From positions 715 through 64,714 of IMG/VR virus record IMGVR_UViG_3300005842_000004: DNA of 64,000 bases. One strand, given 5' to 3'. This stretch comes from a virus (taxonomy: Duplodnaviria > Caudoviricetes). Made by a program: the position numbers and the translations under genes. The notes under the pieces are model-generated. The model did no database searches. It worked only from the letters and a program-made list of their open reading frames with translations, and was not told the origin of the DNA. How positions within the stretch are numbered: the first letter of the stretch is position 1; each line of letters opens with the position of its first letter. Of this stretch, positions 1-64,000 are shown one piece after another.

Positions 1-279
1 AGCCAATAGATCACGGGACCAGTAGTCGTACTCATCCCGCGTCAGCTCTTTCGATAATGGGACGGACGGGGCAACAAATCGCCGGCACAGATTGGTCATC
101 CGGATATTGTGCGTGGATAGACCATTACGGGCGAATATTAATCGTTGCTCCCGTCCGGCTCGACCTACGTGCGGGCGCCCGGCAGCGATCTCTTCCGATG
201 CGGGAGCCTTCCCGACCAAGAGGATGCGGGATGAAAATGGCCCGACTGCCGGGACGGTGACAGAAAAGTCGCTGGTCAT
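1..279 (-). CDS. Uracil-DNA glycosylase family 4-like domain, 3'-truncated by window edge (not in ORF track)
   Basis: Manual translation from ATG 279: MTSDFSVTVPAVGPFSSRILLVGKAPASEEIAAGRPHVGRAGREQRLIFARNGLSTHNIRMTNLCRR..., matching the GEAPG-EE-GRPFVG-AG-TN pattern; open to base 1; ATGA overlap with upstream stop. Confidence 0.85.
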   Translation of the reverse strand, partial: MTSDFSVTVPAVGPFSSRILLVGKAPASEEIAAGRPHVGRAGREQRLIFARNGLSTHNIRMTNLCRRFVAPSVPLSKELTRDEYDYWSRDLLA

Positions 280-506
280 GTCCGTCCAAACTTGATTCCG
301 CCCGCCTTGTTGATTGCTTTGCCGATCGCAAGCCGTGGCGTCTTCCGGTCCGGCCGAAAGATAACCGCACCGCCTTTGCAGTCATACTCGATTCCGCACG
401 AGCCGCAATATGCCATGGCCGGGTTGACCGCCTGTTCGTTTCCGCAGATACAGCGAAAGAACGTGAATGGTCCCTCTTTCCACACGCGATTGGCAAGCTG
501 GGGCAT
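276..506 (-). CDS. Hypothetical zinc-ribbon protein
   Basis: CxC and CxxC motifs; ATG directly after upstream TAA. Confidence 0.65.
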   Translation of the reverse strand: MPQLANRVWKEGPFTFFRCICGNEQAVNPAMAYCGSCGIEYDCKGGAVIFRPDRKTPRLAIGKAINKAGGIKFGRT

Positions 507-507
507 C

Positions 508-750
508 TTAGCTCCTCCGCGATTGCAGCCAATTTCGGAACGCGACTTCCGTCCCGTCATCGAAGAGTCGAGCGTGCACGTAATCAGATTCAGTCTGTTG
601 CGCTCTCTCGCGTTCTGGCTCCTCCTCGTGCGTCTGCCGATAGATCAGCAAGTAGTGGCAATCGTCGCTGCATCCGACGCAGTCCCGCTCCACTTCGCCG
701 CAATGGCAGGAGTTGCCGCACGCTTCGCACAGGTGGGTTGAGGCGCTCAT
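508..750 (-). CDS. Hypothetical Cys-rich protein
   Basis: HLCEACGNSCHC...CVGCSDDC; ATGA overlap with upstream gene. Confidence 0.65.
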   Translation of the reverse strand: MSASTHLCEACGNSCHCGEVERDCVGCSDDCHYLLIYRQTHEEEPERERAQQTESDYVHARLFDDGTEVAFRNWLQSRRS

Positions 751-1043
751 CCGAGCATCCCCTTGCGTGATGGGCTGAGATCCTCTATTGCAACCGTGCC
801 TTTACGCTTCGTCGCTTTCATCTTCTTGTGTCTCGCAGAGACGGCGTCTTTGAGTCGAACGAAACATGCGGCACGGTGATCGATCTCCGGCGGTGGTGGA
901 TCGCTTAAAAGTCGAATGGCTGTTTCTTGGATAATATCTTCCGGATCTTCAATTCGTCTCCGCCACAAATACAAACGGAAGCACGGGTCAGAATAAAGCA
1001 GATCAACCGGTGACGGATCGACTTCAAGCGGCGACGGGCGCAT
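747..1043 (-). CDS. Sigma-70 region 2-like small protein
   Basis: EDPEDIIQETAIRLL resembles ECF region 2 DAEDxxQE; no region 4; start reassigned to ATG 1043. Confidence 0.5.
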   Translation of the reverse strand: MRPSPLEVDPSPVDLLYSDPCFRLYLWRRRIEDPEDIIQETAIRLLSDPPPPEIDHRAACFVRLKDAVSARHKKMKATKRKGTVAIEDLSPSRKGMLG

Positions 1044-1887
1044 GCGATCTCCCGAGTTTACGGCCGAAGCTGTGCTCGTGCATCGAAGCGGCGAGAGATT
1101 CTTCGGACAGGTGAAGATAGCGCTCCGTCGTAGCGAGCGAGGAGTGGCCAAGAAGCCGCTGCACATGCCGCGGATTCATTCCTGATTCGCAGAAGAGAGT
1201 GGCGCAAGTATGCCGAAGCATGTGAGGTGTGACCCCTGGCGCATATCGGGCCAGAATGATGCGCACACTTTGCGTGGAGAGGCTCTTGCCGCATCGGTTT
1301 AGCAGCAGCGGATCAGCAGGTTTAATGCCCCGCCTTGTTGTCAGGTATTTCTTCAGCGCATCGGCAGTCTCGCGGTCTGATATAGGCACGCACCGTTGCC
1401 GATTGCCCTTACCGGTCACTCGCAGATTACCCAGCGTATGGTCGAAGTCGCCAACCCTGAGAGAACACAACTCAGCAACACGCAAGCCCGTAAAAAGCAA
1501 TAACGTTACGACCATCTTATCGAATCGATGACCAGTCAATTCCGCCAGCAGATCCCGGACGCGAGAGATCACCAGATTACGCGGAAGGCGACGCGGGACT
1601 TTGACTTTGAAATCCGATTTCCGGAAAGGTATCGCCGTGATGTGCCCAGCGTCCAATAGCCAGTTGCAAAAAGCGGACAAACTCATGAGCTTACGCAAGC
1701 GTGATGCCGGCGCGAGTGTCGAGATCGTGACCTTATAGGCGGTGAGATCAGCACGGCTGGGGATGCCGCAGCAGCCCGACGCGCTCAGAAACTGTTTGAG
1801 ATCGATTCGGTAAGCTTTCAAAGTCAAAGGAGCAAGCCCGCGATCCGCACAAGAGAGGAGATATTCGTCGGTCAAGCTGCTGCTCAC
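1024..1887 (-). CDS. Tyrosine recombinase (XerC/D-like integrase family)
   Basis: TGLRVAEL, GKGNRQR, HMLRHTCAT, LLGHSSLATTERY catalytic R-K-H-R-H-Y; GTG 1887 overlaps upstream TGA. Confidence 0.93.
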   Translation of the reverse strand: MSSSLTDEYLLSCADRGLAPLTLKAYRIDLKQFLSASGCCGIPSRADLTAYKVTISTLAPASRLRKLMSLSAFCNWLLDAGHITAIPFRKSDFKVKVPRRLPRNLVISRVRDLLAELTGHRFDKMVVTLLLFTGLRVAELCSLRVGDFDHTLGNLRVTGKGNRQRCVPISDRETADALKKYLTTRRGIKPADPLLLNRCGKSLSTQSVRIILARYAPGVTPHMLRHTCATLFCESGMNPRHVQRLLGHSSLATTERYLHLSEESLAASMHEHSFGRKLGRSHAPVAA

Positions 1888-2315
1888 TTGTCGCCATCCT
1901 TCTGGTTGTAATAAATGATCGCTGCCGCCTCCCCGTCCGCTCCACACATGATCAACCGCCGATCCCCTCCGCCTGCTCCTCTCTCCTTCTCCGGCACAAC
2001 CACATCTCTGATCTCGCCACCCGGAGCGATATAGCACGGGTGAGATCGAATCCACGTGTCGTGCCCGACCGCACCCACCCACATCGAAGCGATGATGACC
2101 AGGACGAACGCGGCAAGCCGGATGATGGCACGGGCGCGATGATGGCGGGGCAGCTCGGCAGAGGAGAGGAGGACGTGGGCGGGGTTACCGCCAGTCTGGC
2201 CCACGACCGCACGGGTTATTGTTTGATGAGCTGCGTTGCGGGTGCTGCCACTATCCCGCCGTTCTTGTCGCCATTGGTCGCGCTGTTCAATCTCGGGTCT
2301 CATGTCGGATCTCAC
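1884..2315 (-). CDS. Hypothetical membrane protein
   Basis: Hydrophobic segment IIRLAAFVLVIIASMWVGAVG; GTGA overlap with upstream stop. Confidence 0.55.
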   Translation of the reverse strand: MRSDMRPEIEQRDQWRQERRDSGSTRNAAHQTITRAVVGQTGGNPAHVLLSSAELPRHHRARAIIRLAAFVLVIIASMWVGAVGHDTWIRSHPCYIAPGGEIRDVVVPEKERGAGGGDRRLIMCGADGEAAAIIYYNQKDGDK

Positions 2316-2755
2316 TTTCTGCGATCGATGTCGTCCTGGGTCAGTTTGCCGGCGAACGGTTCCGGCGCCTTCATCCCCTTCGCCACATAGGGCATCCCGC
2401 GCTCTCGGAGACTCTCTGGCTCGATCAGGCCGACAGTCCGGGCCTCTACCCTGGCACGGGCAGCGGATCGGGCAGAGAGGGCAGCAGCAGCATCGGCGAG
2501 ATTGGCAGCTCGGGCGGATTCGGCTTGGAGCTCGCGGGCACGGACGGAGTCCGGAGAGTGGTAGACGAGAAAGGACAGAGTGGCGATGATGACGGCGCAC
2601 GACGGCGGCTGACCGGTCGGTGTTGGCGCGGGCATGATGACTGTCGATGTCGGCACGGTGACCAGATCCTTGGCAGACTGCCGGGCAAGCTTATCCCCCG
2701 TCGTGCGGATGAGGGAGAGGGCTTGGTGGCCGAGAGCGGGGCGGCGAGTGATCAT
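2312..2755 (-). CDS. Hypothetical protein
   Basis: Coupled by overlaps at both ends; one short hydrophobic stretch. Confidence 0.55.
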   Translation of the reverse strand: MITRRPALGHQALSLIRTTGDKLARQSAKDLVTVPTSTVIMPAPTPTGQPPSCAVIIATLSFLVYHSPDSVRARELQAESARAANLADAAAALSARSAARARVEARTVGLIEPESLRERGMPYVAKGMKAPEPFAGKLTQDDIDRRK

Positions 2756-3024
2756 GATGCCAATACCTCTTCCCGGTCCTCAAAAACATGGAACACGAGC
2801 GGGCCGGTTTGGAACGTTGCGATGTATACCCCGGCATCGGTTGCAGGATGACCAGTGCCGTACATTTGGATGCCGCGCTGTTGTGGTGGCCGACTCGGAT
2901 CGACAAGAGCCCACAAGCACGGATGGTGACCCTGCATTTGAATGGTGAGCATCTGCGCACCATGCGGCAAGACAACGACCTGCCTGTCGTTGATTCGCAA
3001 GAGGAACTTCCAGATGGTTTTCAT
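2752..3024 (-). CDS. Conserved phage protein (DUF7352-like)
   Basis: MKTIWKF...LWALVDP...GTGH...YIATFQ...VFHVFE pattern typical of a common small phage family. Confidence 0.7.
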   Translation of the reverse strand: MKTIWKFLLRINDRQVVVLPHGAQMLTIQMQGHHPCLWALVDPSRPPQQRGIQMYGTGHPATDAGVYIATFQTGPLVFHVFEDREEVLAS

Positions 3025-3043
3025 TTTGACGGTCTCCCTCGTT

Positions 3044-4777
3044 TTATCCGACGTATACCAGCACACCATCACGCACAGGGTCAGCTCCTCTTTTCACCCT
3101 CGTCCTTGCCACATACTCCAGATTATATTCCTGCTCCTTCTGCCATTCCTGCCGAGCAAACCCACTTGGGCACCGGCTGGAATGTTCGAACAGGATGACC
3201 CGGAACCACTCGCGGCCTTTTGCTCTATGGTATGTGCACAATGTCACACACCCCTTGAGCGTCTCACCTTCCGGCGCATCGCCAAATAGATCAGATATAT
3301 ATCTCTCGACATCCGATGTTTTGGTCGACCCTGCCCGGTTGACCTCGTTGACGATCTCGCGGATACAGTCGACCTTCTCATTGATCGACTCCAACTTGGC
3401 GCCGATGCCGTGCCGATCCTTGTCCTCGATGGCGCGGGCGTGGACTTTGGCTTGCTCGCGTTCGGCCCACTCAGAGATTCGGTCCATCAGCTCACGAGTC
3501 GAGCGGGTCTTCCATCGGCGGATCAGACTGAGCAGACCCTCTCCGATTGACCGGCCTTCAACCCGGGCAGGGATGCGGGTGCGGATGAGCTTGTAGGCGA
3601 GAGAGATCAACGGGGCCGTGTTCCGGCAAAGTATGGCGTCGAGCTCGGGCCGAAGATCGTCCAGGCAGATGGAGATGGGTTCGGCTGGGGATTCGTCAGT
3701 ACGGCGGAGGAGTGCGGGCTGATAGACGACTCGGCCATCGGGCGCGTTGTCATCACAGCGGAAGTCGGGAACGTAATCGATGACCTCATTGACGATCGAT
3801 CTCGGGCACCGGAATGTCAGGGTGAGCGGCAGAGTGCGGCACGAGAACGACTCGATTGCACGCCGCATCCCGTCAGTGTCGGCAGCGGCAAAACCGTAGA
3901 TCGATTGTTGCGGGTCGCCCACCAGACAGATCCGCCCGCCACCCGGCCTGACAAACTTCTCAATCAACTTCTGCCGGCAGGGGGAGAGATCCTGCCACTC
4001 GTCACCAATGACTAGATCCTTGGCGTATCGTACCGGGATTCGGTGCCAAAGAGGGAGAAGGATCATGTCGTTGAAATCGATCTTGTCCGTTTGATTGACT
4101 GAGATCTGGTAGACCCGAGCACAGCACCTCGCCACCGTCTGCATCTCGCGAGCGGAGTCGATATCAAGGTCTACGTCGAACCGGTCAGCCAGACTACGCC
4201 ACGTGCCGGTGTCGTCAACGGGAAGATCGGCGAACGAGCATCCGACCCCGGCTTGCTTACCGTACGATACGAGGGAGTTGATCTGCCCGCCGAAGATGCG
4301 GAATGGGTCGGATAGTCCGCCCGCCATCGATAGGTCGTCGATGATGTGCCACGTCTTCTTGTCGTCGAGCCAGGCGGGATCATTCGATGGGTTGAACCGC
4401 TTCGACATCAACCCTCGTCCGAGAGCATGGACGGTCGATGCTCGGATCGGATCGGAATAGGCGCCGGAAGATAGGCCAGACGATGTGAGCTTGCCGGTGA
4501 GGTCGGTTGCGGCTGATTTGTTGTACGCCACGAGAACGATCTCACGACCAGGAAAAGCGCGGGAGTACTCCCCGGCACCGTAAACGGCAGTGGTTGATTT
4601 GCCGACACCAGCGCGCGCCACCAGGGCGAGGTTGTCCTGGGTGTCGAGGAGGGCGGAGACGAAGGCGGATTGCTCATCGGTTGGGGTGAAGGATGATTCC
4701 ATTCTGGCGGTCATTGTGGCAGTCGCGGAGTCGACAAGGACGGTTGGCATGTCGGGGGTGAAGTTGTAGCGGTTCAC
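3044..4777 (-). CDS. SF1 UvrD/Rep-like helicase
   Basis: Walker A ARAGVGKS, DEWQD, VGDPQQSIYGF, LTLTFRCP, TYHRAKGREW, YVARTR; GTG 4777 overlaps upstream TGA. Confidence 0.92.
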   Translation of the reverse strand: MNRYNFTPDMPTVLVDSATATMTARMESSFTPTDEQSAFVSALLDTQDNLALVARAGVGKSTTAVYGAGEYSRAFPGREIVLVAYNKSAATDLTGKLTSSGLSSGAYSDPIRASTVHALGRGLMSKRFNPSNDPAWLDDKKTWHIIDDLSMAGGLSDPFRIFGGQINSLVSYGKQAGVGCSFADLPVDDTGTWRSLADRFDVDLDIDSAREMQTVARCCARVYQISVNQTDKIDFNDMILLPLWHRIPVRYAKDLVIGDEWQDLSPCRQKLIEKFVRPGGGRICLVGDPQQSIYGFAAADTDGMRRAIESFSCRTLPLTLTFRCPRSIVNEVIDYVPDFRCDDNAPDGRVVYQPALLRRTDESPAEPISICLDDLRPELDAILCRNTAPLISLAYKLIRTRIPARVEGRSIGEGLLSLIRRWKTRSTRELMDRISEWAEREQAKVHARAIEDKDRHGIGAKLESINEKVDCIREIVNEVNRAGSTKTSDVERYISDLFGDAPEGETLKGCVTLCTYHRAKGREWFRVILFEHSSRCPSGFARQEWQKEQEYNLEYVARTRVKRGADPVRDGVLVYVG

Positions 4778-5058
4778 TTCGCACCACCAGTCAGCACTTG
4801 CACATAAGCGTCGGCGATGTACTTCGGGGCCGGGTGTGTATCGTTTTCGTGCGCTGATTCCGTCGCCAGCAGAACCCGCCGGCTGCAATTGAGCAGCTCG
4901 GCAATCGGCATGACATCGATGCCGGCTGCGATTCGGTGAGCGATGAGACTACGCCACGAGGGTGGGGGTGGATCGCTTGCGAGAACTCGTGGAAGAGGAA
5001 GTGCGGCCGGCTCTTCTGGCAACTGGCACCACTTACCCTCGCCGTCTTGCCGTCTCAT
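4774..5058 (-). CDS. HTH (XRE-like) domain protein
   Basis: RIAAGIDVMPIAELLNCSRRVLLATE resembles an XRE HTH. Confidence 0.55.
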   Translation of the reverse strand: MRRQDGEGKWCQLPEEPAALPLPRVLASDPPPPSWRSLIAHRIAAGIDVMPIAELLNCSRRVLLATESAHENDTHPAPKYIADAYVQVLTGGAK

Positions 5059-5453
5059 GACGCCACCGCCCGCACCGCCCGCAGCTTACTCGCCGCGCAC
5101 CACCCAACCACCCCAGATGTCAGATTCTTGACCTGGACGGCGGGATCAGTCAGGAGCAACTCAACAGGTTGGTCCGGTGACTGACGGGTCGGCGATGTGT
5201 ACTTTTCGATGATCTGGACGACTTCGAGCGGGCCGTCGGTCATGAGGTCGCCAATGTATTCAGAGGCGGTAACGCGGTCGCCTGCGCTGAGTTTTTGCGA
5301 TGGTTGGCGGGACATATTGCGGAGTCCGGGCGACCGATGATTTGCCAGGTTGTCGTCCTCATCTCCGCGGCAAGATGAAGGATGAGCGCCGTCACTCGTG
5401 GGCCACTTCAGGCCGGGACATTTGCCGCCATCGCAAAGAAATTCGATGCTCAT
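5055..5453 (-). CDS. Hypothetical protein
   Basis: SD AAGGAG before ATG 5453; ATGA overlap downstream. Confidence 0.6.
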   Translation of the reverse strand: MSIEFLCDGGKCPGLKWPTSDGAHPSSCRGDEDDNLANHRSPGLRNMSRQPSQKLSAGDRVTASEYIGDLMTDGPLEVVQIIEKYTSPTRQSPDQPVELLLTDPAVQVKNLTSGVVGWCAASKLRAVRAVAS

Positions 5454-5535
5454 CTTCGGTTCTCCTTTTTGTGCCGGCCTCTCCCCTCTGTCCTCGGTTC
5501 CCCCGCGGCCGGCGGGTTTGACTTCGACGACGATG

Positions 5536-5567
5536 ACTCTACTCGACTCCGGAGCGGTTGTCAACCG
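5536..5567 (-). promoter_or_regulatory. Sigma70-type promoter with palindromic operator over -35
   Basis: TTGACA-17-TAGAGT; CGGTTGTCAACCG palindrome at 5555-5567. Confidence 0.7.
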
Positions 5568-5862
5568 TTACTACCCCGTCCATCTGCTCGACCTGGTCCA
5601 GCTCTGCCAACACGCTCTGCAGCCCGTCTATCTTCGCTCTTGCCCCCTCGCCGATCGCCCTCGCCAGCGGTCTCCACAGCGGCACTCCTGATCGTCCAAT
5701 CCCACACCTGGAATCGAGCAGCTCAGACTCGGGCGCATGGGACTTGGGATCGAAGTAGCGCCGGATCGTCCTGGCCGGGATACCCGTCGCCCGGGATAGG
5801 GAGGTCTGCCAGGTGCTGGGCCAGACCAGGGCGGCGAGACGGGCGAGGGTGGAGGGGGTCAT
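5539..5862 (-). CDS. HTH transcription regulator-like protein
   Basis: WQTSLSRATGIPARTIRRY HTH-like; ATGA overlap at 5862. Confidence 0.6.
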   Translation of the reverse strand: MTPSTLARLAALVWPSTWQTSLSRATGIPARTIRRYFDPKSHAPESELLDSRCGIGRSGVPLWRPLARAIGEGARAKIDGLQSVLAELDQVEQMDGVVTVDNRSGVE

Positions 5863-6347
5863 CGAGCCGAGCTCCACACGAAGTCCACCCCTTCCGTCTT
5901 CCCGCAGACAATCGGCCCGATCTCTCTGTCCCATGCCTCCTGCGCCCGGATGACCCTCTCCCGCTGCCCGTCTATGGCGAGCTGGGCGGCCCTACGTGTG
6001 GCGCAGTTGTGGACCCCATACTCACGGCAGGACCACTTATGTCCACCGCGTACAGGAGCGGCTAGAGGGGGTGCGGGTGGGCGCCGAGGGTAGACGGGGA
6101 GAGGAGGGGGGAGAGCAGCGGCTCGGGCGAGGAGGGATTCGAGCGACTCATCCCGCAACTCCGGCCCGTTGATAGCTTTGGTCGTGGAGAAGACCCAATA
6201 CCGTGCTGAGGTCTGCCCGGCGCGCCAGAATGCCCAACCCGCGGCGCCGCCATGACGAGCATCAAGAGTGGCAATGTAGCCGTCGATGGTGAGGACGCGG
6301 AGGGGAGAGGCCTTGGAGCCGTCGACCTTCGGATGGGCGATGCTCAC
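5859..6347 (-). CDS. Hypothetical protein
   Basis: Overlapping start/stop at both ends. Confidence 0.6.
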   Translation of the reverse strand: MSIAHPKVDGSKASPLRVLTIDGYIATLDARHGGAAGWAFWRAGQTSARYWVFSTTKAINGPELRDESLESLLARAAALPPPLPVYPRRPPAPPLAAPVRGGHKWSCREYGVHNCATRRAAQLAIDGQRERVIRAQEAWDREIGPIVCGKTEGVDFVWSSAR

Positions 6348-6568
6348 GACGCCACCACAAGCCCATAAGCGCAGCCATGCCGGAAAGCGATGAACAGGTC
6401 ATTCGTCAACCCGTCCTGGTAGAGATGACCCTTGGACCACATGTCTTTGGCTTCACGGTCGAAGCGCACCCGTACCGGAACGCTCTTGTAGACCATCTCG
6501 AATTGCCGCATGAGATCTTCGTGGCCTTTGCTGCCGAGAGATAGGGTGGCGTCGCTTGTGTTGCTCAT
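6344..6568 (-). CDS. Hypothetical protein, probably leaderless mRNA
   Basis: ATG lies 6 nt after the -10 box, no SD. Confidence 0.7.
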   Translation of the reverse strand: MSNTSDATLSLGSKGHEDLMRQFEMVYKSVPVRVRFDREAKDMWSKGHLYQDGLTNDLFIAFRHGCAYGLVVAS

Positions 6569-6574
6569 GGCCGT

Positions 6575-6608
6575 AGACTAGGCCATATCGTCACGGTTGT
6601 CAAACCGT
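6575..6608 (-). promoter_or_regulatory. Sigma70-type promoter with operator variant
   Basis: TTGACA-17-TAGTCT; ACGGTT-GTCA-AACCGT inverted repeat at 6593-6608. Confidence 0.75.
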
Positions 6609-6634
6609 AACACTTAGAGTATCGTCCGCCCCGT

Positions 6635-9466
6635 CTAAGGTATCGGATACGCCTGCTTGGCCGGCCGCCAGATCGTCACCGTCGCCACGTCATCAACGAT
6701 CTCCAAGCCGATGACGACCCAATCACTCAGATTCAACTCCGCTTCCTCGACATCGAATGCTGCCTCGTGCAAGATCGACCTCGACCCTGCCAATATCCAA
6801 AGCGGAATCCCCTTCGTATCGGAGGCATATCGGTGCAGGGCCAAGAGTCGCGCTGCCTCAGTCATCGCATCTCGCCGATTGATTAATGCAGTCTGGCGGA
6901 TCTTGGATATCGCAGTCGGGTATCGTCCGGCCGCACCCGTCGCCGTGGCCTTGATCGAATAGTCTTGCTTGACCGCGGGGCGATCCAACATAGATCCGTA
7001 AAGGTATCGATCCGGATCAGACATGGCCAATGCCCCGGCAATGTTGGCAGGGTCCATCTTGCTGTCATTGTGGGCGTACAGGACGGTCCACTGCCACACT
7101 GCCGGATCATGCGATTCGGGTGTGATCTCGCCGGATTGAACATCACGATTGATTGAGTATGTGGCGTCCGGTGTACCAGTCACACCGACAAATTGCTTAA
7201 TGTAGATTGTCGACCCTGTCTTGTACGGGATGAACCCAAGCCCGCCCAAGATGATCCGCGAGATCTCTAACGCTGTCTCGCCCTGTCCGACATACCACCC
7301 GCAATCGGAAGGGTTGGCATTGAGACATGCCCGCCATGTCATCGAGTCGAGATCAGCGGCGAGATATCCAGCCAGGTAATAGCACTTCCGGGCCAAATCC
7401 GCCGCAGTCGATCGCCCACCCGTCCACGTCACGTTAGTCAGAGTCAATGCTGTCCCGCCCAGCATTGAGCTCGCGGATGAGCCGGTCGCATCGTCACAAT
7501 GCCAGCCATAGGCTAGATTCGCTTCTGACCCCGTCGCCGGCAACATGTGCAGCGCTTGCAAGTCGGATTGACTCAGCGCCCGAGCGAATACGAGCGGCTC
7601 GTCATATCGGCCTTCCGCTTGAGTGCCTGTCGTAGAGTCCGGCCGGCATCCGATCCCGAACGCGGTACGGGTTGTCGAGAATGTCCCCGTAATCGTCACC
7701 ACCGCCGATGACAGAGTGCCATTGACCCAGACAGCCAGCGTCGCCCCGGTCGTGGCGGTGTTCCCGGCTTGGTTCATATTGCGGACCAAGGCGAGAGAGT
7801 AGGTCGTCCCTTCGGATAGATTCGGCCCTGATGATGTGGTGAAGATCGTCCCGGCATCATTGATGCAGAACGCTTCGAGACAGTTTGCGCCGCCTGTTGA
7901 CTTGAGCCGGAGAATGATCGATCCGGCCGACGCTGAGGTCTGCCATCCCATGAGGACATAAGAGGCTCCGGTGTGGGACTTGGACGGGGTGTATTGACAA
8001 GTCAGAGTGCACGATCCGTTGACCGAGTTTATCGTTGCCAGGACGGTCGAAGTCGAGATGATGGACAGGGCGGAATTCCAGAAGTTATTCCCCGTCACTG
8101 TCGCTGAATACGTCCCGGACAATGCGCCGGATGTGATCTGGAATGTGCCAGCGGCGAGGTTGGGTGTCCAGATGGCGCCGAGCGCATTATGTCCAGATTG
8201 GACTTCAGATATCAGCGCTGCGCCACCATAGGACACTTCACCTATCTGATTGACCGGATCGACCCATGACACCGGGACTCTCGATACCGTGCCGAGAACG
8301 TACGGGCGGAAATTCCCTGCGATCGATTGCCAGGCCCAGCTCGCAGTATCCCAGGTTACGGATGCGTCAGCGGTACCGGTTAGAGCTGAGCCGGACTTGC
8401 GATCATGGATGGTTGACCCGACTCCCTCATCGCCCGGAAAATAAGCCAAGAGTCCGGATGCCGAGGGGAGGACAGGTTGACGGGATTCGGCATACATTGC
8501 GGCGACAGTCTTGGCCGAATTCCAGTACGTCCATCGCGATAATTTTCCCTTCAACCCTTTGCCCATCGTCAGAGAGATCGAGTTGGCTGAGGGCGATCCG
8601 GCGATAGACGATGACGATACGACCGACACCCCGTCGACTCCAATCTCTCGTGTACCCGCTGCGGTGTTGACGCTGAATGACAGATAGTGCCATTGCCGTG
8701 CGTGGAGAGGGGAAGCGATCGAGGTTAATGGAGACGGGGTCTGACCTCGAATCGTCATGCCCAACGCCACCCCGGCATCGAACACATATCCAGTCGAGCC
8801 GGCGGAGTCTTTGAAGAATAGGAATTGATTGGCAATGGTGGGATCGTCGAGGTTGACCCAGCCAGCCAAAGAGAAGGACGAGGTCTGGTCTAGATTGTCG
8901 CCGAGGTCGACTGTGCCGGATGACGTGCCGGGGAAGTACAGGCAGGAGGGGGAGTAGGTGACAGGTTGCAAAGGTTGGTCGAGACTATGACTGTCGTCCC
9001 GGACAGAGATGATTGCCTTTGCGTCGCCAACTTCGGGAACACCTATGCCCCGGAGAGAGAAAAGGGGAGAGGTGAGGACATCGGATAGATTGACTCGGGT
9101 GCCAGATGAGAGAATGCCGACAAGATAAATCTGAATCAATCTATTGTCGATCGAATTATGAATCCAAGCATCCCAATGCCCGGCGTATTCTCGGACATCG
9201 TTGATCAGCTCTAATTGTGAGTATGTGCCGAACGCTTCCGATGGATTGAGCGGGTCGATATGTTGGGATATTTGAAGCCCGGTTGCCAGGAGAGGGGGGA
9301 TGTAGGCGGCGACGGGGCCGGAAGGAGGATCGGCCCACCCGCGGCCTTGATTACCCTGGCATATCCATTCGATCGATTCAACGTTGGATGAGGAGAGATA
9401 GGCGATCGAGCAGACGACTTCTATGCGGGCAGAGGGATCGGCGAGGAGGTCGGCGAGGGTTGCCAT
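6635..9466 (-). CDS. Tail tip/receptor-binding protein with two LamG (concanavalin-like) domains
   Basis: FSLAGWVN..WHYLSFS..KGKLSRWTYWN..LLAYFPGDEG and VWVNG..GRYDEPLVFARALS..LAYGWHCDD; last structural gene. Confidence 0.8.
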   Translation of the reverse strand: MATLADLLADPSARIEVVCSIAYLSSSNVESIEWICQGNQGRGWADPPSGPVAAYIPPLLATGLQISQHIDPLNPSEAFGTYSQLELINDVREYAGHWDAWIHNSIDNRLIQIYLVGILSSGTRVNLSDVLTSPLFSLRGIGVPEVGDAKAIISVRDDSHSLDQPLQPVTYSPSCLYFPGTSSGTVDLGDNLDQTSSFSLAGWVNLDDPTIANQFLFFKDSAGSTGYVFDAGVALGMTIRGQTPSPLTSIASPLHARQWHYLSFSVNTAAGTREIGVDGVSVVSSSSIAGSPSANSISLTMGKGLKGKLSRWTYWNSAKTVAAMYAESRQPVLPSASGLLAYFPGDEGVGSTIHDRKSGSALTGTADASVTWDTASWAWQSIAGNFRPYVLGTVSRVPVSWVDPVNQIGEVSYGGAALISEVQSGHNALGAIWTPNLAAGTFQITSGALSGTYSATVTGNNFWNSALSIISTSTVLATINSVNGSCTLTCQYTPSKSHTGASYVLMGWQTSASAGSIILRLKSTGGANCLEAFCINDAGTIFTTSSGPNLSEGTTYSLALVRNMNQAGNTATTGATLAVWVNGTLSSAVVTITGTFSTTRTAFGIGCRPDSTTGTQAEGRYDEPLVFARALSQSDLQALHMLPATGSEANLAYGWHCDDATGSSASSMLGGTALTLTNVTWTGGRSTAADLARKCYYLAGYLAADLDSMTWRACLNANPSDCGWYVGQGETALEISRIILGGLGFIPYKTGSTIYIKQFVGVTGTPDATYSINRDVQSGEITPESHDPAVWQWTVLYAHNDSKMDPANIAGALAMSDPDRYLYGSMLDRPAVKQDYSIKATATGAAGRYPTAISKIRQTALINRRDAMTEAARLLALHRYASDTKGIPLWILAGSRSILHEAAFDVEEAELNLSDWVVIGLEIVDDVATVTIWRPAKQAYPIP

Positions 9467-9473
9467 CAGACGA

Positions 9474-9539
9474 TCAGTCCAGAGCCTGGACAGCGAGCAG
9501 GCGGATTGTTTCGCGGGTGAGCTTCAATTTACGCGACAT
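9474..9539 (-). CDS. 21-aa micro-ORF, lanthipeptide-leader-like peptide MSRKLKLTRETIRLLAVQALD (not in ORF track)
   Basis: GGAGG 5 nt before ATG; fills the gap between two tail genes; shares LxL(S/T)RET(I/L)RxL with the precursor at 11954-12163. Confidence 0.7.
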   Translation of the reverse strand: MSRKLKLTRETIRLLAVQALD

Positions 9540-9540
9540 G

Positions 9541-11049
9541 CTATCCTCCGCCTGATCTCTGGCCATTGTGATCGATCCAATGCAACACCATGTCCCACCT
9601 GTCTCGGGTGTGGTTCATCCCGTCAGCGAGTACGTCCGGATCGATCCCGGTAAATCGGCCTATATGTGTCTCCGCTTTCGACCCGACGACCATCCAGCGG
9701 GGACGGGTTTGCTCATCCGAATACCCCTCGGTCATGTTCGGATCGGGGATGAGCAGAGTAGGGACGCGCATGATCCCGAGTGTGCGGATGAGACGTTCGA
9801 TCGCCTGGACGGTCAATCGGGATATGCCGATGATGGTCATGTCGGCCTCGGTCCATTCCAGGGGGGATCGTCCACCGCGGAACGAGCCGGCACGGGTACG
9901 GGCAGGGGTGGAATCGGAGGCGGAGGAAAGATTCCAGCCGGAGGGGGAGGCGAGAGGGGTGATGATGGTATCGGCGGCGAGGAAACGACCGGCGTGGAAA
10001 CGGCCATCAGGATCGCCAGGATTGACAATCGACGAGTAAATGTGCGCGTTCAGCACACCGCCAATCACGCGCGTGAACGGAGTTGTCAGGTAACTATTGA
10101 ATGGTCCCGGCTCGACATACACATATGTTGTGGTTGAGATCGTAATGTCGGGTCGCAGCGTAAAGCTATCCATATCGACGTTTGGAAAATCCAGCAGTCC
10201 GGAATCATAACTATATCCCGAGTGATCGAGCACCAGCTCGACGCCGATGAAGTCACAAGCAGTCGAAGTACTCAGATGCAGCTCCATAGCTGCTGTTTGA
10301 CTCGCAAGAGCAGAGGCCAAGAAAGAATAGGTGAACACGAACCCGCCGCTCGAATTGCCCACTTCGACGTGCTCTAGATCCACGTACGATACAAGTGATA
10401 TTACCGAAGATCCCGACTGCCATATCGACGCCGTGACGCTTGGGATCAAAAGCGGGTTGTTCACATCTCGCAGATGGAAGCGGACAACGCAAGTGCCAGC
10501 TAGCGGCCGTTCGGTCGCGTAGTAATTCGCCCATGTGCCTACAATCGACGTCGCAATTGCTGGATTGGTCGGCGTCAATTTGGTCTCAGCATAGCCAACA
10601 GGCGCCGGATCATCAGGAGGATCAAGAGGATGCCCGGTGAAGTTTGCGTCAGCACCGGTGAGATTTACTTTCGAATTGAGCGTCATCGGCGGGCGGACTC
10701 GGCTGGCGATTGGGTACGTGTCGACGATGAGTCGGAACAAGTTATTGCCGTAGGTGACACCCGGCAGCACTGCGCTCGGTGTTCTTCTGTTGATTCCGAT
10801 CAAAGACACTACACCGAGATTTCTATTGACAATCACATTGTCTGATTGCGCTTGTACCCAACTGCAAGAGCTTCTATGGTTGATGGCGGACCAGTAATCG
10901 CCGAGTATGTCACCCGTCAATTTGCTCGTATCGAATCCTGGCATGGCAGACCCGGTTGTGATTGTCCACCTATCTGACGGATACAGAACTGCGCCTGTAG
11001 TCGACAAATCACGGACAGCGAAGCGGAGACCAGCAACCGGGTCAGTCAT
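9541..11049 (-). CDS. Minor/distal tail protein (putative)
   Basis: 502 aa beta-rich ORF adjacent to the LamG tail gene; positional inference. Confidence 0.65.
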   Translation of the reverse strand: MTDPVAGLRFAVRDLSTTGAVLYPSDRWTITTGSAMPGFDTSKLTGDILGDYWSAINHRSSCSWVQAQSDNVIVNRNLGVVSLIGINRRTPSAVLPGVTYGNNLFRLIVDTYPIASRVRPPMTLNSKVNLTGADANFTGHPLDPPDDPAPVGYAETKLTPTNPAIATSIVGTWANYYATERPLAGTCVVRFHLRDVNNPLLIPSVTASIWQSGSSVISLVSYVDLEHVEVGNSSGGFVFTYSFLASALASQTAAMELHLSTSTACDFIGVELVLDHSGYSYDSGLLDFPNVDMDSFTLRPDITISTTTYVYVEPGPFNSYLTTPFTRVIGGVLNAHIYSSIVNPGDPDGRFHAGRFLAADTIITPLASPSGWNLSSASDSTPARTRAGSFRGGRSPLEWTEADMTIIGISRLTVQAIERLIRTLGIMRVPTLLIPDPNMTEGYSDEQTRPRWMVVGSKAETHIGRFTGIDPDVLADGMNHTRDRWDMVLHWIDHNGQRSGGG

Positions 11050-11062
11050 AGCCTTCAGTGTA

Positions 11063-11743
11063 TCAGGGTGCGCCGCAAAGTTTCACGCCGTTCGGATCGA
11101 CACCGCATCCGATCGCGTCCCCGTGATCGTGAAGCCGGCGAAAGCACTTGCCGACTGTTCGCACGGGATCTCCGGTCATGCTGGTCACAACGCCGGCCGG
11201 GAGACAGGAAGCAGCGCACGGCGGAAGGAACGCCACGTACTCATCATATTGCGGACAGTCCGTCGTGTACCCGACGATATCGACAACGTAATCCGCCGCT
11301 GCTGTCGAATAGAGCGACACATCTGCCGGGAAGTTGAAGTCAGCCAGTGTGATCGGCGCCGTGACCACATTGCCGTTCTCGTTCGCAGTCATGAGCAGAG
11401 TGATCGCGAGAGGCTGAGACGGCGCATTCCACGGCCACAGGCGGGCGTATCCGGCAGCGCTAGGGTTGACCACGGACAGGCCGACGAGGACACCGGTTGC
11501 GTACTTTGGCACACCGCAACCGGCCTCGCCGCCCTGGTTGGTTCCGGCGTCTTCTCGCACACGGAAACTCATCGTGCTCCCCGCCGTCATCCGCGCATTG
11601 ATCAGCCGGGTATCGAGCACTCGGCACGGACGCGGAAGGAGGATGACGTCATCTGCACTCGCCCGATCCACCCCAGCGAGCGCCATGACTCCGAATCCGA
11701 GAACCACCACCAACTTCATCTTCATCCTCATCTTGAGATTCAT
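11063..11743 (-). CDS. Secreted protein with PCRxxDTR beta-sandwich module
   Basis: Signal peptide KLVVVLGFGVMALAGVDRASA; PCRVLDTR..CGVP..ATGVLVGLSVVNP..GYARLWP..VVDIVGY; Cys-rich C-terminus. Confidence 0.8.
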   Translation of the reverse strand: MNLKMRMKMKLVVVLGFGVMALAGVDRASADDVILLPRPCRVLDTRLINARMTAGSTMSFRVREDAGTNQGGEAGCGVPKYATGVLVGLSVVNPSAAGYARLWPWNAPSQPLAITLLMTANENGNVVTAPITLADFNFPADVSLYSTAAADYVVDIVGYTTDCPQYDEYVAFLPPCAASCLPAGVVTSMTGDPVRTVGKCFRRLHDHGDAIGCGVDPNGVKLCGAP

Positions 11744-11953
11744 AAGCTCTGATCCCCATCTCGCCCCATTATCGGGGCCGTTATCTACTACATTAACTTT
11801 CTTGCGTGAGCGTCGGACCGAGAGCGCAAGACCTGATATCCCGGTCCGACGAGTGAGAGCGTTTGCAGCGGGGTCAGTTCACCAACTGAGACCGTTCCAC
11901 CTTTCCACACTTTGATTTATCCGGATCACCTCCCAATTAAATAAATGTTGGGT

Positions 11954-12163
11954 TCAGATGCAACCAGTTCTTGCGGCAGAATCGACATGCCCACAAACAG
12001 TGAAGACGCCAGTAGGACAATTGCAATTGGTGTTGTTGCACGTCTCGGTACACCAATCAGTCGTCGTACAGCCGTCTTGATTGCTCTCGCCTCCAACGAC
12101 TCGGCGTAGAGAGGATTCGGTGAGATTTCTCAGCGTCTCACGACTAAGAGTCAGCCGCCGCAT
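11954..12163 (-). CDS. Lanthipeptide/RiPP-type precursor peptide (69 aa)
   Basis: SD AGGAGGTG before ATG 12163; leader MRRLTLSRETLRNL...VVGG then core with 7 Cys, 9 Thr, 2 Ser. Confidence 0.85.
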   Translation of the reverse strand: MRRLTLSRETLRNLTESSLRRVVGGESNQDGCTTTDWCTETCNNTNCNCPTGVFTVCGHVDSAARTGCI

Positions 12164-12222
12164 TTCGCCACCTCCTGGCATTTCCCTGAGACCGGCCGTC
12201 TATTCGTCCGGTCGGCGATCAA

Positions 12223-12273
12223 ACAATACCGCGTATCCTCGGCGGTTGTCAACCGGGCGAATAGAGCGTAAGT
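12223..12273 (-). promoter_or_regulatory. Promoter/operator of the precursor gene; copy 1 of a 33-bp element
   Basis: TTGACA-18-TATTGT; CGGTTGTCAACCG at 12243-12255; 12241-12273 matches 45957-45989 at 31/33. Confidence 0.75.
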
Positions 12274-12282
12274 GTCCAGGCC

Positions 12283-12308
12283 AAAAAGAGCCCCCGTCTC
12301 CGGGAGCT
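12283..12308 (-). terminator. Intrinsic terminator after endolysin
   Basis: AGCTCCCG-GAGA-CGGGGGCT stem followed by CTTTTT. Confidence 0.75.
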
Positions 12309-12403
12309 GTCGAAGGAGGAAACCCCTGACCGAGATGATCTCGGTTACCGGAGTCGCCACAAGGGAGAATAGCACAGTCAGCAGTGGCACAGTCAGCGCA
12401 CGG

Positions 12404-12865
12404 TCAGACAGGGACAGAGGGGAATGCATCCTGGACAAACAGTGCCATCTCCGCCGCACGTCGAGACATGAGACCTCTCAGCGGCTTATGATTCTGATTG
12501 ATCCACAAGCCGAACCCGCGCCACGCCGCAATGTAGTCTTTCGACCGCAGTGCTGATCCGATCGTCCCTATCCTGTTGAGCGTGTCCGGCCCGACATTGA
12601 ACACCAGCGACACGAGCGCATCAAACATCGACTGAGATAGAGGAGTGCCGAGGGATATGATTTCGTTGACGGTCTGCTCAGCGTCGATCAGATCCTGTTG
12701 CAGCCAGATTAGGGCTTGGGTCCGGGTGCACGTATCCCCCATCTTGACGCCGCGGGTATGGCCGAATGCGATCGTGGGCACATCATCCGCGGTTGGCTTA
12801 TACGCATGATCAGCGTACGTCTCGAATGACTTGATCAGATCGATTCCGCGTGTTCCGGTTTTCAT
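12404..12865 (-). CDS. Endolysin, GH24 phage lysozyme
   Basis: GIDLIKSFE..AY..TIAFGHT..QSMFDALVSLVFNVG..GLMSRRAAE; real start ATG 12865 overlapping holin stop. Confidence 0.93.
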   Translation of the reverse strand: MKTGTRGIDLIKSFETYADHAYKPTADDVPTIAFGHTRGVKMGDTCTRTQALIWLQQDLIDAEQTVNEIISLGTPLSQSMFDALVSLVFNVGPDTLNRIGTIGSALRSKDYIAAWRGFGLWINQNHKPLRGLMSRRAAEMALFVQDAFPSVPV

Positions 12866-13293
12866 CCTTTCCTCGCAATCAGCTCTTCCAACAGTGCCAA
12901 CCGATGCGCCGACTCCGCCCGATCCACCCGCGACAACTCCTTGACCGCAGCGACACTCTCCTCCAATACCTGCGCTTTGATCCGGAGTACACTCGCTGCC
13001 TCGGCATTTACCCGTGCCGCCTCCGCGCTGATCCTCGCCGACTCCTGCAACCCATTGACGATGTCGCGGAGGGTTGACCCGGAATCTGATTTGAACTGTG
13101 CGGCAATCTCCTTGACCACATCGAACAATTCCGGATTGTCTTTGAACCGATCGGTTATCGTGATGAGCAGAGGGATGACATCGTGAGCGTAGAGGATGAG
13201 ACGATCGAGCGGGCGGATGAGTTTGGAATAGATCACGGAGCAAGCGCCGAGGAGAGCACCCGCCCCAATGATCCACTGGAACCAAGTCGGCAC
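12862..13293 (-). CDS. Putative holin-like membrane protein
   Basis: N-terminal TM WIIGAGALLGACSVIY then coiled coil; coupled to endolysin. Confidence 0.6.
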   Translation of the reverse strand: MPTWFQWIIGAGALLGACSVIYSKLIRPLDRLILYAHDVIPLLITITDRFKDNPELFDVVKEIAAQFKSDSGSTLRDIVNGLQESARISAEAARVNAEAASVLRIKAQVLEESVAAVKELSRVDRAESAHRLALLEELIARKG

Positions 13294-13295
13294 GG

Positions 13296-13412
13296 TTAGT
13301 GATCACCCGACCCGGCCGGTGGCAAGACTTGTGCGGCCGGATCAGAGGTCTGAGGAGGAGTGAAGGTGACACTGGCCGGCGATGGTGGCATGATCGGAGC
13401 GACGAGAGACAT
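13296..13412 (-). CDS. Possible 38-aa Pro-rich protein (not in ORF track)
   Basis: MSLVAPIMPPSPASVTFTPPQTSDPAAQVLPPAGSGDH; GAGGGG upstream; fills the gap exactly. Confidence 0.4.
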   Translation of the reverse strand: MSLVAPIMPPSPASVTFTPPQTSDPAAQVLPPAGSGDH

Positions 13413-13417
13413 CGGGA

Positions 13418-13702
13418 TCACCCCTCTTCAGACGTATCGAGCCCAAGCGCCGCGTAGATGTCGATCAGTTCGCGCACAGCATGCCGTTTGAGTTTGGCAA
13501 GCCGGTCGACGCACTTTTGATGATCGGTGGCGACAATCTGTGCGTTGGTCGGCGGCAATTCCCGCGGCACCAACACGGCCACCTCTCCGGCGATCTTCTT
13601 CCCTGCATCGAGCGAGACCCCGAAGTGCTCACTGATCTGTACCGCCATCGCTTCCGGCGGACAACACACACCCGACAGACAACAAACGTGACCGTTGCTC
13701 AT
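13418..13702 (-). CDS. Hypothetical protein with N-terminal CCxxGxCCPP
   Basis: SD GGAGG; tight packing. Confidence 0.7.
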   Translation of the reverse strand: MSNGHVCCLSGVCCPPEAMAVQISEHFGVSLDAGKKIAGEVAVLVPRELPPTNAQIVATDHQKCVDRLAKLKRHAVRELIDIYAALGLDTSEEG

Positions 13703-13706
13703 GTTT

Positions 13707-14057
13707 CTACCTATCCTCCTTGGGCGTAGACGGTGGATACCTGATCTTGATTCCGGCCTGGGACATGGAATACTTCAGGGTGGCAATCTCATACGCTTCG
13801 ACATTCAGCAAGCGGTCGAGACGATTGATGGAGTCGGTCAGAGTGCGGTTGCGATCGTCATCGATCTTGATCTGTGCCTCTTGGCGGGTCTTCTGATCTC
13901 TCATATCATAGCGGAGATCGCTCAGCTCTTGACGGGCAGACAGTGCCAGGTTGACAATGAACAGGCATATTGCAGCCACAGCGCCGACCATCGAGCAGAC
14001 CAGCTTGAATCCGAACGTGAGCCTGTCTGCGGGCATTTCCTTAATGTCGTCCGGCAT
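13707..14057 (-). CDS. Membrane protein with coiled coil (holin/spanin-like candidate)
   Basis: TM LVCSMVGAVAAICLFIVNLAL then coiled coil; SD GGAGG before ATG 14057. Confidence 0.6.
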   Translation of the reverse strand: MPDDIKEMPADRLTFGFKLVCSMVGAVAAICLFIVNLALSARQELSDLRYDMRDQKTRQEAQIKIDDDRNRTLTDSINRLDRLLNVEAYEIATLKYSMSQAGIKIRYPPSTPKEDR

Positions 14058-14075
14058 GATTGATCGGCCTCCCAC

Positions 14076-17000
14076 TTACTTGCGTGTCCTACGGTCAACC
14101 ATCGTTCTGATCCGATCCGTCCTCACCAACGCGTCATTGCTCTTCGCCATCTGACTCGACTTGGTGGCGATCGTAGACAAGTGCTTATCTGCTCTCCCCT
14201 GTGCCGCGGTCAGCCGGTCAATCGAATGTGCTAATGACCGAATCGCCTGATCATGCGCCGGCGAGCTCGACGCCGATCCGCCCATCCCACCCGCACCAGC
14301 TCCCGCGCCCGCACCCGCGCCAATACCCCCCTGACTACGATACTGCAATACTCTAGCACCGTCCATCATCGGGTGCGAGAGGCGAGTGCTCACCGGCATC
14401 ATGGGCATCTTGAGTATGGGGATGATCGCTTCCGGGCCTCGATCGCCAACCATGGCCATATGAGGTCTCAGGGCGATCCCACCCTCGGCATAGTGGGGCA
14501 AACCATTGAAGCTGGCATAGATCTGATTTGCTACTTGGTTCGCCCCGGCATAGATAGCACTCGCAATCGTGGCAGCGTTGGCGTCGGCTCCAGCCACAAT
14601 AGCGTTTGCTGCCATCTGCATCGCTCCTTGCTCCCCCGCTTGGGCATTGGCCAGCAGATTGGCGCTCCCTGTCATGACTTGATTCCAGATATCGGCAAAC
14701 CCTTGCCCACCCTGATACATCGTATGACCCAGGGCGAGGAGAGCTTGTCGCGCCTGGTCCAGCTGATTGAGCGCCCCGACATCGCCACCCTGCGCCCGGG
14801 CCAGAAGAGAGTTGTAATTCGCCTGTGCCGCGGCAAGCTGCTGCTCTGGAGTCAGACCGGTCAACGCTGGATTGATTAGGAGAGATTGCGTCGACTGCGT
14901 GAACGCCTGGATTCCTTGTTGCCAGGCTTGCGCCGCCGACTTCATCGCATTCAGCAAGTCCTCAGTCGTGGCACCGCTTGTCGGCTGATAGATCCGCGCC
15001 GCCGCTGCAATCACGTTCCCGGCTTCAATCGTTTTCTTGGCCGCGTCGTGTGCCGCCGTCCACAATGCCTCTGTCGAATCGTTCCACGCCCCGAGCGCTT
15101 TCAATTGCGCTTCCATCAACTGAAAATTCAGCTCCATCATCTGGAGATCGAATGCCTGCTTATCCTTCTGGTATGCCTCGTCATCTTTCAGATAGTTATA
15201 GAGATTTCCGATGATGCCATTGACCGCGTTTTGCCGCTGATAATCAATGCCAGCCTGGACTTCGTCGAGCATCTTTTTGATTTGCTCGTCTGTCCATCCC
15301 ATTGCCTTGCCGTATGCGAGGACATTTTGCCGCATCGCATCAGCCTGGGTGTTGATCGCAAGCATCGGGTCAACCAGACCCATAAACGCATTAATCGACG
15401 CCTGCAATTCATCGCCGAACCGTTTGAACGACTCGCCCTCGCGCGGGTCTTTCTGCGAGCCTCTTCCCTTGCGCTGGATTTCCTTGTCAAACTCGACCCA
15501 AAACTGCTGCATCGCCTTCAAGCGGGCGGTAAAGTCGGTCCCGATCCCGGCATAGGAATCAGCAGCGGCCTGCTTTGTCTCCTCGAATTTCTTCTTGAGT
15601 AAGGCAATCCCCGCCGCCAGCTCATCCGCCGGGAGCTTGGCTTCTTTGGCTCGCTTGGTGAAGTCGGCGATGGATTGGTCGAGGCTGAATTTCTGACTTG
15701 CCAAATCGCCAAGTTGCGCCGCCCGCATCCCGCCGATCTCAGAGCGGAGGCTGGCTTGCTGATCAGAACGAGATGTCCCACCGCCGCCCGGCTTCTGCCT
15801 CGCCTGGATTACTGCCGCACCTTCCGCCGCAGTGAGTGCGTCTTGCCACATCCCGGCGAATTCTTCCCACTTGTTCAACACCACGAGCTGGAGTCGGATC
15901 GCCTCAAACTCGATGTCCACCTTCATCTTGGCATAGGCGGCAGCCTGGGCGGCATATTTACCCGAACCTTGCAGATATTTATAGAGCGAATCAAACACCG
16001 CCATGTTGACTTGGCTGTCTGACAGCGCTTCAGGTATCTTTTTCAGCAAATCGGTATATTTTGCGACCTCCGCCTCCAACGCCGCCCGCTGAGTATTCCA
16101 ATCCTCTTTGACCTTGTCCGATTCGTCGCTCGTCAACCCGGGCTTGGTCTTCGGCCCCGCGCCCATCGCTGACAGTGCCATGTTTGCCTTGTCCAGATCC
16201 GCCTGCAATTGCGACGCGATCTGATCGGTTGCTTTGGACATCCGATCTTGCAGCCCGACCAATCCAGCGAGAAAGTCGGCCGTGCTAGTGTCGATTCCGA
16301 GAGCGGAGTTTTTGATTCCTTGGACGGTATCGCTGAATTTCTGCGCGATGCTTATCGTGGCATCATTCAGCGCGGTCAAATCGTCAGCGAATTGAGCTTG
16401 AGCCTGGTGCAAGTCGGAGAAGTACTGCTGACTCGCCGCAGATAGTTGGCCGGAAATACCGGGCAGATTCTGCGTTGCGATACGCTGAGCAAAGTCGACT
16501 TGCGCTTTAAACTCATCGATCGACTTGCCGGCATAGTCTTTGATCGCCGCGATGACAAGCGGGTCCAATCCTTGCGAGCTGGAATGCTTGACCGCCTGAA
16601 TCAGCGCATACCCGAGCGCCGCATTCATATCCTTACCGAAAGAAGTCACTACACCATCAGCGTAGACTTTCCACTCGGTATTATTTCCTCGCCCTCTGCG
16701 CTTGATCCCGATCGACTCATCCAACGATGCGAATATCCCATCGTACGCAGTGAAGAATTGTTTGATCTGATATGCGAGCTGCTTACCCTGTCCGATCAGA
16801 TTAGAGATGTGCGCCCCGCCACCCGCCGCCGACATCGACACATCCAATGTCTTGTTGAGATCAATGGCGTCTTGTTCGGTCGACTTCATGTGGTCGTTGA
16901 GCTTGTTGACCGCATACCCGAATGCGGCCAATGCAACAACCCAAGCTCCGACCATGCCGACCGCGCCATATGATCCGGTGCCAGAGAACAGGGCGCCCAT

Positions 17001-20000
17001 TCCCCCGCTACTGCCTCCCGCCGCGCTTGTCGATCCGCTCCCGGCCCACGCCGACCATGCTGCCGAGCTCGCGGTAGACGTCACCGCTCCCGTGTAATCG
17101 GCACCTTCTGCGTTTGCTCCTCCTCCACCGCCGAGTACCGCCGACCCCGCCTTTGCCGCCGCTTGAGTCGCAAGCCAACGACTCAGCCATGCGGCCATTG
17201 CTTCAAACTGCTGGGTGAGCCAATCTTGAAGCACCTTTTGCGTCGTGGAAGCGAATGCGTCACGGAATGCGCCGAGGAAATCAGATACCTTGACCTCGCC
17301 GCCCTTCAATATGTTGCCGATCACATTGGACAGGTTCGACGCCAGCGAGTCAGCCAAGTCCTTATAGTTCTTCTCCGCGATGACGATCTCGGCTTGCATC
17401 TGGTGCAAACCATTGACGATCTTTTGCTGCGCTTCCAATGTGTCACGGAGACGGGCGACCTCTTCCGGCGCATCTCCTCGTTCGATCGCGGCCAAGACCT
17501 TCTCGTCGATTACACGTTGTTGAGTCGCCGCAGAGAGTAACCCGTATTGCTTCAATATCCCTGCAACGACCGGACCGTATTCGAGCGCCGCCTGTCTCTC
17601 CGATTGCCAGTCCGTAACACTCGCTCGGATTGATTGGGTTGCCAGCTCGGCAGCGTTGATTTGTAACTGGACTGCCGTCTGCTGCTTTAGATTATTGGTC
17701 AAGTCGAACGATGCCGCCGCCTGATCCTTGGCCGATTGAATCTTCGCCTTGTCTGTCGTGAGTGACGACGCCGCCGCTTCCGCTTGCCTGATAACCCAAT
17801 CCCGCTCAACTTGCAGACTGGCAACATGATTATGATTGATCGCATCGGCAAGTGCGGCCTTGGCCACAGCGGCAGAATGGTCATATGCGATCGATTGCTG
17901 AGTGACGGCGAGCGCATCCTTGTTGATTGATTTGGCGTCAAATGTTGCTGCTGCCTGATTAGCGATCGCATACGTCGTCGCCTCGTATGACGCTTCGAGT
18001 GCGTCCAGCTCTTTCTTCTTCTCCGCTTCATCGTTGGTCTTGCCGGCGTCGTGGAGTTTCTTGATGACATCGATCAGCTTATCTACTTCAGCCGCGTGTA
18101 CCTTTGCCGCTTCGGCCAATGCCTTAGTGACCGCGGCCGATCGCTGTTGGACTTGCTGCTCTTGGTTGTACGCGACCATCCCGCGGCCGAGCGCAACCGT
18201 CAATATGTTTATCGAATCCTCTTCGTCGCCCAATACTCGGAGCTGATTAGCGAGATCTTCGTTTAATTTGCGGACGGTCTTATCCCATTCGGCTTGTGCG
18301 TCGGCGGCTGACTTTGACTTCTTGGCGATGTCGTCGGCGCCACCGGGTTTGGCGGGAGGTTTGGCATCGCTTCCAGACAATGCTTTCGGACCATAGACGA
18401 GATCATTCTGCGCTGATAATATGAGTGCTCCGGCCCGCTCCATCCGCGACTTGAGATCAGCGATCGTCTTATCCGCTTCAGCGTTCATCTCAGCGCGCCA
18501 CTTTTCCATCCCGGCGACCGCTTGAGACCCAGCATCATTCTTGACCCCCGGCACCCACCCCCCACCAAGGAATACCGGTATTCTCGCCCAGACCTTTACC
18601 GCTGCCTCAGCCAAGTCATACCAAGTATTTTTCATCTTCTTGGCATTCTCGACCGACTCCATCGCGGCGTACGTCTGTTCCATCGTATGTTCGTTGTACG
18701 AGATGATCAGACCGTCGATCACAGTGCGGATAACCCGTCCAACCTCTTCGCCCTTCTCCTTGATCAGGGAAAGGAAATTCTCCCACCCTCCTGCTTGTTT
18801 GATCAGCTCATTGGCAAGGTTTTCGAGCGCCGGAATAACCTCTGACGCAATCTCTTCCTTGAACGCGGCATATACAACCTTGGCCCGGTTGACATTGATG
18901 AGCAATGATCCGCCAGTCAGATCGCCAAGCTTGCCCCACTTCTCGGTCAATATGCCAATGACCTCGGCCTGATATTCTCCGAGCTTCCCGCCATCAATAA
19001 GTGATTGGAGGAATTTCTTCTGCTCAGGCTGGAGAACGACGCCAGCTTCCTTCAATTGCATCAGCGCCCGGACATCACCATCCATCACACGGGATAGAGT
19101 TGAGAACGCCTGCTCGATCGATTCTCCGGGCAGCGCCTTGACCATCGCCAACGCGGCCTCGGCAACTTGAGGGAATACGTTATGGCCGATGTGAGTGAAG
19201 CGGGTCTCGATCGCGAGCCCGGCGATGATCGATTCTTTCGACTTGCCGGTGAGGAGAGCGAGAGACTCGGCATAATCGACTAGTTCATGCGCGCTGAATC
19301 CGGCCGCCGCGCCATTAGCAAGGATTGATCGGTTAAGCTGGCCGATTACGACTTGGGTCTGCAATCCTTCCGCTACCACGTCTTTGAGGAATTCAAACGC
19401 TTTCCATGCCACGCCAACCGTTGCTGCCGCTGCCGCAACCGCGAGGATCAGAGGGAGAAATTCGCCCACCGACGCTGCCATCCCTCCGATCACATTGATG
19501 AATCCGCCACCCTCCTCTGCCGACTTGGCCAGCGTTTCGCCCATGTGGGTCAGACGCTCAGTCATCTCAGTGATGATTAGACCGCCCTCACCCGTGACGC
19601 CACCGAGTTTGCCCAAGATTGCGGAAAGGATCGACGTGTTGCCGCCGACTTCGGACATGGCTGACTTTTCGTGTTGCAACTCCTGGGTCAGCTTCTGCCG
19701 CTGGGTAATGAGGGCGGCGATCTGCTTACCAGCATCAGATTCAGCCGACACCCCCGCTCTGACTTGAGCAGTGAGGATTTGCTGAGCACTGGCTGCGTCA
19801 CGGAGACTCTGCTGATACTTCGCCCACGCGGCCGGCCCGCCTTTGAGCGCTTCAAGCTCTTTGTCCAGGGTTGAATTTAGCGCGGTCAGATCAGAAACCA
19901 GGGCTTTGGATTTCCCCGTATCCGCCATCTGATCGGATAGTTTTTTCGCTGCCTCTTGGGTGCGGCGAAGGGCGGTCTCGGCTTTGAGCGCGGATGCTTC

Positions 20001-20108
20001 GACCTTGGAATTAGCAGATTGGGCGGATGTGCCGACTGAAGCGAATGATGCGTTAGCTTCTGGCACACCCGCGGCATTGACCAGGATTTCGACCAGAAAT
20101 TTCGCCAC
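14076..20108 (-). CDS. Tape measure protein
   Basis: 2010 aa Ala-rich helical protein following tail chaperone; C-terminal PHYAEGG..MVGDRGPEAIIP motif. Confidence 0.92.
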   Translation of the reverse strand: MAKFLVEILVNAAGVPEANASFASVGTSAQSANSKVEASALKAETALRRTQEAAKKLSDQMADTGKSKALVSDLTALNSTLDKELEALKGGPAAWAKYQQSLRDAASAQQILTAQVRAGVSAESDAGKQIAALITQRQKLTQELQHEKSAMSEVGGNTSILSAILGKLGGVTGEGGLIITEMTERLTHMGETLAKSAEEGGGFINVIGGMAASVGEFLPLILAVAAAAATVGVAWKAFEFLKDVVAEGLQTQVVIGQLNRSILANGAAAGFSAHELVDYAESLALLTGKSKESIIAGLAIETRFTHIGHNVFPQVAEAALAMVKALPGESIEQAFSTLSRVMDGDVRALMQLKEAGVVLQPEQKKFLQSLIDGGKLGEYQAEVIGILTEKWGKLGDLTGGSLLINVNRAKVVYAAFKEEIASEVIPALENLANELIKQAGGWENFLSLIKEKGEEVGRVIRTVIDGLIISYNEHTMEQTYAAMESVENAKKMKNTWYDLAEAAVKVWARIPVFLGGGWVPGVKNDAGSQAVAGMEKWRAEMNAEADKTIADLKSRMERAGALILSAQNDLVYGPKALSGSDAKPPAKPGGADDIAKKSKSAADAQAEWDKTVRKLNEDLANQLRVLGDEEDSINILTVALGRGMVAYNQEQQVQQRSAAVTKALAEAAKVHAAEVDKLIDVIKKLHDAGKTNDEAEKKKELDALEASYEATTYAIANQAAATFDAKSINKDALAVTQQSIAYDHSAAVAKAALADAINHNHVASLQVERDWVIRQAEAAASSLTTDKAKIQSAKDQAAASFDLTNNLKQQTAVQLQINAAELATQSIRASVTDWQSERQAALEYGPVVAGILKQYGLLSAATQQRVIDEKVLAAIERGDAPEEVARLRDTLEAQQKIVNGLHQMQAEIVIAEKNYKDLADSLASNLSNVIGNILKGGEVKVSDFLGAFRDAFASTTQKVLQDWLTQQFEAMAAWLSRWLATQAAAKAGSAVLGGGGGANAEGADYTGAVTSTASSAAWSAWAGSGSTSAAGGSSGGMGALFSGTGSYGAVGMVGAWVVALAAFGYAVNKLNDHMKSTEQDAIDLNKTLDVSMSAAGGGAHISNLIGQGKQLAYQIKQFFTAYDGIFASLDESIGIKRRGRGNNTEWKVYADGVVTSFGKDMNAALGYALIQAVKHSSSQGLDPLVIAAIKDYAGKSIDEFKAQVDFAQRIATQNLPGISGQLSAASQQYFSDLHQAQAQFADDLTALNDATISIAQKFSDTVQGIKNSALGIDTSTADFLAGLVGLQDRMSKATDQIASQLQADLDKANMALSAMGAGPKTKPGLTSDESDKVKEDWNTQRAALEAEVAKYTDLLKKIPEALSDSQVNMAVFDSLYKYLQGSGKYAAQAAAYAKMKVDIEFEAIRLQLVVLNKWEEFAGMWQDALTAAEGAAVIQARQKPGGGGTSRSDQQASLRSEIGGMRAAQLGDLASQKFSLDQSIADFTKRAKEAKLPADELAAGIALLKKKFEETKQAAADSYAGIGTDFTARLKAMQQFWVEFDKEIQRKGRGSQKDPREGESFKRFGDELQASINAFMGLVDPMLAINTQADAMRQNVLAYGKAMGWTDEQIKKMLDEVQAGIDYQRQNAVNGIIGNLYNYLKDDEAYQKDKQAFDLQMMELNFQLMEAQLKALGAWNDSTEALWTAAHDAAKKTIEAGNVIAAAARIYQPTSGATTEDLLNAMKSAAQAWQQGIQAFTQSTQSLLINPALTGLTPEQQLAAAQANYNSLLARAQGGDVGALNQLDQARQALLALGHTMYQGGQGFADIWNQVMTGSANLLANAQAGEQGAMQMAANAIVAGADANAATIASAIYAGANQVANQIYASFNGLPHYAEGGIALRPHMAMVGDRGPEAIIPILKMPMMPVSTRLSHPMMDGARVLQYRSQGGIGAGAGAGAGAGGMGGSASSSPAHDQAIRSLAHSIDRLTAAQGRADKHLSTIATKSSQMAKSNDALVRTDRIRTMVDRRTRK

Positions 20109-20226
20109 GCTCGGCCACCTCTCAAGGGAAGAGTACCTATGCTATACTCGCCGCCATCCTCCCCCTGAGAGGTCTCCGCACACGTCTTAATGCCTCGCTC
20201 GACACGGGGCACTTTTTATTTCTAGC

Positions 20227-20652
20227 CTACTTGTCTCTATCCTCGGACATGATAGCCGATCTGATCTCTGCCATCGTACCCTCTAACGTAGCGATGAGAA
20301 AGTGACCGGCCTCGATCTCGCCCGGGTCATGATTCCACGAGCACGACGCCCGCAACCATGATTCCCGCTCAGAGTGGAGAGTCGTCCCGTTCATGTCTCG
20401 GCCGAGTCCTGCCCACCCATAATATAAGTCTGATAATGGCCCGGGCCAAGGATAGACCGGATTTGGTCCTCCCTGACTGGTCCATAGTCGATCACGGAGA
20501 AGGTGGAGCGGTATGTCGTCCCAGCCAGAATTTGGCGGTGGTGGCGAGTCTAGCTGTCGGTCGACGATGTCGGCGAGGAGATCGGATGATCCGCGTTGCT
20601 TTCGCCGCCCTCTGACGTATTGATTGAACCAGAGGACGGCTGAGAGTTTTTT
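20227..20652 (-). CDS. Tail assembly chaperone -1 frameshift extension (gpGT-like)
   Basis: Slippery A AAA AAC at 20646-20652; -1 frame open about 140 codons (LSAVLWFNQYVRG...IMSEDRDK) to TAG 20227. Confidence 0.8.
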   Translation of the reverse strand, partial: KKLSAVLWFNQYVRGRRKQRGSSDLLADIVDRQLDSPPPPNSGWDDIPLHLLRDRLWTSQGGPNPVYPWPGPLSDLYYGWAGLGRDMNGTTLHSERESWLRASCSWNHDPGEIEAGHFLIATLEGTMAEIRSAIMSEDRDK

Positions 20653-21605
20653 GCGGCAGCCTCCATGACCTGGTCACGAAAGAGAGAACGGTCGGCGGAG
20701 GTGGCGATGATCCAGAGTTGGTAGGCGCGGCCGAGAGTGAGATTGGCGATGGGGAGATTTTCCATCCAGACGTAGACTCGATGATCATCAGCAGCCAACG
20801 CGAATGGATTCTCGGCGACAGCCGTGAGCGGGTATGCTTCGTTTTTTCCGACCGCCTTGTCTTTGGGCGCCGGCTGATCGTAGATCTGATAGCCGGCCGG
20901 GATCTTGTCCGCCAACCCGAATTGCATCTGCTCGCTCATCCAACACGGGTTTGACTTGAGCAGAGCAGACACACCATCAATCGTACTATCGAGCGGGGTG
21001 TCATTGGTCAGCAAGGCGAGTGCCGAATCCCGGACGAATGGGATAGACACCTCTTCCACCTGTCCGTCGCGCTCATCGAGTCCTGGCATATCCGCCCACG
21101 ACCGCAACAGGAATGCCGACTCCGCGAGCTGGTCATCCTCCTGCTTCCGGAACACATCCGATGTCCTGATCTTGCCCGATGCCAGGAGCGCCGACACCAC
21201 ACTCTGCTGCGTGTTGGATTCAACCGATGCCAAGCTGAGCCGGTCGATGATCGGGATGAGGTATTTGGCGGTGTCATCCTTGTCTTGATTGGCACGGTAT
21301 CGGTCGACCGTCTCCGTCTCATCTTTGGTCAACGGTGCGGCGGCCGACCCGTTACCTGCCATCATGGCCGAGGCAGCGGCAATGGCCATGGGATCGTTGT
21401 CGGCACGCTCACGGGACCAATCGCGATGAGCATTACACCCCGCCCGCATGATGGTGAATGACGCTCCGGCGCCGAAGGGGTCAGGGATGGTGACGGTATC
21501 CCGAAACGCTCCGAATCGACTTGCGATGACGAAACGGGGCGGGGCCGGCGGGACAGACGACGGGGATGATTGAGAGGATGCGAGTTTCATGCTGCCGGTT
21601 TTCAT
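20550..21605 (-). CDS. Tail assembly chaperone (gpG-like)
   Basis: Between tail tube and tape measure; ends AAKN plus Ser-rich tail after slippery site. Confidence 0.75.
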   Translation of the reverse strand: MKTGSMKLASSQSSPSSVPPAPPRFVIASRFGAFRDTVTIPDPFGAGASFTIMRAGCNAHRDWSRERADNDPMAIAAASAMMAGNGSAAAPLTKDETETVDRYRANQDKDDTAKYLIPIIDRLSLASVESNTQQSVVSALLASGKIRTSDVFRKQEDDQLAESAFLLRSWADMPGLDERDGQVEEVSIPFVRDSALALLTNDTPLDSTIDGVSALLKSNPCWMSEQMQFGLADKIPAGYQIYDQPAPKDKAVGKNEAYPLTAVAENPFALAADDHRVYVWMENLPIANLTLGRAYQLWIIATSADRSLFRDQVMEAAAKNSQPSSGSINTSEGGESNADHPISSPTSSTDS

Positions 21606-21640
21606 GTGAGAGATCTCCGATAAGAATGGAATGGATCAAA

Positions 21641-22066
21641 TTACGACGTGGCGAACACCGGGAGCGCCGGGCCGGCGTTGATGAAGGTGACGTCCTTCTC
21701 CAGGTGGGCGCCGACCTGTCCGCCGGACTTGAGGGTGCCGAATGTCCCCGTCATGGTCAGCACCTCGTTTGTCGTCGCCGGGGTAGACCCATTGATTGCG
21801 GCCTTGACTTCGAACGTCGTGCCGAATAGACCTTTGAGTGTCTGGTGTGGAGCGGACGCGGCGAAGTCATCCGAGAACTTGACCACGACGCTGACCTTCT
21901 GAATCCCGACGAGATTGCGCTCGAATCCGACCGTAGCACCTGGGACGCTGGTCGAGAACGCTTGCATCGTGGCGTCCCGCTGAATTTCCAAGCTTTCGAC
22001 CCAGAGGGAGAGATCGGTCGTACCGCCGACCTTGAGGTAATATCCGAATCCGACCTGCTCTGCCAT
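21641..22066 (-). CDS. Major tail tube protein
   Basis: 141 aa beta-rich, strong SD AAGGAG, canonical position. Confidence 0.75.
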   Translation of the reverse strand: MAEQVGFGYYLKVGGTTDLSLWVESLEIQRDATMQAFSTSVPGATVGFERNLVGIQKVSVVVKFSDDFAASAPHQTLKGLFGTTFEVKAAINGSTPATTNEVLTMTGTFGTLKSGGQVGAHLEKDVTFINAGPALPVFATS

Positions 22067-22111
22067 GACAAGGGCTCCTTTTTACTTGAGCGATTATGCT
22101 CGATTGTGTGC

Positions 22112-22858
22112 CTATCTGACGCCCTCGCACATGCGGACCAGAAACGAGGGACTACCGGTACCGCCGATCGTCCAGCTAAATCGGCCATTCAAATCAGAGA
22201 CGAGGCCAGTCTTCACGGCTCGCTCTTTAAGATAGGTGGTGTTGAACTGAGTGAAGGTGTGGCGAGTGACAGCGTCGGAATAGTCGCCAATCGCTGAGGT
22301 TTCATAGATCACGGTCAGGGTCGGCGTCGTTCCGGACAGTGCGACGATATGGACGTGGAGATATCGGGCCTTCCCGCTCGTCACCGCCAGAGTCGATCGG
22401 GACGTGCCGGCCAGAGTGGATGTCTTGGCGCCGAATTCGTACAGCTTGCCCGGGGTTACTACACCATCGCTGACGATGTTCGCTGTGCACGGGATGACCT
22501 TGCCAACCGGAACCCCGCCATACTTGAACATGCCGGACTTGCCGACGAACATGGTCACGTCAGAGCCGAGCGCCCGGCCTTCACCTTTCGTCACAATGGG
22601 GGATGGTCCGCCGAATGCCGCAGTCAACCCGACAAAGTTGGTGAGCATGTCGAGGAGGCCAGCGTAGGCGATCTTGGCCGACTCAAGTCCGACCAGATTC
22701 CGCTCAAATGGCAGAGACCCGGACGTGTCGGTCGGGAGAGGGAAGGTGGTGATGGGTTCGAGGGCGACGTCTCGTTCAAACCCGAAATTGGTAGCCGAGC
22801 CTGAGATGTCATATCCGTCGATGGCCAGGAATTCGTCATATGCGATCTGCTCAGCCAC
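22112..22858 (-). CDS. Tail tube paralogue with C-terminal extra domain
   Basis: Shares AEQ..L..G..D.S..RD..FERNLVG with the next gene; GTG start 22858. Confidence 0.65.
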   Translation of the reverse strand: MAEQIAYDEFLAIDGYDISGSATNFGFERDVALEPITTFPLPTDTSGSLPFERNLVGLESAKIAYAGLLDMLTNFVGLTAAFGGPSPIVTKGEGRALGSDVTMFVGKSGMFKYGGVPVGKVIPCTANIVSDGVVTPGKLYEFGAKTSTLAGTSRSTLAVTSGKARYLHVHIVALSGTTPTLTVIYETSAIGDYSDAVTRHTFTQFNTTYLKERAVKTGLVSDLNGRFSWTIGGTGSPSFLVRMCEGVR

Positions 22859-23219
22859 GAGACACCGCCTTGCTGCTACGGACGCCACCGGTGCCGATTT
22901 TCACGTCGACTCCCGGGCCATTGGTTTCGAGGTCGGTCACGATCGGAGGCGTCGGAAGCTCAGATCGGATGGGCATCTTCGGCAGCTCGGTATGTGTCGG
23001 GCGGGTAGCCGGCTCCGCTACCGGCCGGATGTGGCCAGATTTCCGCATGTGCTCAGCTCTCTCCGGATCGACACGGACAGTATCGCCAGCCTCGTGTCCG
23101 CACCACTCCTTTGCAAGAGTATATGATTCGAACCCGTCATCCGGAGCCGGCGGCATCTCGGCATAGGCCACAGGTGGGTGATCCGGCGCCGACCCTGTCT
23201 CTTCTATTACGTCTTCCAT
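22851..23219 (-). CDS. Hypothetical protein
   Basis: Tightly packed in neck/tail operon. Confidence 0.6.
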   Translation of the reverse strand: MEDVIEETGSAPDHPPVAYAEMPPAPDDGFESYTLAKEWCGHEAGDTVRVDPERAEHMRKSGHIRPVAEPATRPTHTELPKMPIRSELPTPPIVTDLETNGPGVDVKIGTGGVRSSKAVSRG

Positions 23220-23223
23220 CTGA

Positions 23224-23697
23224 TCACCTCGCAGTGTAGTCGATCATCCAAAGTATATACCGAGCCGGCGGGTCAGGGTCGGTCGTCGGGGCTGGACGTT
23301 CGAATCGCCGATTCTGCCACGATTCAAAGATCAGCTCACCCGGGAAAGCCGTCTCGACGAATGACCGTATGTCCGCTGCCAGCGTGTGCCATTCGCCGCT
23401 CGCTTGGGTCCGGTTGAATTCAATCCACACTGCTTGCCCAAACCATGCTTTATTCGTCTCGCCCGGGTCGCAGAGGTCGGGTTCCGGTGCTCCATACCAG
23501 ACCTTGCCGGCGGATGTGCGGGTGAGCGTGTCGCACTGGGCGTCAAGTATGTCCAGATAGCCACGAGTAGTGCCATTTGTACTGTCCCCGTCACCGTAGA
23601 TGAGGAGGGTGCCGGCGTCGATCTGGACCCAGAATTCCAGGTAGATGTGCGCGTGGACGATGCGGGTGCGTCCGACCGATTTGACCTCGACGCTCAC
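23224..23697 (-). CDS. Putative tail terminator/completion protein
   Basis: Size and position upstream of tail tube. Confidence 0.5.
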   Translation of the reverse strand: MSVEVKSVGRTRIVHAHIYLEFWVQIDAGTLLIYGDGDSTNGTTRGYLDILDAQCDTLTRTSAGKVWYGAPEPDLCDPGETNKAWFGQAVWIEFNRTQASGEWHTLAADIRSFVETAFPGELIFESWQNRRFERPAPTTDPDPPARYILWMIDYTAR

Positions 23698-23699
23698 GG

Positions 23700-23873
23700 C
23701 TATTCTTCTTTAGCTTGGGCGAGCGCGTGAATGATTGTCGATTTATCGATCAGCAGGCAGCACTTGCCATCACCGGCAGACTGCAAAATCTCTTCGGCCT
23801 CTTCAATCTCCAAGTAGATAACGACACGCCGTGGGCCGTTTCGGCCATACTTGTTCTCACCTTCGACATACAT
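23700..23873 (-). CDS. Small hypothetical protein
   Basis: ATG immediately after upstream TGA, SD AAGGA. Confidence 0.45.
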   Translation of the reverse strand: MYVEGENKYGRNGPRRVVIYLEIEEAEEILQSAGDGKCCLLIDKSTIIHALAQAKEE

Positions 23874-23874
23874 C

Positions 23875-24276
23875 TCAGAATTCCTTTCCCGCGTTCGACA
23901 CCGTTTCATCCCACACCCCTCTAAGCCCTTCAATCGCTGGTCGCGTAAACCCCTCCGGTCTATCCGGCGACCCGAGCATACGAGAGAATGGCTTACTCTT
24001 CGCGCCGGACTTGGTAATCCTTGTCATCGTCTTGGACATGATGCGGCCAGGGTCGATGCCGATCGCTCTCTGTGCTGTCCAAGCAAATCGTATCCCACCG
24101 TTGACCGTCTGCCGAGTACGGGATGAGCGGAGAGTACCAGTCGATGTCGGCTCTTGGATCAATGAATCGAGCTTGTCCGCCGCAGAAGTGACGACATCAG
24201 CAGCGAGCTTCTCGACCTTCTCTTTCATCTCGGCAGGAAAGCGGTCGGCAAACTCGCTGAAACGGAGCGCGGTCAT
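23875..24276 (-). CDS. Neck protein, HK97 gp10-like
   Basis: PTSTGTLRSS motif (P.DTG.LR.S) and C-terminal GFTRPAIE. Confidence 0.65.
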   Translation of the reverse strand: MTALRFSEFADRFPAEMKEKVEKLAADVVTSAADKLDSLIQEPTSTGTLRSSRTRQTVNGGIRFAWTAQRAIGIDPGRIMSKTMTRITKSGAKSKPFSRMLGSPDRPEGFTRPAIEGLRGVWDETVSNAGKEF

Positions 24277-24289
24277 GTCGTCACCTTGC

Positions 24290-25408
24290 TCATGCCGTCG
24301 CCGCCTTTGCCCCGTCAATATGACAACGGTAATATGCGTCGGTGTCGTCGCCAGAAATAGGCTGAACTCGGATGATTGGCACGCCATCAAGCGTATCATT
24401 CAAACGTGGAGCAGGCTTGGTCGGATCGAACGGTAATAATCGGACCAACTGCCCACCATCAACCGCCTTCTGATCAACGTCCGACACTTGGCGAGTGAGT
24501 ATTGGATATGGCGTGTCGGTGTATGAACGGGTAAATGTTACCGCCGCTCCCGTCGCCGCACCAAGTGCCAGCGCGGGAACAAACGTAATAGGCAGCGTGC
24601 CGGATACCTGTGCTTCGATGGAATCCGACGCCAGCATATACATTCCAGGTATCCCGGCGATCGTAAACACTGAGCCTTTAATTGCATGTCCAGTCAAACG
24701 AGGACCGCTAGCCGACTTGATTGATAATGTCGTCGCACTCGATAGCACATTCGAGGACAGTACTAGATTTTGTGTGCTGATGTTGTTGGCTCGGCGTAAG
24801 ACTGTAACTTTCCCACCTGCCCGCTTTCGGATCACTCCTGCCGCCCATCTGCCCCGGCGACCAGAAAACAGAGAACCAGAAACGTCCGGAATGGTGCTCA
24901 ATGTAACTGGCAATCCCGCCGTCCACGATCGCATCGACACCACACCCAGATACTCCCACACCAGCACCCACACCGCGCCATCTGATTCAATCGGCCAGCC
25001 GGAAATACGGTAATCTCCCGGACCATATGTCGAACCGATCTCGACACATGCAAGGGTGATATCCGAACGCTCAATAGATGATTTATAGATTCGCAAAGAT
25101 AGACTAGATGTCGTCAGGCCGCTTATTCGTATCGGGATGATGACGAATGCCGGAGTGCCTGAATACCCGTATTCGAACGCTGCCGATTGTCCGTCGATCT
25201 CACGCGTGATGCCACAATATGACGACAATGGTGACGGGAGAGATAGTGCGTCCGGGCTCGGTCCGGCGATGATGTAATCGTCCGCCACTTCAGTCAGTGT
25301 GACGCTTGATACCTCTCCCGCCGACACCCCGCTGGCACGGTAGAACCTCGGGCTTATATCCCCGATAGTAAGGCCGGACCGCGGCAAGGTGTCGACAAAG
25401 GAAGGCAT
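24290..25408 (-). CDS. Virion structural protein (head closure position)
   Basis: 372 aa ORF between connector and neck genes; positional. Confidence 0.55.
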   Translation of the reverse strand: MPSFVDTLPRSGLTIGDISPRFYRASGVSAGEVSSVTLTEVADDYIIAGPSPDALSLPSPLSSYCGITREIDGQSAAFEYGYSGTPAFVIIPIRISGLTTSSLSLRIYKSSIERSDITLACVEIGSTYGPGDYRISGWPIESDGAVWVLVWEYLGVVSMRSWTAGLPVTLSTIPDVSGSLFSGRRGRWAAGVIRKRAGGKVTVLRRANNISTQNLVLSSNVLSSATTLSIKSASGPRLTGHAIKGSVFTIAGIPGMYMLASDSIEAQVSGTLPITFVPALALGAATGAAVTFTRSYTDTPYPILTRQVSDVDQKAVDGGQLVRLLPFDPTKPAPRLNDTLDGVPIIRVQPISGDDTDAYYRCHIDGAKAATA

Positions 25409-25419
25409 ATTCGGTCGAC

Positions 25420-25659
25420 TTACTCGACGACGATCAGTCCGTCTTCATCTGCCAGGAAGATGGCACGCGCCGCCTCATCCAGTCCATGGCGGACGATCTT
25501 CAGCTTACCGCCGGATGCCGGGTCGGCGACGATGGAGGCGAAGTTGATACGAAGGCCGGTGTCGGTGGTGTCGACGAGAGCGCAGTCGCCGGACGACGGC
25601 TCGGCACCAATTCCCGGCGAAAGGGCGATGGATGGAATAGAGACGAGGACTTCGGACAT
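25420..25659 (-). CDS. Hypothetical protein
   Basis: SD GAGGAG; in operon. Confidence 0.6.
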   Translation of the reverse strand: MSEVLVSIPSIALSPGIGAEPSSGDCALVDTTDTGLRINFASIVADPASGGKLKIVRHGLDEAARAIFLADEDGLIVVE

Positions 25660-25682
25660 TGGGATGATTTCTCCTCTTAGTA

Positions 25683-26846
25683 TTAATCACATACCCCGGT
25701 TAGCGGAGCGGGTGTCCAACTTGATCCATTGCACGAGCAGAATGATCCGTCTGTCGCACAGTATGTAGTACCTTTGGCTGCGGAATTGCAAGTCAGACCC
25801 AGCGAACCGCAGAGGTATTGGAATTTGGTCGCACGGATTGCTCCTGCGCCATTGCCATATGTCCCGGTGTCGACAGACAGGACGCCGAGAGTACCGGGCT
25901 GAGTCAAGCCGAGAGTGTGGGCGGCTTCGGCATTATCGGGTGCGTTTGACCAAGCGACTGTGCTATCCGAGCTGAGCTGAATACCGTTAATGTCAAGCGC
26001 CATTTGTTCGGTCGAAGTGTCCGGCCCGCCCTGGTAGACATAGATTCCGCGGAGTCTGATCTGCCGGAATATTGAGCGGTCCGGTGCTTGGAAATTAATC
26101 AGCGGTCCGGCAGTCCTGACCATCGCAATGTCAGACCAGCCATAACTATTCGTCCCAGAGAGGATGACACTTCCACTTGAGTCGATCTGTGCGCCACTAT
26201 CCCGCAGGGTGGAGCCGTCTGTTCCATTGAACGTGGGGATGTCGCGATCGGTCGATGTGCCGGGCCCGGACACGCCGCCACCACTTGACCCGGGGATGGT
26301 GCAATCGATACGGGATGCGCCGGAATTGTCAGCGCACGTGACACCAGCACCAATCATGTTCAAGGTGGAGCGGTCGGCAAGGGTGGAGCCTTCATCCGCA
26401 ATATGGCGAGGGAGACCGTCGATACCGGGAGTGCCTTGGACACCTTGAACGCCTTGGATACCTTGGATACCTTGGGAGCCCTGCGGACCGGTCGAACCAG
26501 TCGCACCGGTCAACCCTTGAATCCCCTGTGGTCCAGTCGGTCCGGCTGGTCCTTGTGGTCCTTGTGGCCCAGTCGGCCCTTGCGCCCCCGCACTAATCAA
26601 ATCGACCCACGCGCTCCCCGTCCACAGTGCAATCGTCTGCACACCAGAACCATACACGCTCCTGATCTCTCCGACATATAGTCCGGCCGGGAGCGCACCA
26701 ATACTCGTCGCCGTCTCTCGCCAACCTTTCCAACCAAACGCGCCAGGACGGATCGTCTGAGATGACGGTTGAGCAGAGACAGAGCGCGGAGACAATACGA
26801 CAACAGACACAAGCAAAAGACCGAATGTGATGGATTTAATTCTCAT
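25683..26846 (-). CDS. Collagen-repeat protein with predicted signal peptide
   Basis: About 20 Gly-X-Y triplets ([13 protein letters not shown]...); N-terminus [25 protein letters not shown]. Confidence 0.8.
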
Positions 26847-27685
26847 GCCACCCCCACCAATCCGAGCTCACGTTTCCACGCAATCAATCCGGACATGGTC
26901 TTAGGTGCTAAGGTGCCATCGTCCTGCTTACGGGCGAAACGAGACTCTGACACCCCTTCGACCGTGCGGGATATAAGCCCCGGCTCCCAGCCAAGATCAG
27001 ATAATAATGAGAGCACTTCGATATAGCACCATTGCGACACGACAGAGGGTAATTCGATCGCAGCCCGGGCAGTCCATATAATCGACCCGTCAGAGATCGT
27101 GGCGCCGATGGTTGATGGCCATGCCGGCTCAGATAGGGCAGACGTGCCGGCGGATGTGCACTCGAAGCAGAGAAGGGACGGGTATGTCGGACGTGCCCAG
27201 GAGCCGAGAGTGCGTGCTGACGATATTGTCCATGTGGAAATCTGATCAGGCAGGAGAAACCCGGCATAGTAAGTGTCGATCAGATTCCGGCCAAACAGTG
27301 GCACGTTGGATCGCCATCCGATCTGGCGCGACACGCTGCCGATGGAAGGATCGTCCAAGGTGTATTGCGTCATGTCATATGTGGATGGATCGTCATTGTA
27401 TTCGACAAGAGCGATTCCGTCCAATGTGATAGACAGTGTGCCCGGCTCGACAGGCAGACGAGAGAGATATCGCAACGATGATCCTGTGCCGCTGCTCTTC
27501 TCCTCGTATTTCTGCCGCGCAATTTCTACCCCGATAAACCTGACCATCGCGGACGACGCATCGACAATGAGCGGAGAGAGGACGGAATCGGGGACGGTCG
27601 GATCTTGCAGATAGGTTTTGACTTGCGCCAATGAGATTAGATTCGTGGCGCCGGGCGGAATGATCGTGCGGACAGAGGAGGACAT
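26843..27685 (-). CDS. Head-tail connector (gp6-like) with inserted module
   Basis: [27 protein letters not shown]; insertion [22 protein letters not shown]. Confidence 0.75.
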
Positions 27686-27791
27686 ATATTTGATTTGTTT
27701 TCAGATCAAGCCGCCCGTAGAGCCTCCCCGGCGTTCCCCTTCGCGGGTTCCTTCCGAGTCGACACGGGCGGCCTGTCTATGGTATCAGGTT

Positions 27792-28250
27792 TTAGCCGTA
27801 GCTCCCGGTCACGAGTTGGGCCGACACCACGATCGCCCGCCCGCCGAGACTCACCGCAGCATAAAAACCTGTCTTCGCGGTGTCAGTGATCGCGACAACG
27901 GCCACGCCCGTCGCTAGAGTTTGAATCCGCAGCGCCTTCTTCGCCGTATATGTCTGGAGCACGATGCCACTCGTGGTAGTCACCGTGCCACTTGCGGTCG
28001 TGCCTGTCAACCCTGCCCCGGCTGGATCATCGGTCAAGGTGAAGTCGAGATGGTGGACCGCTGCCACCGTCGCCCCTTCCCCATCCTTGACCGTGATAGT
28101 GATATTTGAGACATTGGCCGATCCTGCCGCCGCACTAATCGTCACAGTCTGCGCCTGACCCGGAGTCGAGAGTGTCCCGACGACTTTGAATTTGGAATCG
28201 GCCTCCACTTCGACCGTAGTCCCGTTGTTGATGTATCGAAGACCGCTCAT
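27792..28250 (-). CDS. Putative capsid decoration/Ig-like protein
   Basis: Thr/Val/Ala-rich beta protein after capsid; SD GAGGAGG. Confidence 0.6.
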   Translation of the reverse strand: MSGLRYINNGTTVEVEADSKFKVVGTLSTPGQAQTVTISAAAGSANVSNITITVKDGEGATVAAVHHLDFTLTDDPAGAGLTGTTASGTVTTTSGIVLQTYTAKKALRIQTLATGVAVVAITDTAKTGFYAAVSLGGRAIVVSAQLVTGSYG

Positions 28251-28283
28251 CCTGTTTCCTCCTCTTTGGGTGATCGATACGGT

Positions 28284-28736
28284 TTACGGCGCCGGGACCG
28301 TCACAACCTCGTCGACGGTGGTGATATTCGTACCCGGGCCATAGTGTGCGCCGAGCCCCTGCACGATCGCGCATACAAGACTCGCCGCCGTCGCCGGAGT
28401 GATCGTCAGTCGGAAATAAGCGAATGCGTTGTCGAGATCGAGATGGGCCGGGCGAAGATTGATCACCACTTGCTTGTTCCCGTCGACGTCGGTGAGCTGG
28501 GTTGCCAGCGAGAGCGGGATGTTCTTGACCCCAGTGCCGGAAGAGTCGGTCGCCTGCTCAAGCTTGATGTCGTCGGTGCCAGTCGAAGTGATGGCGCCGA
28601 CGAGGACGGTGGCGAAGTAGCTGACATGGGTGTTGGCGGGGAGCCATCCGGTCGACTTCGCGGTTGTGGCAGATTGCGGATTGATCACGGCGAGGAGAGT
28701 GACGATGTCGGATGCGATCGGGTTAAGGCTGCTCAT
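28284..28736 (-). CDS. Putative head decoration/cement protein
   Basis: Directly after capsid; SD AAGGA before ATG 28736. Confidence 0.65.
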   Translation of the reverse strand: MSSLNPIASDIVTLLAVINPQSATTAKSTGWLPANTHVSYFATVLVGAITSTGTDDIKLEQATDSSGTGVKNIPLSLATQLTDVDGNKQVVINLRPAHLDLDNAFAYFRLTITPATAASLVCAIVQGLGAHYGPGTNITTVDEVVTVPAP

Positions 28737-28783
28737 ATCGGATTTCCTTTTTGTCCTTTCTGGCTTGGTCTGTCTGGCTTGCC

Positions 28784-30115
28784 TTATGCCCGAGTGTCGA
28801 GGAGGACGAAATGACTCTTGGTGTTCGACCCGTGCGCCGGAGTGATCGGCTTCGACATGAACGGCTGACCGCCCATGCGGAATGTCCACCGGAACGCCTG
28901 CTCGCCGGTATCGAACCAGAAATGGATAGACGTTGCGAAGATCACTCCGTCTGTCCGCTTGATTCCGTAATACCCGGACAGATCGACGAGCTGGATATCG
29001 CCCTTGGTGCCGAGGGTTTGAGCGTGCTCGGTGAACTTGGTGGCGACGCCGAGGATCGATCCGTCTGGCGCCTCATGAATCCCTGCGTTGGACGGAATCC
29101 ACACCGGCACCGTACCCAGCGTCAGCTCGATCAGGGACGGGAGGATGTCACTGTTGCAGATGAAGAGAGGACGCGCACCCGACCCACGATAGAGCCGAGA
29201 ATACATCTTGGCGAGGTTCTTGAGGTAGATCGTCCCCGCAGCCTGGCTCGTCTCTTTCGCTACCGATACGACAGCCGGCGAGTTGACCCATCCCCGCGGC
29301 TTGCCCACCCCATCCCCCCACATGATCGCGTCGGACGAAACCCACTCGATCGCACGGGCAGACCCGACAGTCAGACGGCTATTGAGACGTGGATAGTCTT
29401 GAAGCAGCTCATCCGTCGCCGAGACGAAGGCATAGAGCTCGTTCAGCTCCATGACTTCGGGCTTGGTTTCGAGCTTGGACTCGCGCATCTTCTTCGATTC
29501 GGTGCGCCAATACGCCTGGACTCCGGTGCCGCCCCACGGCGTCGACTCATCCCGATACATCCACACCGCATTCGAGATCGTCGGCTCCATGGTCAGGAGA
29601 GAGAGGAGGTCATTCCCGTCGAGCACGAGTGTCCAGATGTCGGTGCGGAACTCGGGCGGAATCGGCCAACCTTCAGACGAGTTGGTCTCGCGGTGGGGAT
29701 CGGCAGCGGCAGCGGTGAACACGCCGCCAGGGCCTTGCACGAGACCGCCTGCCGCACGGTTGCCATAGAGAGCGGACAGGCGTTCGGACGGCTGCGCCTC
29801 GTGCCGGCAGACGGTGCGGATTTCGAGCGCGAGATCGGCGAGGTTTCGATACCCGCCTTTGGGATCGCGCTCGACTTGCGGATTGGCGCTGAGCGGGCCG
29901 GTCGAATTGGTCTGGATGACGGCGGCAGCGGGAGCGGCGAGCTGCTCATTGACCAAAGCCTGAGCAGCGGCAACATCCCGGCGAGCAGACTGTACGGCTA
30001 GGGTGTGTGCCTCGATCTGCTCAGTCGTCGCGGTCGAGTCGGCCGCGAGCATGGTGGCGGTTTGTGCTTCCAATTCGGCAAGTCGTGCCTGCCGCGTGGT
30101 GAGGAGTGAAGCCAT
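28784..30115 (-). CDS. Major capsid protein, HK97 fold
   Basis: EGWPIPPEF, ATDELLQD, GDGVGKPRG, AFRWTFRMGGQP; N-terminal coiled delta domain. Confidence 0.95.
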   Translation of the reverse strand: MASLLTTRQARLAELEAQTATMLAADSTATTEQIEAHTLAVQSARRDVAAAQALVNEQLAAPAAAVIQTNSTGPLSANPQVERDPKGGYRNLADLALEIRTVCRHEAQPSERLSALYGNRAAGGLVQGPGGVFTAAAADPHRETNSSEGWPIPPEFRTDIWTLVLDGNDLLSLLTMEPTISNAVWMYRDESTPWGGTGVQAYWRTESKKMRESKLETKPEVMELNELYAFVSATDELLQDYPRLNSRLTVGSARAIEWVSSDAIMWGDGVGKPRGWVNSPAVVSVAKETSQAAGTIYLKNLAKMYSRLYRGSGARPLFICNSDILPSLIELTLGTVPVWIPSNAGIHEAPDGSILGVATKFTEHAQTLGTKGDIQLVDLSGYYGIKRTDGVIFATSIHFWFDTGEQAFRWTFRMGGQPFMSKPITPAHGSNTKSHFVLLDTRA

Positions 30116-30282
30116 AGAGTAGGTCCCTCATAGTGGGTGCGTGAGAGGGACCAGATATACGCCTAGCCGATCTCGCACGCGGGTTTGCGTGTGTGGTCCG
30201 GACGTGCCGACCGGAGAGACTGGCTAGCTGTGGGACAAGGCGCACGGCAAAGTGCGGCTCATCCGTCAGGTAGATTGAGAGG

Positions 30283-30312
30283 ATATTAAGCGGTGAATGG
30301 GTGACGTGTCAA
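30283..30312 (-). promoter_or_regulatory. Sigma70-type promoter upstream of capsid gene
   Basis: TTGACA-18-TAATAT in a 210-bp intergenic gap. Confidence 0.6.
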
Positions 30313-30326
30313 GGATCGATCGTTGA

Positions 30327-30671
30327 TCACCATGCCGGCGGCTGGCCGGAGTTCTTCGCATAGTCCGGGATTCGGTAATACACGACCACCCGGCATGACC
30401 CGGCGATTCGATTGAGCCAGATCCCGCCCGGGCATGGTATCCCATTCTCGCCAAACATGACCGTAGCAGCGCCGGACGCTGGGAGAGAATACGCCGCCAT
30501 CTCTTTGGTCAGATCGGTTGCGGCTGATTCCTGGAGAGAAATAGAACATGCGGCCGGTGATCCTGCTGACTCGGCGACAGAGAACCCGATCAGGCGGAGA
30601 TTGACAGTCGGCGCCACGATGGCAAGGGATGACGTGCCGGATGCGACGGTGACGCGGGCGGTATCGGCCAT
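30327..30671 (-). CDS. Hypothetical structural protein
   Basis: SD AAGGA before ATG 30671; beta-rich. Confidence 0.6.
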   Translation of the reverse strand: MADTARVTVASGTSSLAIVAPTVNLRLIGFSVAESAGSPAACSISLQESAATDLTKEMAAYSLPASGAATVMFGENGIPCPGGIWLNRIAGSCRVVVYYRIPDYAKNSGQPPAW

Positions 30672-30691
30672 GACGTTTTCCTTTCCAAATT

Positions 30692-31924
30692 TCAAGCTAA
30701 GCGGAGACGGTGAAGCGCACGAGCACGCGCACGAAGATCAGCGACGTCATCAGCGATCACGGTAGAACTGCCCGACTTGCTTGATCTCGACTTCTTACTT
30801 TTTTTGCCGGTGCCGCCACACTCAGAACACGGCGGGTCTTGCGCTTGGCCTTTGCACACAGGGCAATCATCATCATCGTCATCGTCGTCATCATCAAGAT
30901 CATCGTCCAGCTCGTCCTCTATCTCGTCCTCCGGATCTGCCTTCTTTTCCGCTGCCACGCCCGCAACATTGACTATCTCATTGTTCATCCCGCCCCCCGA
31001 CTTCCCGCCCAGCTTCTTCGCCATCCGGTCGATCTCTTGCTGTAAGGTGGCGACACGGGTGATCATGCCGAGGGATTTGGCAATTTTCGCTGAGACCATC
31101 CGCCCTCTACCCCAATTCAAATCGATAATCATTGCGGCCGACTTGTTGCCTTGCGCCGAGACTCCACACCCGCGGACCAGGGCGGAAAGGAACATCTGAT
31201 AGTACTCGTCAGATTGAGCCATGAGATAGGCAATCGTATCGTCAGAGAGCGGGGTGAACGGGTTGCCCTCCGCCTTGTTCCCATTCTCCGGAGAGGTTAT
31301 GTACGTTACCTTGACCCCGGCATCCTCCGCCATCTTGCTCATATCGTCATGCCGCATCAATACGCCGATCGACCCGATCTGACTTGAGGGCGATCCGACC
31401 AGCTCATTGAACTGTGACCCAATCCAGAACCCCGCCGATGCGCAGTTCCCCATCACTACGCCGACATTCGGCTTCAATAACCTGAGTGAATAGATCATGT
31501 CGGCGCACTCGGGGACTTGGAATACATTGCCGCCTGGGGTGTCGATACGGACGATAACCCCGGCGATATTGGAATCCGTCATCGCGGTTTGGTATGCCTT
31601 GCAGAATCGATCAATCGAGCAACACGCCTGGCTCATGTCATCCATCCCACCACCCCGAGGAGAGATGGCGCCAAACATGTCCATGATGCAGATTGTGGCA
31701 GGGGCTTGATACCCCTGTGCTGGACGTGCGGCCTCATTGACTGCGCGGGCCTCAGAAATGGCGATGTCTTTCTCTGCTCGGGAAATCTGAGGGAGAACGC
31801 CGGACCAGCGAGCGATAATTGCTCGGGCCGACTCGTACGCCGCTGGGTGCATCGCCATGTGTTGGGCATCAAACCAAGCTAAGACGGAAGTGGACTCTTC
31901 GCCGGATGAAAGTCGGACAGTCAT
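30692..31924 (-). CDS. S49 (SppA-like) prohead protease
   Basis: RIDTPGG, CASAGFWIGS, GSIGV, KAEGNPF; acidic tract and CxxC..CxxCGGTG tail. Confidence 0.9.
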   Translation of the reverse strand: MTVRLSSGEESTSVLAWFDAQHMAMHPAAYESARAIIARWSGVLPQISRAEKDIAISEARAVNEAARPAQGYQAPATICIMDMFGAISPRGGGMDDMSQACCSIDRFCKAYQTAMTDSNIAGVIVRIDTPGGNVFQVPECADMIYSLRLLKPNVGVVMGNCASAGFWIGSQFNELVGSPSSQIGSIGVLMRHDDMSKMAEDAGVKVTYITSPENGNKAEGNPFTPLSDDTIAYLMAQSDEYYQMFLSALVRGCGVSAQGNKSAAMIIDLNWGRGRMVSAKIAKSLGMITRVATLQQEIDRMAKKLGGKSGGGMNNEIVNVAGVAAEKKADPEDEIEDELDDDLDDDDDDDDDDCPVCKGQAQDPPCSECGGTGKKSKKSRSSKSGSSTVIADDVADLRARARALHRLRLA

Positions 31925-31927
31925 GAT

Positions 31928-33643
31928 CTATTCCTCACTTCCCAGATCCATCATCTCGGATATCCCTATCCCGTTCTCTTCCCACGAATCGATAACCCCA
32001 ATCCCACCCGATAGTATAAGATCCCGATGCCGATCCGCATATACCGTCGTCTGCGCCACCGTCAATGCCAACCTCTGCGCCATCAACACCGCATGCTGCT
32101 GATAGTGCTTGGTCAAGTATCGAGACCAGTCGTCGGGCTTAGATGCATATTGTGGTGCATGCCGGCGGATCGGCTCAGTTTCTCGGGCAAGGAGAAATAC
32201 AGCATGCTCTCTTGCCAAGATTGCGCTCTTCTTCTTCTCGGCTGCGAGTTGTGACATTACGTGATGGATCAGATCAGCGCCAGCCGGCTCATGGTGCGGA
32301 TAGACAGCCCGGATCGGCGCCATCGCTTCGGCCATCGGATCAGACATCATCCGATCAGCTCCCGGGTGTTGCTGATCGCCCGGATTATCTGGCGTCGGCT
32401 GCCTCGGATCGCCACCCGTATCATTGCCCTGTTTGCCTTGATTGACACTTCTCTGCGGCGGGCCAGAACCATATGGATTCCATCCGCGCTCAATTCTAAT
32501 CTCATCTTCTGATCTGATCCCGCTATTGACATAGATGGCGTCGACTTGGGCCTGAGCGAGAGAATCGCCTTGCGTCAGATATCCAACATCAATCAGACAT
32601 CCGACATCCTTCTCTGAGATGAGATCACGCTTGAAACTCGCCTCAGTCGACGTGGTGCATGCGCGAACATGGAGGTTGAGCCACTCTCTTGCTGCGGATT
32701 CGCGTGATGCATACGGCAACCCGACGTCTACCCCGAGCATGTACGGATGAACGAGCATCCATCGTGCGACCTCTTCTGCCTGTTTATCCCAAATCTCAGG
32801 GAGCTGGGCATTGCGGGCATGATCGCCGAATTCCTTTGTCGTGATGCCCTCTTCGACGACCAATGCTGTATGTGAGTTTGCCGACCCGCCAACCCGATTC
32901 AATACTTGGGATTTGAACCGTTTCAATGCCGGGTCTGACATTGTCCCTGGGTGCTGGAATATGATCGACGGGCTCGCCCCACGCTTAAAGTATGAATTCC
33001 GGTGCCGCTCTTGAGCAAGCCACCCAGCAACCGACTCCCGGCAGCGGCGCAATAGACTTTCCGGAATAAGCTTGTGCGTGCTGAATCCCTTAAGATATAA
33101 TACTTGATCCTGCATTACTTGTCGCGATTGCTTGCCAGGCTCGGTCACAGTGAACCGCTGATGCCCCGAATCGATCTGCTCTATCTGGCTGATCCACTCC
33201 GCTTCGATCGGCCAAAGCTCTAGACCGTTCGCTCCGAATTTGATATCCGATATGCACAGGCCCCAAAGCCGTCTCTGACACTCTGCCCACATGCGCCACT
33301 CAACCGCAGTCTGCCAAGGGTTGGCAACACCGTCGACATCGAGCGTGCGGGCGAGAGAGTAATCGTAGAGAGGTTTGGTGCCCTCGTCTTCGGGGAGTTT
33401 GCGGTAGAACTTGACTGGCGATGTGCCAACGACGCCGGCCCAAATAGACAGTGCCATGAATACGCACGACACGCCAATGACATCATCGGGGCGGACATAT
33501 GACCCGGTCGCCGCCGCACCCGAGAACCCGCCCCAGACATCGCGATAGCCGTACGGAAACCATCCCTGCGACATCGGGTCGTTCGGATCGCCGGCGGATG
33601 GCATGTCCGACCGAAACCCGAGGAGAAAGTCAAGGGCGCTCAC
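31928..33643 (-). CDS. Portal protein (HK97 family)
   Basis: NPWQT..W, YFKRGASPS, LVVEEG, EVARWMLVHPYMLG, DEIRIERG. Confidence 0.92.
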   Translation of the reverse strand: MSALDFLLGFRSDMPSAGDPNDPMSQGWFPYGYRDVWGGFSGAAATGSYVRPDDVIGVSCVFMALSIWAGVVGTSPVKFYRKLPEDEGTKPLYDYSLARTLDVDGVANPWQTAVEWRMWAECQRRLWGLCISDIKFGANGLELWPIEAEWISQIEQIDSGHQRFTVTEPGKQSRQVMQDQVLYLKGFSTHKLIPESLLRRCRESVAGWLAQERHRNSYFKRGASPSIIFQHPGTMSDPALKRFKSQVLNRVGGSANSHTALVVEEGITTKEFGDHARNAQLPEIWDKQAEEVARWMLVHPYMLGVDVGLPYASRESAAREWLNLHVRACTTSTEASFKRDLISEKDVGCLIDVGYLTQGDSLAQAQVDAIYVNSGIRSEDEIRIERGWNPYGSGPPQRSVNQGKQGNDTGGDPRQPTPDNPGDQQHPGADRMMSDPMAEAMAPIRAVYPHHEPAGADLIHHVMSQLAAEKKKSAILAREHAVFLLARETEPIRRHAPQYASKPDDWSRYLTKHYQQHAVLMAQRLALTVAQTTVYADRHRDLILSGGIGVIDSWEENGIGISEMMDLGSEE

Positions 33644-33652
33644 CCGTTTGTC

Positions 33653-33943
33653 TTATCCCTGGTCATCGTGCTTTCCTTTTCGCCCGCTCTGCCGCCACCG
33701 AAACGCTAGACTGATCAGCCCGAATACACCTATCCCGACTCCGACTCCTAGTCGGAAATGTAGCACTGTCGGGAGGCATGACGCAACCATGCCCATTCCA
33801 ATCGAAAAGAGGAGGGAGGGGACGAACTGCGGGTCTCGTTCGTTGGCGAGGATGATGAGGAGGCGGTTGAGAGGGCGGTAGGCAGAAATGCGGCTGCGGA
33901 GAGAGCGGAAGTAAAGGCGAGTGCGGCGGATGGGATGAATCAC
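33653..33943 (-). CDS. Small two-TM membrane protein
   Basis: Two hydrophobic segments; between terL and portal. Confidence 0.55.
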   Translation of the reverse strand: MIHPIRRTRLYFRSLRSRISAYRPLNRLLIILANERDPQFVPSLLFSIGMGMVASCLPTVLHFRLGVGVGIGVFGLISLAFRWRQSGRKGKHDDQG

Positions 33944-34218
33944 AAAGACACCACCGGCAGCTCGCCAAGATCCACGTAATAGTCTGGCCGGCCGAATTCC
34001 TGTTCCGGATTATCGGTCAGCCACCAGTCACCATCGAACCATACGAGAATTTTGTTCGCGAACACAGTCCCGGACTCGAAGTTGTAAGGCGCAGGGACCA
34101 ACCTCACAGGTCTTATCTCTCGGTTCTCTCCGTCTATTTCCTCGCCGACCTCAAGCCCGCCAGTGATTTTGTTTGTCTTGTGCTCGATGATTCGATATAC
34201 CGTTTTGTCTGCGTTCAT
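33940..34218 (-). CDS. Hypothetical protein
   Basis: SD AAGGA; overlap with downstream gene. Confidence 0.6.
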   Translation of the reverse strand: MNADKTVYRIIEHKTNKITGGLEVGEEIDGENREIRPVRLVPAPYNFESGTVFANKILVWFDGDWWLTDNPEQEFGRPDYYVDLGELPVVSL

Positions 34219-34230
34219 CGCGCCTATCCT

Positions 34231-36207
34231 TTATCCCCAATCCAACACAATTACATCTCTCTCCTCGTAATGCTTACTCCCTCCGCCTTCCGCCCCCTTA
34301 TTGATCGTCATGCATATTCCAACCGCATTAGCCAACGCGACCGGCCCGTCCACCTTCTCCACTGACCGCTGCTTATCAATCATACCATTCAGATTTACAT
34401 CCGTCCTCAACATCACATTCCGCATCATCCATCGCATTGCCTTGTGCGCCCGATGTCGGAACAATTTTGCGGTGACTCTCCGTGCTATCTCAGCGACCGG
34501 CGCACCCATCCGATAATGCGTCTGCGCGAAGTCTATCATGGTAAACCCGTCGTTGGTCAGACTGGTCACGAGCTGGTGGACAAACGTGCGGTCATACCCG
34601 ATCGCCTGAATAAGATAGCGATGTGCCAAAGTATTAAGCAGAAAGTCTCGTATTGGTGTCGGATCGAATACCTCTCCCTCGGTCACAAATATGTCGCCCT
34701 CATCCCGCCATTGTTCGATAATCTGGCTCTTGTCTCTCCGCTTCTTATATGTCCCTTCGTCAATCCAGAAGTATTCCAAAATTGAATAGACTTGATTGTT
34801 CGGGTCGCCGCCCGCCTCATCGTCAGGAAATAGCAAGATCAGAGCTGACCAGTCATTTGTCCGGGCCAGGTCAATCCCGCCATAGCACCTTTTCCCGAGC
34901 AGTTGCGCCTCAAGATTGGATATCATCCCATATTTTTGGTGCTCTATCTTAGTCGCTAATATTGGCTTAGAGCATGCCATCCATTGCTCATCCGGAATCC
35001 ACACCGACACCGCATCAGTCCACAGGCAGAAATGCAGCCGTAATGTCAGATTCTTCTTACTCGGAGTGGCCAGTGCTCGGCGTAGATGTTGCTCGACATA
35101 TTCGTACGCTGGCAACCCTTCATTTATTCCTGGGTTCGCCTTAACCCACAGCTCCCGATGATCAAGCAGATATTGGATCGAATTGACGCCTTCCGGGATA
35201 TCGCCAGGAGTCTTGTCTTCGCCTTCACCATCCGGGGTATCTAGGCCAAGAATAAATGCGAACAGGTGATCGTCCGGCATCGTACCCTCTAGCATCTGCT
35301 CCGCTTCCCGTCGATGCAGATAGCAGACCGACTCGGTGCCGACACCGGAATTCGTAATCTCATAACACAACGGCTGAGTCCGGTTTTTGCCTATCGCCTC
35401 CCGCATCATATCGACTACGGTTTCCCGCTTGATCTCGTGGAGCTCATCAAACGCAACACCGTGAGGACGAGGGCCAGATTGGGTTTGATCTGACGCGATA
35501 GGGCAGAAATACGATCCGAGTAAGTGATATTCTTTGTCACTCTGTGCATTGGCGAAAGTGAGCTGAGAGACATTCGGCATCTTCCCGGTACAGATCAGCC
35601 GGCACTCCAGCTCGGGCGAGTTGTCCCGCATCTTGACCGCTTCCCGGAACAGGACCATTGCCTGATCCTTGTCACCGGCCGCGGCATAACACTCGGCATC
35701 AGGCTCTCCGTCTGCCGTGGTCAAGTAGAGCATGGTGCCGGCGACTAGAGGGGTTTTGCCGCATCCTTTAGCCCCTTCGACATAGACAATCTGGAATCGG
35801 CGATACCCGAGTGATCCGTCCGGGTTGACTCTGCGCCATCCAAATATCGATCCCTGGACAAACTTCTGCCACAGGTGAAGGTCGAATGGGCGAAGGTGTG
35901 GCGTCTCTTTGAATCGGAGGCGGAGGATTTGCGGGAAGTACTCTAAATGACGATGGCACGCATCAAGATCGAAATAGATATCGGTGCGGGATAGATCAGA
36001 TATGTGACGTTTACACGCGAGCTTGACCCACCGATTTGCAAGGATGCGACCGGCGAGTACTAGGCGGGCGTAATATGTGACAGGGTCGTGATCAGGGTCA
36101 CCAAAGTCATCGACAGGGATAGACGGCGGGTGGACCTGCGTTCTCTTCGGCAATGCTGTGCTTGTCGGTTTTACCGCCGGTCGTACACCGGCAGACTTAA
36201 ACCCCAC
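34231..36207 (-). CDS. terL: Terminase large subunit
   Basis: AKGCGKT Walker A, FDELHE Walker B, ITNSG, WVKANP, YGGIDLA..D, KVDGPVALANA. Confidence 0.96.
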   Translation of the reverse strand: MGFKSAGVRPAVKPTSTALPKRTQVHPPSIPVDDFGDPDHDPVTYYARLVLAGRILANRWVKLACKRHISDLSRTDIYFDLDACHRHLEYFPQILRLRFKETPHLRPFDLHLWQKFVQGSIFGWRRVNPDGSLGYRRFQIVYVEGAKGCGKTPLVAGTMLYLTTADGEPDAECYAAAGDKDQAMVLFREAVKMRDNSPELECRLICTGKMPNVSQLTFANAQSDKEYHLLGSYFCPIASDQTQSGPRPHGVAFDELHEIKRETVVDMMREAIGKNRTQPLCYEITNSGVGTESVCYLHRREAEQMLEGTMPDDHLFAFILGLDTPDGEGEDKTPGDIPEGVNSIQYLLDHRELWVKANPGINEGLPAYEYVEQHLRRALATPSKKNLTLRLHFCLWTDAVSVWIPDEQWMACSKPILATKIEHQKYGMISNLEAQLLGKRCYGGIDLARTNDWSALILLFPDDEAGGDPNNQVYSILEYFWIDEGTYKKRRDKSQIIEQWRDEGDIFVTEGEVFDPTPIRDFLLNTLAHRYLIQAIGYDRTFVHQLVTSLTNDGFTMIDFAQTHYRMGAPVAEIARRVTAKLFRHRAHKAMRWMMRNVMLRTDVNLNGMIDKQRSVEKVDGPVALANAVGICMTINKGAEGGGSKHYEERDVIVLDWG

Positions 36208-36340
36208 GATCTGCCCCTCTCGTCAATCGTGCCAGATCGATCAGTTTATCTGCAAACTCGGCCGGCATCTCTGCCCTCTGCCGCTTCGACATCCGCTGAC
36301 ATATCCCCGTCTTGATCAATCTGGCGCGCTCTATCCTCAT
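36197..36340 (-). CDS. Possible 47-aa protein between terS and terL (not in ORF track)
   Basis: MRIERARLIKTGICQRMSKRQRAEMPAEFADKLIDLARLTRGADRGV fills the gap. Confidence 0.35.
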   Translation of the reverse strand: MRIERARLIKTGICQRMSKRQRAEMPAEFADKLIDLARLTRGADRGV

Positions 36341-36351
36341 GTGTCGGTATT

Positions 36352-36933
36352 CTATCCTGCGTGCCCGAAGAAATCTAACACTTTCTCTCTTGGGTGCAGG
36401 CGCTTACCTGGTGCGGCTAGCTTACTCGTTCCTGTCGGTGCTGCTCCTGCCTGTGCTGCCGCCGCTTGTGCCTGTGTCGGCTTCTTCTTGACCACACTGA
36501 CCCGCGCTCGATCGGCCGGACTCAACCCGAATTTCCCCAAATACACCCCAAGTGCCTGCGTTGCCCACTCGTGCCGCGCCACTTCCGGCCGAGTCTTGAG
36601 CACCGTTTCACCCTTGATGTTGATGTGCTCCATGGTCAGCCCGCCAGACCGGATCATATTTCCGAGCTTGACCCACTCGGCATATATCTCACACAAGATC
36701 CCGAGCGCGGTTAGATCGACATCGGTCAGCACGCCCATGCCGTGGACACTGGTGCCGATCTCGCCGAACCAATGCACCCGGCCCGCTTCCGATAGCGTTG
36801 ACGGCGGATCAGGCATCGGATCGTCTAGAGCAAGGACAGGTACTTGCGGCTCATCTGGCGGAAGAGGACGCCGACCGCGGTTGCCTTCCCTGGCACGGAG
36901 AGCGGTGGGCTTGCGCGGCCGGCCGGCGGGCAT
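36352..36933 (-). CDS. terS: Terminase small subunit, P27 family
   Basis: MPAGRPRKPT..EGNRGRRPL, LTDVD..LC, KFGLSPADRAR; TAATG overlap. Confidence 0.93.
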   Translation of the reverse strand: MPAGRPRKPTALRAREGNRGRRPLPPDEPQVPVLALDDPMPDPPSTLSEAGRVHWFGEIGTSVHGMGVLTDVDLTALGILCEIYAEWVKLGNMIRSGGLTMEHINIKGETVLKTRPEVARHEWATQALGVYLGKFGLSPADRARVSVVKKKPTQAQAAAAQAGAAPTGTSKLAAPGKRLHPREKVLDFFGHAG

Positions 36934-37415
36934 TAGCGGGACACTCCGGCGCTGACACCCGCAGCGAGCCCACCCTTGCACCCATCAAGCGCCGCCTTGA
37001 CCGCGAGATACGCATCCGACCCCTTCGCCGGGGCGACATTCAACCCACCCGCCTGACCTTGAAAATACGTATCCAGCAAGTCCAATGCCGGCGATACGAT
37101 GACCACCTCTTCAGGGCTAAGGTTGGCGTTCTTGAGCACCAGTGCCCGGATGACATCGTACGTCTTCCCCTCGACCAGGGCAGTACTTGCGACAGCGAGA
37201 TCAGCCGAATATGCATCGAGTCGATCGTGGTGCTTCTCCGCCACCTTGAGGCATGCCAAACCCGACGCTGACTTGATCCCGGCTTGGGCGAGCTGGGCCT
37301 GAGTCGGACCGCTGGACGTGCCGCCGGATGACGCACACCCAGACAGAACAACAGCGGCCATGACAACGGCGAGCAGAACAAACGGGCAGATAAATGACTT
37401 ACTGTTTTCTCGCAT
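36933..37415 (-). CDS. Lipoprotein
   Basis: Hydrophobic leader ending in lipobox LSGC, Ser/Gly linker. Confidence 0.8.
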   Translation of the reverse strand: MRENSKSFICPFVLLAVVMAAVVLSGCASSGGTSSGPTQAQLAQAGIKSASGLACLKVAEKHHDRLDAYSADLAVASTALVEGKTYDVIRALVLKNANLSPEEVVIVSPALDLLDTYFQGQAGGLNVAPAKGSDAYLAVKAALDGCKGGLAAGVSAGVSR

Positions 37416-37446
37416 AGGTTGATCTCTCCTTACGCTCGATTTTACC

Positions 37447-37677
37447 CTAATCTCCGCCCCACGTCTCCAATCTCATCCGAGCAATGGCCGCTTTCTTTCC
37501 TCGCCCATGGTTCGGATACTTATGCTTATGCGCCCGGCTGACACAATCCCGGCAGTCGACATTCATCCCATCGGCATTCCCCGACACCACCGAGAATGCG
37601 AGAACATGCTTTGCCTCCCCGCACGATTTGCACGTCTTCATTCCGACTGTCAGAGGCTCGTGATGCATACAATTCAC
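37447..37677 (-). CDS. Small zinc-finger protein
   Basis: KTCKSCGEAK..F..DG..CRDC, like N-terminal fingers of phage endonucleases. Confidence 0.6.
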   Translation of the reverse strand: MNCMHHEPLTVGMKTCKSCGEAKHVLAFSVVSGNADGMNVDCRDCVSRAHKHKYPNHGRGKKAAIARMRLETWGGD

Positions 37678-37812
37678 CTATCGACTATTTATGAGTGAAC
37701 TGTTGACATGCCGATTGTTCACATGTGAACGTGTGTTGTGACAATAATTCACTGGTGAATGGTTCATGGGTGAAATGTTACGCCTGAATACCGCGCCGCG
37801 GTAAATTTCACC
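37673..37812. repeat. Palindrome array, candidate cos/packaging site
   Basis: GTTCACATGTGAAC, ATTCACTGGTGAAT, TTCATGGGTGAA and TACCGCGCCGCGGTA in a non-coding gap between HNH genes and terS. Confidence 0.6.
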
Positions 37813-37844
37813 ACGGAGCGGTCTGCCGAACAGACTGGTTGGCA

Positions 37845-38912
37845 TCATTCCGCCTGCCCCTCTCTCCTCTGCGGAATGGCCTGACGCTCAGTATCGATGA
37901 TCAAATCTAGCTCAACTGCGCTCACGTGCTTGTCGCACAGAGGTCCGCTGTGGTGCTTCTTCCCTTTCGCCGTTAACCACACGCTGGCGATCGAGGTGCA
38001 CCTGGCCCCATCCTCACCGTAGTAGCAACAACGGAATATTCGATGCTTTCTGTTCTCTTCCCGCAGCGCGATAACACCATCTAGACCGTCGTCACCGCTA
38101 TTGCTCCTGATAGCTCTCGCTTGCTGATATATGGACGACGCTTCGGCAACGGTCTCGAACGAGCCAAGAGATATATTTTTCCCTCCGATCCGGATAGTTG
38201 CGTTGAATGATCTCGTGCCGTCCTCATAATCGTTCGGCCTTACTCCGCGCGGAAGGCCGGTCTTGCTCCGCGCGCCTCTGTCTTTCTCTGCCATGTCGCG
38301 CGCGTTATCCAACTTTGAACCCGCAAACAGATGATTCACCTCGACGCATGCTCGGTTATCGCAACGATGACAGATGAGAGGTTTCTCAAGATCGAATGCT
38401 CTGCCCGATAACACCCACGCAAGTCTGTGGGCTTTAGTTTGTTTTTTACCTGGCAGGATTTGACTATTGTGCAATCGCAACTGCCCGTACCCACTTTTGT
38501 CCAACCGTCCAACCCACACGAGACAGCCTGTCTTCTCGTCACGCACAGTCCAATGAGCCAGCCGCTTGCGCAATCTGTCCTCTTCGCTATCTCCAGGCAG
38601 AACTTCCGTTTGAAATCTACGGATCTCAATACCGTGCTTCTTCCTGGCTTGTCTTATCTCGTACGTCGTTCGCCCGAGCCTCTTGGCGATCACGTGATCG
38701 TAGTCAGTGCCCAAGATTGCCGGATCTAGCGGCTCTGACTCCTCGCGCCGCTTGAATCTCTGCGGCTGAAACGCACTAATGCCGCGGTGGCGCCGTGCTC
38801 GATGCACTGCCGCAAGAGAACATCCGATTCGCTTAGCCAGAGACGCATCCGGCATCTTGCCTAGAGGCTGATCTTCCCAATTGATACTCAGCGGCTTCGC
38901 GTCTTGATTCAT
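37845..38912 (-). CDS. HNH homing endonuclease with AP2-like domain
   Basis: AHRLAW..CHRCDNRACV..HLFAG..DN..DM; GVR..ATIRIGGKNISLGSFET..EA. Confidence 0.88.
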   Translation of the reverse strand: MNQDAKPLSINWEDQPLGKMPDASLAKRIGCSLAAVHRARRHRGISAFQPQRFKRREESEPLDPAILGTDYDHVIAKRLGRTTYEIRQARKKHGIEIRRFQTEVLPGDSEEDRLRKRLAHWTVRDEKTGCLVWVGRLDKSGYGQLRLHNSQILPGKKQTKAHRLAWVLSGRAFDLEKPLICHRCDNRACVEVNHLFAGSKLDNARDMAEKDRGARSKTGLPRGVRPNDYEDGTRSFNATIRIGGKNISLGSFETVAEASSIYQQARAIRSNSGDDGLDGVIALREENRKHRIFRCCYYGEDGARCTSIASVWLTAKGKKHHSGPLCDKHVSAVELDLIIDTERQAIPQRREGQAE

Positions 38913-39346
38913 TCGGTTGCCCTCTTCCGGCCGAACCCGCCGTCAACCCGGACTGTCTCCCGACTGTGGCAAGGTGTGCATGTCGCCTGGAAATTAGTCG
39001 GATCGAGTTTTAGCTCCGGATACTCCTCAATCGACTTGACGTGATGGACCTCGCGTGACGGTTTGCGATGGCAGATCTCGCAGATGGGGTGGGCGATGAT
39101 GTATTCGGATCGAGCCAAGCGCCAGGCTGATGAGTTGTAGAAGGGCTTGTGGGTATGGTTGCGGGTGAACTTGGACGGCAAGACAGACGACGTATCGGGG
39201 CCTACCGTGTTGTCTGGAGTCGGTGTGGGTGTGCTGAGTTTGACTGTGCGAGCTCCGCGACGGGTGACGCATGACGGGCAATACCCCGAGTGCACGATGG
39301 ACGGGCACCCGGGGGTAGAGCAGAGGCGGAGAGGGCGAGGAGGCAC
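38909..39346 (-). CDS. HNH endonuclease, terminase-associated (HK97 gp74-like)
   Basis: FYNSSAWR..R..HPICEIC..EVHHVK..NFQATCTPCHSRET; GTG start 39346. Confidence 0.9.
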   Translation of the reverse strand: MPPRPLRLCSTPGCPSIVHSGYCPSCVTRRGARTVKLSTPTPTPDNTVGPDTSSVLPSKFTRNHTHKPFYNSSAWRLARSEYIIAHPICEICHRKPSREVHHVKSIEEYPELKLDPTNFQATCTPCHSRETVRVDGGFGRKRATE

Positions 39347-39362
39347 GGACAGCTCGGCTCGA

Positions 39363-39782
39363 TCAGTCGGTATACACGTGCAGCGCGTCGCCGCCATTCG
39401 TCCGATGGTTGTGACGGTTGCCCATGTCCATACGTGGGCCGTGTGTGGTGGCGAAGATGCGGCCTGGACCTTGCGGCACATACGGACGGGTGCTCTTGTT
39501 GCCCTTGAGATCACGGCGAATCGACTTGAACACCTTGGACTCGATACGGGTGTCGGACAGACTGACAGAGAGTCCGATCAGCCCTGGCACACGGGAAGCA
39601 GGCGAACGGTCGGCCACCAGCTCTGTCTTGCCGTTGGCGCGCACACTCGCACACGGACAGCAGATCGACACTTCTCCTTTCTTTGCTTTTGCGCCGCTCG
39701 CGCACTTGGAGCACACGAGTTTGTTGCATATCGCGCACCGTGACCGCTTACCGTTGTCGACTTTGCACACATCGCATTTCAT
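39363..39782 (-). CDS. Hypothetical Cys-rich protein
   Basis: Four CxxC-type motifs in N-terminal half. Confidence 0.55.
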   Translation of the reverse strand: MKCDVCKVDNGKRSRCAICNKLVCSKCASGAKAKKGEVSICCPCASVRANGKTELVADRSPASRVPGLIGLSVSLSDTRIESKVFKSIRRDLKGNKSTRPYVPQGPGRIFATTHGPRMDMGNRHNHRTNGGDALHVYTD

Positions 39783-39840
39783 ATCAAGAGATCTCCGTTG
39801 CTCTGTTCGTTCGTTTGGTTCTGCGTTTATCCTACGTATC

Positions 39841-40182
39841 CTACGTCTTCCGCTTCATCCCGAGTGGCACGATCCGCTCACGTCTTGCCTTGATCTTGGC
39901 GAGCTTGGCATCCTGGAATGGGCGCACGGCATGGAGTGGACACGCTACCGATTGACAGTCACGTATGGCATCGATTGCACCGGCTTCATACCCCATGCAC
40001 TCCAAGCACATGGCCTTCACTGCGCATACCCGGGATGGAGATTTGACGATGGCGTCGCCGGATTCCGATTCGTACGGCAACCCCCACGCCCGCTTGAGCA
40101 AACGTGCGACACGGGGAGTGACAGTCGATAAATGCGACTCCTTGGAACGGGCAAGATAAGCATATTGGGTGTCGATGCTCAT
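39841..40182 (-). CDS. Hypothetical protein
   Basis: AVKAMCLECMG..IRDC....CPLH..RPF pattern; ATGA overlap. Confidence 0.7.
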   Translation of the reverse strand: MSIDTQYAYLARSKESHLSTVTPRVARLLKRAWGLPYESESGDAIVKSPSRVCAVKAMCLECMGYEAGAIDAIRDCQSVACPLHAVRPFQDAKLAKIKARRERIVPLGMKRKT

Positions 40183-41462
40183 GCCGGCACCGGTTCCCCA
40201 TTCTCGTCCAACACGTATTCTCCCTCACCATCGTCATCGATATCCGACCCACTCTCATCTTCATCCTCATCCGGCCACTTCGACTTGCTCATTTCATCCC
40301 ACTGATAGATCACATCGGCCACAGTGTTGACATGGCCAGACGACCCAGGCTCGCGAGTCAAAGCGCAATAGAGATAATAGGCGAGCGGCACCGAGTCATG
40401 CTCCTCGCCAGTTTCAGGGTGCTTGTGCGGGGACATCAAGAGCTGGCAGAGATCGAGCAGCTCCTTCATCTTGACGGGCGGGACTGCCAACCCCTTGCCG
40501 GCACCCTTGGCAGCAGCAGCAGCAGTGATCTTGGCAGCGAGCTTGCGAACAGAGGCAGGAGCATTACCCTTGCCGGGCTTCTTCGTTGTCTTAGGCGCGG
40601 GCTTGGGTTTCAGATTGTCAGACTTCGGCCGGCCACGGGGACGTTTGGGCGCGTCGGCAGGAGCAGAGTCGCCACCTGGAGCGTGATCGGCGCCATCACC
40701 ACGGCTGATATCGTCGCCCTCCTCTACATCCGCTGATTTATTCATCGAATCGTCGACGGGCAATTCCGCCGTCGCCTCTGCCAGCATCCGGGCGACCTCT
40801 GCTGTCTCCTCCTCGGCATGCTCGCGGAACAGGGTCTCGATCTCCTCGTCGGTCAGAGTGAGACTGGCTTGGGCGGCTTTCATAGTCATGCGTCCGTCAT
40901 GCAACCGGTCCAGGATCGCTGGGGATGCAGACAAGAGCTTGGACAGGGTGTGCGTAATCCATCCCTCTGAGACGCGAAGGAGCTTGGCAATCTCGGCGTC
41001 GGACATGTCGGATTTACGAGCCTGGCGGACGACTTCGACCTGGTCAGCGTAGGAGAGGGGGTTATGGGCGTTGTCCTGCACCATGACCTTGAGCCATTCG
41101 GACTGCGGTGCATCATAGATCACATATCGCAACCCGAGCGGCGCAGTGAATCCGTGGATGACCGACAGCTCGTCGAAATTGTCCCGAATCCGCTTGATCG
41201 CTTCGAGCCGACGCCGACCACCGAGCAGGCGCAATCCACCATCCGGCTTTTTGACCAGGATTGCCGGGGACTGCTGACCGATCGGGTTGTCGGCAAGCAT
41301 TTGGATCATTTCTTCGATCGAATTGGGGCCGGTCTCGGGGATGGCATGGCGGATATTGTTCCCAACGTCGATGGAGTCGAGGTCTTTGGGATCGATAACT
41401 TGATAGACGTCGCGCGGGGCCTTGGTGGTGATGGTGGAATCGCCGGAACCATACGTGGGCAT
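40179..41462 (-). CDS. ParB/Srx N-terminal domain protein with HTH
   Basis: NIRH..IEEM..GQQSPAILV..LLGGRRRLEA; EIAKLLRVSEGWI. Confidence 0.75.
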   Translation of the reverse strand: MPTYGSGDSTITTKAPRDVYQVIDPKDLDSIDVGNNIRHAIPETGPNSIEEMIQMLADNPIGQQSPAILVKKPDGGLRLLGGRRRLEAIKRIRDNFDELSVIHGFTAPLGLRYVIYDAPQSEWLKVMVQDNAHNPLSYADQVEVVRQARKSDMSDAEIAKLLRVSEGWITHTLSKLLSASPAILDRLHDGRMTMKAAQASLTLTDEEIETLFREHAEEETAEVARMLAEATAELPVDDSMNKSADVEEGDDISRGDGADHAPGGDSAPADAPKRPRGRPKSDNLKPKPAPKTTKKPGKGNAPASVRKLAAKITAAAAAKGAGKGLAVPPVKMKELLDLCQLLMSPHKHPETGEEHDSVPLAYYLYCALTREPGSSGHVNTVADVIYQWDEMSKSKWPDEDEDESGSDIDDDGEGEYVLDENGEPVPA

Positions 41463-41495
41463 GAGAGGGTCTCCTTTGCAGCAAAATAGAGGAAA

Positions 41496-41792
41496 TCAAT
41501 CTGGTGGTGTGATCTTGACGATGTATCCGGACGGTCCGGACACCTCAGAGAAATTCAATCCTAATCGTGTGGCCGATTCGACAATATGGCAGGTTTCGCA
41601 AGTCACAGCGTCGGCCGAACAGTCATAGCTTCGAATCATGAAGCGATGGCCATTGTCAGCGCAGTCTTCAAGAAGTAGACGGCGTTCGCATGCCTGGGTG
41701 TGACTGCCGATAGAGTGTTCGATCGCGCAGACAGAGCAAGAGCACCCGCAACATGGATGGATGATCGGTGCCGGTGTCGGGTTGTCGCTCAT
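41496..41792 (-). CDS. Hypothetical Cys-rich protein
   Basis: CCGCSCSVC...HTQAC; overlap with upstream gene. Confidence 0.55.
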   Translation of the reverse strand: MSDNPTPAPIIHPCCGCSCSVCAIEHSIGSHTQACERRLLLEDCADNGHRFMIRSYDCSADAVTCETCHIVESATRLGLNFSEVSGPSGYIVKITPPD

Positions 41793-42088
41793 CGATTTAT
41801 CCGTCGTGAAATGCAGCTCATCCGCTCAGCGTGCATGCATACGTTGCACCGTGTTCCGATCGATGCCCGCATTTCTACCGCGTCGCCATCAGTCTTGCCG
41901 CATGCGCACGGGCCACAAGTCAGAGCATGGAGTAGCTCGGATCGAAATGCGCTCTCTTGAATAGATGCCGCACCGGTCGGCTCAGCAACAAGAACCGAAA
42001 AGGCGATGAGATTGACTCGCTCGGCTTGATTGATCCGGGCTTGCCTTAGACTGCACGACCTCATTTCGGATCTCATTTCGGATCTCAT
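41789..42088 (-). CDS. Hypothetical protein
   Basis: ATGA coupling; two CxxC. Confidence 0.5.
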   Translation of the reverse strand: MRSEMRSEMRSCSLRQARINQAERVNLIAFSVLVAEPTGAASIQESAFRSELLHALTCGPCACGKTDGDAVEMRASIGTRCNVCMHAERMSCISRRINR

Positions 42089-42095
42089 TTCGGAT
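42060..42095. repeat. 12-bp tandem repeat x3 (CTCATTTCGGAT)
   Basis: Three exact units at a gene junction. Confidence 0.9.
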
Positions 42096-42453
42096 CAATC
42101 TCCGGATTGGCGACGTCCAGCATGCACCCAGCGCACACGTCTCCAGCTCTGGCCGATCTGTCAATGACTGCCGCTTGATGGCACCCAGGACAGACTAGGG
42201 GTAGATGGGACATCGCCCGGCTGACCATCATGCCGACCGCCTGAGGGGTAATGCCGAGCGCTCGGGCGACTTCGGACTTGACCCCAAGCCGGCGGTAGAG
42301 CTCGTACACGGCGGACTGGCGGGGGGTCATATGGCGAGCGGATCGACCGGATTTGCCGGACTTCGACTTGGACTTTGACTTCGACTTTGGCTTGGGCCGG
42401 AGCGCAATCGGGCGGCGACGGCGAGTGGGGACGGATTGGGCGCGCTTGGACAT
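42085..42453 (-). CDS. HTH DNA-binding protein with basic tract and zinc ribbon
   Basis: MTPRQSAVYELY..KSEVARALGITPQAV; KSKSKS tract; CPGC..CAGC. Confidence 0.7.
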   Translation of the reverse strand: MSKRAQSVPTRRRRPIALRPKPKSKSKSKSKSGKSGRSARHMTPRQSAVYELYRRLGVKSEVARALGITPQAVGMMVSRAMSHLPLVCPGCHQAAVIDRSARAGDVCAGCMLDVANPEIDPK

Positions 42454-42461
42454 TGGCGTAG

Positions 42462-42494
42462 ATGGTAGCGGGTGAAGAGTGGAGTTGTCAACCG
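42462..42494 (-). promoter_or_regulatory. Sigma70-type promoter with partial operator
   Basis: CGGTTGACAAC; TTGACA-18-TACCAT, ATG 8 nt downstream. Confidence 0.6.
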
Positions 42495-43378
42495 TCACGA
42501 CGGCGAAGTGATGCATCTCGGAGCGCGGTCGCCTTATTCCCCGTCGCATCGTCTAGCAGCTCATCTCGCAACGGGAAGAGTCCGTCAGGTTTCTTCGCCT
42601 TCGATTCAATAATCACCACGCCATCGACCATCAGCCGCCATCGAGGGTATAGATGAGATCCTCGATTGTCGATCTCAATTCGGATAGGCAAGGTCAATAT
42701 GTCCATCCGCTCGATAGTCGGAATGTGGTTGGTGATGATGCGGAACGGGAAATGGTATTCGACAAACGACCCGACATACATCATGACATCCGGCCCGAGT
42801 GCGGTAGACAGGTCGTCGATCGATGCGTGTGGGTCGATGTCGCCCGGGATGGATGAGCCAGGAAACCGCTGCCCGTGGTTTGGGTTGCGCATCGACTCGC
42901 ACGGGGATAGGCGGGAATAGGACAGGAGATGGTCGTCGGTGTCGAAGGTCAGGCGCCCGGATTCCAGCGCTCGAAACAGGGCGGACATACCGGCTGGGCG
43001 GGAGTGGGTGCCGATATGGTGGGCAAGATAGATGCCGGACGCCACAGAATCGACCGTACGCGCCCAATACAACCCAGGGCCTAGCAGACCTCCTACCCTG
43101 TCGTCCGATGTCTCAGCGGGGCGGGGCGGGCCAGAGAATGCGTCCATCTCCCACGAGTAGCGGTCGGCGTCGGACAAGATCAGCGGCTCGTCGTATGGGT
43201 CGAAAGGGAGGCGGCACGGGCACACGGTGTCGGATGATGTCATATCGCACGCGCACTCGCAGCCGGCACCGTGGTCATGATCATGCTCAGCAGGGCCAAC
43301 CCGTGTCGCTTGGGCGTGCCGGGCTTGTGCGGTCGCCTCCCATTTGCCGGGGCGGGAACGATTCGAGCGGAAGGCCAT
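42488..43378 (-). CDS. Hypothetical protein
   Basis: 296 aa; TAATG overlap. Confidence 0.6.
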   Translation of the reverse strand: MAFRSNRSRPGKWEATAQARHAQATRVGPAEHDHDHGAGCECACDMTSSDTVCPCRLPFDPYDEPLILSDADRYSWEMDAFSGPPRPAETSDDRVGGLLGPGLYWARTVDSVASGIYLAHHIGTHSRPAGMSALFRALESGRLTFDTDDHLLSYSRLSPCESMRNPNHGQRFPGSSIPGDIDPHASIDDLSTALGPDVMMYVGSFVEYHFPFRIITNHIPTIERMDILTLPIRIEIDNRGSHLYPRWRLMVDGVVIIESKAKKPDGLFPLRDELLDDATGNKATALRDASLRRRDG

Positions 43379-44304
43379 TACGCCCTCTCTTCTCGCGACA
43401 AGCGGCGAACAACCGCTTTCCGCAAGTGTTCTGCCAGCTTGCCGGATACTTCGGCGGTCTCTTGTGAGATCGGACCGTCTACCTCGATCGCAACTCGGAC
43501 ACGTTCGCCAAGATCTGTCGCCACGAAATTATCAGCCTCACCAACGGCAGTGCAGTGGCCAACAAGCGCCCGGATCGCTTGGATGAATAGAGGTGGCGCC
43601 GGCTTGCCATAGAACGTCAGCAATGACCACGGCTGAGCTTCGTCGGGTTCTGGAATCTGACCGGCGGGCGCATATGCCGTGTCCCGCTGCTCAATTCCGC
43701 GCGAGGTCAGACGGAATTCCTGCAACTCGGAAGCGTCGATCCAACGGTAAATCTCGGCGTTACCGACATCGTCAACGTCGTCTGCACTGCCTGCCGCCAT
43801 CCCATGCGTGCCATCAAATCCCCGCCATCCGGTAGTGTGGAACTCCTCACCTTCAAGCTTGGCGGCGGCGCGCTGAATCACATCCATCGCTTTGAGGTCT
43901 CCTGCTGACGCGGCTCTGCTGCCGAGTACTACTTCCGCCGTCTCGCCCAGGATCGCCTCTTGGATATATCCGTGGACATTCGACCGTCCGTCTCGTGGGT
44001 TTCCTCGGATCTCGTGTCGTCCTTTGACCGTGCGCCGGTCGACCGCGTCTCGGATGAAGTCAGGAGTGCCGACGTATTCGAGGACGCGGAGGATGCGGTG
44101 TTGGGGGATAGGCGCGGCAGAAACACGTGGCGCGCTCTCGGCGAACGCTGTCACTCGCACGACACCGATCATCTCCTCTGCATTGACATACCCTTGCTCG
44201 CGACACTCGGAGCAGATCCGCATTGGGTCGTCTGTCGGCGTGCGACACCAGAGACAACCGGCTTTGCGCGGCTCACTCTGATCACTCTCGACTTGATCGC
44301 TCAT
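43378..44304 (-). CDS. Hypothetical protein
   Basis: 308 aa; coupled at both ends. Confidence 0.65.
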   Translation of the reverse strand: MSDQVESDQSEPRKAGCLWCRTPTDDPMRICSECREQGYVNAEEMIGVVRVTAFAESAPRVSAAPIPQHRILRVLEYVGTPDFIRDAVDRRTVKGRHEIRGNPRDGRSNVHGYIQEAILGETAEVVLGSRAASAGDLKAMDVIQRAAAKLEGEEFHTTGWRGFDGTHGMAAGSADDVDDVGNAEIYRWIDASELQEFRLTSRGIEQRDTAYAPAGQIPEPDEAQPWSLLTFYGKPAPPLFIQAIRALVGHCTAVGEADNFVATDLGERVRVAIEVDGPISQETAEVSGKLAEHLRKAVVRRLSREERA

Positions 44305-44756
44305 GACTCATCTCCTTCTGGAGTATTGCGGATGAAAATCGTCGGACGGCTCCCCTTCCCGTGCGCAGGCGATCCAACGGCGATATCTGGCGTGTCCCAC
44401 AACGCTTGACGAAGGGTTTCCGGGTCGGCCGTGTGTCCACGCTCAGCCAGAGCCGCTCGGACATCATTGCGAGTGAATCGCGGTGGAAGACTCGGCAGTA
44501 GCTCGCGGATGATCGAGACGAGATCGAGACGACGCCAAATCGTGGCCTTGGACGGGATTTGGCGCGGACGAGGTAAGACGAATGCGACCGCGGCGAGAAG
44601 ATCGGCATACGCCCTGTCCATGTCCAGGCAATGGGTGACGGAGCCGCGCAAGCTCTCATCCACGGTCTCTGCACGGGCGAGATCGACGACACGCTCAGCC
44701 GCAATCAGCACGCGAGAGCGGACAGAGGGAGGACTCTCGACTTTTTCTTGACTCAT
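44301..44756 (-). CDS. Hypothetical protein, possible winged helix
   Basis: SD GAGGA before ATG 44756; FTRNDVRAAL..TLRQALW. Confidence 0.6.
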   Translation of the reverse strand: MSQEKVESPPSVRSRVLIAAERVVDLARAETVDESLRGSVTHCLDMDRAYADLLAAVAFVLPRPRQIPSKATIWRRLDLVSIIRELLPSLPPRFTRNDVRAALAERGHTADPETLRQALWDTPDIAVGSPAHGKGSRPTIFIRNTPEGDES

Positions 44757-45029
44757 TATGTTCCTCGTTTCTGTATTCAAAGGTTACCGCAGCGCCGGAC
44801 CCGTCCATTACCTATAAGTAGTTCTTATACCAATAGGGCGTCTTCCCGCATTACACTAGCCTACTAACCGTCCACATCGACATACCGCGTAATCTGCGGA
44901 ACCCGGCCCGTACCACTTACGCTCCAGTCGTGAATTGTTAGAGTTTTGTACGTTTCCGATAATCATTGACTGTAGCACTCTCCGAGACCGATAAGACGCT
45001 GTTAGTCCTAATGCTTGACTGGTCATCTA

Positions 45030-45698
45030 CTACTTCCCGAGTCTCACCTGCTTCCGAATGAGTACATTTCCGGACAGGTCGAAAGTGATTCCTTTGTTAA
45101 GCATTAGCCAATCAATGACCGAGCGGAGGTGTTTGCGCTTGGTTGGGACGGTGTCAGCGTTCATCATCTGGTCGTAGATTGGGCGGAAAATGGGGTCAGA
45201 GTAGAGCGACTTGATCAGGTCTGACACGGTCGCCATGAATCGGGTAATCGACGTCCATTTGTCGCAGAGCTCGCGGCCGGCATCCGAGCCGGAGTGGAGC
45301 TTTTTGAAGGCGGCTGCGGATCGGGCGTCATGTTCTCGGCGGGCAGCAGACTCAGCCTCGATACCCGCCTCGTATGCGCGGATCTCGCTATCGCGGCCGG
45401 CCGATTCTTCGTCCTCTCGGCAGCGAAGAATGAGGAGAGGGTGCTGTGGGGCAGCGCCTGGATCGATCGAATCCAGGGCCGATTCCACGTCCTTCCACAC
45501 GCCGAGCAAGTGCCAGCGCTCGACAACTCCGCGACGGATGTATCGGTGATAGAGGAGGACATCCGAGCCATACACCAGTCCGCCCGGGCGATCGGCGCCA
45601 CGTGATCTCCACTCTCTTTCGGCATCGTCAGGATCGACCTGGCTGAGTGCCCATTCCGATCGTAATGTCATCCGGCCGGAACGATAGGGCGATGACAA
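45030..45698 (-). CDS. Hypothetical protein
   Basis: 222 aa ORF in gene direction. Confidence 0.6.
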   Translation of the reverse strand: MSSPYRSGRMTLRSEWALSQVDPDDAEREWRSRGADRPGGLVYGSDVLLYHRYIRRGVVERWHLLGVWKDVESALDSIDPGAAPQHPLLILRCREDEESAGRDSEIRAYEAGIEAESAARREHDARSAAAFKKLHSGSDAGRELCDKWTSITRFMATVSDLIKSLYSDPIFRPIYDQMMNADTVPTKRKHLRSVIDWLMLNKGITFDLSGNVLIRKQVRLGK

Positions 45699-45704
45699 GT
45701 TGAT

Positions 45705-45929
45705 TCATTTCGGCAGCTCCCCACCGCCGGCACGATAGGCCCGGCGCTCGGATTCGGTGAGTGATTCGTAAACTGTGACAAGTAAGGGAGGCCGGGAACC
45801 GCGCACATTGGACAGGCCGGATCGCTCGGATCGGCCAGATTGGACGGGTACGTCTTGAGGATGAGTGTGCGAGGGTGCTACTCGGCGGGTAGACCTAAGG
45901 TTGATGATTGCGCGGTTCCCGGTTCTCAT
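45705..45929 (-). CDS. Hypothetical protein
   Basis: ATG 9 nt after -10 box. Confidence 0.45.
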   Translation of the reverse strand: MRTGNRAIINLRSTRRVAPSHTHPQDVPVQSGRSERSGLSNVRGSRPPLLVTVYESLTESERRAYRAGGGELPK

Positions 45930-45938
45930 GGTGAGACC

Positions 45939-45989
45939 AGAATAGGCGCATCGCTAGGCGGTTGTCAACCGGAGGAATAGAGCGTAAGT
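45939..45989 (-). promoter_or_regulatory. Promoter/operator; copy 2 of the 33-bp element
   Basis: TTGACA-18-TATTCT; CGGTTGTCAACCG at 45959-45971. Confidence 0.75.
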
Positions 45990-46005
45990 CAGAGGAGTCT
46001 ACCCG

Positions 46006-46839
46006 TCATCCCCCGTCGTCCTCTCCTCTGGGCGTCTTGCTCGCCTCTCCGCCCCCCTCCTCGATCTCCCGCACCCTCCGCATCGCCTCCTCCAGCATCA
46101 ACACCTTAACCTCTAACATGACCTCCAGCTCGCGGGCACGGCTCAGCAACTTCTTCCTGTCGCTCGGATTAACGCACCTATCTGTCTGATTAGCCAGAAC
46201 GATCATCATGGCATAGCTCGCCACCGTGCCATCCGTAGCACCATGAAATCCGCGTTTGTGTAGATCGCCCAATGCATCCGACACGAATATCGGCACAGTA
46301 AACGACCGGGTATTCGTTGGCAGCTCCCTGGGTTGCACGACTTGAATGAGATGGTCTTTGATCTCGATGGACAGCTCGGATAGTTTGGCCTGATCCCGGT
46401 GAAAGTCATCAACCAGTGCGGCCAGTCGTTTTATGCTCTCCCATCTGGCCATGTGCAGACACCCGATGTGCATTGCGAGGCTGGCAATGGTGCCGATGCC
46501 GACAGGGGAATGGGCGTAATGCTGGATTGAGCCGGCAATACGTGACATCTCGGCCGAATAGGATGGAATGCGGAGGGAGACGTTTTTGTCTTGGATGTAG
46601 CGGCCAGCAGAATAGCGTTTGCGGACGGGTTCGGATGAGAGGAGAGAGGAGAGATCGGCGTCGATTGTTAATGTGGATGGGTCGATGTAGTCGGGATCGG
46701 GCGGAGAGGTGGAAGGGAGGCGGGCGAAAGTGAGGATGCGCGCGCCCGGTTCTCCGGCAGAGACGCCACCAGACATACCGGATGCGGATACACTGGTGGC
46801 GGATGGATCACTGAGTTTCGGTTGTACCGGATCGATCAT
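46006..46839 (-). CDS. Hypothetical protein
   Basis: 277 aa, last gene of the replication operon. Confidence 0.65.
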   Translation of the reverse strand: MIDPVQPKLSDPSATSVSASGMSGGVSAGEPGARILTFARLPSTSPPDPDYIDPSTLTIDADLSSLLSSEPVRKRYSAGRYIQDKNVSLRIPSYSAEMSRIAGSIQHYAHSPVGIGTIASLAMHIGCLHMARWESIKRLAALVDDFHRDQAKLSELSIEIKDHLIQVVQPRELPTNTRSFTVPIFVSDALGDLHKRGFHGATDGTVASYAMMIVLANQTDRCVNPSDRKKLLSRARELEVMLEVKVLMLEEAMRRVREIEEGGGEASKTPRGEDDGG

Positions 46840-46845
46840 TTTGGA

Positions 46846-47784
46846 TCACGAATCCGCGAAACATCCACAACCGCCAATATCAAAGCGATCGATTTCTTCT
46901 CCAGCCATGATGCGGTGCCGGAGTTGTGCAAGTGTCAGTGTCTTGTCGGCTCCAATCCGCCTATCACGAAGAATTGAGATGTCCGTGCGCCCCAAAAACT
47001 GCCGCATCTCTTCTTCTCGGCGTTCCCACTCATCGAACACGTCGGGGAGTTTATGGTAAAGATTGGTGAAGTGCCCAATGCCGGCTTTGACACACCCGCC
47101 GGAACAATTATTATGCGAGAATCCGAGATCATACAGGCCCGGACGTGCGATACCGTCAGTGGCCAGCTCTTCGAACATTTGATTCTTTGTCAGATATGGA
47201 GCTGAGCACATCGGGGCTTCGTAGATCCACGGATATCGACGATCACGCAAGCCGGTGAAACGGTGCTCTTCACTCCAATCGATCCCGACATAGACACGGG
47301 TCGACTCTGGCCTGCAATTTTCTCGCAGCCATTTATCGGCCATCTCCCGCTTCAAAATCTTGGAGCAAGGGTCTGTGCGTGAATTGCCCAGGAATCGTTC
47401 ATCCCGGAAGACATCCCAAATCGTTCGCCCTTCTGCCAGCCAGATTAAACGTGGAATGCAAGAGCATACTTCAATACGCAAAACGGTTATAGCTTCTAAT
47501 CTGGACTTCTCTTCCCTGGCAGGGGGAAGTGAGGCAGCTCGGATAACTAGATCCGGTCGTGATAATCCACTGATCTGGAGTGCAGTCTCCACCAAGAATC
47601 TGTATAGGTCGGAATCCTCACCCAGAGTGTCAGTAAACAGTAAGAGAGTTTCAGTGATTCCACGCCGTTGGATCACTCTACGAGCCGCACAATACGATCC
47701 GATGCCGCCGGAATACATAACAACATGTCGGCATGGTGGACGAGCGGACGATTTAAACGCCAAGTCGATCTCCGATCTGAGCAA
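46846..47784 (-). CDS. PAPS reductase-like / PP-loop adenine nucleotide alpha hydrolase
   Basis: VVMYSGGIGS, FTDTLGED, PCSKILKR, GFSHNNCSGGCVKAG, GGCGCF. Confidence 0.85.
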   Translation of the reverse strand: MLRSEIDLAFKSSARPPCRHVVMYSGGIGSYCAARRVIQRRGITETLLLFTDTLGEDSDLYRFLVETALQISGLSRPDLVIRAASLPPAREEKSRLEAITVLRIEVCSCIPRLIWLAEGRTIWDVFRDERFLGNSRTDPCSKILKREMADKWLRENCRPESTRVYVGIDWSEEHRFTGLRDRRYPWIYEAPMCSAPYLTKNQMFEELATDGIARPGLYDLGFSHNNCSGGCVKAGIGHFTNLYHKLPDVFDEWERREEEMRQFLGRTDISILRDRRIGADKTLTLAQLRHRIMAGEEIDRFDIGGCGCFADS

Positions 47785-47785
47785 T

Positions 47786-48313
47786 CTATCCTAATCTATC
47801 ACTTTTTGCTGCTCGCCCTAGAATAGCACCATACCTCGGCCAGTCTAGTTCTCGCGGAGGATCGGGCGGATCAAGAGAGATAAACCGGCCATCTTCCCCC
47901 CGTCCGACATAGATGGCGGAAGCGTGGATTCGTCCGTGATATTCGACCGCCACGAGCTCTAATGCGCCGAGAGAATCATCGGATATGCCGTTGCGGTGGT
48001 GGGTGTGCTCATCCGAACGCGGTAAGTATCCCAGACTCTCGGCAATGAGAAACCGGGCCAGGCGTTGATAGCCGGCGGAATTGGCGTATGGGTGGCGAGG
48101 GTGGAGTGTGACGCAGCGGCGAGATTTATGATCAACCCAGACATTAAGTCCAATCGTGGCGCGGTCGGCCAGATCCCATCCATTCGGTGTGCGGATCAGG
48201 CGAATGCCAGGCGGGTATCCGGTTGACAGGCAGACAGAGCAGAATAGATATCTGGTGTTGCGTGCGCGCATTGGCCGGCCACAACAGAGCTGGATATCGG
48301 CGATGGCAGTCAC
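47786..48313 (-). CDS. HNH endonuclease-like protein (divergent)
   Basis: HPYANSAGY..R..AESLG..DEHTHHRNG..D...LEL. Confidence 0.6.
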   Translation of the reverse strand: MTAIADIQLCCGRPMRARNTRYLFCSVCLSTGYPPGIRLIRTPNGWDLADRATIGLNVWVDHKSRRCVTLHPRHPYANSAGYQRLARFLIAESLGYLPRSDEHTHHRNGISDDSLGALELVAVEYHGRIHASAIYVGRGEDGRFISLDPPDPPRELDWPRYGAILGRAAKSDRLG

Positions 48314-48978
48314 GAATAAACCAGTGGGATCTGCTCATTAATAATCCGGCGCTGAACAAACCAAGCAATCGAGGCCAGCCTATTGCCGAGTCCTTCCCGC
48401 CGCCCGAGCTGGGTGTACGCCTTCTCGACCGCAACATAGACCTCTCGTGATCCGGCCGTCTTAGATAATGTGACATTGTCGAGGATCTTGACCCCGAGTG
48501 CCAGACATAATAGGTGGCGATCGACCGGGATGGGTTTGTGGTCGTCTGGATTGGCGATCCCACGGTAGAACGCTCGAACCTTTGACCCGTGCAACACATC
48601 GAGCGGTTTCTCTCCTCGCGCGATGCGAATGGCCTTAGCTCGGTTTACTTTCGGCGTGTTGACCTTGAGATAATGGAAGAGCAGCCCGCCGGCCGCGAGC
48701 TGGGCGCGGATCGGATTCTTAGCCCATCGGAGCACATCGGCAATGTTTGATACGTTCGTGCCCCAAGTGTTGAGCGGGGAAAGTGCGGCATAGATCCCGG
48801 CCACTTGATCGACCGACACGCGGAATATCCGAGAGTAAAGCATGCAGATGTAATGTGCGCCGGGATAGAAAGACATCCCATCGTGGATCTCTTGATGCGA
48901 TGCAGATAGACACGCGCGCCAGATATTATGGCGGAGAGTGTGAGGAGAAAGATCAAGGTCTAATCGCTCGCTGATCAT
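48310..48978 (-). CDS. Conserved phage protein, HhH-glycosylase-like (DUF7178-like)
   Basis: G..FY..A, AALSP..W..N, KVRAFY..I, PVDRH. Confidence 0.65.
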   Translation of the reverse strand: MISERLDLDLSPHTLRHNIWRACLSASHQEIHDGMSFYPGAHYICMLYSRIFRVSVDQVAGIYAALSPLNTWGTNVSNIADVLRWAKNPIRAQLAAGGLLFHYLKVNTPKVNRAKAIRIARGEKPLDVLHGSKVRAFYRGIANPDDHKPIPVDRHLLCLALGVKILDNVTLSKTAGSREVYVAVEKAYTQLGRREGLGNRLASIAWFVQRRIINEQIPLVYS

Positions 48979-49847
48979 CTCACCACCTCCGCAATCTTCT
49001 TAGCGATCGATTTTCCGACCCGCCGCCCGTTCGTCTTGACTTCGGCCCACGCCCGCTCATCATCCTCGACATCGCCACCACCACACGTACAGGCTGGATT
49101 GATCATCTTTTGTACGGTGGGGAACGCCTCCGCCATGGCTAAGGCTCGCTCGAATCGGATCTCGGGAAGACTGGCCGCGGTGGCAACACGCTGGGCGAAT
49201 CGTGGATCACGCATACGAGGATCAGGTAAGCCGGCAAACGGTCCGGATGACGTCGAAGTCGGCAGCCCAACCCCTGACCGATCTAACGTCCTCATTGACT
49301 TGTGACCGTTATATGGTTTCTGCCACAAATGATAGGTGTTGAACAGCCAGTGTGCGACCGTTGATTCATTCGGCAGCATTATCAAATGTACACCCAGACG
49401 TAAGAATTCCGGAGAGGCGAGAAAATTAAACGGGTACGACCAAGAGAATGTGCGTTGCCGGTTCTTAGGCTTCCAATCAATCCATTGCCACGTATCATTT
49501 ATCTTACGCCGGACTTGGAATATGCCGGTGTCGGGGTTGGGCCGGTGATCACCCTCAATAACGACCAACCATTGCATATCGTATATGGCCAACAGTCCGG
49601 GGAGCTGAGTACCCTGGAGCCGCCCGGTTTCAATCTTGGTGATTAGTTCTGTTAATTTGGCGACTTCGAACCCGAATAGTAGGGTTGATCCGTCCGGCCC
49701 GTTCGCCTCGAACATGACGTCGGCCCGAGACTCGGCTAATGGCGCGGGCGGGATTGGGAGCTGACATGATTGAGCAAACCCGGCCAAAGGAGGCAGAGAG
49801 AGGAGTGCGGACGATCCTGCGGCGGAATCGATATAGATTGTCATCAC
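48975..49847 (-). CDS. ERCC4-like nuclease
   Basis: IYID...GS, ADVMF, GRL..QLPGL..Y..LVVIEG; C-terminal HhH pair. Confidence 0.65.
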   Translation of the reverse strand: MMTIYIDSAAGSSALLSLPPLAGFAQSCQLPIPPAPLAESRADVMFEANGPDGSTLLFGFEVAKLTELITKIETGRLQGTQLPGLLAIYDMQWLVVIEGDHRPNPDTGIFQVRRKINDTWQWIDWKPKNRQRTFSWSYPFNFLASPEFLRLGVHLIMLPNESTVAHWLFNTYHLWQKPYNGHKSMRTLDRSGVGLPTSTSSGPFAGLPDPRMRDPRFAQRVATAASLPEIRFERALAMAEAFPTVQKMINPACTCGGGDVEDDERAWAEVKTNGRRVGKSIAKKIAEVVR

Positions 49848-50221
49848 GCGATGACTGCCGTGGTCACAATCAAGTCGAATACTTCCGGGTCCGTGTCAAC
49901 AAAGAAAACAGGAATGCCCAGCTCTGCCGCGATCTGCATCTCACCGGCAACACCGACCGACTTATCCCACCCGGCGAGCTGGAGGACGTACAGCTTATGG
50001 CACACGCTGAGAATCGTCCGGTCGTACCCTTGCCAATGATCCCACCCGTGTGGCAGATCACCCGCCATCGCGATTGGGTGCGTGTGGGATATCGGGGAGA
50101 AGACGTACTCTCCCTTCGCCATGAAGTAGGCGGCGGCTCGATTAACCGCTTCGAATCGTGCAATACGGATGGCCGGATCGGGATCGTTATATGGGCACGC
50201 AAGATAGATCAGTGGCATCAT
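49844..50221 (-). CDS. DUF1937 / nucleoside deoxyribosyltransferase-like protein
   Basis: IYLACPY, VFSPISHTH, GWDKSVGVAGE..A..LGIPV. Confidence 0.8.
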   Translation of the reverse strand: MMPLIYLACPYNDPDPAIRIARFEAVNRAAAYFMAKGEYVFSPISHTHPIAMAGDLPHGWDHWQGYDRTILSVCHKLYVLQLAGWDKSVGVAGEMQIAAELGIPVFFVDTDPEVFDLIVTTAVIA

Positions 50222-50230
50222 AAGGTCTCC

Positions 50231-50264
50231 AGAAAATGCCGGACATCCTTTCGAACGCCCGGCA
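50231..50264 (-). terminator. Intrinsic terminator
   Basis: TGCCGGGCGTTC-GAAA-GGATGTCCGGCA followed by TTTTCT. Confidence 0.65.
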
Positions 50265-50291
50265 GGCATCAGATCGGCTCGGGTCGACTGC

Positions 50292-51008
50292 TCAGCTCTG
50301 CGGCTCGCTCACGTCCAGCTTGACGCTTTCGATCGGGTTGGTGTCGACCGGCGGAGTCACCACCACCGACAGCACGAGATCGACGCTCCCCGACACCTCA
50401 TTGACTGCGCTCGGATCGTCAGAGATATCGACATCGCACGTGAAGGTGAGCCGGGCGTTGATGGTCTGGCTGGCAGTGGCGTCGGATCGGACGAAAGCGG
50501 TGACGGCGCCGCCCGGGGTGTCGGACGAGAACGTGATCGATCCGCTGACCTCGGTACCGGCACCACCGTTGGAGAGGTTGCCGAAGTCGGAGAGGGTGGA
50601 CCCGTCGTCGGCGAGCTGGGTCAGGGTCCAAGTGGGGGACTGAACATCGGCGAGGGTGGCGGGGGTGCCATCGCGACGGATCGGGGTGGCGGTGATGGTG
50701 ATGTGCTGGCCGGGGGTGAGATTCATGGTGTAAGTTTCTCCTGTAGAAAGTGAGGTGAGCGTGCAAAACTTGAGCAGATCGGCGACGGATTTGATCGGGC
50801 CGAAGACACGGAACTCGATGGCGGTGATGGGGTTACGGCGATGATGATGGCAATGGTCGCGGTCGTAGTCGTGGTCGTCGGCGTCGTCAATGATGTCGAG
50901 CAGCTTGGCCAGCTCTTTGGCCTTCCCGGCGAACGAGAAAGATGAGCGGCTGACGGTGTGAGTGCCGCGGATGGTGGTGTGGGTTTCGTCTGTTACGTTG
51001 AAGCGCAT
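50292..51008 (-). CDS. Hypothetical protein with Ig-like C-terminal half
   Basis: SD AAGGAG; His/Asp tract; second in-frame SD plus ATG at 50726. Confidence 0.65.
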   Translation of the reverse strand: MRFNVTDETHTTIRGTHTVSRSSFSFAGKAKELAKLLDIIDDADDHDYDRDHCHHHRRNPITAIEFRVFGPIKSVADLLKFCTLTSLSTGETYTMNLTPGQHITITATPIRRDGTPATLADVQSPTWTLTQLADDGSTLSDFGNLSNGGAGTEVSGSITFSSDTPGGAVTAFVRSDATASQTINARLTFTCDVDISDDPSAVNEVSGSVDLVLSVVVTPPVDTNPIESVKLDVSEPQS

Positions 51009-51040
51009 GGGTTTGGTCTCCTTTGACCTCCTTCTACGGC

Positions 51041-52081
51041 TTACGGTTGATTGATCCAATCGTCCACTGATCCGGGCAGAGTCTCGGCGCTTGTCTCCTG
51101 CCGTTTGAGCCGGGATACACAATACTCTATCGCACTCATTCCCGCTTCTTCCCACTCCGCCTGTTTATAGCTCTTCCCCATCTGATCGAGCGCACACCCC
51201 GACTTCGCCACTTCGATTGAGAATCGGCCGCCCTGATTCCCCGCGTTGATGATCTGCATTGGGGAGAGGTTGCCGCCGCCATCGGCCATGACTTCACGCG
51301 GGGACAGCAGTGCGAGCTCTACAGCCCAATCCACTGCATCAAAAAATATCCGGTGCGCGGTGTACTCATTCCGTCCGGTCAGCTCTCGGCCTTCTCGCTC
51401 TTGCTTGGCGCGAGAGATGAGGACGAGATTGGCTTGTCGCTGCTCTCTGACCTTGTTGGAGAAATACCAGAGGCAATCGTTAATGAGTGCGTCGGACTTG
51501 CCGTAATCCCCTTTGTCTTCCTTGGTGCCGAGAGGGCGATCGGTGCGACCGCGGACAGCAAGTTTAATCAGGAGGAGCAACTCGTCTACGGTGTCGATGA
51601 CGATGTGACCGCCGGATCTACATGCGAGGTTGAAATTGCGCTTGAACCGAGCGAGAACGGTCTGGGCGATTTGTTTGGCCGCATCGTATTCCATTTCGAG
51701 GATGTCGAGAGGGTAATTGGACCGGAGGAATCGGATGTCCCGTCGAGGCCACGACGGCCCACCCGCCATGAGACTGCGCACGGTATCCTCAGCGCGACCA
51801 TCCAGATTAAGCAACCACACCGGCCCGTCCACATTGCACGAGAAGAATGTCTTGCCTTCGCCACCGTACCCATAGACCAGGGCAACGTAATATGGGTTGG
51901 GCTTGTCGAGGATGACGAAATCCGACCCGTCAACAGGGGTGCCGAGAGCGGAAGTGGAGAATAGCTCGTCCAGGAGTGCGGTGGCATCGGCAGAGGTAGA
52001 GATAGAGGGCGAGAAGGCGGATGATGCAGCGGCGGATGTGGTGGAGGCGGACTTGCCGGCAGATGAGACAGAAATACCCAT
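51041..52081 (-). CDS. AAA ATPase (Sak4/AAA_24-like)
   Basis: LVYGYGGEGKT, IVIDT, LVLISRAK. Confidence 0.8.
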   Translation of the reverse strand: MGISVSSAGKSASTTSAAASSAFSPSISTSADATALLDELFSTSALGTPVDGSDFVILDKPNPYYVALVYGYGGEGKTFFSCNVDGPVWLLNLDGRAEDTVRSLMAGGPSWPRRDIRFLRSNYPLDILEMEYDAAKQIAQTVLARFKRNFNLACRSGGHIVIDTVDELLLLIKLAVRGRTDRPLGTKEDKGDYGKSDALINDCLWYFSNKVREQRQANLVLISRAKQEREGRELTGRNEYTAHRIFFDAVDWAVELALLSPREVMADGGGNLSPMQIINAGNQGGRFSIEVAKSGCALDQMGKSYKQAEWEEAGMSAIEYCVSRLKRQETSAETLPGSVDDWINQP

Positions 52082-52088
52082 AATTCTG

Positions 52089-52499
52089 CTACCACTTCTT
52101 TCCGTGTGCGGTGAGACGCGATTCCGGCTTGTGGTCGGCGCGCTCCCGATTGAATACCATTTTTTCCTCGAACGCAGCGCCAAGATCGAAACCAAAACCA
52201 CCCGCATAATCAAGAATTCGGATGATGCAATCGGCCAATTCGACTTCTGCCATTTTGCGGTGCGGTAGATGGTCGTCCATCAAGCCTCTGCGCTCTCCTT
52301 CCATCGCTTCTGCCAGCTCGGAAACCATGAGCATGATCATCTCACCGCGATTTCGTTGAAGTGGCTCCCCGGTTGCCGGATCATGCCACCAAGTTTTGTT
52401 CGCCGCATGAACTGCCGATGTCATTTCTCGCAGATACAGTTTAAACTGACCGACGCCGCTGGGGATTGCTTCTCGTTTTCCAACATTAGTCCCTGACAT
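52089..52499 (-). CDS. MazG-like NTP pyrophosphohydrolase
   Basis: MVSELAEAMEG..EVELADCIIRILD..EKMVFN. Confidence 0.85.
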   Translation of the reverse strand: MSGTNVGKREAIPSGVGQFKLYLREMTSAVHAANKTWWHDPATGEPLQRNRGEMIMLMVSELAEAMEGERRGLMDDHLPHRKMAEVELADCIIRILDYAGGFGFDLGAAFEEKMVFNRERADHKPESRLTAHGKKW

Positions 52500-53160
52500 G
52501 CTTCTCCTCCTCTGTCCGTTCGTTCATCATCATCATCCACGTCGACTCCAGCTCTTCGGGATAGAAATCATACTCCCACCCGCTCGGCCACTCTCTTTCC
52601 TTGTTCCAATCACTTGCGAATAACACGACCAGATATCCAGTCAGGAATGATTTACCGGCTGGCTTGACTGGATAACGTTTCCATTCCTTCGTCCCGTTCA
52701 TCCGGATAGACGCTCGGCCAGAGAAGACTTGGCGAAGAGCGTATAGCTCGGCCTTGAGCTGGGTTTCGTAATACCAGAACTTAGCACTGCCGGGTTCACT
52801 CGTCCCGCTCGCCCACGTCGACTTGACCGACACGCATGATTGACGGGTGACCCAGACCAGATCAGGGGTGATATAGACGCCGGGACCATTCAGATTACTC
52901 GGATTGTCCAGGCAATGGATCGATGGATTGTGGACAAACTCGCCCGGGTTCTCTCTCTTATATGCCTCGGCAATGATTGATTCAAACGCATGTCCCATGA
53001 GCCGGTTGCGGTCGGGGATCGGGCCGGACATGGATGGGTCGAAGTGGCCGAGCTTGGTGCACAGGCGATAGATTAATGTTGATGCGTGAACGCCCGCCGG
53101 CCGATCATTGGCATCGGATATAGAGAGAGGCGGGAGTGAGTGGCACGGGCGAACGTTCAC
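52486..53160 (-). CDS. PD-(D/E)XK exonuclease-like protein
   Basis: GVHASTL, MGHAFE, TPD..SVKSTW, QLKAELY. Confidence 0.6.
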   Translation of the reverse strand: MNVRPCHSLPPLSISDANDRPAGVHASTLIYRLCTKLGHFDPSMSGPIPDRNRLMGHAFESIIAEAYKRENPGEFVHNPSIHCLDNPSNLNGPGVYITPDLVWVTRQSCVSVKSTWASGTSEPGSAKFWYYETQLKAELYALRQVFSGRASIRMNGTKEWKRYPVKPAGKSFLTGYLVVLFASDWNKEREWPSGWEYDFYPEELESTWMMMMNERTEEEKHVRD

Positions 53161-53216
53161 GAGAGATGGTCTCCTTTGACGATGACAGACGAGATGAGCG
53201 ATGCGGCGACGGGCGT

Positions 53217-54500
53217 CTACCCGATCAGCGCCTGGTTGTCCGCCTCCTCGCGGGTCAGGGTGTACGTTTTCTTTGCCGGGTCATACACGGCCCGTCCGGC
53301 GATCCCACCCGCGGCAGCGAATTCGACCATCATGGCCAGAGCAGCGGACCGGAGCTTGCGGAAGTCGGGCAGAGTGTCAGGGAACGCCCCCTGGATCGCC
53401 GGCTTTTGCACTGCCGGGGTCAAAGCGGTGTAGCTGGGTTGGGTGTAGAGATAGGCGCAGATGGCGTCGGTCAGCGGGCCGTAGATCGGATCTGCGGTGT
53501 TGATGGATGAGGTAGAGGCGGCGGAAGGTGCGGCAGACGAGATGGACGCGGCAGACGGGCTGGCAGGGGCATTGGGCGAGCTGGCGGGCGTCGAGCTCGT
53601 GGTCGTGGTCGCATCGGCTCCGGCGCTCGTGCTCCACTCATCAATGGTGTGGATATAGATCGACTTCATCTCCGCCACTTTGCCGTCGCTCGTCGTAAAC
53701 CCTTCCTTGGCGAATCCGAAGAGCCCGGCGATCCCGACGAAATAGTCCGCACCATACGGCATGCCGTCGACCGGGCTGAGTGCGTTGAGATCGAACGCCA
53801 TGTGGTCCTTCGCGTCTTTGCCCTTGCCGGGCATGACGATGAGACGGTCAGAGTGAGCGCCTGTCATGTTGAGGACTGACGCCGCTTCGAACCGGGCATA
53901 TCCAGACTTGCTATTGATCTTTTTCCCGCCGGCTCCGGGGCGCTCGGTGTACCAGCGGCCGCGGGTGGTTTCGTTCGCCTCCCGTCCGGTGATCTTCTTG
54001 CCGTCCGCCCCGTCGATGTCCCACGAGATGAGCTGGAATCCGGCGCCGGTATCCTTGTTGCCCGAGAACCCGGTATGGAGCAGATCGAGGATGGCGAACG
54101 CCTTGTCCGGGGTGACGCCGGGGAGGACAGGGTAGCCGGGGACGTACTGATTGGCCAGAGCGCCGGTACCGGGCATCCACTCGTTGAAGGCGTAGAAGTA
54201 TTGTAGCGATCCCACCTTGAGGATGAGGTCGAAGATGCCTTTGGTCGGCTCCATCTCCCACGTTTCCTTTTCGTCCAGGAGCTCGTACACCTGGAACTGG
54301 AGATAAAGACCGAGGTGATAGGCGAGGTTTTGGTCGGGTTTCGGCGGGTCAGATACGCGGCGATCGATCTGGAATCCAGACGCGATGATCTTGCCGCGGA
54401 AGTCGCCGATGGGGCCGAATCCCCCTCCCTCGGAATATTCCCCGAGGACAGGGAGGCCAGAGAAGATCATGCCGGGCTTGGGACGGAAGACACTTGACAT
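53217..54500 (-). CDS. Hypothetical protein (position suggests ssDNA-binding)
   Basis: SD AAGGA before ATG 54500; Ala/Ser linker; next to nuclease and ATPase. Confidence 0.65.
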   Translation of the reverse strand: MSSVFRPKPGMIFSGLPVLGEYSEGGGFGPIGDFRGKIIASGFQIDRRVSDPPKPDQNLAYHLGLYLQFQVYELLDEKETWEMEPTKGIFDLILKVGSLQYFYAFNEWMPGTGALANQYVPGYPVLPGVTPDKAFAILDLLHTGFSGNKDTGAGFQLISWDIDGADGKKITGREANETTRGRWYTERPGAGGKKINSKSGYARFEAASVLNMTGAHSDRLIVMPGKGKDAKDHMAFDLNALSPVDGMPYGADYFVGIAGLFGFAKEGFTTSDGKVAEMKSIYIHTIDEWSTSAGADATTTTSSTPASSPNAPASPSAASISSAAPSAASTSSINTADPIYGPLTDAICAYLYTQPSYTALTPAVQKPAIQGAFPDTLPDFRKLRSAALAMMVEFAAAGGIAGRAVYDPAKKTYTLTREEADNQALIG

Positions 54501-54557
54501 AAGGGGTGGTCCTTTCTTTTGTGCCGAGAGGGGCACGAAATTCAATTTGACTGGTGC

Positions 54558-54926
54558 TTACTTTGCAAGTGGTGCAATCAGATACTCGGCCAGCGCCCTC
54601 ATCCCATGATCGGATGTGAGCCGGTACCGATGGAATTGATTGTCCCGGACGTGTTCGACCAGTCCCGCCGCTCTCATCCCGGCCAAGTGTTGCGAGGTCG
54701 AAGAGGTCGAGAGTCCGGTGATCATGGCGAGATCGGCGACGGACGGGGCGGGTTGATCTGTCCTGGTTTCTGCCCGAGACATATAGTCAAGCATGGTCAG
54801 ACGGGAGATGTTGCCGCCGATGGTGTAGATAGCGGCGAGGGAGGCGAGTGAGATAGGCGAGAGATCAGATGCGAATGGTTCTCGCAGCTCATCGGATTCA
54901 GATTCGGATTTGCTCGGCGAGATCAT
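54558..54926 (-). CDS. ArsR-family winged-helix regulator
   Basis: SRLTML..SVADLA..GLS.S..SQHL..M..AGLV......YRL. Confidence 0.85.
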   Translation of the reverse strand: MISPSKSESESDELREPFASDLSPISLASLAAIYTIGGNISRLTMLDYMSRAETRTDQPAPSVADLAMITGLSTSSTSQHLAGMRAAGLVEHVRDNQFHRYRLTSDHGMRALAEYLIAPLAK

Positions 54927-54970
54927 CTTTCGATTCAAGTCCTTTCTGCGTTCAAGAGGACGCGGAGAGT

Positions 54971-54979
54971 AGTATAACA
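54971..54979 (-). promoter_or_regulatory. Possible extended -10 promoter
   Basis: TGTTATACT upstream of the ArsR-like gene. Confidence 0.4.
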
Positions 54980-54995
54980 CGAGCGCGAGAATCGA

Positions 54996-56288
54996 TCACG
55001 ATTTCGTCAATGACCCGATGGCAACATGGATCTCCGCGATCTCCTCCGCTAGTCCTCGCCTATTCCCGCCCCAAGCGATCGAATGCTTAGCAGTTGTCCT
55101 GTCGAGCAGATCGCGCAAAGCCGCCAATCTCCGCTGTTGACTCTCATTGTCGATCCGAAATCGATCGGCGAATAGATCAAGCATCGAATCTCGATCTGGC
55201 CACACTTCAGATTTATACAGACTCCCAACGACCGGAACGTGTTTGTGCGTGTCAGACCAAAAGTCGAGCAAAGGAAGATCCGGATGCTTTCGCTGCAAAT
55301 CTTTGACTTCGGGCAGTGTGCCGGGCAGGGGTCGGGCAGCGACAATATTCGAGAAGCTAACAGGCGGACAAGATGCCAAGTCATTGCCGAGCATTCGATG
55401 GGTTCTCTCGATCTTGGCATAGAGCATCGCGCGCAACAGAGGGAGGACGGCCGGATCAAGGTCCACGCCATACAAGGCGGCATTGGCAAGGTTCGGAAGG
55501 TGGAGCAAGAAGGAATCGCCGAATTCGTTGACTAGCGGTGCGTGATCAGCGATCTCATGTTTCCACTGCTCAAGTAAAAAGCATACCACGTGATCGTAAG
55601 CGGCCAAAATGAAGGCACCCGGGCCGACAGCGGGATCAAGGATCTTGAGCTTGTGTACGCTCTCAGGTGCTTTCTTGATTGCATCGTCCGGGAATGGTTG
55701 CGGCACAAAGTACTTCCACCGATCCTCTAATGCATTCTCGATCGGCATCAATTCATCAGGCGCAACAGCCCCGACATCCATACGTTCTCGCCATTCAATG
55801 CGTCGAGTTTCAAGTGCTGCCAGTGTCGGCTCGGCGTCGGGAGTCCACCCGTGCTTCCGGCACATGCAAAGCCAAGTAAAACCGAGACTGTTCTGGAGTA
55901 TCCATTCGACCATGTATCGCTCGGTAAAAATCTGTGTCTTGCAGCAGATCTCGTGCGGTTCAATCTTGCCACCGTCGACCATTCTCTTGTCGAGTTTTTC
56001 ACGGCCCGGATCATTGAGGCATTGGAAAGTCCAACCCAAACAATCGTGATCGCGCCACATCAGGGACAGCATTGGACTTTCGAGTGCGGCTAGCTCCGGG
56101 TAGGGTGCCAGCTCCACGTCTTGAAAGATGTCCAGGCTGCGGCACGGCTCTGTCAATCCGAGTCCGTGTGCCTCGCGATGAAGTGCATAGACGGCAGCAA
56201 AGATGGATCGCCGAGGTACTTTTCCGCCTAATCCCGTGAGGGTTCGGCGCAGAATCTTGCGAAGCTCGATCGGTGCCTCAAAGCTCAT
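54996..56288 (-). CDS. pglX: Truncated BREX PglX-like adenine methyltransferase (SAM-binding region, no NPPY)
   Basis: LGWTFQCLNDP..GGKIEPHEI..KTQIFTERYMVEWILQNSLG..WKYFVPQ..KILDPAVGPGAF..LYGVDLD; stops at 430 aa. Confidence 0.8.
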   Translation of the reverse strand: MSFEAPIELRKILRRTLTGLGGKVPRRSIFAAVYALHREAHGLGLTEPCRSLDIFQDVELAPYPELAALESPMLSLMWRDHDCLGWTFQCLNDPGREKLDKRMVDGGKIEPHEICCKTQIFTERYMVEWILQNSLGFTWLCMCRKHGWTPDAEPTLAALETRRIEWRERMDVGAVAPDELMPIENALEDRWKYFVPQPFPDDAIKKAPESVHKLKILDPAVGPGAFILAAYDHVVCFLLEQWKHEIADHAPLVNEFGDSFLLHLPNLANAALYGVDLDPAVLPLLRAMLYAKIERTHRMLGNDLASCPPVSFSNIVAARPLPGTLPEVKDLQRKHPDLPLLDFWSDTHKHVPVVGSLYKSEVWPDRDSMLDLFADRFRIDNESQQRRLAALRDLLDRTTAKHSIAWGGNRRGLAEEIAEIHVAIGSLTKS

Positions 56289-56497
56289 CGTGTCTGTTTG
56301 TCCTTTCGGCGCACTTTGTCGGTCCGTCTGAGAGACCCGTCTGCGGCCACAATATAATTAGCCCGAGTTGCCTTTATCCGCTCGCCTGGAACAATCACCC
56401 CAAACAACTCCGGCTCTAATCCTAAGCGCCCAAAAGCAAAAGGCTCGGGTCCTGGCTTCCAGTCAGTCCTTACGATGTGCCATGTGGTCTTCTTCAT
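56285..56497 (-). CDS. Hypothetical protein
   Basis: Fills gap, ATGA overlap. Confidence 0.55.
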   Translation of the reverse strand: MKKTTWHIVRTDWKPGPEPFAFGRLGLEPELFGVIVPGERIKATRANYIVAADGSLRRTDKVRRKDKQTR

Positions 56498-56500
56498 GTT

Positions 56501-57202
56501 CTAATCCTGTGCTCCGATATTACGGGCCAAGCGCAAACCGGTCCGATCGCCAATATTAACTCTGAGACAGATGTGCTCCTGCGCCGCAATGTTGGTAACA
56601 GACGTGCGATTGATTCCGAAGCGTTCAGCGATCTGAATTGTCGGCCACCCAGCTTGCAGCAATCGGACCACCTCAGCGCGAATCTTTCTCCTCTGTCGTC
56701 GAGCGCCCAAGAGCGTGCGGGCCTCATTGAGGAGCTTATTCGCCTCGCCTTTCGATAATCCTGCCTCTTCTCGCCAATCGCCCGGGATGTGCCCATTTTC
56801 CGCTGCAACAATCAAGAGAGACCTCTGCGGCTCTGGCAGACAATCAATGCGCTCACATACCTCTCGCAATTCGACACGTTCCGGTCCGCCATTCTTTGCG
56901 ACGCGGCGGTCGTCCAACTCGATGACGGATTGGCGCCGGTCTCGTAATCGCATCTGATTGTGCAGCCACTTGAACGCGGCACGTTTGGCACAGTAGACAT
57001 GACCGGCTGTGCCGCGTTCCCAGGATTCGGTAAACGCCAACCATACGGCTTCTTGGCAAGCGTCGTCTAGGTCGGCAGGTTGAACATGCTGACGGAGGAA
57101 TCGCAATATCACGCTCCGATAAAGCGGCAGTAATTCTTCGGCCTCTCCGGCGGTGACGGAAAATTTCTGCGAGATGTTCAGTGAGATAAACTCGGCGGTC
57201 AT
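56501..57202 (-). CDS. ECF-like RNA polymerase sigma factor with extra C-terminal HTH
   Basis: DLDDACQEA region 2, IDCLPEPQR region 4, TIQIAERFGINRTSV HTH. Confidence 0.75.
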   Translation of the reverse strand: MTAEFISLNISQKFSVTAGEAEELLPLYRSVILRFLRQHVQPADLDDACQEAVWLAFTESWERGTAGHVYCAKRAAFKWLHNQMRLRDRRQSVIELDDRRVAKNGGPERVELREVCERIDCLPEPQRSLLIVAAENGHIPGDWREEAGLSKGEANKLLNEARTLLGARRQRRKIRAEVVRLLQAGWPTIQIAERFGINRTSVTNIAAQEHICLRVNIGDRTGLRLARNIGAQD

Positions 57203-58830
57203 TTTCTCGTCTCCTCTGGCGGTCCCGGTATCCGATCCTTCTCATTGATCCATCGCTCACACAGCAACACGTCTCCCTTGCACTTCTTCCTCACCCATCG
57301 CCAATTCCCGTCACCGGTATATGTACTCCCCTTGTCGGTGATCGATCTGACTATCCGCCCTCGCATCTGATCCAATTGCGACACGATCTGATCATCATAG
57401 TAGGCGGGGATTTCGTCGCATCGGGCAGCCATGACCGGATCGGATGTCTTGTTTGGTAGGGGCATTTTCCCGATGATTTGGAATTCGCCCAATTTCCCCG
57501 GCAAATCGACTCCCTCCTTGAGTCCGGCGCCGATGACGAGAGGGTCTGACACCATTCCGATATGAGCAGAAGTGACGAATCCGGGCTTGGTCATCGATCG
57601 GCGCAGGATGTCGAGTGCTTCCCGGCTCGTCTCGCAGTCGGCACCTTTGAACCGACCATATGCAATGAGACGTTTACGGTTGCGAGTCGAAGCTAATATC
57701 TGCTCAGTCAAGTTGTGCGATTGCGTGTGATAAAGCCCCCGATACCCTCGCCACATGTCGATAATCTGGTCGTACTTGCCGACGATTTGGCGGATGTCAG
57801 ATGAGGTCGACTTGTACGAGAGCGAGATTCCCGAATTGACGTAGATGAACGGGCGATTGACTATCGGGAAGGTTGACCCAATCTCGATATATTCCGTCTC
57901 ATCTCGGCTTATCCCAATGTAATCTGTCACCGATGGTAAGAGTGTGGCCGAGGTAATCAATACTCTCGGCGTCGACTGAACAAGTAGTCGTGACGTGTAC
58001 GCCTTGCCCCACACCGGAGTAAATGTGTGCTTCCCGTCACGATCTGATTGATAGATCCAGCGAGTCAGTCGATCCTCTGCCACCCCGGCCAATTCGATCA
58101 GATCCCGATGGATGGCGGCTAATCGGGTGCGCGCTTTCGGATTGGATGAGCTTTGATACGCTTGGCTGACACGGGGAAGGGATGATCTTGCCCATGATGA
58201 CCAGACAGATAGGGTGCCAGTGTTCGATGGGACAAGAAGGTCGGCAACCTTTTCGAGCTCGGGTTCTAATAATTCGATCGCACAAAAGTCAGCGAGTAAT
58301 TCGGGGAGTCGATGCCCCTCGTCAAATACAACTAGATCGAATGAACCAATGCCGGCGGGGACGGTGCCGGATTCATTTGGGGTTGATCGCATCCGGCCCA
58401 GAGTGAACCACAGTGCGGTATTGCATACGACCAATGATGATTGTCGTGCATTGTCCATCGCCACTTCTCTAGGGCAACGGGCAGGGTCGGCGATAGGTGC
58501 ACGTTTGTGGCCGCACTCGTTCGCGGACCCGATCTCACAATTACCGTAGAGAGGGCAAGGGTATGACGATTGACCCCGGATATCCGCCGTGTCGGGGAAG
58601 TCGCGGATGATCTGGTCTTGGAGTGACTTCTGCGGAGTGACGAAACATGCCCGACCCCCCATCAGCCGGGCAGTGGTCTGATACATGAGAGATTTTCCCG
58701 AGCCACACGGGCCGAGGAGTTTGGATACGGGGAGAGAGGATAGGGCGAGATCCCCCGCTATTTCGAGCTGACCAGGGCGAAAGGAGGGAAATGTGTCCGG
58801 GTCAAGCCCGAGAGAAGCAGGGGTGATCAT
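57199..58830 (-). CDS. DinG/XPD-like SF2 helicase
   Basis: FRPGQ, GPCGSGKS, Cys cluster, FDEGH, TSATL, EGVDLPG, QMRGRIVRS..D.G. Confidence 0.9.
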   Translation of the reverse strand: MITPASLGLDPDTFPSFRPGQLEIAGDLALSSLPVSKLLGPCGSGKSLMYQTTARLMGGRACFVTPQKSLQDQIIRDFPDTADIRGQSSYPCPLYGNCEIGSANECGHKRAPIADPARCPREVAMDNARQSSLVVCNTALWFTLGRMRSTPNESGTVPAGIGSFDLVVFDEGHRLPELLADFCAIELLEPELEKVADLLVPSNTGTLSVWSSWARSSLPRVSQAYQSSSNPKARTRLAAIHRDLIELAGVAEDRLTRWIYQSDRDGKHTFTPVWGKAYTSRLLVQSTPRVLITSATLLPSVTDYIGISRDETEYIEIGSTFPIVNRPFIYVNSGISLSYKSTSSDIRQIVGKYDQIIDMWRGYRGLYHTQSHNLTEQILASTRNRKRLIAYGRFKGADCETSREALDILRRSMTKPGFVTSAHIGMVSDPLVIGAGLKEGVDLPGKLGEFQIIGKMPLPNKTSDPVMAARCDEIPAYYDDQIVSQLDQMRGRIVRSITDKGSTYTGDGNWRWVRKKCKGDVLLCERWINEKDRIPGPPEETRK

Positions 58831-59321
58831 CAGGCCGACACCATAGACGACAGAGCTGGTGGCAGTTGGATCTCACACCAAGCAAATGCCGGAGAATGGC
58901 AGAACACCCACTCTGTCGCATATCCGTATGCCAGATCGACGGCAGGGCCATCATCGCCAGACCGTTTTGATCGATAAGCAAAGAGCAGCTCGTGATCTTT
59001 CGGCGCCTTGTCCATCTCGGTCGACCACACCAGGACGCCGACCTGCCACAGTGCGCCGCCATCGATCTGTTTCTCTCCGGCGCGCGCGCACCATCGATCA
59101 AGTATCGCGGGCGGGTATGGATCAGATATCAGATTGAGTGTCAGACGTTGCCCGCCGGTCGGGATGCGCCTAGCGTGCGCGTCGCCGACTCGCGGTGTGC
59201 ACTCGTAGATGTCGGCGTTACGTTCACCAGTGAAGTCCCAATCTCGCCCGGACGCCTCCGCGCTCACCGCCTCACGTACGACAGCGGCGACATGGTCTTT
59301 GAGCGTGCCGAGGTCTTTCAT
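58830..59321 (-). CDS. Hypothetical protein
   Basis: Coupled at both ends. Confidence 0.6.
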   Translation of the reverse strand: MKDLGTLKDHVAAVVREAVSAEASGRDWDFTGERNADIYECTPRVGDAHARRIPTGGQRLTLNLISDPYPPAILDRWCARAGEKQIDGGALWQVGVLVWSTEMDKAPKDHELLFAYRSKRSGDDGPAVDLAYGYATEWVFCHSPAFAWCEIQLPPALSSMVSA

Positions 59322-59767
59322 CCGAGTTTCTCTCTCAGCTCCGATACCGCCAGTTCGAGCGCCTCGATCCGGCCGGTCAGAGTCATATGGTGATGGGTTG
59401 ACGTGATGCCTCCGCTCCTCGCCAGATCATCGCCTGGGGTGAATGCGGGCAGAGTGGCGGCCGGCCGTCGTCCTGGCTTCTTCCCAACCTTGCGACGGGG
59501 CATATCGCCGGGTTTGGCCTCTCCCGTACTCGCCGCTTCATTTCCGCCACCCGCCGGCCTCCCTGGCTTAGCGACCGATTTGATTTCCTTGAACACTTCG
59601 ACGACACCGGGCAGATATCGCCGCTTTTTCCCCTCGCCGACAATGAATGGGGAGATGCGGGCAGAGTGGGCGGGATTGGCAACGTAGCGGGTCAGCGTGG
59701 CGGTGGATGCACCCGTGAGCTGGGCGGCTTGAATGAGGGTGATGGGCGCGGTACGGGTTCGGGACAT
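59318..59767 (-). CDS. HTH (MerR/excisionase-like) DNA-binding protein
   Basis: ITLIQAAQLTGASTATLTRY..GKKRRY; SD AAGGAG before ATG 59767 (alternative start 59884). Confidence 0.65.
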   Translation of the reverse strand: MSRTRTAPITLIQAAQLTGASTATLTRYVANPAHSARISPFIVGEGKKRRYLPGVVEVFKEIKSVAKPGRPAGGGNEAASTGEAKPGDMPRRKVGKKPGRRPAATLPAFTPGDDLARSGGITSTHHHMTLTGRIEALELAVSELREKLG

Positions 59768-59852
59768 GGGATCGGTCTCCTTGATTGGATCGGAATCAGC
59801 GTTCACGTTCACTTCGGCGTCGATGTCGGCGGCGTTGATCGGATCACTCGGA

Positions 59853-60776
59853 TCACTCAGATTTGATTCTGGTGGTTCTGGCATTCACTGCCTCCCTGTG
59901 GTTGTGGCAAGCTTCGGTATGTGCGGGTGGTCCGCCATTGTGGCTGACTGCGCATCGATCGCAGACGCAGCCGCAGATGAGGCAATAAGCGCTGGCGTTC
60001 GGACGGGCTGCCTTGTTGACGACCTTCGCACACGCCAGCCGGAACACTCTCGCCTCCTCTGCCAGCGCGCGGTATGCTCGGTCTTCAAACCCTACACACC
60101 GCATGAAGTCGAGATCGCGGAGAGCTTTCGATAGAGCGGACATTCCCGCTTGGTCGCATGCGAGCTCCAGATCGGAGAGGAGGACTTCGACCTTTTCCTC
60201 TGCGAGGGTGAGATCGGGCAGCGGGTCGGCAGCGTCTCGGCCGGCATCGTTCAATCCGAGTTCACGCAGCTCGCTTTGTCTGAATTCGAGTGCAGCCTTG
60301 ACCAGGGCGTCCCGCAGCGCGTCGATCGCCTGCTTATCGGTCGAGCTGGCAGGCTTGGCGTTGACGTATTCGGTTGCGCATCCGAGGAGTAGGATGGCGC
60401 ATTCCCGGAGAGTCGGCGGGCGCTCATCACCCCGCACATCGCGCTTTTCACCTTGTCCGAAAAACTCTCGATACTCTGCCTCTCTTGCGATCTCCGCTCC
60501 TCGCTTTCTTGCGGTGTTGATCGAGATCAGACCGGCAAAGACAAGGCGGGCGATTTCTTCGTTATTTATTGCGGCAGCCGCAAGCAGAGATTCGTTCTGA
60601 TCTCGATGCTGCTCTTCCGGCTCAAGCGGTGGATTGCACGGGAGATCGACGGCGATGGCGCCAAGCGCCAGTATTGCTTTGTTCAGCCAGTACGCTTTAG
60701 CTTGCTCGGTCATCTCGCACACCAATAGGCCAGACATCGATTCAGCCATCTTTACGCGCATCTCATCCCGAGTCAT
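59853..60776 (-). CDS. Hypothetical protein
   Basis: 307 aa; C-terminal CxxCxCxCxxC..HTEAC motif like that of 41496-41792. Confidence 0.6.
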   Translation of the reverse strand: MTRDEMRVKMAESMSGLLVCEMTEQAKAYWLNKAILALGAIAVDLPCNPPLEPEEQHRDQNESLLAAAAINNEEIARLVFAGLISINTARKRGAEIAREAEYREFFGQGEKRDVRGDERPPTLRECAILLLGCATEYVNAKPASSTDKQAIDALRDALVKAALEFRQSELRELGLNDAGRDAADPLPDLTLAEEKVEVLLSDLELACDQAGMSALSKALRDLDFMRCVGFEDRAYRALAEEARVFRLACAKVVNKAARPNASAYCLICGCVCDRCAVSHNGGPPAHTEACHNHREAVNARTTRIKSE

Positions 60777-61528
60777 ACCGTCCCCCTTGCCGATCTCGAC
60801 CCCGTGCTGACCTTGGAGTCATATGTGATCGATCCCTCGCCAACGATCTCGACCACCTTCGACCCGTACGTCTTGATCGCCGCTTTGATTTTCTTGTCCA
60901 GCCACTCACATCCACCCTTGGTTTCGAGCTCGGCAAGGATCGCGGTGTAGAGGAATTGGGGATCGATCTTGTACACGTTGACCAGCTCGTAGACTCCAAC
61001 CTTGCGCGATGACAAGCCGGCGATCTGTGGCGCCCGGAACATGACAGGAAGCGGAGCCGGCTGACTTGGTGCGGCCATCCTCTCCTCTACCTCCGCCAGC
61101 TCTTCCGCATCGCCGAGGATATCCGCTTCCAATCTCGCCCTCTCCAGTGCTTCCATCCGATCGGCCTCAGCTTGGGCGGCGATCCGGCGGGCCTCAGCTT
61201 CCCGCGCTCGGATAAGCGAGGTCTGGTACTCGTCTTGCCGAGATTTGATGACGGTGTCGGCGGACTTGAGCGGGCCGACATAGGCGTTGAGATCAGCCAA
61301 GAGACGGGAGTGGAGTGCGTCCGCCTCTTTGATCCCCGGGCGCAGGAGAGATTCGAACCCAGAGATGGCGTCACGCAGGCGTTGACGGTGGGCGGCGGCA
61401 ATTTCAAGGTCGGCGTCGGATGAGACTGTGATCGCCTTCGCCTGGGTGACGAGAGCGGCGCAGTTGGACTGAAGCCGAGTGAGCGCGGCAGAGGGAACGG
61501 GGACGGGTGCGATCGTAGTGTCTGCCAC
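60773..61528 (-). CDS. Hypothetical coiled-coil phage protein
   Basis: Ala/Glu/Arg-rich helices. Confidence 0.7.
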   Translation of the reverse strand: MADTTIAPVPVPSAALTRLQSNCAALVTQAKAITVSSDADLEIAAAHRQRLRDAISGFESLLRPGIKEADALHSRLLADLNAYVGPLKSADTVIKSRQDEYQTSLIRAREAEARRIAAQAEADRMEALERARLEADILGDAEELAEVEERMAAPSQPAPLPVMFRAPQIAGLSSRKVGVYELVNVYKIDPQFLYTAILAELETKGGCEWLDKKIKAAIKTYGSKVVEIVGEGSITYDSKVSTGSRSARGTV

Positions 61529-61530
61529 GA

Positions 61531-61995
61531 TCAGCCCCAGTAGCTCGACAGATACCAGCTCGGTTCGCCTTCGTATTTAAGATCGTATTTGGCGCAGACT
61601 TCTTTCAGTGCCTCAATCGCACTCCCGTCCACGCTCAGCTCTTCCGGATTGATCGCAACCGGATTGCCACGATTTGCAGTCTGCAAGCTGTCAGGAATGG
61701 CGAGGATGTATGCAGGGTAATCGCCGGACTGGTAGTTGATCTCTACGACCGGACACGGGTGGGACTTCTTCCAGCTGCTCTGACTATCGAAATATGCATC
61801 TACGCGCGGGTCGTCCTCTTTGAATCCAGGAGCGAAGTTGCCGTCTGCGTCGAAAGGATTCTCGCCGTCGTATTTCCATCCGCTCTCTTCAAGCCACCAG
61901 TCCTCGATACCGTCGTCGCGATCAGACCACGGGAATTCATAGTCCTCTTCGAACATCACACCGAAACAAATCTGTCCATCTGTGCTGGTTCCCAT
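61531..61995 (-). CDS. Hypothetical acidic phage protein
   Basis: MG.STDGQICFGV...WYLSSYWG; packed after polymerase. Confidence 0.7.
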   Translation of the reverse strand: MGTSTDGQICFGVMFEEDYEFPWSDRDDGIEDWWLEESGWKYDGENPFDADGNFAPGFKEDDPRVDAYFDSQSSWKKSHPCPVVEINYQSGDYPAYILAIPDSLQTANRGNPVAINPEELSVDGSAIEALKEVCAKYDLKYEGEPSWYLSSYWG

Positions 61996-61996
61996 C

Positions 61997-64000
61997 TCAA
62001 AGTCCTCCCCATGTTTTACTGGTTTTACTCTCCGCCTTCACCTCAATCCCATCCATCAGCTTATACCCGCAATACTCCACCAATCCCCTCTCCACCTCCT
62101 CCATCACATATGCCGCATCCTGCTCTCTCGATAATAGCACAAGTGAATCATGCACGGTCAGCAGCCACATCACGCCGACACCCTCGACCTCTCGCATCTC
62201 CCATATGCGATTCTTGAGACGGGAGCGGACCGACCGCTGCAATAGATCTTGAGCCGATCCCTGTACTCTATGATTGACTGCTTGTCTGATCGCCTCGGCT
62301 ACAACCGATTTATCTTCTGACCATATCCCGGGGAGATATCGCTCCATCCCTGACATTGACCGGACTCGACCACCTAGACATGTCGGGGTGCCGTGGCGCA
62401 ATTCGTGTGCGGTCAGCTCCTCAAATCGGCCCACGGAAGGATAGATCTCATATTTGATGCGATCGATAAAATCCTGACAGTCATCGTCAGTGTACTGGAC
62501 GAGATTCTGCATCCACAATTGTTCACGTAACCCCGGCCCGGATTGACCATAGATCGGCCCAAAGAATGCGCGTTTCCCGACTGTCTTCTGCTCATCGGTA
62601 ACTTCGGCGATCGGGATAGAAAATAGGCGAGATGCCGTCTGCTTATGGAACTGTCCGCGTTGAATAGCTGCGATCAACTCGGGTCCGCGGGATAAGTGTG
62701 CCATGACGCACACTTCGATTGAGGATAGGTCGGACTCGACAAACACCCACCCATCCGGAGCGATATAGCAATCCCGGATCATCTTCCCATAAATCGAATG
62801 TTTGGGCTGAGCAAGTAGATTCGGCCTTGCCATCGCGCACCGCCTGGTCGTCGTCCCCCATGGTTTGATCTGCCCGTGACTCCAGGCGGAATCGTCCATG
62901 TCTTCCGGCTCAGTCATCCCATCATCAAGCAAGCGGAGGGCGGACTTGGCATAGGTATCCCGGGTGTGCTGAGCACTGCGCCACTTAAAGATCTCCACGA
63001 CCAGGCCACGACGATGCTTCTCCCGGGCGGACATGTCATCGTCGATGAAGCGGAGATGCTCTATCGACTTCTTACCGGTAGACATCGACCGCTTGCCTTT
63101 GGCATTGGGCCTATTGCGCTTGGTCCCTCTGATGCCAAGACGATCGAATAACCGATTGACTTGAGGCGGAGACTTCGGATTAAACGGTTGACCATCACAA
63201 TACTTGGTCGATATGCCGGTCACAATCTCAATCATCGACTCGGTCATCCTGTCCCGGACAGATTCCAGTGCACGTCGGGAACATGGCATACCGTTCGCCT
63301 GCATCTCAGCGTAGACATGCATATTGGCGGAGAATTCACGGGCGAGGTCTAGTTTGCCCTCTCGCTCCAAACGTCGCAGATAGGGTGTGTATAGGCGATA
63401 GCTTGCGTGGGCGTCATCGCACGAGTAAATCAATGCCGCCTCCGGATCTCTCTCCCATACCGCGCGCATTGTTCCGTGTGGAATCTGTCCTATTTCGCGC
63501 GCAACTTTTCGGCAGAGATCGGGCATCGACTCCGCCACCTTCCGCCACCGAGCAAGCGGATCGACACCGGCAATCTTCTCCTCTTCAGAGTTGACGGCGG
63601 ACTCGGGCGCATCGTCGGATTCGGAGTCGGAATTACCTGTCGAATCGTCGACGGATAAATCGGTATCCTCATCGTCCGCATCAACCTCGCCACCGCCGCA
63701 CGCATCAATGATCGATTGCGCCCGTCTCCATATCGGTTGCGGCTTCCACGTCACTTTCCACGTGCCGGAGTTGTCGAGTTTCCACAGCTCGCCGGGAGCC
63801 AGCCACTTCTTCGTGTGGTCGACCACTCGCCGCAACCAATCAAGCTGTAATTCCCGCCCAAGCTCGCCCACCGTCTCGGTATGCGATCGCATTTTCATTC
63901 CAAGCGTGCGCCATGCTGACGGTTTCAATCCGAGCGGCTCAAGACAGAATAGATAGTTGTCGAATAGGGTGTCGTGGACATGGGCGTGAAATAAGTCGAG
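61997..64000 (-). CDS. polA: Family A DNA polymerase, 5'-truncated by window edge
   Basis: Motif A SDLSSIEV, motif B KTVGKRAFFGPIYG, AVNHRVQGSAQD, motif C VHDS; exonuclease HDTL..YL..GLK and YSCDDA; frame open to 64000. Confidence 0.93.
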   Translation of the reverse strand, partial: LDLFHAHVHDTLFDNYLFCLEPLGLKPSAWRTLGMKMRSHTETVGELGRELQLDWLRRVVDHTKKWLAPGELWKLDNSGTWKVTWKPQPIWRRAQSIIDACGGGEVDADDEDTDLSVDDSTGNSDSESDDAPESAVNSEEEKIAGVDPLARWRKVAESMPDLCRKVAREIGQIPHGTMRAVWERDPEAALIYSCDDAHASYRLYTPYLRRLEREGKLDLAREFSANMHVYAEMQANGMPCSRRALESVRDRMTESMIEIVTGISTKYCDGQPFNPKSPPQVNRLFDRLGIRGTKRNRPNAKGKRSMSTGKKSIEHLRFIDDDMSAREKHRRGLVVEIFKWRSAQHTRDTYAKSALRLLDDGMTEPEDMDDSAWSHGQIKPWGTTTRRCAMARPNLLAQPKHSIYGKMIRDCYIAPDGWVFVESDLSSIEVCVMAHLSRGPELIAAIQRGQFHKQTASRLFSIPIAEVTDEQKTVGKRAFFGPIYGQSGPGLREQLWMQNLVQYTDDDCQDFIDRIKYEIYPSVGRFEELTAHELRHGTPTCLGGRVRSMSGMERYLPGIWSEDKSVVAEAIRQAVNHRVQGSAQDLLQRSVRSRLKNRIWEMREVEGVGVMWLLTVHDSLVLLSREQDAAYVMEEVERGLVEYCGYKLMDGIEVKAESKTSKTWGGL

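What the first reader, a model, noticed from the sequence alone, without database searches (positions are those of the whole stretch)
9474..9539. Hidden leader-only RiPP peptide between two tail genes: possible decoy or trans-acting leader
Seen: an unannotated ORF with GGAGG SD encodes MSRKLKLTRETIRLLAVQALD, aligning with the leader of the precursor 2.4 kb upstream (MRRLTLSRETLRNL; shared (K/R)LxL(S/T)RET(I/L)RxL) but ending before any GG site or Cys/Thr core. Known: lanthipeptide synthetases recognise the leader, free leaders can bind and modulate them in trans, and lanthipeptide clusters have been reported to act in anti-phage defence. Inference: the phage expresses a leader mimic late in infection to jam or redirect host RiPP enzymes; with the full precursor this would be an undescribed two-peptide phage system. 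Alternative: a decayed precursor copy or a translational-coupling spacer.
Basis: partly seen in the sequence, partly recalled or inferred. Interest (0 to 1): 0.88.

Follow-up and report, generated by a model that had tools for sequence, protein, structure and literature searches.

The report
Leader-only RiPP mini-ORF in phage
A 21-codon reading frame wedged between two structural genes of a soil phage really does copy the front half of a bacterial peptide-antibiotic leader, but it is absent from the one related phage found and is more likely a truncated leftover than a proven decoy.

Summary
The ORF is real. It lies on the minus strand, ATG 9539 to TGA 9474, and encodes 21 aa. A GGAGGA Shine-Dalgarno sits in the last codons of the upstream 502-aa gene. 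The ORF's stop is 7 nt before the 943-aa gene.

The leader likeness exceeds chance. A profile of 59 leaders, none from this phage, scores the ORF 19.2 bits (E 8e-5). That ranks second of 2,313 six-frame ORFs, behind the phage's own 69-aa precursor; the next ORF scores 6.2 bits.

The leader family is acidobacterial: 21 of 22 genome loci. It sometimes lies beside LanC-domain genes. The complete temperate phage has no LanC, LanB N-terminal or C39 match.

The ORF keeps KLxLxRETIRxL and ends before the GG site, with no trace of a core.

Against a conserved function:
- The only relative found has an unrelated 80-aa ORF in this slot.
- 58 of the 59 other leaders continue to a GG-type site; those inspected then run into a core.
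- The one exception is a nonsense-interrupted precursor.

Best reading (0.45): a truncated leader cassette, probably translated, at most coupling translation of the 943-aa gene. A working leader mimic remains possible (about 0.28).

The parts
9474..9539 (-). 21-codon leader-only ORF (MSRKLKLTRETIRLLAVQALD plus TGA)
   Evidence: Searches give the sequence. Leader-profile hits: E 6e-4 and E 8.1e-5. Shuffle controls.
9544..9549 (-). Shine-Dalgarno GGAGGA inside the last Gly codons of the 502-aa gene, 4 nt before the ATG
   Evidence: Energy -9.5 kcal/mol; 7 of 73 ORFs are as strong. The same SD-ATG arrangement is present in the relative L001.
9541..11049 (-). Upstream 502-aa structural-region gene ending in SGGG-TAG
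   Evidence: No Pfam or PHROG hit. 58% identical homologue in L001. Only viral look-alike clusters, scores below 0.9.
6635..9466 (-). Downstream 943-aa gene with a Laminin_G_3 (LamG) domain and a weak SD of its own; it starts 7 nt after the mini-ORF stop
   Evidence: 65% identical homologue in L001.
11954..12163 (-). 69-aa RiPP-type precursor: leader MRRLTLSRETLRNLTESSLRRVVGG followed by a Cys/Thr-rich core
   Evidence: NF038153 at 17-18 bits, below the cut-off of 22. 14 precursor homologues among 1.84 billion representatives. Profile score 47.8-49.8 bits. SD -11.6 at this start.
12223..12308 (-). Terminator-like hairpin (12308-12289) and sigma-70-like promoter (12252-12223, 10 of 12 matches) just upstream of the precursor
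   Evidence: These are consensus scans only; the counts are not above the shuffle expectation.

Best explanation
The mini-ORF is a truncated copy of a RiPP precursor leader. The leader belongs to a family that is common in Acidobacteriota and linked to lanthipeptide enzymes. The copy sits in a variable cassette slot between two conserved structural genes of a complete temperate siphovirus-like phage.

Only the N-terminal recognition-type motif (M, basic residues, KLxLxRETIRxL, and on to the next conserved Leu) survives. The GG cleavage site and the core are gone.

It is probably translated, because it inherits the conserved SD-ATG that follows the 502-aa gene. Its likeliest present role is passive. 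Ribosomes would terminate 7 nt before the SD-poor 943-aa gene and re-initiate there (translational coupling). The peptide itself would have no selected activity.

Shown: the anatomy, the leader homology, the lack of a core, and the lack of conservation in the relative. Inferred: translation, coupling, and origin by truncating recombination.
For: 1. Leader homology is significant and was tested independently: with controls.
2. No GG site or core follows in any frame. The next gene starts 7 nt after the stop, and its N-terminus is conserved in the relative.
3. The slot is variable. In the relative (L001, flanking genes 58% and 65% identical), homology runs up to the SD-ATG and resumes at the ATG of the next gene. 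The interior is an unrelated 80-aa ORFan.
4. Truncated leaders do arise by decay. One of the 44 distinct leaders collected from bacterial and viral loci (L015 7424-7513) is cut by an in-frame TAG with its core still readable behind it.
5. The 943-aa gene has a weak SD (-3.0), while the mini-ORF has one of the strongest (-9.5).
6. The codons differ from the phage's own precursor at synonymous sites throughout (for example CGC GAA ACA against CGT GAG ACG). So this is not a recent internal duplication; a separate capture is plausible.
Against: - All seven columns invariant in alignment A6 (L, L, R, E, T, R, L) are intact, and the Met plus basic N-terminus is leader-like. A neutrally decaying relic should erode, so this fits either a recent capture or selection.
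- The ORF fills the gap neatly, with no leftover core DNA.
- Leader-bearing ORFs recur in phages: the relative G001, L026 (two) and L027. Interplay with host RiPP machinery may therefore be selected in these phages.
- Coupling is inferred only. In the relative, the 974-aa gene starts 25 nt after its upstream ORF.
Confidence: 0.45

Rival explanations
1. Functional leader-only peptide. It would be made with the late structural genes and bind the leader-recognition site of a host lanthipeptide synthetase. There it would act as a competitive decoy that blocks host RiPP production (possibly an anti-phage one), or as a trans-activator that changes what the enzyme modifies.
For: - The conserved leader motif is fully retained, with a strong SD and ATG and a tidy ORF.
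- The phage lacks LanC, LanB-N and C39, so it depends on host enzymes.
- Genomes with this leader family carry 5-16 LanC-domain matches each, and family leaders lie in 4 of 13 LanC neighbourhoods fetched.
- Three other viral records carry leaders of this family.
- Leaders supplied in trans act on LanM enzymes in vitro (PMC7296275, passages).
- Anti-phage lanthipeptides exist (10.1101/2024.06.26.600839, abstract and passages).
Against: - Absent from the only relative found.
- No other leader-only ORF appeared among the 59 leaders, apart from one nonsense pseudogene.
- It lacks the GG-proximal half of the leader, and it is not known which half the enzyme reads.
- My searches found no paper on a natural stand-alone leader.
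- The host, the enzyme, translation and binding are all untested.
- In 8 acidobacterial precursor loci whose large flanking ORFs were scanned, no lanthipeptide enzyme was adjacent, so the cognate enzyme is not known.
Confidence: 0.28
2. Chance resemblance. A short ORF in a 73-nt spacer happens to look like the leader.
For: - Only about 13-16 residues align.
- 2 of 200 and 6 of 200 shuffles reach the pairwise score for the 14-mer and 20-mer.
- NF038153 does not report the ORF.
Against: - The genome-wide profile E-values are 6e-4 and 8.1e-5, with a gap of 11-13 bits to the next ORF.
- The motif starts at the ORF's own Met, as in real leaders, on the coding strand, behind a strong SD.
- The same genome holds a full precursor of the family.
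Confidence: 0.08
3. A small protein with a virion-related role unrelated to RiPPs (for example an assembly factor), with the leader likeness incidental to an amphipathic basic helix.
For: Its position inside the structural gene string, and the relative's different small ORF translated from the same SD-ATG.
Against: - The match is to specific conserved residues of the leader family, not to composition alone.
- The relative's 80-aa ORF is unrelated and is an ORFan.
- Neither neighbouring gene nor the relative's 80-aa ORF hits any PHROG. The 21-aa peptide itself was not scanned against PHROGs.
Confidence: 0.05

Closest known systems
Acidobacterial GG-leader RiPP precursor family (near NCBIfam NF038153 lant_leader_L1a)
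   Same: It shares the N-terminal leader motif (Met, basic residues, KLxLxRETLRxL and the following conserved Leu). Profile hit E 8.1e-5.
   Different: It has no GG/GA cleavage site and no Cys/Thr core. NF038153 gives no hit. It is phage-borne and lies inside a structural operon.
Prochlorosin/ProcM-type arrangement: many precursors with one conserved leader, encoded far from a promiscuous class II synthetase (recalled; listing of PMC10783134 seen)
   Same: The bacterial relatives have tandem or scattered precursors with a conserved leader and hypervariable cores. They lie about 100-200 kb from the nearest LanC-domain gene in two complete genomes.
   Different: The leader family is different (not Nif11). 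The enzyme link rests only on 4 of 13 neighbourhoods. The mini-ORF has no core to modify.
Leader peptides supplied in trans to LanM/LanB enzymes (laboratory experiments; PMC7296275, passages read)
   Same: A free leader without a core, which is what the mini-ORF would encode.
   Different: Those are laboratory constructs using complete leaders. Here only the N-terminal part is kept, and no natural example turned up in my searches.
Phage morons and phage-carried biosynthetic genes (listing of bioRxiv 10.1101/2020.10.01.322628 seen)
   Same: Host-type accessory sequence inserted at gene boundaries of a temperate phage. The full 69-aa precursor looks like a moron with its own promoter-like site.
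   Different: The mini-ORF has no promoter of its own and carries only a gene fragment.
Translationally coupled small ORFs in bacterial and phage operons (general knowledge, recalled)
   Same: The stop lies 7 nt before an SD-poor downstream start, and the small ORF itself has a strong SD.
   Different: Coupling was not tested. The ORF's sequence is not arbitrary: it matches a leader family.

Membership tests
GG-leader RiPP precursor family (acidobacterial; near NF038153) | N-terminal leader motif K-L-x-L-x-R-E-T-L-R-x-L directly after Met and basic residues | tested here: met
   Independent leader profiles: 16.5 bits, E 6e-4; 19.2 bits, E 8.1e-5. All 7 invariant columns of A6 are present.
GG-leader RiPP precursor family (acidobacterial; near NF038153) | Double-glycine type cleavage motif (xVxGG / GA / AG) at the leader's end | tested here: not met
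   The ORF stops after ...AVQALD, about 5-6 residues before the GG position. Reading on past the TGA gives no GG (sequence).
GG-leader RiPP precursor family (acidobacterial; near NF038153) | Cys/Ser/Thr-rich core peptide after the leader | tested here: not met
   There is no core. The 943-aa gene starts 7 nt after the stop.
GG-leader RiPP precursor family (acidobacterial; near NF038153) | Score over the curated cut-off of NF038153 (22 bits) | tested here: not met
   No hit for the mini-ORF at E up to 10. The phage's full precursor also stays below the cut-off (17-18 bits).
Lanthipeptide system (LanA with LanB/LanC or LanM) | Modifying enzyme encoded with the peptide | tested here: not met
   No LANC_like, Lant_dehydr_N or Peptidase_C39 match in the complete phage genome. 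None among the 20 large ORFs scanned with Pfam.
Lanthipeptide system (LanA with LanB/LanC or LanM) | The leader family is used by lanthipeptide synthetases in its bacterial hosts | tested here: inconclusive
   Family leaders lie in 4 of 13 LanC-domain neighbourhoods fetched. In L040 one starts about 100 nt after a LanC-like ORF on the same strand. No such enzyme was found next to the precursors in the 8 loci examined.
Natural leader mimic or decoy | The peptide is made and binds the leader-recognition site of a RiPP enzyme | not testable with these tools
   The host and enzyme are unknown. The peptide is shorter than the 30-residue minimum for complex prediction. No RNA run holds the sequence.
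Translational-coupling small ORF | Stop within a few bases of a downstream start that lacks its own SD | tested here: met
   A 7-nt gap; the downstream SD is -3.0 against -9.5 for the mini-ORF. Function was not tested.

The most novel reading that the evidence does not exclude
The phage encodes a natural stand-alone RiPP leader. It would be made late in infection and dock on the leader-binding site of the host's promiscuous lanthipeptide synthetase. There it would either silence host (possibly anti-phage) lanthipeptide production or re-programme the enzyme. The separately promoted 69-aa precursor would exploit the same enzyme during lysogeny. This would be a first natural leader-in-trans or leader-decoy, and a new kind of phage counter-measure aimed at RiPP biosynthesis.
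Probability: 0.25. Interest if true: 0.88.

Novelty: new variant of a known kind. Interest (0 to 1): 0.55.

Why it matters
Free leader peptides are known to switch lanthipeptide synthetases on in the test tube. My literature searches found no natural gene for a leader without a core. If this 21-mer is made and binds a host enzyme, it would show that phages interfere with RiPP biosynthesis at the recognition step. It would also give a simple peptide tool for acidobacterial lanthipeptide enzymes.

Even as a relic, it matters in context. RiPP leaders of this acidobacterial family occur on four viral records: this phage, its relative, and two unrelated contigs. That documents traffic of RiPP precursor genes between uncultured soil Acidobacteriota and their phages. 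It also points to the likely host phylum of this phage.

Tried and rejected
Relatives of the phage
- Scans with the 502-aa and 943-aa proteins or their alignments gave only one relative record (L001/L002 = G001).
  - Viral contigs.
  - Metagenome contigs: none.
  - Genome contigs: none.
  - 401 Acidobacteriota genomes: none.
- The phages collection gave no DNA match.
- A conservation or dN/dS test was therefore impossible.

Protein searches
- The word-index search for the precursor and for the relative's 80-aa ORF returned only the queries themselves.

RNA structure and regulatory signals
- The junction has no unusual RNA structure (z 0.10).
- No promoter- or terminator-like site lies next to it.

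Expression and population variants
- No RNA holder is listed for the stretch. The single DNA run is probably the source sample.
- Laying its contigs showed only the source contig and two short chance pieces, with no variants.

Recent duplication from the phage's own precursor
- Rejected, because synonymous sites differ throughout.

Read-through or frameshift into a core, or fusion to a neighbour
- Rejected. The three ORFs are in three different frames, and the sequence after the TGA has no GG or Cys-rich stretch.

Neighbours of bacterial precursors
- In 8 loci the large flanking ORFs that matched a Pfam family were kinase-TPR, histidine kinase, RND/HlyD/MMPL efflux, peptidase, sulfatase, helicase and housekeeping genes. 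Seven ORFs matched nothing. No maturase was found.

Complex prediction
- Not attempted.

- Searches found no natural leader-only peptide.
- PMC11118758 was checked by passages and does not report virus-encoded leaders in what I read.
- Supplementary files were not opened. Those of the lanthiphage preprint could list phage escape genes that bear on the decoy idea.

Full report
**What is there**

The window is nearly all of a 64,714-bp virus record with direct terminal repeats, rated complete. Every sizeable gene lies on the minus strand. Pfam identifies the following:
- DNA polymerase A, helicases, large terminase, portal, S49 protease and major capsid.
- A collagen-repeat protein and a phage lysozyme.
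- A UvrD helicase and an integrase.

A 2010-aa tape-measure-sized ORF has no Pfam hit. This is a temperate, siphovirus-like phage.

The finding lies downstream of the 2010-aa ORF and the lysozyme. It sits between a 502-aa gene (9541-11049) and a 943-aa gene with a LamG domain (6635-9466). Neither gene hits any PHROG, and both resemble only viral hypothetical-protein clusters. 'Tail genes' is therefore a reasonable reading by position, not a demonstrated one.

**The ORF**

On the minus strand the sequence reads ...TCA GGC GGA GGA TAG C ATG TCG CGT AAA ... CTG GAC TGA TCGTCTG ATG GCA.... Three points follow.
- The last Gly codons of the 502-aa gene form a GGAGGA Shine-Dalgarno.
- The ATG of the 21-codon ORF comes one base after that gene's TAG.
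- The TGA of the mini-ORF lies 7 nt before the ATG of the 943-aa gene.

The three ORFs use three different frames. With a generic anti-SD, the mini-ORF's site scores -9.5 kcal/mol. Only 7 of 73 first-start ORFs are as strong, and the median is -4.8. The 943-aa gene scores -3.0. The junction RNA is not unusually structured (z 0.10). No promoter- or terminator-like site lies beside it.

**Is the leader likeness real?**

The 69-aa ORF at 11954-12163 has a leader, MRRLTLSRETLRNLTESSLRRVVGG, followed by a Cys/Thr-rich core. A full HMMER search of 1.84 billion representatives found 16 proteins at E up to 0.001. Of these:
- 14 are short precursors with the same leader and hypervariable Cys/Thr cores.
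- One is the query itself.
- One is an unrelated repeat protein, which I dropped.

I built a leader-only profile from those 14 proteins (15 leaders, none from this phage). I ran it without filters against all 2,313 stop-to-stop ORFs of at least 12 aa in the six frames of the phage.

I then repeated the test with 59 leaders, adding those from bacterial and viral loci.

| Profile | Precursor | Mini-ORF | Next ORF |
|---|---|---|---|
| 15 leaders | 49.8 bits | 16.5 bits (E 6e-4) | 5.4 bits (E 1.8) |
| 59 leaders | 47.8 bits | 19.2 bits (E 8.1e-5) | 6.2 bits (E 0.93) |

A plain BLOSUM62 scan agrees: the mini-ORF is the best non-self match of the leader (37 against 30). It is reached in 2 of 200, 0 of 200 and 6 of 200 dinucleotide shuffles for the 14-, 13- and 20-residue queries.

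The aligned part is RKLKLTRETIRLL(AVQ). All seven columns that are invariant in alignment A6 are present, and the Met plus basic start matches real leaders. NF038153 (lant_leader_L1a) does not detect the mini-ORF. It scores even the full precursor below its cut-off: 17-18 bits against 22.

**What is missing**

The ORF ends one residue after the leader's second conserved Leu, about five to six residues before the GG position. No GG and no Cys-rich stretch follows in any frame, because the conserved N-terminus of the 943-aa protein begins almost at once. It is a leader fragment, not a precursor.

At the DNA level it differs from the phage's own leader at synonymous sites throughout. It is therefore not a recent internal duplication.

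**Where the leader family lives**

A pattern scan of one genome per species returned 22 loci. Twenty-one are Acidobacteriota or Thermoanaerobaculia MAGs and one is a Phycisphaerales MAG. The host is therefore probably an acidobacterium, which is an inference.

Many of these loci carry two to four tandem precursors. The large ORFs flanking eight of these loci that matched a Pfam family encode kinase-TPR, efflux, sensor, peptidase or housekeeping proteins; seven matched nothing. None is a RiPP maturase.

Five of these genomes each hold 5-16 LANC_like matches and 2-3 C39-peptidase matches. Many of the LANC_like matches lie in open frames of about 1,070-1,190 aa, which is LanM size.

I fetched 13 LanC-domain neighbourhoods. 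Four contain leaders of the family (L030, L034 with two, L038, L040). In L040 a precursor starts about 100 nt after a LanC-like ORF on the same strand. Neither of the 2 C39 neighbourhoods fetched contains one.

A link to lanthipeptide enzymes is therefore plausible but not proven. The arrangement resembles the scattered-precursor, promiscuous-synthetase layout known from prochlorosins (recalled).

The phage itself has no LANC_like, Lant_dehydr_N or Peptidase_C39 match.

**Comparative evidence**

Only one relative of the phage could be found: IMG/VR record G001 (L001/L002, 38.9 kb, rated 60% complete). Its homologues of the 502-aa and 943-aa proteins are 58% and 65% identical.

DNA homology runs up to the SD and the ATG that follows the 502-aa gene, and resumes at the ATG of the next gene. 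In between, G001 has an unrelated 80-aa ORF with no relatives in 5.8 billion proteins. The position is therefore a cassette slot translated from a conserved SD-ATG, and the leader-like ORF is not conserved in it.

G001 also lacks the 69-aa precursor at the corresponding place. It does carry its own leader-bearing 76-aa ORF elsewhere (MKLTLHRETIRNLTG..., profile E 5.8e-5), just upstream of what looks like a small-terminase gene.

Two further, unrelated viral contigs encode full precursors of the family:
- L026 has two in tandem. The first has the leader KKLTLQRETIRLL, the closest match to the mini-ORF.
- L027 has one.

All of these continue to a GG-type site or into a longer Cys-bearing C-terminal part. 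Among the 44 distinct leaders gathered from loci, one is truncated: L015 7424-7513. It is cut by an in-frame TAG, with the GG site and core still readable behind it. That is a pseudogene or an assembly error. Leader-only ORFs therefore do arise by decay.

**How it most likely works**

I rank the readings as follows.

1. Truncated leader cassette (0.45). The ORF was captured or cut down by recombination at a gene boundary. It is probably translated because of the inherited SD-ATG. At most it delivers terminating ribosomes to the SD-poor 943-aa gene 7 nt downstream.
2. Working leader-only peptide (0.28). The peptide engages a host lanthipeptide synthetase as a decoy or trans-activator.
   - For: the intact motif, the tidy gene-like layout, the recurring presence of this leader family on phages, the phage's dependence on host enzymes, and laboratory evidence that leaders act in trans on LanM and LanB enzymes (PMC7296275, passages).
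   - Also relevant: anti-phage lanthipeptides are reported (10.1101/2024.06.26.600839, abstract and passages).
   - Against: the lack of conservation, the missing GG-proximal half, and no natural precedent in my searches.
3. Chance (0.08).
4. An unrelated small virion factor (0.05).

The full precursor follows a terminator-like hairpin and has a promoter-like site with 10 of 12 matches, as a moron expressed on its own would. The mini-ORF is buried in the late operon. Those scans are consensus matches whose counts do not exceed the shuffles.

**Novelty and verdict**

The object is a new variant of a known kind: a phage-borne, core-less copy of a known type of RiPP leader.

Its sequence identity is solid. 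Its function is open and cannot be settled with the data available, because there is one relative, no RNA data, no population variants and no known host. The decisive work is binding and co-expression assays with acidobacterial lanthipeptide enzymes, a coupling reporter, and more relatives.

Noticed in passing
window 11954-12308 (minus strand): The 69-aa precursor looks like a moron. A terminator-like hairpin (12308-12289) and a TTGACA-18-TATTGT promoter-like site (12252-12223) precede it. Its best start is the MRRL ATG at 12163 (SD -11.6), not the MPGG ATG at 12181.
   Followed up: partly
L025 1492-1722 (= G001:C1:6291-6521): The related phage carries its own 76-aa ORF with the same leader motif (MKLTLHRETIRNLTG...). 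It has no clear GG site and only three Cys, and it lies just upstream of a small-terminase-like ORF, in a different place from the window's precursor.
   Followed up: partly
L026 2783-3198; L027 2986-3153: Two unrelated IMG/VR contigs (118.7 kb and 58.4 kb) encode full precursors of the same acidobacterial leader family. L026 has two in tandem. Phage carriage of this RiPP family appears to be recurrent.
   Followed up: partly
L015 7424-7700: A bacterial precursor of the family is interrupted by an in-frame TAG inside the leader, with the GG site and the Cys-rich core intact behind it. This is a pseudogene, an assembly error or read-through.
   Followed up: partly
G002-G006 (genomes of L008, L011, L006, L012, L014): These acidobacterial MAGs each hold 5-16 LanC-domain matches, many in LanM-sized open frames, plus 2-3 C39 peptidase matches. 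In the two complete chromosomes the precursor loci first found lie about 100-200 kb from the nearest of them.
   Followed up: partly
window 12404-13372 (minus strand): The 322-aa ORF is probably two genes. The lysozyme domain covers only residues 181-308. A 143-aa ORF in another frame (12862-13293, weak PHROG hit of unknown function) occupies the upstream part.
   Followed up: no
window 11063-11743; L001 90-524, 683-1162 and 1297-2169: Signal-peptide-like, partly Cys-rich secreted proteins sit between the lysis genes and the structural genes in both phages. The window's 226-aa protein and L001's 290-aa protein look homologous from their translations. None has a family hit.
   Followed up: no
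P0002 (168 aa): A metagenomic protein contains two complete copies of the leader, each followed by a short core, as if two precursors were fused in tandem.
   Followed up: no

Follow-up and report, generated by a model that had tools for sequence, protein, structure and literature searches.

A small peptide gene behind the endolysin of a temperate phage

The locus holds a small peptide gene that follows the endolysin gene (12404..12868, minus strand; PF00959, 1.9e-27; phrog_7, 6.4e-38) on the minus strand of a viral genome, the strand that carries all sizeable genes of this phage. Positions refer to the window, that is, the whole 64,000-nucleotide stretch of DNA that was analysed, which corresponds to bases 715-64714 of a 64,714-bp IMG/VR record. 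The open reading frame (11954..12181, minus strand) could encode 75 amino acids, with an internal ATG at 12163 that yields a 69-residue peptide. We took the latter as the start, since a Shine-Dalgarno sequence, AGGAGG (12171..12176, minus strand), is well spaced at 7 nt before it and the N-termini of the peptide family described below also fit, while the ribosome-binding site in front of the ATG at 12181 is weak and badly spaced. The gene ends with a TGA stop codon at 11954..11956 (minus strand).

The gene is flanked by several candidate regulatory elements. A terminator-like hairpin with an 8-bp stem (6 G-C pairs) and a subsequent T-run (12289..12308, minus strand) sits 96 nt past the endolysin stop codon, and is a putative terminator that would close the endolysin gene and set the peptide unit apart from the late operon. 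Between this hairpin and the peptide gene lies a sigma-70-like promoter, TTGACA-18 nt-TATTGT (12223..12252, minus strand), which matches the consensus at 10 of 12 positions and scores best of the four promoter-like sites found in the 2.5-kb region, where 1.0 would be expected; both the terminator and the promoter of the unit are defined as consensus matches only. The promoter is bracketed by a 14-nt inverted repeat with 93% complementarity (12199-12212 and 12252-12265, not assigned to a strand), one arm of which abuts the -35 hexamer while the other lies just past the -10 element, making the segment 12199..12265 a possible operator. On the 3’ side of the gene, a 210-nt spacer contains a hairpin with a 13-bp stem and no U-tract (11811..11851, minus strand) that may end or stabilise the peptide transcript; the spacer as a whole folds no better than shuffled sequences (z = -1.0), and an Rfam search of positions 11000-13000 returned one chance-level microRNA match and nothing else. 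The next gene (11063..11743, minus strand) encodes a 226-residue protein with an apparent N-terminal signal sequence and could belong to the peptide unit. In addition, a mini-ORF for 21 residues at 9474..9539 (minus strand), MSRKLKLTRETIRLLAVQALD, carries the N-terminal leader motif only; it may conceivably be what is left of a second precursor, or else encode a peptide that consists of a leader alone (its HMM score was reached in 7 of 100 shuffles and its motif match in 5 of 300).

The record itself has direct terminal repeats and a CheckV completeness estimate of 100%. Recognised replication-type genes encode a DNA polymerase, helicases, a ParB-like protein and a UvrD-type helicase, and the virion genes include those for the large terminase, the portal, the head protease, the major head protein and a 2010-residue tape-measure protein; a 943-residue protein with a lectin fold (Laminin_G_3) is also encoded. 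The presence of a tyrosine integrase (1024..2082, minus strand; PF00589, 4.9e-32) identifies the phage as temperate and, together with the recognised gene set, the record as that of a siphovirus-like phage, complete and temperate. A search of the window for tRNA genes was negative, and the phage has no recognisable immunity gene. The stretch was found in one public DNA run, a rhizosphere metagenome that is probably its source, and no RNA run was among those that hold it.

An earlier, sequence-only reading had described this locus as a self-contained moron consisting of a terminator, a promoter/operator, a strong Shine-Dalgarno sequence and a 69-residue peptide, and all of these elements are indeed present on the minus strand. 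Two of the features that mark a moron, a promoter and a terminator of its own towards the neighbouring phage operon (here as consensus-matched sites) and a temperate carrier phage (here attested by the tyrosine integrase), are found, and a description as a self-contained unit on a complete, integrase-bearing phage holds.

A lanthipeptide-type leader and a cysteine-rich core

The 69-residue peptide divides into a leader of 25 residues, MRRLTLSRETLRNLTESSLRRVVGG (12089..12163, minus strand), with an LxLxRx5L motif and a Gly-Gly end, and a core of 44 residues (11957..12088, minus strand) that counts seven cysteines, nine threonines and two serines, exactly the composition and the leader features that had been reported from the sequence alone. 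The motif reads L4-x-L6-x-R8-x5-L14, with an arginine at the position where LxLxKx5L has a lysine. Leaders of the latter type are described by Walker et al. 2020 (PMC7268733) for class I LanAs that possess LxLxKx5L instead of FxLD; these leaders end in GG, and the clusters include a C39 protease.

A phmmer search of 1.84 billion protein cluster representatives returned 16 matches at E<=1e-3, the query included. Thirteen of them are peptides of 54-91 residues with the same leader and Cys/Thr-rich cores, the remaining two being a 168-residue protein with two leader-core units and an unrelated 603-residue repeat protein. The leader common to the 13 relatives is M-(K/R)n-L-x-L-x-(R/K)-E-T-L-R-x-L...G-G, and in an alignment of the 14 family sequences L4, L6, L14, G24 and G25 are invariant. 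The likeness extends into the core: the phage peptide has its core start in common with P0003 and P0004, and its C-terminal motif, CGxVxSAxxxGCI, in common with P0016. All 13 relatives are metagenomic, and one was labelled a ‘natural product precursor’ by its source. No match for the phage peptide was found in Pfam or PHROGs, and a word-indexed protein search recovered the query and no relative.

The claim that the leader is of the lanthipeptide type stands for the family and falls short, in one respect, for the phage peptide itself. NF038153, the NCBIfam model of class I lanthipeptide leaders, matches all 13 small relatives, and with the phage peptide all 14 aligned sequences at E<=1 (best 1.2e-6); the sister model L1b matches 7 of the 14. 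The match to the phage peptide, which spans residues 9-31 of the 75-residue form (3-25 of the 69-residue peptide), reaches 17.2 bits (E=0.004) and stays under the curated cut-off of 22. This threshold is strict for the clade, given that a LanB-adjacent precursor (L184) itself scores only 15.4 bits; a LanC-flanked precursor scores 30.2 bits. The leader model of radical-SAM RiPPs, TIGR04149, is matched by 6 of the 14 family members (best E 8.8e-8), while the phage peptide obtains 7.7 bits (E=3.3) with this model, under its cut-off of 25 bits. The bacteriocin GG signal TIGR01847 did not match the phage peptide at E<=10, and matched one of the 14 relatives at E=0.12. Finally, an HMM trained on 108 leaders from bacterial genomes scored the phage ORF at 36.7 bits, compared to a best score of 14.6 in 100 Markov-shuffled windows.

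The composition of the core is also that of the family. Cysteine makes up 15.9% and Ser+Thr 25% of its residues, compared to means of 16.5% and 25.2% in 108 genome-borne cores, whose medians are 32 residues, 5 Cys and 8 Ser+Thr. Ser+Thr equal or outnumber Cys in 106 of these 108 cores, as they do in the phage core (11 vs 7), and the phage segment WCTETC resembles the WCTDTC and WCTKTC segments of precursors encoded next to LanC at two bacterial loci (L078 and L097). Judged by these sequence features, the 69-residue ORF encodes a true precursor with a leader of the LxLx(K/R)x5L...GG type. It falls outside strict L1a membership on two counts, the HMM cut-off and the clustering with LanB and LanC, and otherwise appears class I LanA-like.

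Lanthipeptide enzymes beside bacterial relatives, and their absence from the phage

To locate such leaders in bacterial genomes, we searched a single genome of each GTDB species with a degenerate DNA pattern for L-x-L-x-RETLR-x-L-(9 aa)-GG, which returned at least 120 stretches; among the matches listed, 62 lie in Thermoanaerobaculia MAGs, 39 in other Acidobacteriota and 19 elsewhere (Actinomycetota, Myxococcota and Planctomycetota among them), this last group including at least three plain chance matches. After three chance matches (L005, L030 and L050) had been dropped, the ORFs in 8-kb blocks were screened for the remaining 117 of the 120 listed loci. A synthetase gene was present within the block at 13 of the 117 loci listed (LanB and/or LanC at 11, LanM at 2), and a C39 PCAT, an ABC exporter, at 3; by a rough estimate from gene counts, a synthetase would be expected in about 2% of random 8-kb blocks in such a genome. 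The similarity to precursors of RiPP clusters on which the sequence-only reading depended is thus borne out, as relatives of the phage peptide sit in LanB/LanC/PCAT clusters. At the same time, about 89% of the bacterial precursor loci listed have no synthetase within the 8-kb block, which counts against maturation by host enzymes as proposed below, since maturation in trans has to be supposed for these loci too. Ser/Thr kinases near 11 of the listed precursor loci were considered as class III/IV synthetases and rejected as chance neighbours, because none of the six examined contains a LanC-like domain; all six have an N-terminal kinase domain, to which five add a mixture of further domains and repeats such as TPR, PD40, TonB_C and PEGA, while the sixth (L081) has no other Pfam domain.

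The association with lanthipeptide enzymes was also apparent when 121 Thermoanaerobaculia genomes were sampled evenly: a LanC-like domain was found in 40 and an NF038153 match (E<=0.001) in 10, all 10 being among the 40 LanC-positive genomes (Fisher p = 6.7e-6). In the six genomes with a single leader match, this match lies 0.3-3.4 kb from a LanC of about 440 residues; in the four with 3-13 matches, LanC adjoins just 3 of 36. The scattering is more extensive in five large Acidobacteriota genomes, each with 17-29 leader matches (E<=0.01) and 2-3 LanB genes, where nearly all precursors lie tens to hundreds of kilobases from LanB. In one of these genomes (G001), LanC-like domains number 13; five lie in open frames of about 1,064-1,138 residues, of which the one annotated (L181) is a LanM, with a DUF4135 and a LanC-like domain. 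The LxLx(K/R)x5L...GG leader type therefore goes with lanthipeptide enzymes in bacteria, and in some lineages most precursors would already be ‘orphans’ served in trans, a layout reminiscent of the prochlorosins.

The phage, by comparison, encodes no maturation gene among those tested. Across the entire 64,714-bp record, HMMs for LanC, LanB_N, C39, radical SAM, YcaO and DUF4135 (a LanM domain) gave no match (as controls, the LanB, LanC and DUF4135 models matched in Acidobacteriota genomes, and those for C39, radical SAM and YcaO in control genomes), a tblastn search with LanB, LanC, LanM and PCAT proteins of Acidobacteriota, Actinomycetota and Planctomycetota reached a best E of 0.13, and none of the maturation enzymes turned up when 20 of the larger phage ORFs were compared with Pfam. 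The sequence-only reading had noted the lack of LanB/C/M, radical SAM, YcaO and peptidase-transporter genes in the window, and had allowed that they might reside in the missing part of the genome; the HMM and tblastn searches extend the absence to the complete record, and the part outside the window holds none. The description of the gene as an orphan is correct in that no enzyme accompanies it in the phage. It stands out less than that reading supposed, since most such precursors lie far from a synthetase in some Acidobacteriota genomes.

Similar genes are found in other phages. In IMG/VR, the DNA pattern recovered two more records, of 97 kb and of 53 kb, each with a completeness rating of 100% and a 68-residue peptide of the same build, one near portal and homing-endonuclease genes and the other near genes for a RecT-like protein and an exonuclease; HMM searches for LanB_N, LanC, DUF4135, C39, radical SAM and YcaO found none of these in either record. 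No relative was obtained with exact peptide patterns in IMG/VR, with a Lys-variant of the DNA pattern in viral contigs (0 matches) or with tblastn of the peptide against 50,697 GenBank phage records at E<=1. With two more phages in IMG/VR and empty GenBank and Lys-variant searches, the trait is rare, yet not a one-off. Syntenic phage relatives were found neither via the endolysin nor via a 502-residue neighbour protein or the peptide patterns. The endolysin search yielded 54 loci; in the best of them (57% identity), on a contig of 6.3 kb, the endolysin is not followed by a peptide gene, and the leader HMM had no match at any of the 54; the 502-residue protein retrieved no relative locus. The base composition of the peptide gene (GC 52.9%, GC3 51.4%) is near that of the phage (GC 57.3%; GC3 59-75% in eight long genes) and lower than in any of the 108 precursor genes from bacteria (median GC 66.2%, GC3 84%), which argues against a recent capture or an assembly chimera.

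The clues to the host conflict between Acidobacteriota and Planctomycetota. NF038153 matches were found in 11 of 241 Acidobacteriota genomes (including the seed genome and, in addition, the unpublished genome G157) and in 2 of 241 Planctomycetota genomes (again including the seed), and the frequency of the leader family differs about tenfold between the two samples, being higher in Acidobacteriota. For the 226-residue neighbour, the nearest ESM-Atlas clusters are mostly Acidobacteriota, which we regard as a lead only, and domains with 29-35% identity occur in two Thermoanaerobaculia genomes. The GC content of the phage counts against an Acidobacteriota host, being 5-10 points under that of most Acidobacteriota loci. 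Matches to the large terminase were most frequent in Planctomycetota (18 of 251, best 41%), compared to Acidobacteriota (5 of 301, <=36%) and Myxococcota (2 of 251, <=36%), and three of the ten genomes with the best terminase matches, all three from the Planctomycetota sample, also have relatives of the major head protein (28-31% identity); none of these ten genomes has an L1a leader match. The terminase is nevertheless no indicator of the host, because GenBank phages of Proteobacteria match it at 33-34%, and the identities of 30-41% seen in the bacterial samples are no better. The DNA around the integrase gave matches of 31-51 bp only against 401 Acidobacteriota genomes (E 2.5e-6 or weaker). 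As a separate observation, the taxonomic spread of the leader pattern among the matches listed points to Acidobacteriota.

Proposed maturation by host enzymes and comparison with known systems

We favour, with moderate confidence, an interpretation of the gene as a lysogenic-conversion moron that is transcribed separately just after the endolysin, and whose peptide is matured in trans by host enzymes and exported. The peptide would be made from its own, possibly operator-controlled, promoter, in the lysogen or late in infection. Its leader would then be recognised by a lanthipeptide synthetase of the host, most likely a class I LanB together with LanC, or possibly a class II LanM; the Thr and Ser residues of the core would be dehydrated, and the seven cysteines would close thioether rings. 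A host ABC exporter with a C39 peptidase would cut after Gly24-Gly25 and secrete the 44-residue product. In this way, the phage would supply a further core to host machinery that works in trans on many scattered precursors already, and the benefit would most likely be lysogenic conversion by a secreted peptide with an antagonistic or a protective effect. Each step beyond translation is suggested by the membership of the peptide in its family and by the arrangement of that family in bacteria. Among the roles offered by the sequence-only reading, namely killing, signalling, a superinfection block or a decoy, the data single out none. The class of the enzyme is ambiguous, given that LanM is found at 2 of the 13 enzyme-adjacent loci listed and that TIGR04149 matches 6 of the 14 family members.

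A simpler fate, export and cleavage at the GG site by a host C39 exporter without the formation of lanthionine rings, would produce a disulfide-rich bacteriocin or a signal akin to the double-glycine pheromones. A GG leader alone specifies just such an exporter, most bacterial relatives listed are not beside a synthetase, and seven cysteines could form disulfides; even so, their odd number suits disulfides poorly, the leader matches are confined to LanC-like-positive genomes of the Thermoanaerobaculia sample (10 of 10, vs 30 of 111 among the others), the excess of Ser+Thr over or parity with Cys in 106 of 108 cores is what thioether chemistry requires, and TIGR01847 leaves the phage peptide unmatched. 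On balance we regard export without modification as unlikely. Another proposal is that an enzyme of another RiPP class reads the leader, for instance a radical SAM maturase of the TIGR04149 type. It draws on the six family members that match this model (best E 8.8e-8), and is scarcely credible in view of the phage peptide’s own E of 3.3, the lack of a radical SAM domain in the phage and the absence of radical SAM from the ten annotated clusters of neighbouring genes that recur most often at the 117 loci listed.

The remaining alternatives concern the use of the peptide. As a decoy, the precursor, possibly with the leader-only mini-ORF at 9474..9539, would saturate the LanB/LanC or the C39 exporter of the host, which we consider distinctly improbable; the consequence, a block of host lanthipeptide maturation (e.g., of peptides that restrict phages) and thus counter-defence by substrate mimicry, seems to us no easier to believe. 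Class I lanthipeptide clusters with anti-phage activity are reported from Actinobacteria (10.1101/2024.06.26.600839; PMC12360287), and the second phage ORF does bear the leader motif alone. However, a decoy would have no need of a long core that matches the composition and motifs of the family, the mini-ORF is at a level reached by chance (7 of 100 shuffles for the HMM, 5 of 300 for the motif), and the unit has its own promoter and is not clearly under early-gene control. Moreover, we know of no anti-phage lanthipeptide in the candidate host phyla. It is also improbable that the gene, once acquired from a host, is a mere passenger, neither used by the phage nor beneficial to it: close phage relatives that could attest conservation were not found, which leaves room for this idea, but the frame is intact, the ribosome-binding site and promoter are strong, GC and GC3 fit the phage and not any of the 108 bacterial precursor genes, and a like gene occurs in two unrelated complete phages. 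A milder variant, the seeding of new cores around Acidobacteriota chromosomes by temperate phages, is likelier than counter-defence by substrate mimicry and, if true, would explain the scattered precursor libraries of these bacteria.

Among known systems, the closest are the pinensin-type class I precursors of Bacteroidota (NF038153, lant_leader_L1a), which share with the phage peptide the leader motif, its spacing and the Gly-Gly end, as well as a Cys- and Ser/Thr-rich core and relatives placed beside LanB, LanC and a C39 transporter. The phage peptide differs from them in having Arg for Lys and an HMM score under the cut-off, its gene is not accompanied by LanB, LanC or a transporter, and soil metagenomes and MAGs of Acidobacteriota, rather than Bacteroidota, supply its nearest relatives. 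A second parallel is offered by the prochlorosins of marine cyanobacteria (ProcA/ProcM), in which many scattered precursors are served by one promiscuous synthetase. The same logic of a conserved leader, hypervariable cores and a distant enzyme gene is seen in the Acidobacteriota, with their 17-29 leaders vs 2-3 LanB genes. The prochlorosins belong to another leader family (Nif11-type), depend on a class II enzyme and are chromosomal, whereas the extra precursor described here rides on a phage. The substrate tolerance of ProcM is described in PMC10306099 and PMC9872173.

Complete RiPP clusters on prophages and the trans maturation of scattered precursors are both already known; for precursor-only RiPP genes in phages we found no report in the open-access literature, where only one paper was found to mention both Thermoanaerobaculia and lanthipeptides. 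The large, mostly scattered precursor libraries of soil Thermoanaerobaculia and other Acidobacteriota are exposed by the present analysis. If the favoured interpretation is true, a gene of about 200 bp would be the cheapest viral way to alter the secreted chemistry of a host, and would provide a route for new cores to spread between genomes. The temperate phage SPbeta of Bacillus subtilis, which gives its lysogen the secreted modified peptide sublancin, is a precedent for such a gain (10.1101/2020.10.01.322628); SPbeta is described as encoding every component, from the precursor and its modifying enzymes to a transporter and immunity, whereas the phage studied here has the precursor alone. The ‘Lanthiphage’ clusters of Actinobacteria also tie class I lanthipeptides to the conflict between phage and host (10.1101/2024.06.26.600839), but these are described as host-encoded and complete, come from another phylum, and are likened to the phage peptide by description and not by sequence. 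A phage that carries only the precursor and relies on host enzymes would, if true, join two known themes, the phage-borne bacteriocin clusters and the promiscuous synthetases that act in trans.

Surroundings of the phage peptide gene

Immediately downstream of the gene for the 69-aa lanthipeptide-type precursor, the minus strand encodes a 226-aa protein (11063-11743) with an apparent N-terminal signal sequence, which may serve in immunity or as an accessory factor. This candidate has no family in Pfam or PHROG, and distant copies of its central domain (29-35% identity) occur seven to eight times per genome in two Thermoanaerobaculia genomes. The promoter-like site of the peptide gene is flanked on both sides by a 14-nt inverted repeat (12199-12265, 93% complementary), which may act as an operator.

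Along the minus strand from 6635 to 14075, the gene order is out of the ordinary. Directly behind the tape-measure gene lie small ORFs of 122 and 94 aa, together with a 143-aa ORF matching phrog_8572 (function unknown) and the endolysin. The genes for the large proteins of 502 aa and 943 aa (Laminin_G_3) are placed only beyond this lysis region and the unit of the peptide gene.

A leader-like mini-ORF

Between these last two genes, a 21-aa mini-ORF on the minus strand (9474-9539; MSRKLKLTRETIRLLAVQALD) contains the N-terminal leader motif alone. Its start lies one base past the stop of the 502-aa gene, with GGAGGA 4 nt ahead, and its end is separated by 7 nt from the ATG of the 943-aa gene. 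The DNA does not resemble the start of the peptide gene, and the translated product has no match in NCBIfam. With the model built from genome-borne leaders it scores 10.7 bits, and 7 of 100 shuffled windows attain as much; a leader motif with no more than one mismatch turns up in 5 of 300 shuffles.

Precursor genes in bacterial genomes and metagenomes

In L182 (G001:C1:1912000-1923000), two LanC paralogues flank a precursor with the L1a class I leader, and the locus also holds an RPE65-type dioxygenase, an FAD-dependent halogenase-like protein and a methyltransferase, an unusual tailoring set. Tandem units occur too: the 168-aa metagenomic protein P0002 joins two leader-plus-core units of the phage peptide's family in one ORF. 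On L018, a 3.5-kb Thermoanaerobaculia contig, about 1 kb separates a precursor gene (943-1104) from an integrase (2052-3437) resembling that of the phage (34% identity, E=3e-32), a hint that precursors of this kind also travel on mobile elements in bacteria. In the open-access literature searched, a single paper names Thermoanaerobaculia along with lanthipeptides.

Large soil Acidobacteriota genomes contain 17-29 scattered L1a-leader precursor genes each, versus two to three LanB genes. Genomes of this library type are G001-G005 (reached via loci L014, L035, L010, L012 and L100), as well as G181 and G466; G001 encodes up to 13 LanC-like domains, five of them within LanM-sized open frames. These Acidobacteriota precursor sets resemble prochlorosin libraries.
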